A stretch of DNA of 54,241 bases, the filler included, from Sphacelaria rigidula (taxonomy: Eukaryota): the NCBI GenBank assembly GCA_964200075.2. It is 5 parts of 5 records of this genome, joined end to end, with 100 filler letters (N's around TTAATTAATTAA, not from the genome) between each part and the next. Parts side by side here need not be neighbours in the genome. Positions count along the whole stretch, not along the records: positions 1 to 10,770 come from CAXNAA020005945.1; 4 more parts are not named here. One strand, written 5' to 3'. Made by a program: the position numbers and the translations under genes. Under the pieces are notes generated by a model that was not told the origin of the DNA, ran no database searches, and saw only the letters and a list, made by a program, of their open reading frames with translations. Of this stretch, positions 1 to 54,241 are shown in pieces. Positions within the stretch are counted from its first letter, which is position 1. The number at the start of each line of letters is the position of its first letter.

Positions 1-293
1 CCCCCCCCCCCCCCCCCCTGAGCCCTGGAAACCCCCGGATGTCTCGGGACTGTCGGCCGGTACAACTATTCCGAGGCGACGCTCGTAGTCTAAGGGTTAA
101 ACTCTCACTTATCCGGAATGTAAGCAGGATTTGGAAATTCCAGATATAAGCCGGATATGTACTGTATGCCCCAAAGTAGGCCATATGGTCACTGTGGGAC
201 GTCGGACAAGTTTGATTCACCATCAGATATCGCATTGCATGAAAAACAAATCGGAGGTTGGGGAGGGGATGGTTCGTTATTCATCCCCTGGTT

Positions 294-313
294 GGGTTAG
301 GGTTAGGGTTAGG
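294..313 (+). repeat. Interstitial telomere-like (TTAGGG)n tract
   Basis: GGGTTAGGGTTAGGGTTAGG at 294-313. Confidence 0.8.
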
Positions 314-1218
314 AACCCAATCACCTTCTCTTTTTCCAAATCAGTGAAATTCTTGCGTTTTGCCACCTGGGAGGCACTCCCACCAGCGGACATGCCTCGC
401 AAGAAGATGGGAAGGCTTTTGACCGGGAGTCCAAAATTGGGGTGGTGATTTTCAGCGACTTGTGCTTGGGTGGGACACACTTTTCTAATGAATGATTGCA
501 AAAGCATCGGTTCTGGCTGTTCGGCGTGAATGCAGCGAAACCGGTGAAAAAACAAGTTCGAAAAAAGAGTTACATGGGCCCAAGATAGACCGCCTTTTGT
601 CGAAATCCCGCTTGTATCCCGGATCAGAGCGAGTATACACCAAGACGGTCGAATCGTCCGAAACGGCCGTCACCCCCCTGAGAATCCGTGATCTGACGAG
701 AATTTTGATGCAGAACGACTTAAATGTTCGGTACAGAATTATGAGGGAAAGTGTGTCCAAACAGATTTCGTACATCTTCGGCCGTATCTCGTGGAAGGCG
801 TCGCCGATTTCAAACCTGATAGCGCCAGAATTCCTGTCAGATCACGGGCTTTCAGGAAGATGATGGACGTTTCGGACGATTTGACTTTCTTGGTGTAAGT
901 CGCGAAAAAACGCTCGTCCGGAAAGAACGATTCCGTTCCAAATCGCACGAACATGTCGTAACACACGAAACTACTCACCACAAGCCGCTGACAGAGAGGC
1001 GACACAGGCGAACATTCAAGACGCGAATACGGGACCGATCGGGTGATGAACGAAAGTTTACCTGCAAAACCGCGGGAGCCTGGCATTGACGTTATGCGGT
1101 AAATTATGCGGCCAATTCAATTGAACCAAACCCATGCATTCTACCCGATAGTGTTGGATTTCGAAGAGAGCGCCTTCATGACACTCCCGGGTGTTGTTTT
1201 GCTCTGCCGTTTCCACAG

Positions 1219-4200
1219 ACAACGAGGATATCGAAGGAATCGTATCGGAGACAGCAGATGCCAACGACGAGCCAGGCACGGTCATTCTCGCACTCCGCTC
1301 TGACGTAATTATTCTTTGCCTCATCGAAGACATCCGAGGTGCGGATGCAGTGCTCACAGCTCTCCACTTTACAAGGGACGACGTTGAGGGGCCGTCTCAC
1401 CTCCTTGTACTTTCGACGACCATGACGTGGGCAAAAACGAAGATTCTGCCACCGAAAACATGTTTTCTGGAGGACACGTTCGCGCCATCTTCCCTACTTC
1501 GCCCGACCTCCATGGTGCCAATAAGCAACAGCAACAGTCAACGTTCTGCCACGAGCAACACAGGGCCGGGGGGAACTTCTGCGCTGCCCCGAACAGCTTC
1601 CGCCGTAGTCAATTCCGGAACCGCATCCCCATCGCGAGAAACATCTCGACAGCAACGAACAGTTGCACAGGGAGGTAGCAGCAGCCCAAGCAGATCCACT
1701 TCTCCACACCGAGCAGTCACAACTAGCAATACGTCTTTTCGTCGGCGGCAACCTGATCGTCTTGCTGGGCCTTGTTTCATGGAAGAAGACTACATACTAC
1801 GGAAACCTCCATCAGGTGGGTAACTTGTGCCGAGAAGCTTCACCAAAGTCGACACCAAGAGTGGACCACTCTTGCACCCTATCTCAAAGTTATGATCCTC
1901 AACATGCGCTATTCCCCTGAGCGCTCCTGAAGAACTGGGCACGTTTCTGCAAGATTATGCTGTACCACTCTTGCACGTTATCGCAAAGTTGTGATCCTCA
2001 ACATGTTATATCCCCCTGAGCGTTCCTGAAGAACTGAGCACGTTTCTGCAAGATCATGCTACATAGGCATCAGCATCGAATGAATATCATCATTACTATT
2101 AGTACAGATTGCCCAAAGATTGCCTAACCACACCTCGACGCAGTCCAAGGGACGACTCGCTTGATGGTGTCACTTGTCACCTCTCCATCAAAATTCCGTC
2201 AGGCTTCCTCGAGCACAAGCGACTGGAAGATGCTGCACTGCGCCTGCGATCGCCAACACTCAGCGCTTGCGTCGTGGGCAGCGGGGTGCCCTACGGCGTG
2301 GGCGAGGGACCACTGTTGAGGTTATTCAGAGAGGCATGGATGCAGCGCGATAGCATTCCCGTTCGGTTGCCCACAAGCAGCGTTGGCAATAATCGGCTTG
2401 CATTGATTAACGTCTTGGATCTTAGCGCTGTTGTCGGCGAACTCCTCCCGCACCCGTCGATCACGACACCACAACACCCAACTCTACCCCCAGCACCATT
2501 CCCCAAGCCATATATCCTCGCGGTGGATGGGAACAGTTCACAACCTACAGTAAAGGAAGCCACAGAAGCCCTGGCGAAAGCATTCGCTGGTAGTTCGGGG
2601 AAGACAAGGCCGATGGAAGCCGAAGAGCTTGAGGAGGTGTTAGTAGATGATCCTCCCGCTCTGGCTTTGTTGTGCGATCAGCGGTATTCTAACGACGGTG
2701 GGGTTGTCGCGAACATGGTGGCACGAGGTGAGTTAGTTCAGTTACTTTCTTCGTTGTACGTGTACTTCTGACACACCTTAGGCGTGGTCCGGCAAAACGT
2801 TTGCTCGGCCGTGCATAGAAGTAATCTCACGTTAGGATTGTAATGGTGTGTTACGACACTCCATGATTCCTGTGTGAGCACCCTCGTGCGGGAAAGTGCT
2901 GTCAAGCGGTGTGTACACGTGCGCTACGGCGACATTAACAGCGATCAAGACGAGGTCGTCACGTGCCATGACTCCCCACTGTGACTACATCGTGCAATCA
3001 GTCCTCCCCCGCCCCCCTTCATAGAGGTTCTGAGACAAGAACAACTGTGAAAACACTTGCGTCATTTCATGCGCCAACCCTCATCAGGCCACTACTCTCT
3101 GCAATCGAAACATTTTTCCGTAGGAAGGCTAGAACCTGTCACCTGGTCCACGGGGTTCGCGGCCTCAGTAAAACAACTCGCGAAGGAATTCGTGATGTGC
3201 AGATCGCTACATCCCATCCGTGCCGTCGTTTTGGGACCGCCGGGAGCGGGTCAAGACCTCGTGTGCGAAAAGGTATCGCACAGGCGTATGTGGGCCAAGA
3301 TCATGCGTGCAAGGAGGTATTCTATGCGCTGGTTCGGTTGAAAGAACCGTTTATTGTTGGCTATGTCACGCCTACAACTCTCGACTGCTGAAAATGTACT
3401 ACCCTACCATGATCCACCACGGCAGATAGATGACGTACAAGAAATTCTGTACATCCATGGCCGCTGTCTCTTTGTGCGTCAGATTTCGGAACGATACGGC
3501 TTGATGCGCGTGGACGCAAAAGTTGCTGCCGATGGGGTATTTTTTGCGCTCGGAAAGTCGCTGCCGGAGCGTGCGCCGCTGGAAGAAAAACCCACGTCAG
3601 CGGCAAAGGGGAAAAAGGGCAAAGATGCAAAGAAAGCGACAGGTAGCAATGGTGGACACTCCAAAGCTAACATAATCATTCCAGAGTATTGAACGAAGCC
3701 TTTGATACCTTTTGCTGACAGAGCTCCTTCACACTTCTTCAGAGCTCCTTTGAACCGTAGGTTCAAGGACAGGGCTTCGTGGTACAAATATTGTTTTCGC
3801 CTACATGTTCTAGTACTTGGTTCCCGCGTCCAGCAGTCTAGCGACATAATAGCACTTGTGTAGCGTGCGTCACCGCAGCGCAGTTCGCACCTGCGCATGG
3901 TAGAGAGTGTCGTTCGGTCGCAAATAGTATTTATCAGGTATGATCTGTGAAGTATGGTGGCAACATAGGAATTGGTTGCACTTGAAGCTTCAAACACCCC
4001 CTCGGCCTGACCCCCTTCACAAAAACATTATTGCAATGCCGTACTGTTGCTGAGCTTTTTTCGCGGGGAACTGCGATGTAACCGCGTTTCGTCCCTACTG
4101 CAGCAATATAGAGCAACACATGTTTGCAGGCCACCGTCACTCAAATTCCAAGAAAACAAGCAGCGGCCCTCCTTCATCACATAATTCAGCGACAACAAGG

Positions 4201-7200
4201 AGATAGTCTCCGAGGCTGACGTGATTCGTGACTACCGTTGTCGTAGGGCTGAATAAAGGCGAGCAATCGGCAGAGGCCCTAGCAGCGCTCGCTGAGCTTT
4301 CTTCAACCGAGCGCCTTATGCACAACATTCAAGTGGCGTTCGAGGCAGCCGATATTCCGCTGACAGAATACACCACTCTGGACGCTAGCGGATTGGGTCG
4401 AATACTCTCACCCTCGATCGTTGCTACGGCTGCTCGACTTCTGCTAGAGGAAACAAGAGGGCAATGGTCTCAGCGGTAAGTTATTTCCACGCGATAGTGC
4501 TGCCACCATCTTTACGTGAAACTTGCGTGTGTTGGAAGATTACAAAAAGTCGGTTGTACCCATGCTGCAAAACGGCTGGTAACTCCCGGTAATGGGGGCT
4601 TACTTGCAGTAGGACGATCTCGGAGTAGTGTTGAAATGAACTTTGCTCGTAGTTTGACAAAACGTACAATGTATCGCTGGTGTTACATGTCTCAGCGTAT
4701 TCCATGGACATCATGTCGGGTGTTGAGCGTTGTGGTCGATGAATGCCCTCGCATTCATACAGCAGGTCGTCAATACACTTCCTGATCCAGCCAATTTCCG
4801 TCGACAAATGTTTCTCGCTCTCACCACAGCGGGTACATCCTGTGCGATGTTCCGTCCCGCGACGACTGCATCTCGAACATATTTGAGGAGGAGCAACAGT
4901 CCTCGTCATCATCGACATCATCCCTTCGACCAGCTGCCGACGGTGGTGGTGGTGGCGGCGGCGGCGGCAAGGGTGGCCCTGTTGGCGAGAACGATTCTAA
5001 CGGCGTGGGACCCTTGTCACAGAATCCGCCCGCATCTGACGCTATATCTGACGTTGACAACGAGTTGTCATCATCCTTGTTGCCCACTCATGTCACGTAT
5101 CTACACGCGAGCGCAGACTTTCTTCTGAGTGAGGATGGAGTGACGAGGCAGATGAACAAGCTGGAGCAACCGATATCGATGCCGCCAGCGGTGGCAGCAG
5201 CGGGGGCGAAGGGTCGACCCGAGGAGAAACTTCGGCAAGCGATTGAACAATATTTTGAATTAGAGAAAATTAATGTGAGCAGTCAGCACGTTGTGAGTGA
5301 CGTGGAAGTGCAACCGGTGGTAGAGCCGTCGAGGAAGGCAACATCATTGCCTAGCAGCGAGAGTGTAATGGTCAAAGAGGGTGTTACTGAAGACGATGCT
5401 GCTACGCCACTGTGGCTGCCGGCGACGGCCGTAGCGTTGCAGAATGAGTTTGCCGCGAAGACGCAAGCTGTGGACGCTGAAGTAGACTTGCCGAGCCTTG
5501 TGGAGGCGGTAGATCTTCAGCTTACCGACGGGGAAACTCCTGAGTTTGTTTGGATGCTGGCTGGGGAGGGCCTCGGGCAGGCAGGTCGAGTGTCCTCTGG
5601 TGACCCGGAAAGTGCACCGATGGAACGCAAACATTCCTCAGGTATGGACCATGCAGATGTAATCTTCGAAAGTTGTACGCCTCGAAGTCCCGAGTTTGTC
5701 CCGGATATCGATGGTGCATATAACGGTAGCAGTGCTCAAGTATGCTAGGATTGCACTAAGACGCGCCCGTTCACCAAAGATCCACATGGGTTATGTACCT
5801 TACACCATGACTAGTTCCACACATCAACAGGAGGCAGATGTCCCCTCCCCTCCCACCGTCCGTCACGGTCTTACATTATCGTTCAATATCCATCTGGGAG
5901 GTGAATATTTCAGATGGATATCCCTGAGGGGTATCACATGCCAGATGAGTGTTTATCTGGGAAATGGACGCCCATCTGGGATGTGGATATCCATGTGGGA
6001 TGTGGAGGGGGATATTCCTCTGGGGTATACTCATCTATCTGAGATATCCCCAAGGGAGATCCACATCCGAGGTGTACATCCCAGATGGATATCCACATTC
6101 CAGATGGAAAATCCATATCCCGGATGGATATCCCAGATGGACGCGCATGTCCCAGATGGAGACTGCACGAAAAAGCAAACCCCCTCCTTTACACAGAGTA
6201 GCTGGTCAATACATTCGATGAATGTGGTGAGCGAAGCATGGCTTTTGAAATCACTGACTCACCAACGCAATGCACGCCTCTCTGCTGCCCCCCTCCGGAA
6301 CGTCTACTGCTTTGCCCCACTCGCAATGCCTCCCTTGCAGATGACACGGAACGCATCAACAACGCCATCAGTGTTCCATCAGCCCCCTCGCACGGTGGCA
6401 GCGATGAACTTCATCCTACGATAGGAGCGCCAGGCGGCAGGGAGGAAATTATCACGACCTCTACCACAACAGATGACCATGCCCTCATGGGGGTGCTTGC
6501 AAAATTGACAGCTCAAGATGCGAAAGAGGTGGAGAGCCGAACGCGCCGCCACCGAGCCTATTTGACTGAAACCGTGGTGCCCCAGATTGCCGCCGGACTC
6601 CTAGCGGCGGCTGAAGTTCGGCCAGCTGACCCATTCGAATTTCTCGCCAGCTACCTCATGAGGTGTGCGCGGGCCCAGTTTTGATGGTATTGCGTGTGAT
6701 GGCTCTGAGTCAACGGGGCGGCTGTGCTGTCTTTGTTTTAGAAACCGCTTAACGGATAAAACAGCGTAAAGCTTCAGGTTGGTCGCAGGAATTCACGCTC
6801 GGGCTGAGGATTATCCTGTTTTCATGTCTGTGCACAGCCTCTAAGCTTTCTTGCCACTCGACACCGCGCTGTATATTTGATTCAGATTCGAACGAAATCC
6901 TGGTTTGGTTTTTCCCAGTGCGAGTTTGGTCGGGGTGCATCGCGCCGGCATCAACGGGTGTATGTTTGAGTCGTTGCGCTCTTTCCGTATATTGCGCATT
7001 TCCACAAACGAAGAAGATACGGCAGTTGTTTCACCAAGGACAACACCATACGTCACAGCCGATACATGACCGGGCTTTGGATCGCGAGCATCCATGCTTT
7101 CAGACGGCGAATTATTGTTTTCACGTTATTTGACTTGCCGCCAAACATGTGCTACAATGAAGCAACACTCGCCACGCAACGTGCATCTCGTTGCACTGTA

Positions 7201-7334
7201 GGGAGGGACAAGCTCTTCAGCGTCGAGCGGAGGCAGAAGCCGAGCTCAAGTACCAGGCCGGATTAGCCCTGCTGCGTGAGCTGGAGGCGAAGGAAGGAGC
7301 GGGAAGTTTAGTTTCCGACAGCTTAGGGCGATAA
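1219..7334 (+). CDS. AK7: Adenylate kinase 7-like flagellar protein (Rossmann-like N-domain, AK domain, C-terminal Dpy-30 motif); spliced, 5'-partial
   Basis: Phase-consistent GT-AG exons: 1219-1815, 2203-2727, 3124-3272, 3483-3642, 4247-4475, 4830-~5641 (donor uncertain, 5641 or 5725), 6341-6662, 7202-7334 (TAA). The translation has AK7-type blocks LSTTMTWAKTK, EEDYILRKPPSGFLEHKRLE, VVGSGVPYGVGEG, GNNRLALINVLDL, LHPIRAVVLGPPGAG, RGYILCDVP and LPTHVTYLHASADFL, plus the Dpy-30 motif RAYLTETVVPQIAAGLLAAAEVRPADPFEFLASYLM. The start exon was not found in the contig. Confidence 0.85.
1865..2060. repeat. Two-copy tandem duplication, ~99-bp period, in AK7 intron
   Basis: ACCACTCTTGCAC...GATCCTCAACATG...CCTGAAGAACTG.GCACGTTTCTGCAAGAT.ATGCT starts at 1865 and again at 1964. 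Confidence 0.9.
5880..6160. repeat. GGATATCC/CAGATGG-rich degenerate repeat (dispersed family)
   Basis: Many GATGGATATCC, CATCTGGGA and CCCAGATGG motifs; a similar block occurs at ~12290-12570. Confidence 0.75.
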
Positions 7335-8403
7335 AACAGCTGTATGTGTGCAGCAGTGTGCCAAGCCTCTCGTGATTTCCTCGTCAGGCATTCTTCTACC
7401 ATATGGTCGGTGACTGACACAATGCTTCGAAGAATTCGAGAGAGGTAAACTCCAGCCGTGTGTCACGCCCTCGTGATATGTTGGTGACGCTGAAGAAGCT
7501 GTTTCTGAAGCACGACAGCTGGTTTCTTCCGCAGGACAATATTCTTCGAGCCAAGATGATTTTTTTTCACTGCGGTTATTACATCCCTTGATTCAAATTC
7601 CCACACCCTACAACTTGTCTATCGTACTCAAGTTTACTGCAGCGAATCTACAGCAAAATAGCTTCGTGCGGAAACGGGTACCATCCGACCCAGGACTGCA
7701 TTGGTGCTACCACCTGCATCCCAGCGCGGGGTTTGTTTTGCACGGACAACTATCCGCGACAACTGCGAGATGGTGAATAAATATCACAGTCAAACTCACC
7801 CTTCTCTATTTCCCCCTAATGCAGGGTACGGTGCTTGACACACGAGATACGGGCCCTGTAGATGCTACTGGACCGTCCTCGGAAGCTATTGTATCCCTTC
7901 ACAACGTGTAAGCAAACAAAACGTGGAAGTACAACGCCCCGCATTCCACGTTCGGTAAAAACATACGCAGTCGCGGGACATCAGTGGTGATGCCGGCGAT
8001 GACACGAGATGGATTGAGGGAGCAACTCCCAGCTATCGTGGGTTCTTTTAATCGTGACAGGAGTTCACCACTTGGACTACTGTACTCTCAAGGATGGGAC
8101 ACGCTGACATGTACAGGCTCACACACCGTGTTTTTTCAATGTTCAACCTAGTGGTGTATCGAGCACACACTTGGGCTACGCACGAGCGCCGAGTTTCTGC
8201 CCGTCAAAACGAACGTACTCACTCAAACATGAACTTTGAAACAGGGGCATTCTGAATACACATGAGGCAACAACATAACACTGGGCGCGGCCTACCCTCC
8301 ACTGCAGGAAAACAGAAACATGACAAAAAACGCCTCTTGCCGTGTGGTTGTCCCACCAACCACCACGACCAACACCACCGCCGTCAACAGGACAAGATGC
8401 AGC

Positions 8404-10512
8404 TTAACTTGAACCACCCCTCCAGACCCCGCACAAAAATGCCGGTAAGAATGCCGCCGATGTGGCAGCCACCAACCATAGCGGTTCATCGCAAATCGCA
8501 AACGCCAGAGGCAGTGGGAGATACGCTGAAGAACGAACACCAACCACGGCCAACACGGCGCCTGAAAGCGCCGAACCGATGTAGCCGCCAGTATTGCACC
8601 AGCTGCAGCGCTCCATGAAAGGGTATGCTGCCTCGATGAAGTCACCGAAACATAAATTGATCCTAAAACCGCGTCGGGCCAGCGGGATGTCCGTCTGATG
8701 CTTAGGTCGCAGCAAGTGCGCTGCGCAGAGACCTGCAAGAAGTATCGTTAGTTGAGGGAGGGTCCGAGGGCCGCGCGCAGTGGAGGGTGGCTATCTGATA
8801 TGCGACTGAACGCCATAGCAAATGATAACTCGGGCATAGGTTGGGGTGTCTCACGAAGCTTGGTCCATCGTGACTATGCATTAGTGGTCCACCGACCACA
8901 TCACCAAGTGGAACATGATCATGTTGAATACTGGAACACTACGAACGGGGGACGCATGGATCGAAGAAAAATACATCGCATTCGTCTTCTAGTCTCATAC
9001 GTGTTGATGGAAGGTAGTGCCTACCGTATGTACTTTCCGGCTATAGCAGTACCTCGTTGAACTTGGGAACAACAAAATGACGCGTGAACGCCAAGGGTTC
9101 ACTCCTACCGACCGAAAGTGTCCCGCGTACCTGCGGCAACCATGCACAGAGCGCACAGATCAATCGCTCCCCAGATGGAGCCCCCTCCCGCAGCGAGTTC
9201 CAAAACAATAATGGGTAGGAATATTCGGTGGTACCAGCCCACCTTAGACCCATAGCACATCATATAACCCATTGCAGCACCAATGACACCCTGCGCAATA
9301 CATTCAAACACATACAGTCAGCACGAGTGATGAAGGAGACCCCATGTTTCCTGATCAGCTCAAACCTCTTCTACAATTTCAGTTTACGCCACGGTCGCGG
9401 GAGGGGCGCAGATAAGTAAAGTAAAGGTGGTGCCGGAACCATTTGCTCCTTGCAGCAAACGCCACTCATTGTGGATGTGACAAAATGTAGGGCCTGTACA
9501 GCTTCTGGATTTTGAAATATCTGTACCGCCGGAAAACAATTTTCATTTTTCCACAGCTGGCATCTCAATACCCACTTTTACAAAATCAGCTCGGTTGTTT
9601 CAGCCAACGAGTCGCACATTTCGTGATCGGAAGCTGCACGTTAGAGGGAGGGTGGAGAAAACGACCAGACGATCACGTGGTCGATGACAAGGCTGTGATG
9701 TTGATTGACAGAGTTACTAGTGGACCCCGAGAGGACCAGCTTTTCATTATCGAGCTAATCAGGCCCTTCACTCCCATGATATCCCGGTTACCGAGACCCC
9801 CGATGAGAGCCTTTTCAAAAATATTTCAGCGTCCTGGCCGCCGCTTCCTCCGAGAAAATCGAGTTTTTGCGAAAATAAAGTGATCACTCGCCCGGAAGGG
9901 TGTTGGTACTCCTTTACCCGTTCGAGTACCGTACGCACCTTTGTCCACGTGTTCGTGACCGCGCCGAGGAGGACATGCGTTGATGCTAGCAATGCCCAGA
10001 GAACCCTTAACGATGTGTGGTAAAATAACAAGAAATACGAGCGACGAAGGTAAGAAAACACTCATAAGTTGACAGTAATTTCAATCCTTCACTTTACGGA
10101 AGGGCGGTGCAGTTCTTGTGCCCGACAATGAATAGGCAGGAACCGGTTGCCGCCGCGAGGATAAACGCAACGAACCCCGCGGTGTCCGAATTGTGGTACA
10201 GTACCGCACATGGCGTCCATGGAGCGGAAGACGACTACGTTCAAAAACAAGCGCTTGGAGCTTTTGCCCTCACTCAAGGTAGCATCCTCACAAGAGTGTT
10301 GGTGCGGAGTTCGACGCCGAAAACCTCCGCAGAGCCGCGAAAACACGCATGCTACAGTAAGTGTCAACACCGGGCAACCGGAAGAGGGGTAGCGAGTATG
10401 AGCGCCCCTTGCACCAACGAGCACAACTTGTTCTTTGTTCATCTCAAATCGTTTTGCTTCACTCACTGGACAACCGGCAAGCAATATCTGACGATCGAAC
10501 CCGAGATCAGTC
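8404..10512 (-). CDS. Multi-pass membrane protein resembling bacterial PTS-EIIC-like sugar permeases; spliced, 5'-partial
   Basis: Phase-consistent exons: 10512-10467 (less certain), 10005-9939, 9290-9131, 8732-8404 (TAA). Translation: GLISGSIVRYCLPVVQ-VLWALLASTHVLLGAVTNTWTK-GVIGAAMGYMMCYGSKVGWYHRIFLPIIVLELAAGGGSIWGAIDLCALCMVAAG-LCAAHLLRPKHQTDIPLARRGFRINLCFGDFIEAAYPFMERCSWCNTGGYIGSALSGAVLAVVGVRSSAYLPLPLAFAICDEPLWLVAATSAAFLPAFLCGVWRGGSS. The motifs GxYHxxxLPxIxLE, SxxGAxD, GxxINxxFGxFxEAAYPFM and VRxxAYxP match my recollection of Firmicute 'PTS sugar transporter' membrane domains. Confidence 0.75.
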
Positions 10513-10639
10513 CTGACGGCAGCGTGGCGTAAAAGGAGAGCGACGTTGCTGGCACACCCCAAGCCAAGCATGCAGCTGTCAGCTTCGAACAAGAGTACCC
10601 TGACCCCGGCGCCGCCGCGACACGGTTGTTTCGAAAGGA

Positions 10640-10770
10640 TCACGATTGGGACGAATCATCACGGGTTCGCATCACCAAATCCACGATTTCTTCGGCCTGA
10701 TTGCCCGAAAGGGAGAAAAAAGTTGACCGCTGGTCCAAGGTGTACCCACGCAACTTATGCGCCATTCCAC
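10640..10770 (-). repeat. Dispersed repeat copy, cut by contig end
   Basis: Its reverse complement GTGGAATGGCGCA.AAG.TGCGTGG...AGCGGTCAACTTTTTT...GGCAATCAGGCCGAAGAAATCGTGGATTTGGT matches 11516-11645 on the + strand. Confidence 0.85.
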
Positions 10771-10870
10771 NNNNNNNNNNNNNNNNNNNNNNNNNNNNNN
10801 NNNNNNNNNNNNNNTTAATTAATTAANNNNNNNNNNNNNNNNNNNNNNNNNNNNNNNNNNNNNNNNNNNN
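10771..10870. other. Artificial contig linker (N-TTAATTAATTAA-N, 100 nt)
   Basis: N run with TTAATTAATTAA (stop codons in all six frames); same design as the other three linkers. Confidence 0.98.
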
Positions 10871-11515
10871 GGTGAGCTGCATCCTGCTAAGATTGTTCGG
10901 CCCGAAGCGTACTGACTATCTCGCACATGGAGGGCAGCCTACAATGAGTTGCTTCATTTTCTGGTATCGCCACTTCCGGAGACAACCACAGGTTAAATTG
11001 CCTCACGGGTCTCTCACCATTTAAATACTGCGTAGTACGTTCATCCCCTTCGCGCGGAGTTGAGGTTCTCCACCCCAATCAACATGACCTAGCTCGACCA
11101 CCATCGTGGTTACCGCGAGACGAAACAGCAAGGATGAAACAAGAAAACGGTGACCTGGTTGCCTAGCGTACGCAGCGAGTGGCGTGTTTTACAGCGTCGT
11201 TGCCAACCGACCCCAACCCTAATGAAAAGGGGCGGGGGGGGGCTAGATGAATATATGACTGACGGGGATATACTCGGTTGCCTCGCACAACGGACAGGGG
11301 AGGCGTGCGGAGAGAGATGGTCCCACCACCATTACAGTACGATATCAAACAGCCGTCTAGGGGCGACACTCTCGGTCTGCAAGTGGTTCAAGGGTCGGAC
11401 AAATAATGATTCGTCTGGAAATTACTCGGCTGTAGTATAGTTGATTCGACTCGTACGAATCAGTCCCTGGGCTTTGTTTTCAGAGTTGCAACCCAGGTAC
11501 ACGCAGCCCAGATAC

Positions 11516-11645
11516 GTGGAATGGCGCAAAAGCTGCGTGGATACCCCTTGGACTAGCGGTCAACTTTTTTCTCCCTTTTTGGCAATCAGGCCGAAGAAAT
11601 CGTGGATTTGGTTATTCGTAGTCATGATGATTCATCCTAACCGTG
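11516..11645 (+). repeat. Dispersed repeat copy (same family as 10640-10770)
   Basis: Direct sequence match to the reverse complement of 10640-10770. Confidence 0.85.
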
Positions 11646-12289
11646 AAGTGGTTGTTCTTCCAGCATGCCGTACGTATTGACTTGGTGCGGGAACGCACGT
11701 ACTATCCATTCGAAAATGTGAGTGCAAAAGAGGTACCACGCTACACAGCACAGCGCAGTACCGTACAACACGTGAGTTACGCCGACGTGGATGAAGACAA
11801 TCTCTTCGTTGTATTTTATTGAACCAACCACTTGAGGAACCACATACGGACAACTACAGTATGTGTCCTAAACAGCTATCAGGCGCACACGATGACGAGT
11901 CCTCAGATGGACATATCCGGACATTTCAAGGGTCAGCGTTGCCCGCTGCCCCGGTCTTGCACTATCTATCGTGCAGCCTACACCCAGGGTGTGGATAAAT
12001 GCCTGGAAATATCCCAAGAGAGTGTTGGGTCTGGCGAATACCCGGGGATCTACTCTCCCGAAAATTGTGTTGCGATGATCCGATCTCCAAGCTCTTCCCA
12101 AACTATTGGGTATATCTCCAAGCTCTGCCCAAACTATTGGGTATACAATCAGGTTCGATCGCAGTACTTTACCCCAAGTCTGGTTTTGTTGAGCACGATC
12201 TCGACACTCGACCCAAGTTTTGGGTACTTGGAGTTCGAGTTTTCAGAATACCCAAATGTAGGAAATACCCTACCTGACCAAAACACCCT

Positions 12290-12570
12290 TGAAATATCCG
12301 TCTAGTATATCTACATCCATCTAGGATATGGGACATTCGAGACGGATCTCCCATGATGGACATGCCATGTGGACCTTCCAAATGGAATCTGTATCTCAGA
12401 TGGATGGTCATATCTTCAATGAACATCCGAGATTGATGTTGACATTCCAGCAGGATGTTGACATCCCAGCTGGATGTTGACAATCCTAGATAGAAATGCT
12501 ATCTCACGTAGATATGATATCTCAGATGGATTTCCCAGGTGGGTGTGATATCCAGGATGGAGAATACACG
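12290..12570. repeat. GGATAT/CAGATGG-rich degenerate repeat (same family as 5880-6160)
   Basis: Motifs such as ATCTCAGATGGAT, CATCCCAG and GATATCCAGGATGG. Confidence 0.65.
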
Positions 12571-13170
12571 ATTAGCAAGGCTCCCCCGCTGGTAAAGGTG
12601 TTATTCCACGGCGAGTCAACCCCACGACAAGTTGGAACACCTCATTATCGTCGGTTTATTCGATATATGAACTGAGGTTCGTTTTCCTTCCCCGAGAAAT
12701 CGGTCAGAAACATACCGCACCTCATGTCCAGACCCATGTTTACATACCGTATCGGAGAGACGTACTAGTACCCTATCTCGATAGCACGGCAAATCCATCA
12801 CAGTTTAAGATAGACCCTTTGGAGTAAGGCGACGATACACACTACAGTAACGTAGATCGTACGCATGAACAACGCGATATCCTGTTGAACTGCTGATCAA
12901 GCTGCACCGTACTGTCCTGGCTGTACACTCGAGGGAACAGATCCACATGTATCCAGGCCACGTTCTCCCTTTCTCTCTTCCTCTCTCTCTTCGCTTGTCT
13001 GCGTTCAACGCACTCCAAAAAGTCATCATTCAATTTCTGCGCATTCTGTGAGACTGCAACGAAGGTGTTGGATGTACAAGTTCAAGCATGCGGACCTGTC
13101 GTCATCATAAATTGAGGTGATTTTACCACTTGGTCGCACAAGAGATTTCTCGGAAATATGTTATCTTGAA

Positions 13171-13208
13171 CTAATCCTAATCCTAACCCTAACCCCAACC
13201 CCAACCCC
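13171..13208 (-). repeat. Degenerate interstitial telomere-like (CCCTAA)n tract
   Basis: CTAATCCTAATCCTAACCCTAACCCCAACCCCAACCCC. Confidence 0.7.
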
Positions 13209-13623
13209 AGACCAAGGTAATGAGAACCCTCGGGCAGGGGGGGGGGTGCAAAGCGTTTTCTAGGCAACGTGTGGCGTTGGTAGACCTCAAAGCGGCGCCT
13301 GCGGCGCCAACTTCAAGGAAAAAACGCGCCCCGCGCACGCTAGGAGCACTTGAGACTGTCAACCATACATATATATAACAACCATATATATATATATATA
13401 TATAACCCACTGAAGATCAGAATATCGGTGTTCACACTCAATCGAATTAAAAAATCCGGGAAAGTTCCATCCGACCAAGTAGTAGACTCTACTGCATAAT
13501 TTTTGCAACAGCCGGAAAAACAACTGCAAGTAGGTAGATCTTGCACATAGCCATAATCTTAATCGTCATGACAAGCGTTCACTTGCTTTTCAATGGTGCG
13601 CAGCGCAGCGTAGGGGCGCGTAC

Positions 13624-16600
13624 CTCGAAGTCCTTGAGCTGCATCCGTGCCTGGGCCCTGCCGAATGACAGGGGAAATATTCACAAAAACGCAAAAATCG
13701 TATGGTACAAGGAACGCGTACGGAAAGAGAGGGAAAACGTCGGAAAACAAACGTCATTTTTTGGACCTTGACTAGAAGAAAAATGCACGTGGCATGAACA
13801 AGCAGGGTTGCCGTCCCATCTATAGTGCGACAATGCCATTCGTCAGTGGATCAACGGAAGGGTTCTCTCGAGATCAGTCATTCATCATGGCACATGTTTA
13901 CCCCACTCGGTCGCGAGGTTGTCGTTCGGAACAATGCATTTCGGAACAAAATATTTCAGAACAATATTAACCTTAGCAGTCTCATGAATGATCAGGGAAA
14001 GTGCGGGCGTCTTTCTTGACAGGGCGTGTGTGGGGCCAGGGGTCGTGAGGAATAACCGGGAATATGAATATTATCATGACAATTTAAATCATTTTGTTTG
14101 GATGACAGAAAGACCGCTCATGCTCGAACAGTATATAGAGTGATTTTTTGGTACGGTCTCGCGCCCAAGACGTCGACGATTGAAAATGGGAAAAAAAGAG
14201 CCACGGAATTATTCATTGTAAAGATCCGGATCGTTTCGACAGAGCGAAAACATCGAAGAGCGAGGATCGGAGGCTGTAGACTCGTAGCACCCCCAACGAC
14301 AGGTGAGCCTGTATCCCGTTCGGAATTGGTCGTAGACAAAACCTTTGTCTTTGAAATTCGTTTTGGGTTCTCATGACTCTCGAATCTTGAATTTTGGGAT
14401 CAAACAGAAACCGTGATGAGTCGTGGTAACATGAAAACCTAAAAGCATCGTTTTCAATCGAGAATACGAAGTTTAAACTTGTACTACTGTACACCAGCTC
14501 TACACCAGGGACTCAATCTGTGTTGAAGATGGACCAAAACTGGATACCATCCAAGAAGAAAATAAGAAAGGTTTTTTTGGAGCGATATTTTCACAGTATG
14601 GCACAGGTAGGCGTAATGATCGAACGCAGTACCCGTCGGCTTTTCGCCAATGCCAGCACATACGTCTTACGTCGATGTTCGTGCTGAGAACCGTGAGATG
14701 GAAGAGGGAAGCGATGTTTCTCAATAACGTCTCGATACATGTCATCACCCGCTTGCAGACGAAGAGACAGGAGGTCACAGATCCTAAGGGATGCGTCGGG
14801 ACGTCCTTGGTCGAGAGCATTCAGTCCCTACAGCTTTTGATCCCAGAGGCTTGGCCCCACAGAAGGGTAGAGCCGCAAGCATCCAGGCCATATTTTTGTT
14901 CTTCCCTCATTCAGAACAGTTACAAACTCCCGGATACAAGGATGCTGATAGATATTGAATAATAAACACAAAGTGGGGTTGGATTAAGGTGGCGAAAACC
15001 TGGTTCGGCAGCAAGGGGATAATGAACACCTTTGGGGTGGTATTTACCGTATCCATGTGAGTGATCTCTAGAAAAGTCACAAACTCCCGGATAAAATGAT
15101 GCTGATAGATATTGAATAATAAACACACAGTGGGGTTGGATTAAGGTGGCGAAAACCTGGTTCGGCAGAAAAGGGGGGAATAAACACCTTTGGGGGTGGT
15201 ATTTACCGTATCCATGTGAATGATATACATATCGCTTTTTCCCACTGTAGATCAAAACATGAGGGACGTGGACCGTGGAAAAACGACCGATCTCGTTCCC
15301 CCCAGGAGTGGAATTTAAGGCACCCCTCCTAAACATGCTCACTCAGCGGGAGATATCTCTCATTCTGTCCTACAACGTGCGAATGATGACGCCCCTGAAC
15401 ACACGCAAGGCATCACCATTACGCCCAAATCTCGACCTACAGATTTATGACGATCCCCTCTCTCCCCCTTTCTGGGGAGAAAACAAATGCCATCCTTTGG
15501 CCCAACACGCGCAGACAGTTCTCATTTCTTGTGGACTTGAACGGATAAATGGTGATGCCCCACAAGACGTGTGGCCATGTTTCGGTCGTTTGATCTCCAA
15601 AGTAGTTTATTCGAGTCCACGAATGCCGATGCATCATTACGCGTATCGATTCTTGGATATGGTTTCTCCCAGAGCAAAGATCCCCCAATTTTCTGTGGCC
15701 AAAGGGCCAGCGAGACGCGGGAAAAAAACAAAAAGAATAAAGGATTGTCTGTAGTAAGGGGCATCTGTCCACAACGACCAGTTTTCGGTTCCGAACCGAG
15801 TCTGAAAAATGTCAATCGGCACCACGAGGACCGCGACAAATACATGTGACACCAACACAACCGAGCCTTAACAAACACGCACAGACACCCGCTGCACAAA
15901 GCGCGCGATGTCCAGCACTATGTCTTGTTCATCTACACCCACTAAGTCTCTGTTTCACGTCAGTCCGTTCAGAATTGGAAGAGATTCGGCCGTGTAAGCC
16001 AAACAGTGATGTTTGCACTATAGTAGTGGGCGATTTAACTATTCATTTTCGGCATTTTGTGACTTTTCCGTAATTGGCGATTTTCTTCGGCTCTTTCCGC
16101 TTGCCACCGCTCATCACGTTGGGGATCTCAAAATATTTGTATTCCCTCGACATTCCAAGAAAACCAAATAATATATACCTAATTTTCAGTAACTTACGGG
16201 CTGACCAGTCATCGGGGGTCCTGCCACGTTTCAGCTCAGATTCTTACTTTTCGGTATTTTCGGCCAATCAAGCCTGTCCCGATCATATTTCTAGAGAAAT
16301 GTGTAGCTTGTTTTTTTTAATTATATCTATTCATTGCACTAGAGCCGGGAAACTGTGTTTCACGATCGGCAACACCCTCCTGATGAACGGGGTATTTACT
16401 CGTATCGCCCAATAACACGAACTAATGCTGACTTGGGCACTGTATTTCGAGGATGATCTGTTTGCTGAACCAAAATCTACCGATGCTAGCAATTTCGATT
16501 TCTATCGAAGAGTAGTAGGCGAGGAAGACCCCAAAACACCGCTGAATAGTTAGACCGCCCGCTACTGTAACACATCCGCACACGGTACCCTGAAGCTTCA

Positions 16601-19600
16601 GAAAATTCAACACCAAAGTTTGAAAACGCGCGTGCAGTACAGTCAGTACAGTCAGTATAGACAGTACAGACAGGACAGAATGTGTGACTGTGGTACGGCA
16701 GTGCCGTAGTAGCAGTACAGAACAGTGACACAACGTAGTGCAGCAGTAGTACAGAATAGTACAACATGCAGCACGTTACCAAAAGCAGTAGCAGTACCGT
16801 ACAGGGCAACATAACACAATAATAGTGCTGCGCGGGGCCCAAACGATGCTCAATCAGTTGTGTCTGCAAGATCGATCATTTGTTCACGCTTCAGACACCC
16901 CCAACTCCTATGCTCGATGTGCTGCCTCGCCCCTCCGCACGGACGGTGGGAGTAGTAGTGTACGGCCCCTCCTCATGCTGATCCTCTACTATCCCACCTC
17001 CCCTTGACACTCGATCGAGCTCTGCCGCCCGCAGTAGCGTGTGGGCGATGCGGAACAGCATTCGAATTGCTCACACGCTTCTTCTGCGCAGAGGGCGCCA
17101 TAGCGGCGACTGCCGCTCATCTGTATCATGGGCTGCCTTTACAGCCCAGGCATCTCGCTTGGTGGGTTGCCGTTGTGAGGTAGTGCAGCAGCGCAGGAAC
17201 CCTACTCTTTGAGCCATTGCAGATAACGCGGGGGTGCTGCACCCTGTTCGAGTTTTGGCGAGTGCTTAGTGTTCGGTCCCTTTTGGATGCATTTCACTAA
17301 CCACGACGGCACCAACACTTTGTGCGCTCGTGATCAACATGTTCTCAATCTTTTGACTGAGACCATTCACGAGGATTGGGATTTTTTAATGGATTGTCAA
17401 CATGCTGGAAATTTTCCACCTGGAAAATTTTTCAGCCGAAGTATCGCATGAGCTTCCCTTAACCCTTAGATCGCGAGGTTAGTCTTCTGTTGAATCGGCA
17501 TCAATTTCAAGGGAAACAAAGCATGCATGATGCAGATGAGACTACCCTCGCGGTCTAAGGGTTAAAAGCACGGTATTCGTACCGTGCACTGCTGTTGAGC
17601 AAAGTTAAGTACATGTCTTGTGCAGATGCGAAACTTTGACCCTTTAAAAAAAATGAGATGTCTTGATCTCATCAAAAAATCACATTGCCATCTCTTGCGG
17701 GGGAGTTGTCATGGGATTTTTAAAAACTCAAATCGGGCCAAGGCACCATGTGGGTATGTTCACATTATCCCACAGTGCGGGTGTACTTTTTGGCCCCATT
17801 TCTTTTAAATCCTGCGCACTTGCCTCACAAGGGATGATAATGATATCGGGATGTCTTGAAGCCAGAAAATTATCTCATTGCCATTTCTTATTGGGCAGCT
17901 GTCACAGGATTTATTTTTTTCAAAGGGCCAAAGCATCATGTGGATGTTTTCATGTAATCCTAAAAACACTTCCTGCTGATGCCAAAGCCCTCCCGGCCGT
18001 AGGCACCATGGCGCCAAATAATAGAGATCACGTTCATGCATCCTTCTTCCCACGACAAGACCAGGCCCACATAACGCACATCGGTCTTGCCCGCCGCGTC
18101 CCTGTCCCACGTTGACGTGTTCATGTGATCTACACAGCAATCTAGGCGTCCAAATAATCGCTTCCAACCTTCTTGGGCACTGTATACCCAGCGTGCGGGC
18201 GTACTTTTTGGTCCAACTTATTTCTTATCTTATGAAATTGCCCCGCAAGGGGTGATTTTGTGATATCTTTCAGTCTTTTCACATTCACTAATATAGAGGC
18301 CGTATACTGACAGGTTATCCCTCCAGACACATCGCGCCTGGGGTTTGGTAATGCTGAAACCAGTATATGTTACGTGATTCTGCCGGGGGGGGGAGGGAGG
18401 AGGGTCGGAGCAACCGTCTTGGTGACCCAAGGCGTGTCGTGCGCTGTGGGTCGAAATGATGATCAACAGCATCGCTCGCTTCAACCGGAACTGCTTTCCT
18501 GTCTGATGACAATAATAGAGGGTATGATCAAACCGCGGCGGAGGCAGCGGAAAATCTTTGTAGCATGGCCGTTTCACTCCGCTCTCTCATCAGTCGTCCT
18601 TCGCAGGAACACAGGTAACACGCACGGTTGAAGCTTCACCTATGTGAGGTTGCTGTTCTCGAGATTCGCTCGCCGTCTCGCACAAGACGTCGGCTTGAAG
18701 GCGAGCCGTGGCGAACTCTGTGTTTAACCAAGGGCCATTGTAAACCTGTTCGAGAGGAGAGCAAGGTCCCCTTACAAACAATTCCATAGCTTGCGTAGCC
18801 GATATCATGATAGACTGACCATCACGCGGGGCGGTTGCTTCTTTCTTCTACCATAATCAACTTGGAATTTGGTCGTTTTAGGCTTCTACGTGGATGTCTT
18901 GAGCATTCAGCAACTTTTACCTGGTCGAGTTACACGGAGCTTTTTACCGACTCACATACTCTCACTATTCGCATTGGATGTGCAATCGTGTCATGGATGG
19001 ATCGTTGTCATCCCAGCTGCCGAGGCATGGTTCGCGTGGTATAACCAGTGCAGTACGACCGGCCCGAAGCACATCGTGCCAACTCTGCCGTAAATTTGGG
19101 TAGCCCGGATACATTTTGTATATGAAGCGCTTCTGATCTACGCATTGCCACGGGTCCTTTGCCATCCGGATACCTCGGCCACGATACTTGCCTGTAGCGG
19201 CAGCTTTCCGTGCTGATGTAGTAACTTATTTTCCAAGGAGATGCCTCTCTCTAAGGAACTCATGCTGTGGAACATGACCGTTTCAGATGCAATTTGACGC
19301 TATTTAATGCGAAAGCGGGAGTTCCTAACCCTTTGCCGAGACCATAATACTGAAAGAGACCACGACTGTTGTGGGGGAATTCTCTCGAATTACTCCATTT
19401 CATGAAAAGTCGCACCTCCATAAGAGACGACGTGATTTTTTCAATCTAATGGAAGAATCTTCTTGATCTTCACGTCAGAAAAAGAAAAGAAACCGACCTC
19501 GAGAGAGAGTTTGATACAAAAATGGTCAACAAACTTATTTCGCAAGCACCCTGATTGATTGATTGATTGATTGATTGATTAATTGATTGATTACTATTGC

Positions 19601-20325
19601 ATCATATTTTGTCTCGAGTGAAGAGTAAGAATGCTCGGTTTTTTACTCTGGCCCGTACATTGAGGATCAACTTCTAGATAAGATGTCCTCTGTATTGGCA
19701 CAAGGACCGAAACATGGAGGCGAAGCTCGGTGTTCTAGAAAGATCTTTCACAGCCACCAGGACGTTACGACTCACAAACTGTTGGGTGACAAGCCGCTCA
19801 GTCAGCCACCAACCCCTCTCAAACTAACTCTCAACCAGAGGAGATCGGGTGCCCAAGTCGTAGCCATACGAGCGGAAACAGAGGCCAGTACTGTACTCCG
19901 CGGTACCGCGGAGTACCTCCGACCACTGCATAACAATCCTCCACCGTCGGGTGTGCCGTACCGTAATTGTCACTCTGTCCACCACGTCTCTATTCGTGTG
20001 CTATACTATCATATGCAACAATACACTCTTGAACGTGCAGTAGCGCTGCAATGTTTTTGTCGATTATTATAGTGCAGATAACCTACCTATTAGCATAATA
20101 CTTGGATCTGTGCGCCGACGCCGACGCCGACGGCTGTTGTTGCTCCTCCCCCCGGCCACTGGCAGCTGCCCTCAAAGCCGATGTGTAACGATCGCAGGCA
20201 GCCTCGAAACGCCCCTCACGATAGCACGTGTTCCCAGCCCTATTGGCATTCTCAGCAGCATCAACATCAACATCACCACCGCCATTACCACCACTTCCCG
20301 AGTTCATCGAGTTGGCCTCCAGCAC
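13624..20325 (-). CDS. TPR-repeat protein, partial (co-chaperone-type TPR N-terminus)
   Basis: Exon 20325-20087 (TAG acceptor, AG|GTAGGT donor; possible ATG at 20307) encodes AAENANRAGNTCYREGRFEAACDRYTSAL...RSKYYAN. The phase-matched 34-nt exon 13657-13624 (CAG|...GAG|GTACGC) continues R-AQARMQLKDFE, completing the canonical YxNRAxAxxxLxxF of TPR2. Downstream exons were not identified. Confidence 0.75.
14922..15219. repeat. Two-copy tandem duplication, ~157-bp period
   Basis: ACAAACTCCCGGATA...GTGGGGTTGGATTAAGGTGGCGAAAACCTGGTTCGGCAG...TATTTACCGTATCCATGTGA starts at 14922 and 15079. Confidence 0.9.
16630..16830. repeat. Degenerate (CAGTA)n-like low-complexity repeat
   Basis: Repeated AGTACAG and CAGTAG motifs; the opposite-strand equivalent lies at 26540-27260. 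Confidence 0.7.
17459..17565. mobile_element. piggyBac-type MITE (99 bp, 17463-17561) with TTAA target-site duplication
   Basis: TTAA at 17459-62 and 17562-65. 23-bp TIRs: left CCCTTAGATCGCGAGGTTAGTCT, right (reverse complement) CCCTTAGACCGCGAGGGTAGTCT, 2 mismatches. CCC...GGG termini in TTAA are the piggyBac hallmark. Confidence 0.85.
17660..18270. repeat. Degenerate internally repetitive element
   Basis: CATTGCCAT.TCTT...GGGCCAA.GCA.CATGTGG occurs twice (~17680 and ~17875). GTGCGGG.GTACTTTTTGG.CC...CAAGGG.TGAT occurs twice (~17775 and ~18193). Confidence 0.6.
19551..19593. repeat. (GATT)n microsatellite
   Basis: About 10 units of GATT with one variant. Confidence 0.9.
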
Positions 20326-21410
20326 CTACAGTTATCTGCTACTGCTGTAACGGCACCTCTTCCTAGAATCCAAGTTCCACCGCATTCGTAGGATACACTC
20401 GTGCCACCTTATTTCGAGAAGCCCTTCACGGGACTGTCCGCGAATCCGGTTCTGTAACACCGACAGGTTTGACAGTCCCGTGAGCAAGGCAAACTGCACC
20501 TCCCATTTCGCCGCAAGTCTTGCACAGCGATGGCGATAACGGCAGTGGGATATGGTGGTCCTCTCTCACACTATTATACGAACCCCATGACCCAGACTTT
20601 CGATGCTGCACTGGGCTCACGACATTTGCTAGCGGCGGCATGGCGCTGGTAGCATGCAACCCCTTCCATCCAGGCTGGATTGTTGCAATCAGCTAATGTG
20701 AGATAATCAATCAACCGATCAATCCGTTGTCGGGTCTACAAGGGAGACGTTGTCGCGGTTCGCCTGCCAGCAGCGGGCAGGGATGGACAGGATACGCTGG
20801 TGAGGGGCGGAAGACAATCAGGGTGTAAGCATTGGGGGTGAAGGCTGGCGTCATTGTGATGATTTTTTCGGGAGAAGGGGAGTGGCAATGGTGATGCTGG
20901 TTTGTGGGTACTCTCTGGCGTTAGGTGAGCATGTCTTCAACGTTGCCATGATCCTTTGGAAGCGGGAACATCGTAAGCTGTTGGATTTTTCTTGTAGCCA
21001 ACGGGCTTGTTTGGGCCGCTTTCTTTGGGTATGAATACTCGCAGAGTCTCTCTGGGCGATTCGACGCCCGAGTTCGGTGCTGAAGCGGGGCTTGGCGTAC
21101 TGTACGACGTCGCCGATACTTGCGGTAACCTCCGAGAGGAATCCCGCCCACTTCGCCGATCTTTCGCGCACATAGTTTAACTTTCAGGCGGACCACCGAT
21201 TTTTTGTACTAAAAGCTGGACCAGCTGACAGCTGACCGTGATTTGGAATGTTTTTTGGCCCGGTTGTGAAAAAATCGAGGAGTTGGGCGCTGAAAGTTTG
21301 ACACGACATTTTTATCATAGACACGCGCAACATTCCTCGAGATGCGAAGAAAAAAACAAAAATAGAAAGTCAGAGCGATTTAAAATTTCAGCAAAAACTG
21401 GAAAAGTGCC

Positions 21411-21498
21411 ATAAGGCCGCTTCTTGTAGACTGAAAAAAGTCTCTGAGAAAAATATTTAGGTCAGTCTCCAGAGACTTTTTTCAGAACGCGACCTTAT
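21411..21498. repeat. Short inverted-repeat (MITE-like) structure
   Basis: Perfect 16-bp IR CTGAAAAAAGTCTCTG (21431-46) / CAGAGACTTTTTTCAG (21470-85), with outer ATAAGG.CGC / GCGACCTTAT. Confidence 0.65.
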
Positions 21499-21638
21499 AG
21501 GGCCATTTTTCATTAAAAAAATCTCTGGAAACTGGCCACAATTTGCAGACAACGGGATTTTGACAAATCTCTCTGCGAAAAGCCATCGATTCGTAAAGAC
21601 TTTTCTCTGTCTAGGAATTGTCTTTCCATCACACATTC

Positions 21639-21738
21639 NNNNNNNNNNNNNNNNNNNNNNNNNNNNNNNNNNNNNNNNNNNNTTAATTAATTAANNNNNN
21701 NNNNNNNNNNNNNNNNNNNNNNNNNNNNNNNNNNNNNN
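21639..21738. other. Artificial contig linker
   Basis: N-TTAATTAATTAA-N, 100 nt. Confidence 0.98.
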
Positions 21739-22063
21739 ACCTTGCGAGTGAAAGCCACCGTGCTGGACAGCGCTGACACACACACGACTCGGCACCGGCT
21801 GATTTAGACCCACCCCCAGCCGCGTACATCTACTGGCAGTAAAGATCCTGCTGATACTGCTGCTGTTGCTTCTTCTCCTTCTCGTGCGGAACGCGATTAG
21901 AACGGCGCGTGATTTCTCGTGATGCTACAGAACTACTGTGTTGTTTGGTGTTGACTGTAGTAGTTTGTACTCCATACACCACTGCAAAAGTATCTTGTAT
22001 TGAGTGCACTACCCTGTACTCCATATAACGGCGTCATGTTTCGAGCAGTTTTTCAAAAAGTTA

Positions 22064-22327
22064 TGCTCGTTTTCCAAAACGTTATGCTCGTTTTTCTATA
22101 AGTATTCCGAAAAAAACGAGAGTGTTTTCTGTCACCGAAATCTTACGCCGAATCTGGTATAGCCTGAGACAACAACCAATTTGAAAATTGGAAACGTTCT
22201 GCTCGTTTTCCAAGAAGTTATCGTTTCTTGAAAAGTATTCCGAAAAAAACGAGAGTAATTTCTGTCACAGAAATCGAATGCCGAATCTGGAATAGCCTGA
22301 GACAACAACCAATTGGAAAATTGGAAC
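22064..22327. repeat. Two-copy tandem duplication, ~136-bp period
   Basis: TGCTCGTTTTCCAA...AAGTATTCCGAAAAAAACGAGAGT...GCCGAATCTGG.ATAGCCTGAGACAACAACCAATT.GAAAATTGGAA starts at 22064 and 22200. Confidence 0.9.
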
Positions 22328-23662
22328 AGGTCGCCATAATGTCATGAATATCAAAAACGTTTCTCCGATTACCACGTTGAATGCGTGCGTGCAGGGCACG
22401 CACCCGTCGCGATTTCGGATAATTGCACATCGGCGTTCATTGGCTTTCTTAATAAAAGTCCAACAACCAATTCTTCGGAATGCTAAACCTTTGATATGCA
22501 AGGTTGGTAATCATGGTCACGCAGTAACTTTTCAAATAAAAATGATGCTAATTCCACAAGCGCCTAAAAAGCTCTCTAGATCAAGAACTATACTCTCAGT
22601 CTAGCGACAATGTTGTTTCTGGCGTACCCGGCATTAAAATCCATGTTTTTGGAAGCCATTGGTTCGCCGAAAATGAAGGTTAATTGACGCAACATGGCGG
22701 TTTACCCTCAAACATTGGCCCGTGGGGCGCCCCTTCGAGGAGGGCTCCGGCGGCCTCGGAGGGGGACTTGTTTACCACTGACGGCGGTCATCGATCCGGT
22801 CGGAAAACTATTTTCCACTCAGGTCGGAACAGTGCTCACGGTGGCGAAACCGGCGCCTGTCTTCGTATCCTGCATTGTACGGTTTTTCAGAGTCGATTGC
22901 CTCGAGGAGTAAAACCCTGGGCCACCGATGAACCTCTTCCATCGAATGATTCCGACACACTTTTTTCAACGTCAACTTCCGGCGGCATGGTCAACGCAGG
23001 TCTCGAGAAAAGAGGCTTGCACTGTTGGGGTACTATATCCCATCAACAAAAAACAAGCTTCGGGTTAGCAAACGCTGGCCACAATCGTTTTTTTTCAACT
23101 TTCCCGTACTAGCGTACTTCTCCACAAGGTCTGTCTTTCATTGAAATGGAGCAGACGACGATAGGCACCGAAGCTGCTAGACATTCATTTGTACAAGAAA
23201 CCCCTCGCCAATGAGCATGGACGCCAGAAATGCACATGTTCTCTCTCAGAACGCAGACAGCATCCCCGATCGCATCGGTGGTTGTAAGAGATGAGTCAAA
23301 GCACCGCACGAGAAGACGAGGGCGCCCTGCCCATGAGAAGACAGCCCCTTCGTGCGAGTTAATGCTGATCTGCACTTTCTTTCATGAAGTCACTCTTCAC
23401 CGGATTCTCGTCGTTGCTCCTTTCGTGGGAATGTAAATCGTCATGCACACATCATATCCTTCCTTCTCCAAACAATTACGCATAATGCCCGTGCTTCACA
23501 TCTTCACCCAATTCCAATATGTGGCCCATACATAAACGGGCGCTTGCGCAGCGCTCTTGACCACGGTCCGAGTTGACAGATCTCAAATACAACCGCCCGT
23601 CGGCGACAGTCGCCCTCGGAGCTTGACGCAAGACAGCAGCAACCAACGAAAGTGCCAGTACG

Positions 23663-23935
23663 TCAAAACCCGTGTGGCCCAATAACATCCGCGTTATCTC
23701 TAAAACCTGCCCTGGCTAAGCTTCGCTGGTGTCGCGACACGCTTTCTGGGTCCATATTCCTCCCGTCCCAGTTGCTATGTCGCGCTTTCTGTCGCCTCCT
23801 AGCCTCCTCCCCGTTCAAGACCTTGCCGTCTCGGTAAACGGACGTCGTTGACCCCGCGCTGCCGACTTTTCGCTTAGGGGTTACGATGTTGAGATATCCT
23901 AGTGTTGATTCGGCTTCACGAACCAGTTTCTCTCT
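23663..23935 (-). CDS. Terminal exon of probable LYR-motif (Complex1_LYR-like) small protein
   Basis: Pyrimidine tract plus TTCAG acceptor, then 90 open codons to TGA: REKLVREAESTLGYLNIVTPKRKVGSAGSTTSVYRDGKVLNGEEARRRQKARHSNWDGRNMDPESVSRHQRSLARAGFRDNADVIGPHGF. It resembles the C-terminal half of stramenopile LYR-family proteins (from memory). It is absent from the ORF track. No intact first exon was found. Confidence 0.6.
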   Translation of the reverse strand, partial: REKLVREAESTLGYLNIVTPKRKVGSAGSTTSVYRDGKVLNGEEARRRQKARHSNWDGRNMDPESVSRHQRSLARAGFRDNADVIGPHGF

Positions 23936-26539
23936 CTGAACGTCAAGAGAAATTCAACGATTTGTGCGGCATAGAGTGATGGGGGAAGTGCAGGCGCACG
24001 GGGGGTGGGACGTGGGTATTCATTCGCGTGTGCGTCACCGAACGCGAAATGACTGACATCTACTCAGTCCAGAGATTTGTGAATCTTCTACCCAAGAAAT
24101 ATGGTGCACGGTGTCTTCCTGGTGTATCATGGGCTGGGACAGAAACGTTTTCGCATCTCCAATGAACATATCGTGGGCCAGAGGGCCCCACAATGCCGCG
24201 AGTTCATTTCTCCGCGCGTGTGTAATCCGAACATCTGTTGCATCATGTGCGATGTTAATCAGTTGACTATTCCATTTTTTCATATCTCCTCGAGTATCAG
24301 GGCAGGAAGTATCAAATTAAGAAGTGGCAAAAATCTGAAATCTGGCCCATGAGCTTAACGCAAAACAATACGTTGCACCAAGGCATGTTGAAATTTGACG
24401 CGTAGATAGAGCCAGGTAAACACTCCAAATAGAAGCATGGACTACGGCCACGACGGCGTCCCACCACAGATTTGTATTGAACATGATCACGGCACACCGG
24501 TCCTTTTCCGGGATTGCTGGGATATCTCACTATCTTGGGTACAGTCCGAAATATGAAGATTTTTGAGACGCTGCACACTTGATCAATGTAAACAAGCGCG
24601 TGTGAATTCACATACACCATTTGACAGTCGACCACTCTCCCGATGCACGTTATTATAATCGTCTGTTAATACGTATTATATCCATTCCTGCAATTTTCTC
24701 GTGTCTTTCTGTGGGGGCAAGATACTGGCCGCTGCTGGCTACGCACTCGATACCGATGGAGTCTTTTTTTCCCTGACTTCCTCTACATGGGCAAATGACA
24801 TCTTGGCGTGGAGAAAGGGGCGGGACAGTTCAAGGACACGTGGCGACGCCAAGACAAACGAGAATCGGGTTGCCAATCGCAAACCCGCCCTACTAAATAG
24901 CTAGAAAAGCAACAGCAATAGCTCAGGACGAATCCAACATGGGAATGACCGAGATAGTGACCTGCGCTGTACCCGACTAGGGATCACTGCAAAAAATTGG
25001 GCAAACATGGAAACTGATGTGCCCCCATCTTCTGGTATCGATTGTTGGCTTTGCCCTCGGTCGGCGGTTTCGCGGTGCTCCCTGGTGTGTGCTTGTACCT
25101 GCTCTCTCGTGCTGTGTCCTTAGGGTGTCATCACCTCTGTAGTCACTCGCTTCTCTGTTCGCCTTCTCTCCTTATTTTCCTCCCCTTGTGTGTTATTGCC
25201 TTCGCGTGGATGCAAGTAACAACTTCGTGCCCCACTTCCGTAGGGTTAAAGGATGAGAGCTTGATACCCAACATAGAGAGGTCGAAATAGATGAGCATCA
25301 ATCTGTTCCCACGGCTTTTTATGTAGTACATTTGGGAATGAGCGTGGTTATTGCTCAAGATCTTTTCCACCGAAGTCCTGCTGCAGTGTCCGGTCAAATC
25401 CTAGTTTCTTCTATCCCCTTGTCCTTGATTTTTTCCTGTCCTTTCAATTTTGTTCTCTTCTTATTTCCCTAGTCTACTTTGTTCTGTCCTGTTTCTTTTT
25501 CCACTTTTCTTCAGCGATTGTTCCCGTTTTGTTCTCATCTTGGGTACGCCCATCACGTGACCACGGGTGGATCCGCTGGGGGATAGGTTAAGGTGCGATC
25601 ATCAAAAAATCAATTTCATCAAAGGACTTTTTGATTGGCGTTGAGAGGTAGCCACCACATGAGCGTGCCCATCTTACCTCAATCACAATGCGGTTACAAA
25701 CGGAGCGGTACACCGGGCGTCCAATAGCTCGGGTCGACAGTTCAGTCAGCGATACTGGCGCGGGAAACGCAGCACAAGTTATCAGGTATACACTTTCGGT
25801 TGCTCGTAGCGACTCTCTGAAGTACTGAGATGAGGGTGGAGCCTGTAGGGGGTCGGCTTACGTAGTTACCTGTTGGTTCCGCTCTGTTTGGTGATATAGA
25901 TTACTGATATGTCAAGTAATAACATACGATTTACTGTAGCACTTGGCACCTGAGTCAACAGCTTGAGCAACCCCAGTCCAAGAATGTCACGCCGTCTGTT
26001 TCCCGGTACCCAGCCCCGCACCAAAATAAAGAAAAGAATCCACCACCGGAATGCCCGCATAGAAGAACCATTTGACCAGCATTCAGCTGATATCACCCGC
26101 AAAGTAGACACACTGCACACGAGCGGCGGGTCCGACGCATGGGAGTACCGGCAGAGCGCGCGGCACCGGTGGTAAGCTTTGCTCAAGAAGGGATCGTTGC
26201 TGTGGATTTCTGGCTGGAGAGGTGATGATTTCCCCCGTGGGGTGGTCTGAGTAGTGTTGCTCTTCGTTGGTGCAGTGTGTGCACAATGCAACGCCGGCAG
26301 GTGGCGGCCACGCTCTGGGCAATCAGCCAAGAGGATGGGTGTCGCCCAGTGCATAATGTACGTAATCCATGTGAAAAAGAATTAGTTCATTTGCTTCTGG
26401 GGCCACGTTACACGACACGATTTTGTGCATGCATGCCTTGTACAGCCCATTACGCCGCCTTCAAATGTGAAAACTCTACATAAATTTCAGTATGAAAAAT
26501 TGTCATGTGCGGTACCCTCCTGCTCTCATGTGTGACTGC

Positions 26540-27260
26540 ACAAAACTACCGTGGTCTCCAGTGCAATTCTGCACTGTACATCGTCGCCTGTAGTCCAGTG
26601 CGGCGAGCATTGGGAAGACGACACAAGATGCACAGTTGTCGCCATCTGCCGTTGTGTGTTGTGTTGTCGGTTGCCTGACTGTAGTGGAAATTGTCGTGCA
26701 CGGTTCACAGCGGTCTTCCGTTGTACTGCACAGCGCTGGTGTGCACGGTACCCTCCCGTACTCTACCGCACGCCATGGTGTACTGTGTACCGTCGCGCAC
26801 GGTGCACTCTGGCGTGAGATACAGTATAATAACAGCACTCCAGACAGAACACATCGCTAGTGCCCTTTGATGCAGTGTGCTGTGCTGCGCTGTACTCTAG
26901 CACAGTGTGCTGTGCTGGACTGGACTTTACTACAGTTTACTGCAGTGCACGGTACTTTACTGTCCTGTGGTGTACTATAGTGTACTGTGCTGAGCAAGAC
27001 TCGTGCGGTACTGTGCCGTCGGGTATTCCACCACATTATAAGCTGTCAGGCCCGGTCGCGATAGGTGTGTTGTTGAGTAGTGCCCCGTGCCAGTGTGTTC
27101 TGCGCTGTACTAGTGTATACAGTACTCTTCTCTGCTCCACGACTATTTCCTCGACCGTGCTGTCGTCACCAACGTAGGGTCCTCTACTGCCCTATCCTGT
27201 ACCATGCAGCCGTGCACAATACAGTACGATATCCTCAGTACTGCTGTGCCGTGCTCTTGT
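26540..27260. repeat. Degenerate (TACTG/TGCTG)n low-complexity repeat
   Basis: Dense GTACTG, CACTG and TGTGCTG motifs; this explains the Cys/Thr/Val-rich spurious ORFs here. Confidence 0.75.
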
Positions 27261-27353
27261 GTTCGATGCCGTATGTTGAGCAGACTGTTCCAATTTCCAT
27301 GGCGCGGTAGTCGCTCCACAAACTGGGTGGCTTCTCCGCAGGTGTGACCTACC

Positions 27354-29470
27354 ATGAAGACGCCCCCCAAGGCACTGACCGGGATTCACCAGCACCTTGA
27401 CGAGCCTGAAATCGATGACGCTGGGACACCGGTGAGAGATGCTGGAAATCAATCCACCGCGATAAAATAGTTGCCTACCCCCCCCCCCGGCCCCCGCCCC
27501 CATGTGTTACCGGAAATTGTGCCAACATATATGGTTTGAGCTTGATCTCACTTCACAAGCGGCGAAGGTGTTCGATGTTAAACACACTCATTAACATCCG
27601 GTGGATTGATGCGGTAGAATTCCATTTTGGAGGGACTTTGGACATGTATCCCGCGTGCGTGTAAGGAACGGGCACATAGCACCCACCATGCAGCACCCCC
27701 TCCATATATGTGCGCAAACAGCACGAGTACACTTTGTCATTTAATTGGAACGGGTGCCAATATCCCCTCCCGCCCCTGGCCTCGATCACCATCGTGACTA
27801 CTTCCCCTGCGTGTTTGCGACTGCATGCAGGTGGTTGCCGGAAGCCTCGCAGATATTCGGCTCGCGGCGGCGGGATACTCTGCACAAGAAACCACCACTC
27901 ACACAGGTAACTGGTCGTCACGCAGAAGCAGCCATGCGGACGTTCGCTGCACTAGGCTTTGCGAAGTCGCACGTCGGCACCGCGCGCGCCAATAACTCAA
28001 GCGTTACAGCCAGAGGTGGGGGATGAAAATGAGTCGGAGGGTAATGGTGACGCGGCGGCAACAGACAGTGATGAAGAGTCGGGATCGGATGAGAGCACCT
28101 GGTCGGATGCCTCTTCTGATTCGGACGGAGACGGTGGAGGGGATCCGATGAAGAGACATCTGCAGCGGCTTGTGTTGTGTCGGAGTGGTGTAGTCACGTT
28201 GAGGTGAGGTGTGCAGTTGAGGAGAGTTGAAGATGCCGTGTACAGCGGAGGGCAGAGGGCTACGCAGACGTGAGATACCCCCATTTGTGCCGATCTTCCG
28301 TGCTGCGTACAGAACACCGGCCATATATAGGCAGTGTTCCTTCCCGGCCGGTGTATGGCAGGGCAATGTCGCACGTCGCTTCATTGTGTGTCTTCGTCGA
28401 TGACAGGATCTATGCCCTAAATAAAGCGTTTGTAGTAGAGGAGCTGCGATCTGTTTCTTCCCACGACCATTGTTTTCTACGATTGGATATGCTAGGTTCC
28501 GCGCGAGACCTCGTAAGTCGAAGCCATGTCACAGAGACAGAAAAAATGTTTATTGGCTTTTTCTAGGCTTATAAAAAAAATTACGTCTTCGTCTACAATG
28601 CTGTTGTGTTTTACTTCGTCTGATTCTTCCTTTTCTTCAGCGAGTGTTTTCGTTTTGTTTTGTTCAGTCCTGAGTACACGTTTATAATGTGCCCGCGGCG
28701 GGATTCGTAGGGGGTGAGCTCAAGTCCGACAATCAATTAAAATCAATCAACCGATCGATCGATCATTTTCCAACGCCTGCGGCGGGTTGCCAACGCCGTG
28801 GAGCCTGCCATCTTGCCACTACCGTTCCCCTGTGGAATGGCTGTTTGATGTATGCAAGTAAGCATGTCGCACGGGAAATTATGCCAATGTGTGCATCTGC
28901 GGCGCCATGCCTCTAAAGTCATGAGGAGACCCATACGCATCCCATGCGTCGCTCAGCCATCCTAGGAGTGTACCATCACTCACCAAGGGGGAGCAGGGTG
29001 GGCGTCATGCCCCTGACCCTGGCCGGCGTTTGCAGGGGAGGGATGAACGCACTACTAAAAATGAGACTATTTCTGGCGCCATACGTGTCGGATGGGTCCA
29101 GAATGCCGAAAGTGTGTCTGCTGATGCTTGTATCTCGCATGTCTTCACGTCTTCCCCATTTACTGCCCGTTTGCACCACTCCGTCGCACACTGGTCAGAT
29201 ATAATTCTAAGATGATACTTCAGCGAAGCAGGTCTCACACTCGCACAATCATCCCCTTGTCCCTCCAATGGTTATTACGCGCGCCACGCTGCCCCTCACG
29301 TGCTCACCTGTGTTGGCTACATCGGACCTGAGGTTTTGAACCCGTGAACCTGGGGGCGGCGCAAGGGTACATCCCGTGCATATTTCTCTCGTGTTTAGTG
29401 ATTATCTAGGCGGTGGACCGCATCAATGTTTTGTATAAAGAAGGAGGTGGTCGCCTGATTCATGGCCTCG

Positions 29471-29505
<35 letters not shown>

Positions 29506-29549
29506 CGGGGGGGGGCTTTTTTGGGGGGGGGGGGGGGGGGGGGGAGGAA

Positions 29550-29587
<38 letters not shown>

Positions 29588-29819
29588 GAGTTGGGAGCGC
29601 GCGGGTCCCTTTCTGGTGCTTGGATTCCAGGCGGAGGAAAAAAGGTGGGTGTGGAAGGCCGCCGAACCATACGCCGTGATACTGTCGGTACTGTGTGTCT
29701 TGTTCGCATTTTACTGTCGGGATCATGACAACTTATTCAGACCATGTGAAGAGGTGGTGCAGGAAGAATTCGAAGTTGTCGATGCTGAAGCCGGAAGTTC
29801 ATTTTCAAAGGGTCGGTGA
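27354..29819 (+). CDS. Hypothetical acidic protein (spliced model, low confidence)
   Basis: Phase-consistent exons: 27354-27431 (MKTPPKALTGIHQHLDEPEIDDAGTP|GTGAG), 27956-28203 (acidic DENESEGNGD...DSDGDGGGDPMKRHLQRLVLCRSGVVTLR, AG|GTGAG) and 29741-29819 (PCEEVVQEEFEVVDAEAGSSFSKGR*). No recognised domain. Confidence 0.4.
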
Positions 29820-30336
29820 ATGTTTCGGTGATCACAATGGGATGAGATCTTGTGACACTGCCTGCTGATAGCTGGGTGGTATGGTAATGGGGGAACTCCC
29901 AAGTGATGTGTCGACAGAGAGCAGTCCGCCAGAGGTTGATTGGGCGGCGACCACGACATGTATCGCGCCGGAAAGCAGCCATATAAAGCATGGCAGGAGG
30001 GGTGGTGACATTGAGTATGGGCGAGCCCTGGGACGCGGCCAAACGATTGCTGACCTCGGTCGTGCGGGGACTGAGCGCAGCGGAGACAAGGACATATGGC
30101 AGTAGATGGTACTATGTATTGTGCGGCGAACATTCGCCGACAAGGTCGGTTGGAGGGGATTATATCTATACATATATATATAAATATACTTGCCCTGTAT
30201 AATTCTTGGAGTCTCGCACGTTCATTAAAACGAGAAAGAAATCGCGAAGAGAATATGCCGCGCTCCTTTTACTGAGTAATCAAAATTGAGGTAGGAGCTT
30301 TTCGTCGGGGATGCTAATCCGGAGAATTCAAATGCC

Positions 30337-30639
30337 CGTATCCACACCAAATGTTGGACATATGGTTGCGTCCCTCCAGCTCGACGTAGGTATTCTCAAC
30401 TACTAAGCGGCATGAAAAATTGGACACAGATGACCGAAATGTTGGGGTTCTAGGTGAACAAAATATGGGGGATATAGTGAATATGAACGGACCACCCGAT
30501 TCCCCCGGGATCATTCCTTCACCTAGAACCCCAACATTTCGGGTCTCGTAGTCCAAACTTGCACTGCTAGTGATACCGGTCAGTAGCTACGAGGAGCCGA
30601 AGGAATGCGACCATATTTGAAAGAGTGGGTGTGGATACG
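30337..30639. mobile_element. Foldback/MITE-like element with nested inverted repeats
   Basis: Perfect 25-bp IR CCGAAATGTTGGGGTTCTAGGTGAA (30434-58 / 30518-42), outer perfect 12-bp IR CGTATCCACACC (30337-48 / 30628-39), and an intermediate imperfect ATATGGT.GC.T.CCT arm. Confidence 0.65.
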
Positions 30640-32271
30640 AAGATTTTCACTTTCGAGGTCAGCATCTTTAATCAAAAGCTCCATCCTCACGTTTGATGAT
30701 CGACTGTTACATGTTGTCAGCACGAAAATATTGTACCATTCACTATGCTTCGAAGGTACTGTTACTTTTCTTGTCGGGGAACTTTTTTTTTTTCGCAATA
30801 TAAGTAGCGATTAATGTTATCAAAATAAAGCTAGCCCCGTTAACAAGGACCCTGACCACAATGCCAATATAAGCGCCATGCACCCTCATGCGGGGAGAAC
30901 GACGATCCCGGGGATTTCAACCTTTCGCTCGCCGCTGTGGCGTCGTAAAGTCGGTAAAAGGCACTGTAAATAGTCGCGCTGCGATTGATGCGAAGTACAC
31001 AGTCAGACGTCTATCAGCATCATGATGTATACTGCTGAGGAGACACTGTTTTGGAGTTGACGGTCGTTCGCGTCATTTTTTTAAGGAACCCTGTCAAATT
31101 GTGTGATATGGCGTGCAACTTCGGGGGCAAACACTCCGTCGCAAGGGGCTAACCCTTTACAGAGTAAAGACGGAGCAGTCGTCCTTACATTGTGCACTTT
31201 ACTGCAACAATTGACGTCCGGAAAACTTGCCCACTTCCTTCCTAGCAATAACTAGGTCTACATTCCAAAATAAGAGTCACGACTGTGCGCAAATCTGCGC
31301 AAACGGGGACGAAACGTGCATTCGTCGAGCCCCACATCGTGACAGGACGAACGCGGTATGGAGATGTTGCCAACGCCGACACCCCCCGGCGATATAGCAC
31401 CTGCGCGACACCTCCGACTGCGACCAACTGAACTGCCAAAATAATTGCAGGCATATCGTGCGGCGGGGCGATTTCGTGAAGCCTAACCCACAGTGCTCGG
31501 ATATACGGTAGCGTACTTGTCCCCATCTCTCGCGTGCTGCCGCAGGGATGCTGCAGTTTCGCCTGTATCTTTCGGTACCAGGATATGCGGCGTAACTGCA
31601 CCTGGTGTATCTTTGGACGGTCGACTGGTGCCATTTTCGACTTTTATGCATCATTTTTGATTGCGCAGTTCTCGAACGCCGCTTGAGCGAATCACGTGAA
31701 ACTTGGTGCACCAGTTGGGCACATCACAGGCAGCATATGCCCCCGAGCACAGCTCCTTTCCGTGTGCGGGCGAGTTAATCGACGCGAATTCCGATTTTCG
31801 GCAATACCGTCTGTATGCCCTCAGAATGGCTATCTCACGTCCGAAATTCTGTGCACCGTGAGTTGATGCATATGTGGACATGGTACCTCACTCACTTCTG
31901 CATCACGGCAACCTGGGAGGCTGCAGTATTCGCGAACAAACATAGATCAGTACTGGAGCCGCCTCTGGATTATGACAATCTGTAGAAAAGCCATCCCGGT
32001 ATCGACTGTAGAGATGCTCAGGGCAGGAAGCACGGCGGTGCGGGCGCTGTTGTCGCTGCTATGCGCTGAAACTTCGGGAACATCTCATGTACCCCACACC
32101 CACAGTCAACAAGCCCACGAGTCTGCATCTGGGGTTGGGTGTAGCAGCAGTGCGCGAGGGGATGAAATGAGCTCCAATTCTGTTCCGAGATATAACAATT
32201 AATTCATTTATATCTTTTTCGCCGTTGAAGAGCATTGGACGCAGGTGCACATTTTTTCATCTTTTTCACTT

Positions 32272-32470
32272 GGTTTTAGAGTACAGCTAAACGGCGTTCC
32301 CACAAGCTCTGAGAGGCCAGCATTTGCTCACACTTGATTTTAGAGTACGGCGACACGGTGTCATTCGGTCGTCCTCAGCAGCTCAGAGAGGCGAGCATTT
32401 GCTCTTACTCGATTTTAGAGTACAGCGAACGGGGTCATTTCGTTCTCTCAAGCTCCGACAAAGCAGCATT
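32272..32470. repeat. Degenerate tandem repeat, about 3 units of 63-76 bp
   Basis: TTTTAGAGTAC.GC...AGCTC.GAGAGGC.AGCATTTGCTC repeated. Confidence 0.8.
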
Positions 32471-32506
32471 GCATGATTCCCCTTGAGGAGGTTTCGGAGG
32501 TTTCGG

Positions 32507-32606
32507 NNNNNNNNNNNNNNNNNNNNNNNNNNNNNNNNNNNNNNNNNNNNTTAATTAATTAANNNNNNNNNNNNNNNNNNNNNNNNNNNNNNNNNNNNNN
32601 NNNNNN
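32507..32606. other. Artificial contig linker
   Basis: N-TTAATTAATTAA-N, 100 nt. Confidence 0.98.
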
Positions 32607-32675
32607 ATATCCCGAAAGGGGTAGACTGGCGCCCAGAATAAATGGGACGACAACACACAACACAACACAACAACT
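32607..32675 (+). mobile_element. 3' end of SINE (same family as 39352-39745), cut by contig start
   Basis: CCGAAAGGGGTAGACTGGCGCCCAGAATAAATGGGACGAC plus an (ACACA)n tail; matches the reverse complement of the 39380-39430 segment. Confidence 0.7.
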
Positions 32676-33699
32676 AAAGAAGCGGTCTTACACTTGACAC
32701 TATCTGTGCCGTGCACCACGACCGTCACACGGGAGAGCTGACCGACGAGCATTTCCACTCTTCCAGATTCATATTTGTGCTGACGCGCCTCCACGGTCTC
32801 ATGGTACAACTAGCACCATTAGAGCGGGGAAAGCCCGTCGGTAAGTCTAGTTTGCTTGTCACAAGTACCGATAATACCCTATTTCTGTCGTTGAAAACAC
32901 AAGAACGCGAGTAACAAAAAGACGCTGTGTGGCTGAGACGTTGGACGCAAGTCAACGCGGCGCGGGAGTGCTAATCTAATCCGTACGCGATACGAAAATA
33001 TAAGACGCATGTTGTGGATAATGACTACGGCTGAATGTCTCGGGGATCAGTTCATGTCCGACCATCAATCGATCATCAATCAAGGCATGCGCCGGGGGAG
33101 ATATGGGCTGGTGATTCTCGTGGTCACACACTCGTCCCGACGAAGAGGAAGGGTTCACACCGTGGAAAAAATATGGTCAATAGATGCAATGGACAAGAAA
33201 TGTAGTGGGTAGAGCATAGGCCTACTACATTGTCCGGGGTGTGGAAAGGTTACAAATGAGTGACATCCAAAAAGAGTCGACAGTGGTAAAAACGATTTCC
33301 AGCAATTCGAAAGGTGAAGTATTCCCCGACCGTCTCTCAAGTTCAACGATGCATCACCATCATGCACTGTAGAACGAGCATACAAACACATTGCAATCTC
33401 ATGGGGGCAACGACCAACCGGAGTCATGATCATCATAAATTCAATTTCATCTGGAGGAGTAGAACGAAAGACACAAGAACGAACATCCTGGATGGACGAT
33501 GATGACCGACCGTGCACGCAGCTAATTACAAGGACGAACATATCAGAACCCAACTAAAGAGGGTACATCACAGCACACCTCGACACTTCACGCCCACAAT
33601 ATCTAGTCGAGTACCTGCAGATCTGGAGGACTTTGAACGACCAGTGAGGGTCTCTAAAAACACGGGACAAGAATAAAACTCGAAAGATTGACCACAACA

Positions 33700-36600
33700 T
33701 TAACGCAAACGACTTGTCAACGTGCGCCCGCTGCTCTTGCCAGCAGCAGCATGACTCCCCACACCCTCCACCTTGCCATCATCACCACCACTACCTCCGC
33801 CTCCCGCCCCGACGAAACGCCTTTTTACAGCAGCCCTCGCGTCGCCTACGGACAAAATCGGTGCCTCTATGATGGCCAACAACTCTCCTCCACCGCCGCC
33901 CTGTCCTGGGGTCACTCGCCTGCCGATTATCCATCGGTTACCCTTGGACATTGAGGTGCGTATACCGATCTCCTCGGGAGGCGGTGGCGGATTCCGCTGC
34001 CGATATGTCCCGTTGTTGTTCAGAGTCTTGGAGCTCTGATCCTCGTTCTCTTGCTCACCTTCCTCGAATTGTTGTCGCTGTTGCTGCTGCTGCTGTTTGG
34101 CCTCCACCCCTGACTCTTGTTCCACTTCCCTTTCCCCTTGCTCGCTGCTCGCTGCTACCGTTGACAATACGCCATCATCACAGTTCTTACCCGTCACGCC
34201 TACTACTCCTTCCCTCCCACCATTCTCTCCACTCTCGTTGAGACCATTGCAGAAACAGTTTTTCACCTGCAGACCACTGCCGCCGCCGCTGCCCCCTCGA
34301 AAAGCATCGCGATAAGATTCTGGATCTCGCAACGACGCGTGTATATCATCCAGAGCGGCCAGTTGCTGGTGCCCTTTTCCCAATAAACGTTGCATTCTAA
34401 GATCCTCAACGCCGACGTCAGGCCTTCCGCGTCTCGAAAACGCCTCCACCAGGGCCTTGAAACCCTCGTCACACCCCCTGCCCCCCCCCGCCCATGGCCT
34501 CTGCCGCCGCCCATTACGCCCACCAACCGGCACAGACGACGCCATACCACCATGCTTCTTAGCCCCCTCTGCGCCGGCGACGTTAGCATCTCTCCAGCAA
34601 CCACTGCCTCCGTCACGGCAACGTACTGTGGTTCTTGTCGTCTCAGCCGTCACGCCAAGGGCTTGATGGAAAATAGCAGCGGGGTCGAGGAAGTTGTCAC
34701 GGTCGGACGGTCCCACCGATTCAGTAACATGCCCCGGGAGGGCAAAAGTAGACGGAACAGCGCCTGCCGCCGCCGCCGCCGAAGGTCCAGAATCAGGTCG
34801 CATCTGCATCGGCATAGAAGCAGAAGGAGTAGGAGCAGGAGGAGGAGTGCCATAAGGAGGAGGGCGCACCAGTCCTACGCCGTAGAAGCACGGCACGGGA
34901 CAGTGACGGTACTGAACGGCTCGCAGCGGCGGTGGTGGGGGGAGGTGGGCGGGTGAAGCGAAGCCCGCAGCGAAGGAGTTTTTCTGCTTCACGGAGCCGC
35001 CGCCACGAAATCCGCCGAAGGCACCGCTGATTGTCGGGAGTGGCTTGGGAGGGGGATCGGGGGTGACGGTTTGCGAATAGAGGTCGAGCGCGTCGTCTTC
35101 AAGGACGGCCAGGTCTGGATCTTCTGCCAGACAGGATTGCACGGTTTCTCCCAGCGCGATGAGCTGTTTGGTACGTTGGGGTGTTCGTTTGGGTGCGGAA
35201 GGGAGAGTGCAGCATGAGGGACCCGGGGTGGGAATGCGGGAGGGGGTCAGATGTGCTTGTGTTAACCAAGTGCCTCGCGCATGCTGGTCAGGTGCAAAAG
35301 GTTGACGTGCGGATAAGAAATACCTCAAGGATTGGGGAAGGGTGAAACATGTAATCGTCAACTATTAGGTGAACCAAGCTATATCTTACGTTGAGTGTGC
35401 AGCAGCAGGAGATATCTTTCCAAGGCTACCGCAGCGTGAACAAGCCACGACAGCCAATGACGCGACAAGACAGCAGTACCATGCGCACTTGGTTACAAGA
35501 ACGGCACAAGCGAGGCATTAAAAAATCCATCAACGTGCTAGTCCGCCCCTCACACAAACACGCAACAGCCTAGCACCAACGTATACGAACACACCACAAG
35601 CTAAAATCAACAGAAAGCCCCGCCTGAGTCCACTGCATCCCCCGGGCAGCTCACTACTACCCCCGGGAATAACCCACCTCCGCTGGATCTACACCGCAGC
35701 AGTCGAGTTCACCCTCCTCTTGCTCCTCTTCCCCACGGCAGCAGCGAATATCCGCACCACTGCTACAAGTATCATTCGCACTGCCATCACCGCTGACTTT
35801 TTCTCCGATGACATCAGCCTGCCGCCGACACAAATCACTCTCTCCTACATCCAGCTGCATGCCCGCCTCTTCAAAAGACACGAGGGCACACAAGCCGCCT
35901 CTGAGGTAGACAACTAGCCGTCGCCGACCCCGCCTCCGCCGTCGACAGCCGAGGATGCGATCACCGCAGGTACTACTGTTTGAGCCGGAGACTAGAGACG
36001 GCTCGAGCGGGTGCAGACGGGGCGCCCAGATTTCCGCGCCGTCTGTGGGCGGCATGAAGGAAAAGAACGTAAAAAAATACGCGCAAGGGGAGAGGTAGGA
36101 GAACGGGTGTGGTGAACAAGTGTACTGATGCGGAATAACACTAGTGAAAAGGTGTTTTCGTGATATAGTCGGATTGACGCGGCGGTGCATTGGGCCAATG
36201 GGTAGCCACCGGGCATGACCGAGCTATGCTGGGATTGCCACCTGTCGTAGATTCTTCTTTCCCTCCCACGGTCGGATGTGCATGGTAAGAACGTGGAGGT
36301 ATCGAACAAAATGGAGGCCGAGACATGACGTTAGCCTACGTGCGGTCGCCCCGTTGTTTTGTGGCTTCCCCTATTTTTCAATGAAACGGTCCTGGTCTGA
36401 CTTCTGTCTCGGGGAACACAATTCCAACAAAAAATGTCCAAAAATAAGCTAACAGCTGATTTTGACACGCAAGTACTCGATGACGGATGGCATTCCTACG
36501 CGTATTTCAATCTTAACACAAGAAGTACCATACAGTTGATCTATACTGAACATAAACGAAGCACGCCACTGAAATCAGTATATTCGATCTGCCATTCATT

Positions 36601-39600
36601 ACATGTTACTTCGCACGTGTACGTAATATTCGCCCCAAAATGCGAGAGAGATGGTACTCAATCAAACAGGCACACAAGAACGAACACTGGAGGAAAACAC
36701 ACTGGCGTGTGATCCGATGGAGCATTACATATACACTGAAAACACTAGATACGCGAGAGAGGGCGAAGTAGCATGAGGTGGCTCAGGTTCTTTTTCTTGT
36801 TTCCACGCATGACCCTTCAGCATCCCGGCCGAGTTTTCCCTCCCCCATCCTACCCTCCAGCGCAAAACTTCGCAAGCGGGAAGGCTTGAATAGAGAAGAA
36901 AAAGACGGCCAGCCGCACGGGGGCAAGCACTCAAAGATCATGTATAAGACGCGCCGTTATCTGTATTGTTCTGTGGCGCCATCATTGCCACTGTGCCGCT
37001 GTCGCCCTTGATGTGCTCCATAGTATGCACCAACAACCGTATACTTTACGGGATACGATACAGAGTGGATCCCAGCACAGTGCGGGAAGGGGGGCGGGGG
37101 CGCCAACCCGGCGTATGACCGCACCATACGGGGACCCCCGCACCATATGTACTTGATGCTAGTATAGCGGATCGGACTCACAAGGAGTGATAGATGATCG
37201 CACTATTGTCGAACCACCGCACTATTGTGAGACCATCGTACTGTAGTGGAACCCATATTGTACCAAAGGTGAATGTGTCCATCACGGGTACGTGGTTCAC
37301 CACCCCCGATCAACCTCTCCGCGGGTGATGAGTTTTCAGCTTTTCTTAGGGTCGTGTCGATGTCTACGTGGGGTACGCAACATCTCACCCCATGAACACG
37401 ACCCTTGTGTGACCATTTTTTTAGATCCCAAATACTCCTTCCCTAGGGGGGGGGGGGGGGGGGTATAAACCTTCGGTAAAAAAATAACCCCCCCGGGGAA
37501 AAGGATTTCCAAAGAAAGTGGGGGNNNNNNNNNNCATACCACATCTCCCCCCCATTAAACCCCTCTTTTTTGTTACTTTTTTTTAACCCCACAACTCCCC
37601 CCCCCGGGGGGGGGGGGGGGGGGTATATACCGTTCCGTACAATATACTCCCTCCTCGGAAAAGGATTTTCCAAGACAATCTGGGTATGACACAGATAGAA
37701 GAGATCGTACGCATATGTGTAGTAATACTAGCGTCCCACCGTCTCGTAAACTCTGTTTTCAAAATAATTGGAGTTCCAGACTAGCCTAGCGGATGGGCGT
37801 GATTGACACGTGCGTAAATCAAACAGCGTCCACTCTGATGGACCGCATACGACCACACCTTCTTTACCGCCTATCTTATGCTGAAAGGTTGTCAGATTAC
37901 ACTAATAATCCATATTATGTGAAAATGTGCCAAGAAGGGAATAATTATCACGCACCGTATCGCCCTCACCGACGTTTTGGGCCGCTTTTCCCCATGGCCA
38001 TCTCCTGCCGGCCACGCAAATTTCTCTTCGCGTTGTGCCTCTACGACCCTTCATTGGATCTTTATCTCGCATTCTATACACACCCATGGCTAGCGAATTC
38101 GTTATTTATCGTGACGAACTAGCATGCACTGCCGCTATACGTTCATCCTCACGGGCGATATGTGAAATTTTACTCCCCGTTCGTGCTTGTCGGCCAATTG
38201 GTATTTTTGGGCGACAACACGACATGCACTGTTGCTTTACGTTCGTGATCATTGACGATTTTTTCATTTTAGGGTGCGTTGCTTTCGGGGGACGAGCTGA
38301 TATGGACTGCCATTCGTGCTCATCGACTAATTAGTGAATTTTTACTCCCCGCTCATGCTCATCGGCGAATTTGCAATTTTTTGCTCATCGGCAAACTTGT
38401 AGTTTTTTACTCCCCGCTCATGCTCATCAGCGATATTGTAAATTTCATTCCGGCCACTTACATATCCCCACAACGACACACTTCGCTTTGGCTCCATGAC
38501 ATCTCAATATCCCGATAAGTGTCCGTCAATTTCCCATCAATATCGACGGCCGACCCGACATGTCAAAAATATTCTCGCCACCACATAACCCCTTGCCCAT
38601 CATTATTTTTGGCGCCCCCAATAGAGCCTCAATTGTGCTGCCAATCTGCAACGCTGAGGACGTCAAGGAGGCAGCATCCGATCTCAAGCTTTCAGCTTGA
38701 ACCGTCCCATGAAGCTTTTCAGGTCGGATGCGACCTCCTTGGCTTCCTCACCCTCGCAGGCTGGCAGCACCTAGGAAGACCGAAGTATGATCCCGCCGAC
38801 CCCGTGTGGGAGGAACCTACAATGCTGTGCCTTGAAGTCCCCCTTGATAGGAAAACCGTTCTCGCCAACTGCACAGGCCGCTCTATCGGGGCCGTCAATG
38901 CACATCACTGGGGGCCGACATAAAAATATACCTACGCCCCTCTTCTGCGAAGGATTGCTGGTCTATTTTTACTCTGTTTTCAAAATATTTGCGCCGTCCG
39001 CTGATTTTTCGATGCATTGTCTTCTCCTCGTCCGAAAACCCCCAAAACGATAAAAAAAACACCCTATCCCATCCGCCACAGTCAAATACGACACACCTAT
39101 CCATCGATGTCATAGAGCTATGGTATCTATAGATGGATGTATGGTGTTTGGTTGTGGTGGAAGGGATGGGGTCGGGGGTTATCATCCTGTTTTGTCCGTC
39201 GCCGAAACCGATGGCAGTACTTTTGATACGTGGCAAACAGAGCATTTAACGGCAAGGAGAGACAAGAATATATTTATTCGAAAAACAAAGAACGATTAAT
39301 AAAACTGCATCCAACGCAACAGTCGTAAAAAATCACCACAACATAAACAACGCGCGCGTGCGTGCGTGCGTGCGTGTGTGCTGCCATCCCATCTCATCTA
39401 TTCTGGACGGCAGTCTACACCTTTCGGTACATGTGGGCGCATCAGCCAGGGCGACAAAGAAGGAAGGTCAACGCGGAAATTTTCTTGCTGTTTGTGTTAG
39501 CACCTCACCTTCCTCCTGCGGCCCTTGCCCAAGTATTTATCGCGAGATGGGTTCATGGGCCCCCTTTACCTCGTCGACCATGAAGTCGGATCTTGTGTGC

Positions 39601-42600
39601 CCACGACATGGTCGCTCTCGACTGTTGAGCATCATGTGAGAAAAAAAACAGGTTGTGTGACTTTACCGACATTCGAACCCATGAACCCACATTCCAACCG
39701 TCTGGAGATTTCGAGTTCACCATCTGAGCCACCGGGGCGGCCGGCAGCACATGTGCAAAACAACTGCTGGAAAAAAATAAAAACGAAAAAGAGTACACTG
39801 GGGGTCAGAGCATGATATTGTCGCGGCGCCTCTTCGACACCACCGGCCGGAAAAGCGAGCTAGCGCCGGCTCCGGCACGCAGCTTCGCATCGGAAACACG
39901 GCTCAGAAGTATCTGATTCTTGGCTCATCACACCCCCTCATACCTCGTCTCGAACGGGATGCATGGTCAATGGTCAAACGACTATAACAAGGCAAGCAAC
40001 AAATAAGTACCCCGCCCTCCCCCTCCCCGCTCGTCGCCCACTTTAGTTAACCCCGAAAAACTGCCGGTGGATGTCAATCTAGTCCAGCGATACCGAAACA
40101 TCTCAATTCTGCTCACCATCAGATCGCAAGATATTTATTTCATACTCATTCACGTCTTGCTGTTTGTCGAACTTTTCAGGGTCGTGTTTAGATAGGGTAT
40201 ACCCGCAAGTGGTCTGTTCCGAATTCACCGGTATGGTCCGGAAGGGTACTTGCTCATATACTGTCGCTTTGGATGTCCTCTAAATGGTCGAATTTCAGCC
40301 GATATACCCTGCAAGACACAACCTTGAAACCTTGGGTGCCCCCCCCCGTCCCCCCTCCCGTGGACGAATCGGTTACCTCAGGTGATTCAATCAACCCAGT
40401 TCTCCCCAGGTGCCTGCCTTACACCTTCGTATCCAGCATGGAATCAGAGCACTCCCGAACACATACGCACACAAACGCACACACACATAGCCATCTCACC
40501 GCTATACGACAGCCCGTTGCTACCGCTATCGGCAGCGAAGTGTGTCAACCCTCCGTCCCGGCACAGCAAACCTTCTCCGCCCCCCAGAGACATCCCCGAC
40601 GCGTCCCTCCCTGACAACGATTGTCCATCGCTCGCGATCGCCGTCACCCCGCCACCGCCACTACTACCACCATTCTTTCCGGCGGCGTTCTGGGTACCGC
40701 CATCACCGTGACCGTTCTCCTCAATCTCGACGTTGTTTTTGCTGTTGCTGTTGATGTCATGGGTATTATTGTCACGCCATGGCTTCCACGAATTTTTCGG
40801 GCGCGGGGATTTCTGGATATTCGTTTCGCCACGGCATGCGAACACCGTGTACATTTTGTCGAGCAACGTATTATTGTTCGCGTGTGCACAGACCGTAGCA
40901 GGTGAGGGGTGGAGGCGGAGCGGAGGGTGTTCATGGATTAACGAAGCAAAGACGGCGTTTGGAAGCGAGGGCAATATATTTGTGTCGGCCTGTATATATA
41001 TATGTACAATATCCATACATACGTACATATATACATGATTATTCCGAGAGAATAACGCACAAAGATGACGCCTAAAAATTGCGGTATAGCAAGTACACTT
41101 CCGAGTATCGTCCTTTTTCTCTCGGCCGCTTGCTTACGCCTTAAGATACTACGGGCTTTTCAAGATTTTGATTTCTTCCTCCTATGTTCCATTTTCAAGA
41201 TTTTGAGTTCATTTTCATTTAACGTTCGACTTCTCCTCCTCCTCCGTGGCCTCAGCGGACCAACTCACCTCTACCTCCGGTAGATTGGAGCCTACCATTT
41301 GAGGTCCTTCAGGTCACTACAGTATATTTTCACGTGTGTGTGGATGTCTCATAATGATAAGAAGCATTCATTCGAGGTTGACTGCGTAAACATAGGGTTC
41401 CTATCCGCGGAGACATCGGATGGCACTAAAAGCACCAACAGGGCCGGTAACAGCAGCAGATGGCGGGTGACGGTGATATTGCTGACTACCGTCAACAAAA
41501 ATCGATACATGGTCCACGGAAGACGTGACCTCAAGTACCGCCCTCGACCCACCCTCTACCCCCCGACACCCACAAAATACATTCCCAATGATCAAGACCG
41601 TCAACGTCCAAAGTCGACTCACCGATGTACGCTCCGCCCGTCCCACACCCCTCCCGACCCCCGCTCCACCCTCTTGCCCTATCACCACCGTGTCTCCCTT
41701 CGCACCAACCGGCGTAGCACCACCATCCAACGCTCCACCGGAACAACGGCCGTCTCTGTCTCCACCGCCGCCGTTGCTGCTGCCGGACGCAGCTTCTGCC
41801 GCGAGCCCTTCCCGATTGACAAGAGCACCCCCATCCGCCACCGGAACATAATCTGCGACACTAGCCTGCACCTCACTACTATTCACGGCGGCGGCCGCGG
41901 AAGTGGAAGTGCCCGCCACGGCCGCTGCTGCCGAGGCCGCTGCCGCCACGGCAGCAAGATATCCCAACACGAGTAACGCTTCTCTGCCTCCAAAATAACC
42001 GTCTCCGCCCCCGCTGTCCACCTCCTCCTTGTCTACCGCGAGAGCACTACGCGCAAATTGCTCCGCTTCGCCGGCGGTGTTGTGGTCATCGTCGCCTGCG
42101 ACAAACGGTTCACCAGGCCTTCCGACTCCCACCTCACCCCCACGGTCGCCCCCGATGGCACCAGATTTACCGCCGACAAGCTCCTGGCCCCTGGAAGCAC
42201 GCGAATTTCGCTCTCTACCGTTACCGCCGCCCGGGCATGCCAGCAGCAGTGCCCCGCCGGCGATCGAAAGTAGAATGTTGATACTATCGTGACGGATATG
42301 CATGCACAGCCGGGCACCGCTGCCACCGCGGTTCACAGTTACACGACGCAAGAAACCCGTGCGGATTCGGTGGCGTAGCCGTCGTTGCATGCTAAGACCC
42401 AGCTGCCGACGATAGGAGTCCTTCAGAGTACGTGGGAAGGGGGCAAGAGCAGGGCGGCGGATATGGGAGGCGGGTACGGAACAGCACATGAGGAGGATAT
42501 GCGTAGGCGGGCGTCGGCACCGTTTCCCATCACTTGCAGGTCGAAAATGAGGAAAAACGAGGTAATTATGAAAAGAGAATTATTTCACGGGCAGGTAGAG

Positions 42601-43185
42601 TAGAGTAAAATCAATTGCGGGGTATTTTGAAAGTCGTACTCAGAGTACACAAATTGGGGGTAGGGTTTCAGGGATCGCTCTCCAGTTATTTTTTGGGTAC
42701 GACTCCAAACACTCTACCCTAATTTGAGTACCTCAAGTGCGTCTTTTAAAATATCCCGCAATTGAGTATACTCTGCTCGACCTGCCCTCGACTTATTCAT
42801 TATTTGAACCGGCGTAGCTCGTCCCGGTGTACGGCGTACGCAGGGATCATCTTCCACAACCAGAGCCAGAGTCAAAGCATCAATGACCGCAACAACAACG
42901 ACTCCGATGACAAGGAGATAAAGTATAAGCACAATGAACAGTAAAAACAACCACGACACCCACTCCACCACTGTCACCACGACCACCGATGACAAGAAGA
43001 TGAAGTACAAGCACAATGAACAATAAAAACGACCACATTGCCCACTCCACCACTATTAATTTCACCACCACCAAATACCAGCAACAGCAACTTCGCTCAC
43101 CATGGGCAAAGACTGCGGGTAGCCCATGTCGAGATGAAAGTGCGGCTGCGCCAGGCCCGCCCCCGGAAGCGAGACACCGAAAAAC
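33700..43185 (-). CDS. CCZ1: CCZ1-like vacuolar fusion protein (Mon1-Ccz1 Rab7 GEF subunit; longin domains 2-3); spliced, 5'-partial
   Basis: Phase-consistent exons: 43185-43101, 42420-41623, 40812-40500, 36042-35678, 35163-33700 (TAA). Blocks occur in the order expected for CCZ1: FFGVSL...DMGYPQSLPMD, LLSIAGGALLLACP...EALLVLGYL, EIWAPRLHP...RLVVYLRGGLCALVSF...DLCRRQADVIG, LIALGETV, LAALDDIHASL, and EEIGIRTSMSKGNRWIIGRRV...ELLAIIEAPILSVGDARAAVKRRF (cf. human EEIIVKAMSDYWVVGKKSDRRELYVIL, recalled). The first longin domain lies beyond the contig end. Confidence 0.75.
37980..38600. repeat. Repeat element with internal sub-repeats (DNA-transposon-like) in CCZ1 intron
   Basis: TTTTACTCCCCG(T/C)TC(G/A)TGCT occurs at ~38168, ~38340 and ~38405, with several related TGCTCATCG motifs. 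Confidence 0.55.
39352..39745 (-). mobile_element. tRNA-derived SINE, apparently full length
   Basis: The minus strand begins GCCGGCCGCCCCGGTGGCTCAGATGG (A box, 39731-39720) and has GGTTCGAAT (B box, 39679-39671). The body is shared with 52051-52290 and 32607-32675. It ends CCAGAATAGATGAGATGGGATGGCAG followed by a (CA)/(GCAC)n tail. Confidence 0.75.
42904..43054. repeat. Two-copy tandem duplication, 82-bp period, in CCZ1 intron
   Basis: CCGATGACAAG.AGAT.AAGTA.AAGCACAATGAACA.TAAAAAC.ACCAC...CCCACTCCACCACT starts at 42904 and 42986. Confidence 0.9.
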
Positions 43186-43374
43186 CTTGATAGTGTTTTC
43201 TGAAAGCATTAAAAAAAAAAAAATGTATGCGGCACCGAGGAGGTACGAGTCGAACGTGAGCAACGCGAAAGTGGACGAGACGACGGCGGCAGCAATGTGG
43301 GGGGGGGGGGGGGGGGGGGACAGGGGGGGCTTGGGGTTTTTTTGCCCAAAAAAAGGAGCTTTTGACAAGCCTCT

Positions 43375-43474
43375 NNNNNNNNNNNNNNNNNNNNNNNNNN
43401 NNNNNNNNNNNNNNNNNNTTAATTAATTAANNNNNNNNNNNNNNNNNNNNNNNNNNNNNNNNNNNNNNNNNNNN
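43375..43474. other. Artificial contig linker
   Basis: N-TTAATTAATTAA-N, 100 nt. Confidence 0.98.
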
Positions 43475-43533
43475 CCTATATAGACGACCCACACATCATC
43501 GTTGTTGTGACCCTTCGTGTCTTTGGTGTGTAG

Positions 43534-43566
<33 letters not shown>

Positions 43567-43909
43567 CTATCGTAGAAAGTGTCGATTGAGAGAGAGAAGC
43601 CATTAATGAATAATTATTTGAGTTCCGAAATGCTCCTCCGGGCCATTATATACGTTTTCTTTCCAGCTCGCCCCTGACGCCTTTGATGTACCTGGGTAGG
43701 TTACCGACGTGGAGCCGTAGCCATACGACAGTGTCACAGGCAAGGAAAAGCACGCACGAAATGAAGAATTGGTCAAGTCAGAGCGAACAGTGAAACTCAC
43801 AATCAGCGCAAGACTTCACACATCGCGAAAACATTGGTAGATGTGCTTTTCGTCTTCCTGGATAATGTCCCCCGCGAACTGGAGTTGACGCGTGGGGATG
43901 GTCGTCAGG

Positions 43910-44123
43910 ACACTTTGTACAAAAGCTTCAAAAGCTTCCCCCCCTCCAAAAAAAAACAGCCCAAAAGTGTCACGAAACAATGGCCATACAGCGCCTGATG
44001 TTGTTTTGTTTTAGGCTGCATGAAGCCACTCATGTGGGCGACATTGACGAGACCCAAGCGTGGGAATTCCCAGCTGCTTGTTGTGCCCGGCTTTTAACAT
44101 TTCGACTCAAGTGAAGATTTTGC
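43910..44123 (+). repeat. Dispersed repeat copy (with ~70-bp insertion) matching 54074-54207
   Basis: Shared AAAAAAACAGCC.AAAAGTGTC...ACCC.AGCGTGGGAATTCCCAGCTGCT.GTTGTG.CCGG.TTTT...TTTCGACTCA...AGATTTTGC. Confidence 0.85.
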
Positions 44124-44296
44124 TTCTCTAAACCAGGTACTTTTGGGGGGGGGGGGGGGGGGGGGGTTAAAAACAACCCCTGGTTACACGCGGGGGGGGG
44201 GGGGGTGGGGGGGGAGGAAAAAGGGGTACGCGGCCGGGGGGTGTGTTTCTGGCTTTTCTTGTTTTTTTATTGGTCTGTGTTTGTTGTTTGTCTTGG

Positions 44297-44334
<38 letters not shown>

Positions 44335-44464
44335 GTCGTAAAAACTACCTCTGGCTACACGCGCAGTGGGACAGTATTGTGTGGAAGATGAAAGAGTTGC
44401 GCGTCCAGTGGGCGCCCTCCTGCGGGAATCAACTGCTCACAGTTCAAGCATGTGGCCAGCACTG

Positions 44465-44710
44465 CGCATCTTTCAAAGTCCTCCGGGCACGGTGTCCATG
44501 CAGCCCTTGCGTTCGGCGTAGCTTCCAGCACCTCCGCATTGAACAGCCGTATTTTCAGAAAAAGCCCGATATTGAGTCGATTGCACAGATCAAAACTCAA
44601 ACCATGCGATCTATATCCTCCGCGTTCAAGGACTGCAATGGTTTACAAATCTCCTGGGTGAAGAAGTGTTCTCTCGCATCACGCCTCCCCATGTGTATTC
44701 AGCCTGCGTT
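44465..44710 (-). mobile_element. Decayed RTE-clade LINE ORF2 fragment (region just downstream of the RT core)
   Basis: Translation EYTWGG...RRI*IAW / FDLCNRLNIGLFLKIRLFNAEVLEA...AWTPCPEDFER resembles the RTE FxYLGG...RRIxxAW...LELYDRPxAxLxLKIRMLxAEVLETxLYGCxTW block. Stops and frameshifts are present. Confidence 0.65.
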
Positions 44711-46089
44711 ACACCTCTTCAAAAAATCATCCTCCAAGCTGTCAGACGACACAATTTCAGAACAGGAACCACAAAAGTTCGAAGGATCGAAACATAAGAA
44801 ATAACTCGTACAAGGCACTTCCCGCTTCGTCCTTCGGCCGCTGCGGTGTCTTTTTGGGAACACTGGTAGTACCGCTCGAGAGAAGTTTGCTTCGACTTTG
44901 CGGGTCAGTAATATAGTGATGGAGATGGAAAATATGAGAAGGGGGGGTGAGGGGGGGCAAGTTTCCAGGCCTATATAGAGGGCTATTTTGAGAAATAGAC
45001 AGCTGTCCAAGTACCCTACGAGTTTTTTCACCCCCTGGTAGGATGAATGAGGGAGAAATATTATATTTCGGTACAAAAATCTTGCGCTGAACAAAACCGA
45101 AAGGAATACCTCAATCTGAATTGTCAATGACTCATTCTCCAGCAAACGAATGGCATAACCAATCAAAACGCACATCTCTTTTTCGACGACCAGTAGCCGT
45201 GGAAGGCCAGCACAGGCTGTCCATGAGTGGAGTTATCATTTCACCACTTCCAAGTCCATACCATACTACTTTCGCACGTCTACTACCCCGCGTCGTTTGG
45301 CCGTGTCGTCCTCATCAAGGAGTTTTTAGTGTGGACAGCGTAAAAAATGTGGCGCTTTTCATGTTGAAAAGATGAGCTGAGCTGCCCTGATCGATGGATC
45401 CACGTCAGTTCTAGTCCTTTGTATGTTTCGGCATTTTTTATTTTTTGTTCCGCCGCTGTTTCACTTTCTTGTTCGCGAAACTCGCCGTAATGAAAAAGTT
45501 GTATACAAATGTAAAAAAATGCCCATCGAGATATGACACGAGAAAAAATGCACACACGCACACATGCACGCACACACAATGAGGGAACCGCGTGGTGCAG
45601 ATGGACTGGCGGTGTACAGCGCTGGCCGGAGCTAAGAAAGTGGGTATTTTGGATATCTGTGACATCAAGCGTGCCCTTCTATAATGATTTTGACCTGTGA
45701 TCCTTGAGAACGTGTGTTCAATTTCAACGCTTTCATGAGCAGCAACGATCTATGTTCGCGTCGTGTCAGAGCCTCATCTTTTGTATATTGTCTTCCCCTT
45801 GTTCAAAGAATAAAGATCATTTCCCAACCCAACCAACAGTCTCATCCCTTCCCCATACATCATTTAACTAACAAATGCATCAATGTTCAAAAACTTTAGT
45901 CCTCTTATTTTTGCAAGATATTGAACATCAAATCGCGCAAAACGAGAAGAAGTTTCCGGGGAAGGCTATGCGGTGTTTTTTTCCCCTTGACGAGTTTTCT
46001 CCTCCTCTTCCAAGAATGCTGTGATTATTTGATGCGCCGTCTCCCTGTTGACCTCTCGAGTTTATTTTTTATTTTTTGCAGGAGCACCT

Positions 46090-46735
46090 GTTCATCGAAA
46101 TCGTGAACGCGGCGCCCTTCACGGGATCACAACGACGGAAAGGGACGGATTTTCCCATCCCGTCGATCTCGAGGGAGCAGATTATCCCCTTCGTCCCCTC
46201 TCGTTCTCCAGGGGCGCACTTCCTGCCCCGTCATTTTTTGCAACGGGAAAATTTCGTGTCGTGTCCCGACCCCGGCCTGTTTTTTCCTGTTTCCGTCTCG
46301 TACTCAAGGGACGTTAGCGACTGTTCCCCGTTACGTTTTCATGGGACCTCCTTCTCGTCCCCGCGGTAAACTTGAATTCACCTTGGAGTTTACTGTACGG
46401 ACCTTTGTCAGATCGGAATCATTCATTCGAAGAAAAAAATCAACACTCGAAAACAAAAATTGCTGATGCGTCAAGACATCGCTCGTACGAAGTTCTGGTC
46501 TCAGCGCACATATTTCGGGATTATTGTTATTATTATTATTATTTCCGCACATGGTCCGATCTCGCGAACCCGTGGTCACAGACGTAGGCTCGCCTTTCCA
46601 ATACCGTCCCTGCTATTCCTTACCAGACGAGGGTACATTATTCCCGTGTCAAAGTAGGGCGGGACGGAACGACACGGGACGCGAAGATCCCGTCCCGTCC
46701 CGTTTTCCCGTCAAAAAGTCTGCATGAAAGTCATG
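46090..46735. repeat. GGGACGG/CCCGTCCC-rich non-autonomous DNA-transposon-like element
   Basis: Clusters of GGGACGG, CCCGTCCC and ACGGGAAAA motifs at 46120-46360 and 46650-46712. Confidence 0.5.
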
Positions 46736-47797
46736 GTTGTGTTTATCGGTTATCATGGGTCCAAAATCACCACGCTCGAGTCACAAGGGGTGACAACAAG
46801 TTCGTTGACTTTTGCCAGTTTGCCAAGATTTGACGAGTGAAACATACAAAAAAAGGAGTGAAATTTCGAGATGAAATAGAAGGCATTCGGCGATGAACCC
46901 CAACCATGGGTTACTGTGCTTGTCTGTGTTGCTCCCCCCCCCCCGAAAAAAAAAAAACCCCGTGGTTTTTTAATTTTTTTTTCTTCTTAATTTATTAAAA
47001 TACCATTCACCATCATTCAATTGGCGTCAGTGAATGGCCACGGGTTATCACTGTGAAGATGAATGCTGGCTTATTTCATCTCTCTCCATTATCGTCATTA
47101 TCCATCCGGCTTGTGCTGAGCGGATTTGGCTCCACCCTGCAGTGTATCCTTGGTGGATGCGTGATCCCAATTTTTAACTCTATAACCCTGTTTTTTCATG
47201 GTTTGATGGATGTGCACAGACAACGTTTTTTTCAGTCTACCAAAGCTTTGTTTTTCTTCTTTCATCTCGTTGTGATTCATCGCAACGAACGCCGTGCATT
47301 TCCAAAGCCGTTCTGTCGTGTTGGAGAATATGACGCCGCGGTCGGTTTGCGAGATTGTCGCCCGGGTGGCTTGTGTGTTGCAGACAAATCCTTGAATCGG
47401 TCTATATTCGTGGACGGGTACGTGCATGTCTAGTTCCCTTGCCGACGAAGCATTTCAGGCGGGGTCTTTCGGTCTCCAAAACGATTTCTCTAGTGATGGC
47501 TCTTTTAGCTACTGTGATTATTCGCAGCCATGTTTTTTCGTCAAGAAGGTCCTGTGTGCATCGTGCCGCCCAAAAAAAAACATGCTCTACTGTCCAATAT
47601 GCACTGGACATTGCAGTAACTCGTCCTACAATCAATCAATGCTGCCCATGTTGGCTTTTTTCTTATTTTTTCCTCGTGTCCTCAGCTATTCATTCCGCTT
47701 TCCCCCCCCCCCCATCTTACAATCTTTGCTACACGGCAAAAAACGATATATATATATATATAAATAATATATATATATGGACAAAAATCCAGCCGAG

Positions 47798-48077
47798 ATG
47801 GGAGACGGATGGGACGAGTCGGATGACGTCTTGCCACAGGTCGAATTGCCCGACACGCCGGACTGCAATGCTCTCATGGCGGTGCTCCGCCTATACGACC
47901 ATGCAAGGCTGGAGAACAAGAGGATGGGGGTCGTCAGCAGCAGGCCAGGGTGGGGAGTGGACGAGAACATCGAGAATTGGGACGGCGTGTACCTGGACAT
48001 GAACGACAGGGTAGTTGCGCTCGATGTTGACGGAGACCCCGAGAACCGGCAGGCGGTTTTGATCGGTGAGAGGGGAT

Positions 48078-48144
<67 letters not shown>

Positions 48145-51100
48145 ATCTGTCGATCAGTTGTCCCATGTTGACTGCGATTTTGTTGGTGATCAGCACAGCA
48201 CCTCCCGAAAGACGAGTAGGCTTGAGTTTTTCATGTTTTGCATGCGGTCACATGATCAGCGCGCGAGGTATCCTGATGAGACATTTTGATGCTGTACATG
48301 TTTTGTAAACGGCTGTAGGGCATGGCGGCGTGCGATAAGTAGTGAATAGCGCCGTCAGGTTCTTCCTTGCTGCGCTACAACTGCGCCAAAGCTGCTGTAC
48401 ACGGATCATACATCAAAGAAGAAACGTTACCTCGACTGTCTCGTGTGCTGCAGCGTCCACACATCCCCTCGAGCTGTGTTATTAGACTGTTGGTCTCGTC
48501 GAGATGCTATGAAAAGCAGGATCTTGAGGTGGGCAGTAGTCCGAGGCTTTGTGTAGGAAATACCTCAAGCTTGGAATTATTGGTCGCCGCGGTTGGTGGC
48601 ATACTCTGGATGATGACCAAACCTGTGGTTCCGCTTGCAACCTTTGATGACCAAGAAATTGAGATTTTCACTACCAGAACAATCGTGTAGGACAATCGAT
48701 GCACAGGAATGCTTCCGTGAGATCTGAGTGTTGACGAATCGAGTGTCTCCGCTTAGTTGCCTTGGGTACGTCTGTTTAGTGACGGTGGATGTATTCGTAG
48801 CGTAGGAGTTTATGCGACTATATAGTGTGAAATTTTGATGATCATTCAGTGTTCCGTTCCTCATGTGCTGCGTTGTAGACACAACAGTGTTTTTTCTTGG
48901 TTGTAGGCTGCATGACTCCAGATTCTCTGGATATCTGTGTGTCGTCATCACTTTTTGTGCCGTGTGTGTGTGTCGTGCCGTGCGACGTGTTCTGGTTTTG
49001 TTATCCTGCTTTTCTGGCAGGCCCGTTACCGGTGGAGCTATCGGGTATGGACCACCTGGAGCAGCTCACCATGCGAAGGCATCGCTTCAAGGGTGCGTGC
49101 GTGTGACGGGAGTCGATGTGTGCTGTGTCGCCGCGCTGTGGATGGGTGGTCGTTTGTGTGAGAGAAGTTGGCGGTTTAGCACGTGAGCCTCATTTTTTGT
49201 AATCTTGGCACTTGAGCACACGGTGTGATGATGTAATATAAACCTTACTCTGAAACGTATATGGTGGCTGCTGGCAACCTTGACAGCAGAGGAAAAACTT
49301 GAGTACTCGACCCGCTCGCCGAAGGAGAGGTTCTTGAGAGGTAGCGCTATCTCTATGGTTTGTGTCTTCTGGATCTGAAATTATTTCAAAATGTGTACAA
49401 GATGTGTTACTTTATGCTCCATATTTTCGAAAAAAAATTACCTTGGATATTATTTAAAGTCTGAACGACAGGGCTTCATCGTGTTGTCTTTCCCTTGTCC
49501 AAAAACCCCCCAGCAAACCATCCAACCATCCATTCTCAACCAACCAATCAATTAATTCATACATATATATATGTATAGTCATTGTCTTTCCCTTGTCCAA
49601 AAACCAAAAATCATTTTCCAACCCAACATCCCCATCTCATCCTATTTTTTTTATTATATATAAACCTGTATTTTTTGTGTTCCCTGTTTCCAAAAAAAAA
49701 TAATCCGCCCCCAACACCCCCTACGACTACGGAGGGAAGGAAATTGGACTATTTTGGCTTCATTTCCCATCAAAAGTGACCTACTATATTCAAGGTACCA
49801 TACACGATAAAATAATATTTAATTCAACTTCAATTCAATTTGTTTGTTGTTTTATTGAGATTGTATATATGATCGGCAGTTGTTTACGGATTCAGGGTTC
49901 GAAACCGTGGAGGATAACATGGGTCGCACCACGTCGGTGTGCGTTTCGCTTTGAGTTTGATGTCTCACTGCTGTGAGGACATTTGTAGTCTCACGTGCAT
50001 TTTCCCCTGTTCCAGACGTGAGTATCGCGAGAGTTACGACGCCGTCGATTGTGAAGGGTCGGATGACGTTGGATTTAGATTTTTCTCGAGATTTTTGTTA
50101 CTTCCAAAAAAAATGCTATCCCCTACTCGTCCGAAAAAGAAAAACGTACAAAACTACTTTCGGAAGAATCTATGGTCGGTCTCAGATTCATCTATTGCCT
50201 GACTGGGTCAACAAATCTGCTCTCGCATTTTTCGGGGAAATAATTTTTCTCTCCCGAATTACCGGAGATTTTTTGGTAGGGGGAAATAGACCCGTTGTAT
50301 TCCTGTGAGGAATGCGGCAGAAATCGGACGATACCGGCGTGAGATAACTCTGCAGGTGTATACGTCGATCATCGGATGGGCGATCGAGTGTTACACTTGT
50401 TTCATGTGACTAATGTGAGGAAATAATTATAATTATAATAATAATTGTATTCTTGTGAGTTCAGTGGGGCAGGGTGACGTTCGTTTCGACGTTTCTCATT
50501 TTGATGGTCACTTTTTTTCTCTTCCCTTCGTAAATTCCGCTGTGTCGTCGAATGTTTTTGCCGATGCTGGTTGCTGCGTGCGTGGTTTACACAGTCGTTG
50601 GCCATATGCTGTACTGGTACTGGTGTCCATGTTGCCATGTTTATCTCGAATTGTCACTTTTTTTTTCATTCTTGTGATGGTCCATTCTTGCTTTTGACTC
50701 GCTCTAGTTGGCTTTTTTTTTTCATTACCGTCGCATCATATAAAAGCTTTCCTACTCTGATCCGAGGTCGTAAGGCGTAACCGTTTCATCGCCAGTGTAG
50801 GTCATTTGATCAATAGGCACCTCTCACTAGGAAAAGTTACCTGGTACCCGCATCGCTCACCGTAGGGAGCTTCAACCACGCACTGGGAAGAATACTACTC
50901 CTCCGGTGTGGATGCACTCGTAATGTTGCTTGCGTGGTCAGAGGAGGGAGGTGACGTGTATTTATTTTGTCGTTTAAATTTCACGGACCGTTGGTCGTGA
51001 TGTTGTTTGCCTCGCTATGCCCATCCTTCACGTGTCTGTGTGTGCAGGTCGCATTCCGGCCGAGCTGGGCAAGCTCACGAAGCTGACGCACCTCAACTTG

Positions 51101-53722
51101 AGCAACTGCAGGCTGATCGGGTTCCTCCCGCCGGAGTTCGGCGAGCTGGTGAATCTGGTCGTGCTCAATCTCAGCTGGAATTTTCTCAGCGGTGAGAGAA
51201 GAGGAATATGGGAAGAAAAAAAGAAAGAGGGGAGCAGAGAAAAAGTGGAAGTCTACCGTGTTCGGTGTGTTGGATATGATGGCTATGCAATGGGAGTAGA
51301 ACACGGGCTGTGAGGATGCTTCTCCGATGGTCGGTGGAAGTTTGTTTTGTAGTCGATTGTACTGCGGGATAGGTGGGATGAGCGCTTGAGAGGCGTACTT
51401 ACTCATTTGTTGCTTGCCTCAGTTGTTTGGCCATTGACGACTCATCCCTTTCAAGACGGAGCGCCGTTCGTACTCCTGATATAATGGAGACGCCTCAAAC
51501 ATGTAGGTTCCAAGAGGGGGGGGGCGGGGGGGGGGGGGGGGCGAAAAGCAAAGAGGGGGGAAAGAAGGAGGAAGGAAACGCGCTGAGGGAGGAAAACACA
51601 GACTGACGGACAANNNNNNNNNNGTTGAGTTGTTCTCAAACTCCATGTTTTTATTTCCTGGAGTAGGTTTTACGCCTGTATAGTACAGGTTATTTGCGAT
51701 AGAGACGGAAAACTGTATTTTATGAACCAATGATGGTCAACAACACCCTCTTGATGAACGAGGTCTTGCTTTGTATCACCCCGAAATAACCGACGTGAAG
51801 ATTGTGTCCTGAGCTCGACCTGTTTATTTCATCAATATTTAACGACTCTAGCGATTTCGAGTTCTAAGGAAGAAAAGTATGCGAGAAATATTGAAAGTAC
51901 CTAATTGCAAATTTCTTATTTCGATTACATGATGTTGGCGGCTTGACCTTCATTACTGCTGTAAAAGCGCTTTGAAACCATCCTCTCGATATGGATGAAA
52001 GGCGAAACAAATAACTCACTACAGTAGTGCCCCCGATTCTATGCCGGGTAGTGTGTGTACGTTATGTTGTCCCAACTATCTGGACGCCGGTCTACACCTT
52101 TGGGTATATGTGGGCGCACTAGCCGGGGTCACACAGGAGAAACGTTAACAAAGGAGCTTTTTTTTCTCTATTTGTTATTTGTACTCCACCTTCCTTCTGC
52201 GGTGCTTGCCTTCATTTTTTATCGCGAGAGGGGTTCATCAGTCCCTTTCCCTCGTCGACCGTTGTGTACTCATGACACGGTTGCTCTCCATTGTTGGGGT
52301 AGTGCCCCCCTAAAAACCCTACCCGGTATAAAACGATCTTTATGCCGTTTCGGCACATAACCGGGGGAAACTTGTATACCGGTTCAGCATAAAACCGGAC
52401 TAGCACACAAAGCACAATTATGCACTATGTCCAACCCTTTGACCGTGAATCCACGTTGTTTTGAGTAACATTTGGGTGCAGATGGGCTTACGGGTAGATG
52501 GCCTCTGTCTAGAGAGTTGTATTGCTGATGAAGGAAATAAATTTACTGTGTACAGTAGCAGACTGCTACTGTGCCCATACAGTGCTAGGTGAATGATCTT
52601 GCTCTTGTTGTGAGAACGCCCGATGACCTACAAGTGTTGGCATGACTTACAACTTCGAGTTATGCCGTGTTCGTGCTTCACTCGCGGCAAGCTCGCATGG
52701 CAAGCTGATCTCCGGGTACAAAAATGTATCCCGAGTCGGCATAGAAACGGTCCGACAATACGCCGATTCGGCATAAACTATGATACATGCCGTGTATGGG
52801 CGGACAATACGAAAGCGGCGTAAAAGAGAAAAAATATGTTCCCCGGAAGAAAACGGCCTATAATCCATTTGGCACTAAATCGGGGCCACGACTGTTGTAA
52901 GGAAATGAACGAAAGGAGTGGAAATGATGACACAGATTTCCCCTCCTGATTACTGAGTGCATGAATGAGTGCCGCCCCGTCCTGATCACTGGCGAAGAGT
53001 AATCACATTATCTTTCGGTTACTCGATTTTTTTGTTATTGATTGATTGAGTGAGATGTTTTCCGAATGTTTGACTGGTTTCGACGGCCTTTACTTTTTCA
53101 CGATTGCTCTCGTGTTCATGAGGGATGAAAGGGCGCCTTTTCCACTTATTGTGCTGTTATTGTAGTCCGTTTGTATACGTGAGCTTGTTTCATGACTGGA
53201 TGTATTCATGTTTCGTTTTATCGCTTGTGGTGCCTCTTTTTTTTCACTGTTTTTTCTGGTATCCTTTTTCATTTTTTTTGCTTTTTCTTTTCGTGGATGC
53301 GCTGCTTGTAAGTGTCTGCTGTCTGCATGCATGCCCGCTTTTGCTTCGCTCTATTGGTCTGTCTCGATTCATTGTATTGTAGTTTACTTATCCGTAGAAA
53401 GGATGTTTCATACCTCCTGTTCATTCACGTGTTCTTGGAGGAGGGAGGGGGCTCATGCCCTCACGAGGTATTCATACCACACCACACCTACATATGTAAG
53501 TCAGCGTACGTACACGTTCGTGTCGTTATTTCCGACTTTCATAGTATTCAAACTGTTTGGGTGGAATTTGATCAGGCGAGCTACCGTCGGACCTGGGCCG
53601 GCTGACGAAGTTGGAGGAGCTGCTACTCAACAGCAACGCGTTCAGCGGTGCTCTCCCGCCAGAGATTGGGAAGTTGAGGAAGCTGCAGAGGTTCAATGCG
53701 GGGCACAACATTGGCATTTCTG
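47798..53722 (+). CDS. Leucine-rich-repeat protein (brown-algal 24-aa plant-specific-type LRRs with N-cap); spliced, 3'-partial
   Basis: All introns are phase 1. Exon 47798-48065 (alternative ATG 47777) encodes an N-cap, ALMAVLRLYD...GWGVDENIENWDGVYLDMNDRVVALDV. Exon 49021-49092 (72 nt): GPLPVELSGMDHLEQLTMRRHRFK. Exon 51048-51191 (144 nt): GRIPAELGKLTKLTHLNLSNCRLIGFLPPEFGELVNLVVLNLSWNFLS. Exon 53576-53722 (147 nt): GELPSDLGRLTKLEELLLNSNAFSGALPPEIGKLRKLQRFNAGHNIGIS. Confidence 0.9.
48078..48144. repeat. (TTGC)n microsatellite just inside first LRR-gene intron
   Basis: About 16 perfect TTGC units. Confidence 0.95.
52051..52290 (-). mobile_element. 5'-truncated SINE copy in LRR-gene intron
   Basis: TCTGGACG.C.GTCTACACCTTT.GGTA.ATGTGGGCGCA...CACCTTCCT.CTGCGG...TTTATCGCGAGA...CCCTTT.CCTCGTCGACC is shared with 39395-39580; it lacks the tRNA-like head. 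Confidence 0.75.
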
Positions 53723-54073
53723 GTACGTTATGCGGTCGGGGAAGGCGGGTGGTCGCGTGCTGCGCTATGCTTCTTCATCGGTCGTGGGCAATTCGAATGA
53801 GTAAATCGTTGAAGCGGAGTCCGCGTGCCTACTACTAAACTGCCCTGTTGACGGTTTTCGTTGTTGGGCATGTTATTGTTTTTATGGATCCTATGTTGCG
53901 ATTCAGGTGGTGCTCTATGGTGGGTGATACAGCTCTCATGGTCCTCACGTTCTTGCTTTTGCCGCTGCAGTTCTTTTTTTTTTTCAAGTAACGGGTGCTT
54001 CCACAACGATGTCAAACTTCAATATGTTTTTTTTTTCCCTTGTGTCGTGAGAAGGTCTTGACGCTATTTTAGC

Positions 54074-54207
54074 GACATTTTGTACGATGGCTCCCAGTCC
54101 CCCCAAAAAAACAGCCGAAAAGTGTCGAGAACAAACCCGAGCGTGGGAATTCCCAGCTGCTCGTTGTGACCGGTTTTTTCAATTTCGACTCACATTTGAG
54201 ATTTTGC
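54074..54207 (+). repeat. Dispersed repeat copy matching 43910-44123
   Basis: Direct sequence match, same orientation. Confidence 0.85.
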
Positions 54208-54241
54208 CCCCTCAAGTCAAGCACTCTTTTCGGGGGGAGAT

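Follow-up and report, generated by a model that had tools for sequence, protein, structure and literature searches.

The closest described systems are the EIIC permeases of the phosphotransferase system (PTS), whose common fold is represented by E. coli IICB-Glc (PtsG, 8qsr), V. cholerae IIC-Glc (9lgt), ChbC (3qnq) and B. cereus MalT (5iws, 6bvg). In E. coli IIC-Glc, E298 and H211/H212 hold the OH-6 of glucose, and the transporter works by an elevator-type mechanism (PMC11393339). Reviews consider PTS proteins to be absent from eukaryotes. The gene described here was found in a window of 54,241 nucleotides (the whole stretch of DNA that was analysed, composed of joined pieces) from the genome of the alga Sphacelaria rigidula, and it differs from the PtsG-type systems, which are bacterial, in being eukaryotic and intron-bearing. 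Its family has the fold in common with these structures over the whole EIIC domain, at a structure-based identity of 8-14%. The loop of the family has four additional residues between its Gly and Pro. Moreover, PtsG carries an EIIB-Glc domain, in place of which the family presents a 190-residue N-terminal domain of another fold.

With a probability of roughly 70%, the gene represents the last four exons of a two-domain protein of an unnamed family, in which the membrane domain has the EIIC fold and which would act as a carbohydrate carrier. The four coding exons occupy positions 8404-10599 of the window on the minus strand, are joined in phase and are separated by GT-AG introns (Table 1). The first of them begins with two bases of a codon, encodes a conserved P-A-T stretch that is part of the EIIC domain, and matches residues 242-285 of the Ectocarpus protein P0002. 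It ends with two codon bases, the third being supplied by the second exon; the second and third exons are joined in phase 0, and the third ends with one codon base, the other two coming from the fourth. The last exon harbors the motif G-D-F-I-E-A-A-Y-P-F-M, which aligns on the canonical G-I-T-E-P loop, as well as S-S-A-Y-L-P, and the spliced product comprises 228 residues with no in-frame stop. An earlier note on this DNA had proposed four phase-matched GT-AG exons on the minus strand, and the borders and phases were borne out when read from the sequence, as were the quoted motifs, all of them found on that strand. As for the extent of the gene, the first in-window exon starts at 10599 and not at 10512. 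The N-terminus had been placed outside the piece, in agreement with a tblastn search of seven relatives against the whole window, in which only 8419-10636 was matched.

Table 1. Features of the gene and of the adjacent piece end, in window coordinates.
Feature	Coordinates	Strand	Details
First in-window coding exon	10467..10599	-	133 nt; acceptor AG 10601-10600, donor GT 10466-10465
Intron	10006..10466	-	461 nt, GT..AG; joint 10004->10466 (cut +1), 1 contig each in X1, X2 and X3; 0 in X5
Coding exon	9939..10005	-	67 nt; alignment with P0002 without gap at either junction
Intron	9291..9938	-	648 nt, GT..AG; joint 9289->9938 (cut +1) in X1, X2 and X3, absent from X5
Coding exon	9131..9290	-	160 nt; G-W-Y-H...L-P...L-E motif and G-A-I-D motif
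Intron	8733..9130	-	398 nt, GT..AG; joint 8730->9129 (cut +2) in X1, X2 and X3, absent from X5
Last coding exon	8404..8732	-	329 nt; stop TAA 8406-8404
3' untranslated region, lower bound	8200..8403	-	transcript contigs continue several hundred letters beyond 8200
High-copy repeat at piece end	10608..10770	.	inside the intron preceding the first in-window exon

The gene is real, expressed, spliced and nuclear, and belongs to a stramenopile alga. All three junctions were observed as spliced contigs in the runs X1, X2 and X3, which derive from one study and are presumed, rather than recorded, to be RNA, and the joints fell at the borders read from the sequence. The check for spliced reads suggested in the earlier note was thus answered in favor of the gene, all three introns being removed in contigs of three presumed RNA runs. 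In these runs, the depth was about 50-60 over exons and ~5 over introns, and contigs of 1097, 1191 and 1434 letters spanned 8200-8730/8736 at exon depth (47-62). At the other end, transcript contigs covered 10466-10602 and then passed into letters absent from the window. A form without the exon at 10467-10599 may represent a non-productive isoform. Run X5, which belongs to another study, gave one unspliced contig over 8200-10678 and zero joints. It had also been claimed that the gene shares its contig with an AK7-like gene, and such a neighbor was indeed present on the plus strand of the same 10.77-kb piece. Its product contains a Dpy-30 motif (E 8.5e-11) and, more weakly, matches PDB chains of adenylate kinase 7 (E 3e-4).

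By its conserved positions, the product is a member of an unnamed family for which there is no Pfam or NCBIfam model. The 228 residues shared 146/225 identities (65%) with Ectocarpus P0002, with a single 1-residue gap (E 8e-102) in an alignment spanning all three junctions, 53% identity over 150 residues with Phaeothamnion P0007, and 35% identity over 145 residues (E 6e-25) with P0119, a protein of a Rubrobacter MAG named 'PTS sugar transporter'. Even by itself, the last exon brought up 186 proteins (E<=1e-3) from 1.84 billion representatives, and similarity of this order lies well outside chance. When conservation was scored on an alignment of 43 bacterial and algal sequences, the product kept 16/16 invariant and 15/17 near-invariant (>=90%) columns within the region covered by the window; over the whole family alignment, 23 columns are invariant in bacteria and algae. 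The eukaryotic members come from brown algae, Phaeothamnion, a diatom, a haptophyte and a chromerid, the named algal homologues being located on contigs of up to 2.17 Mb, and a second protein search using the alignment added no further named organisms. The family architecture consists of an N-terminal alpha/beta domain of ~190 residues followed by the EIIC membrane domain of ~330 residues. The closest relatives, Ectocarpus P0183 and P0151, carry this N-terminal domain; in the Sphacelaria gene, the corresponding part would fall outside the piece. Brown-algal gene models include an extra N-terminal extension of 135-275 residues, in which no Pfam family was found.

Neither the window exons nor any of 55 algal-type relatives matched a Pfam or NCBIfam model at its cut-off, and the two largest exon products gave chance-level matches only, with no PTS family at E<=10 for either exon product tested. 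Likewise, 0/10 full-length relatives matched a PTS family at E<=0.01, and no PTS family occurred among the 23 families listed for the 55 relatives at E<=1. The earlier note had pointed to PF02378 and PF13303 as Pfam families to check, and this expectation failed, with neither of them matching at any reported threshold. In fact, PF02378 misses the family gene in 3/3 complete bacterial genomes carrying it, in which it finds 6, 19 and 5 canonical genes. This large bacterial-plus-algal family represents an annotation blind spot of the current Pfam and NCBIfam models.

The membrane domain is predicted to adopt the PTS EIIC fold of the glucose-fructose-lactose superfamily. This assignment is based on an AlphaFold2 model of the full-length Phaeothamnion relative P0007, and not of the window's own product, which lacks its N-terminal half; the model was built from a 55-sequence alignment (pLDDT 92.6, pTM 0.88). 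With this model, ranks 1-9 of the Foldseek search were all EIIC entries (best E 6.9e-6), and VIA-align against 48,161 PDB representatives placed 8qsr_A first (Z 19.3, 324 aligned of 383, rmsd 4.2), followed by 6bvg_B (Z 18.1), 9lgt_B (Z 17.6) and 3qnq_A (Z 17.1), with 319-324 residues aligned in ranks 1-4; the match at rank 5, with Z 10.0 only, concerns the N-terminal domain. At the level of profiles, hhalign of the family against six Bgl/Scr-type EIIC gave a probability of 96.6% (E 5.4e-10, 269 columns), and when 20 canonical EIIC proteins were searched with the family profile (hmmsearch), the best E was 8.9e-12. The homology of the window product to canonical EIIC runs through the family profile only, with no direct match, and a PDB sequence search with the last exon and both family profiles returned no EIIC and only chance matches at E 0.08 or worse. 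The claim of an EIIC-like permease is nevertheless well supported by the top structural matches, which are exclusively PTS EIIC, and by the profile homology. By sequence, the closest canonical subfamily is that of the beta-glucoside/sucrose EIIBC(A) permeases (TIGR01995, TIGR01996; PF02378): bacterial members of the family matched TIGR01995 at 2.7e-11 and 1.5e-12, with 43-47 bits against a cut-off of 614.7 bits, and no algal member did so at E<=0.01, with 2/55 at 0.013.

As regards the putative binding site, the invariant Tyr-His pair encoded in the exon at 9131-9290 was aligned by hhalign on the His-His of the canonical EIIC motif G-M-H-H. The invariant Glu of the family was placed at +1 by HMMER and at -3 by hhalign relative to the canonical GITE Glu, a placement that is ambiguous. 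By analogy with IIC-Glc, the protein would be an elevator-type carbohydrate carrier, in which the substrate would be held between two re-entrant hairpins by the Tyr-His pair and by the Glu that is invariant in the G-D-F-I-E loop. These residues may coincide with His211/His212 and Glu298 of E. coli IIC-Glc or be their immediate neighbors. Thermal-shift assays have been applied to measure binding by IIC-Glc. If eukaryotes are devoid of PTS proteins, as reviews report, the classical phosphorelay would play no part in its function, and the protein would be a uniporter or would be gated or coupled by its own cytoplasmic N-terminal domain.

Relatives of the same architecture were encoded by 349 prokaryotic loci, corresponding to 349/383 pattern matches of a scan based on the bacterial alignment. 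They are widespread in Bacillota and also found in Spirochaetota, Chloroflexota and Actinomycetota, with examples in Paenibacillus, the Bacillus group, Brevibacillus, Spirochaetaceae and Anaerolineaceae; in the ESM Atlas, clusters from Pseudomonadota were observed as well. These bacterial proteins, annotated as 'PTS sugar transporter' (e.g., MBA2692351.1 from a Rubrobacter MAG), present the same two domains in ~520-530 residues and a common motif set, and it was verified that the motifs that the earlier note had cited for bacteria are found nearly literally in bacterial proteins so named by NCBI. However, the loop motif reads G-T-F-V-E in bacteria and G-D-[FY]-[IV]-E in algae, and the bacterial genes are intronless and often placed within a catabolic operon, whereas the algal members bear spliceosomal introns. 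A pattern built on the algal motif recovered 0 relatives among 44 pattern matches in one scan of 185,579 prokaryote species; the bacterial type has Thr where this pattern required Asp.

In the tree, algal and bacterial types were split by one fully supported branch (SH-aLRT 100), and the algal proteins appear as a separate, more divergent branch. This tree is unrooted and its bacterial sample consists of 29 loci chosen from the 80 most similar of 349, and therefore the direction of transfer is not given by it; the canonical EIIC, at ~22% identity, are unreliable as a root. From the deep and diverse algal branch and the spliceosomal introns, an ancient transfer of the gene from bacteria to an ancestor of the algae is most likely. 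In keeping with a carbohydrate role, a protein of ~280 residues follows the gene on the same strand in 23 of 80 bacterial loci, with weak matches to phosphate-binding TIM-barrel sugar-phosphate enzymes. Regulators of the GntR/UTRA (6 loci) and DeoR (4 loci) types occur in the same neighborhoods, and no PTS component was found among the 20 conserved bacterial neighbor clusters scanned, singletons being left out.

Other explanations for this locus should be weighed against that of a two-domain EIIC-fold carbohydrate carrier. An artefact, whether contamination by bacteria, a dead pseudogene or open frames arising by chance, could be suspected from the abundance of bacterial relatives and from a gene cut by the end of the piece. 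It is scarcely credible, however, when contigs of three runs have all three GT-AG introns spliced out, the product shares 65% identity with proteins encoded on Ectocarpus contigs as long as 2.17 Mb, the neighbor with the Dpy-30 motif and AK7 similarity stands on the same piece, and the frame runs without a stop while keeping every invariant residue; it is already refuted as far as the present data go. The participation of the N-terminal domain deserves closer attention. This domain might replace EIIB and the upstream relay, delivering phosphate to the bound substrate or trapping it chemically, so that import and modification would proceed without EI/HPr in bacteria and algae alike. Such a function is unlikely, despite the fact that all full-length members, from bacteria and algae alike, contain the fused domain, that it displays invariant Gly-rich loops (G-S-S-G-G, G-T-G-G-T-S and G-G/S-G), and that it is joined to the EIIC domain in a model of high whole-protein confidence (pTM 0.88 for P0007). 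In BC-type permeases, it is EIIB that occupies the cytoplasmic N-terminus of the EIIC domain, which is also the location of the domain in this family. The operon partners that resemble sugar-phosphate enzymes and sugar-phosphate-type regulators (23/80 bacterial loci) and the conservation, in or next to position, of the His and Glu that hold the phosphorylatable hydroxyl in IIC-Glc point in the same direction. On the other hand, no Cys or His of the N-terminal domain is invariant or at least 90% conserved in 43 sequences, and therefore it is not a classical EIIB phosphocarrier; besides, bacterial hosts with complete canonical EIIC gene sets (6, 19 and 5 in three genomes) could lend PTS partners to the family protein. 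When modelled alone from 40 bacterial sequences (pLDDT 90.7), the domain came out as a generic alpha/beta sandwich of three layers. Its matches in Foldseek and VIA-align, which were flavodoxin-like, periplasmic-binding-protein-lobe and vWA-like, formed a list without a clear leader (best Z 10.6, best Foldseek E 4.5e-4). An identity as PTS EIIA/EIIB or as a kinase was considered, and none was prominent in these lists, while the ESM Atlas returned for this domain nothing beyond its own family (TM 0.9) and folds of a generic kind (PfkB, TM 0.55). The full form of the proposal, that the family is a single-polypeptide, EI/HPr-independent group translocator in which the invariant N-terminal domain is a new coupling module that phosphorylates or traps the EIIC-bound sugar, is decidedly unlikely. 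If it were true, a PTS-like uptake system with vectorial modification of the sugar, the first to be known from eukaryotes, would have been inherited by red-plastid algae.

Two further readings bear on what the membrane domain does rather than on how it is coupled. Brown algae store and translocate mannitol, and a mannitol or polyol carrier of brown algae had been put forward as a candidate function; the deposited model of E. coli MtlA (EIICBA-Mtl), which has the same superfamily fold, is in fact among the structural matches (Z 15.2, 237 residues aligned). Nevertheless, no specific support for such a substrate emerged, and it is quite improbable as the specific function of the gene: PtsG, MalT and ChbC outscore MtlA (Z 19.3 for PtsG), the nearest canonical subfamilies by sequence are those for beta-glucosides, sucrose and glucose/maltose, with no match to a mannitol or fructose model, no mannitol-pathway gene was present among the 20 bacterial neighbor clusters scanned, and the occurrence of the family in a diatom, a haptophyte, a chromerid and Phaeothamnion does not tie it to brown-algal mannitol metabolism. 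It is very improbable, in turn, that in algae the EIIC-fold protein was kept as a sensor or regulator (a transceptor), or that it carries a non-carbohydrate solute. The energy-coupling partners are absent from eukaryotes according to a review statement, and the constant, ligand-binding-like N-terminal domain resembles the lobes of sugar-binding proteins and the effector domains of LacI (Z 9-10); against this, the binding-site and hairpin motifs are all kept (16/16 invariant residues), the structural match extends over the scaffold and transport domains in full (324/383 aligned), and the bacterial context is that of catabolic operons.

The carbohydrate carrier proposed here is encoded by an intron-bearing, expressed eukaryotic gene for an EIIC-fold transporter, a class that is absent from eukaryotes according to reviews; a literature search, which left subscription journals and transporter databases aside, came upon no account of such homologues from eukaryotic algae. 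The gene raises the mechanistic question of how an EIIC elevator would operate without the phosphorelay; a concrete candidate for the coupling or gating element is the always-fused cytoplasmic N-terminal domain. The protein may also take sugars up or export them by a hitherto unrecognised route in marine algae that are ecologically dominant.

The piece that carries the gene ends at 10770 likely because of the high-copy repeat placed there, whose summed contig depth reached ~1e4 in X1-X3 and 4e5-9e5 in X5, compared with ~10-70 in the unique flank. A look-alike translated stretch was also observed at ~11441-11680 on the plus strand of the next piece.

The gene on the minus strand is very probably a genuine spliced gene, and its product a homologue of EIIC, the membrane domain of PTS permeases. 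All the motifs quoted in the earlier note were found on this strand, where four coding exons could be read from the sequence, separated by three introns of 461, 648, and 398 nt, each bounded by GT..AG and of compatible phases (2+1, 0, 1+2). The four phase-matched exons of that note were retained, but the start at 10512 that it assigned to the first was not, since the splice acceptor lies at 10601-10600. Once spliced, the exons encode a 228-residue product without internal stop, whose alignment to P0002 of Ectocarpus (CAB1116454.1) shows 146/225 identities, one 1-residue gap, and an E value of 8e-102, and runs through all three exon junctions. No further part of the gene was detected by tblastn with seven relatives against the whole window.

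Splicing was examined in public sequencing runs. Eight contained the stretch, none recorded as RNA and four marked "RNA?" as a guess; three of these four (X1, X2, and X3, from one study) were compared with X5, a run of a second study. It was observed that X1, X2, and X3 each held contigs with the joints 8730->9129, 9289->9938, and 10004->10466, which are CT..AC on the plus strand, i.e., GT..AG on the minus strand, and which, with the stated cut offsets, correspond exactly to the exon borders read from the sequence. Depth in these runs was ~50-60 over exons versus ~5 over introns, and X5 presented a single colinear contig (8200-10678) with no joint. Spliced contigs thus span all three junctions, in runs whose RNA nature is guessed. 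In X1-X3, the contig over 10466-10602 extended into 24 letters absent from the window and, as their in-frame reading by eye prolongs the similarity to the Ectocarpus protein, a next upstream exon exists beyond the end of the piece. In the same runs, a contig ending at 10007 bore the same upstream loose letters (minus strand) as that ending at 10602, which suggests, from one contig per run in one study, a transcript form skipping the 133-nt exon; by reading, the resulting frameshift would lead to a premature stop. Contigs at exon depth also continued beyond 8200 by several hundred letters, suggesting a long 3′ UTR (minus strand, 8200-8403 and below).

The window is composed of five pieces of ~10.77 kb each joined by artificial spacers, not of one continuous sequence, so that linkage between features of different pieces cannot be assumed. 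The argument that the EIIC-like gene shares a contig with a flagellar AK7-like gene holds for the first piece, in which a multi-exon plus-strand gene carries a Dpy-30 motif and shows weak similarity to PDB chains of adenylate kinase 7 (E 3e-4), consistent with the AK7-like gene proposed. The high-copy repeat closing this piece, probably a dispersed element at which the assembly breaks, would explain why the piece ends there.

Features of the window, with coordinates along the whole stretch
Feature	Position	Strand	Detail
First piece, holding the EIIC-like gene	1-10770
Coding exon, first inside the window	10599-10467	-	read from sequence
Coding exon	10005-9939	-	read from sequence
Coding exon	9290-9131	-	read from sequence
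Last coding exon	8732-8404	-	read from sequence; TAA stop 8406-8404
Multi-exon gene	~2100-6700	+	same piece as the EIIC-like gene
P-loop-like stretch of that gene	3051-3341	+
Dpy-30 motif of that gene	6202-6684	+	E 8.5e-11
High-copy repeat, end of piece 1	10608-10770		summed contig depth 1e4 to 9e5 versus 10-70 in flanks
Translated stretch similar to the repeat, opposite orientation	~11441-11680	+	near start of piece 2
Artificial spacers	10771-10870, 21639-21738, 32507-32606, 43375-43474		each 44 N + TTAATTAATTAA + 44 N

The exon products had no sequence match in Pfam, NCBIfam, or PDB. An exhaustive phmmer search of 1.84 billion representatives with exon 4 recovered 186 proteins at E<=1e-3 (58 at E<=1e-10 and 2 at E<=1e-30), the full-length relatives having 470-600 residues, of which the last 100 correspond to exon 4. 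The Pfam PTS_EIIC models that the earlier note named for checking did not match: ten of ten full-length relatives tested had no Pfam family at E<=0.01, and no PTS family appeared at E<=1 among 55 aligned relatives, only two of which matched TIGR01996 of NCBIfam (at 0.013). The named sources were all algae with red-derived plastids: Ectocarpus (several species, with contigs reaching 2.17 Mb), Discosporangium, Phaeothamnion, Skeletonema marinoi, Diacronema lutheri, and Vitrella brassicaformis, besides MMETSP and EukProt transcripts; every one of these is annotated as unnamed or hypothetical. Over the region covered, the window product retains 16/16 invariant and 15/17 near-invariant columns of a 43-sequence alignment and, on this conservation, looks like a working member and not a decaying copy.

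The fold was modelled with AlphaFold2 on the Phaeothamnion relative P0007 (534 residues), which is 53% identical to the window product over 150 residues, from a 55-sequence alignment (pLDDT 92.6, pTM 0.88). Foldseek against PDB returned EIIC entries at all of ranks 1-9 (best E 6.9e-6), including PtsG, V. cholerae IIC-Glc, MalT, and ChbC, and deposited models of PtsG, TreB, and MtlA. VIA-align, a method independent of Foldseek, ranked first among 48,161 representatives 8qsr_A (Z 19.3, 324 aligned of 383, rmsd 4.2, model residues 199-532), followed by 6bvg_B (Z 18.1), 9lgt_B (Z 17.6), and 3qnq_A (Z 17.1), and then fell to Z 10.0 at rank 5, a match of the N-terminal domain; a further comparison ordered the EIIC chains identically. 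Since EIIC alone tops both searches, the membrane half, as modelled, has the EIIC fold and no other known one, in agreement with the similarity anticipated by the earlier note.

A link to canonical EIIC was also found in sequence. The phmmer match P0119 (530 residues) shares 35% identity with the window product (E 6e-25). It is identical in cluster to MBA2692351.1, annotated as "PTS sugar transporter" in a Rubrobacter MAG, and contains almost literally the bacterial motifs cited in the earlier note. P0119 and a Paenibacillus member matched the beta-glucoside IIABC model TIGR01995 at 2.7e-11 and 1.5e-12, respectively, and more weakly the sucrose and glucose/maltose models, with all NCBIfam scores far under the cut-offs. 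A family profile of 29 bacterial and 14 algal-type sequences (12 named or transcriptome-derived, 2 metagenomic) gave one match among 20 canonical EIIC proteins of three bacterial genomes (E 8.9e-12), and hhalign aligned it to six Bgl/Scr-type EIIC over 269 columns (96.6% probability, E 5.4e-10). PF02378 recognized 6, 19, and 5 canonical genes in these three genomes, missing in each the gene of this family, which is therefore a divergent branch of the superfamily overlooked by current models. The fold and the superfamily are known, here in a two-domain family without models and in an unexpected kingdom. Full-text searches of openly accessible articles found no description of EIIC homologues in eukaryotic algae.

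E. coli IIC-Glc is described as an elevator in which E298 and H211/H212 hold the glucose OH-6, the phosphorylation site (PMC11393339). Where canonical EIIC has His-His, hhalign places an invariant Tyr-His of the family; the family's invariant Glu falls in the loop aligned to canonical G-I-T-E-P. Because this loop has four extra residues in the family, the Glu is offset from the canonical one by +1 with one aligner and by -3 with the other. The protein would be an elevator-type carbohydrate carrier, whose transport domain may bind substrate between two hairpins via the loop Glu and the Tyr-His pair. Should EI and HPr be lacking in eukaryotes, as a review states, the protein would act without the classical relay, a reading to which, as a whole, a probability of about 0.7 is given. 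Nothing in the evidence favours mannitol, a speculative substrate of the earlier note, in particular.

Such a carrier could be a uniporter, or its activity could be governed by the fused cytoplasmic domain at its N-terminus, which occurs in every full-length member. Invariant or near-invariant in bacteria and algae are G-S-S-G-G, Asp54, Asn86, Ser112, Asp114, G-T-G-G-x-S, and Gly156 (Paenibacillus numbering), and no Cys or His of the domain is conserved across these members, so that a classical EIIB is ruled out. Modelled alone (pLDDT 90.7), the domain forms a three-layer alpha/beta sandwich whose structural neighbours make a flat list (best Z 10.6) of flavodoxin-like domains, sugar-binding-protein lobes, and LacI effector domains; a search of the ESM Atlas retrieved members of this same family (TM 0.9) besides generic folds. 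That this domain itself traps the sugar chemically is a bolder reading, considered unlikely. The brown-algal gene models P0183, P0186, and P0187 (Ectocarpus) and P0151 (EukProt) have 135-275 further N-terminal residues, with a block common to P0183 and P0151 and no Pfam family; this extension may stem from a domain gained in that lineage or from the merging of gene models.

In one genome each of 185,579 prokaryote species, the algal motif pattern gave 44 matches and no relative. A second scan with a bacterial-type alignment gave 383 matches, 349 of them encoding relatives. Eighty loci were kept, from Paenibacillus, Bacillus-group genera, Brevibacillus, Clostridia, Spirochaetaceae, Anaerolineaceae, and Actinomycetota, their relatives all full length with the N-terminal domain included. 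Clustering of all ORFs of at least 100 residues revealed a ~280-residue gene directly downstream on the same strand in 23/80 loci (e.g., L026:3455-4294 and L075:9561-10397), with weak matches to phosphate-binding TIM-barrel sugar-phosphate enzymes (NanE-like model 3e-8; also HisA, HxlA, and ThiE-like models). GntR/UTRA (6 loci) and DeoR (4 loci) regulators occurred in the same neighbourhoods, and no PTS component was present among the 20 conserved neighbour clusters scanned. Judged by gene content, the bacterial context is a predicted carbohydrate catabolic operon with a probably phosphorylated intermediate, and the conserved, unnamed partner gene offers a handle on the substrate of the bacterial family.

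An ancient transfer from a bacterium to an alga, with later spread or inheritance among the lineages with red plastids, is favoured, because the rest of the superfamily is prokaryotic, the bacterial members are closer to canonical EIIC in sequence, and the algal genes have gained introns. The maximum-likelihood tree comprised 88 rows, namely the window peptide, 58 other non-locus proteins (57 of algal type and the bacterial-type P0196), and 29 bacterial loci; being unrooted, with a biased bacterial sample chosen from the 80 loci, it does not show which way the gene moved. A single branch (SH-aLRT 100) splits all bacterial-type from all algal-type rows, and branches on the algal side are much longer and deeper. 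Within the latter, the window protein groups with Ectocarpus P0002 and EukProt P0151 (100), and then with Phaeothamnion (94).
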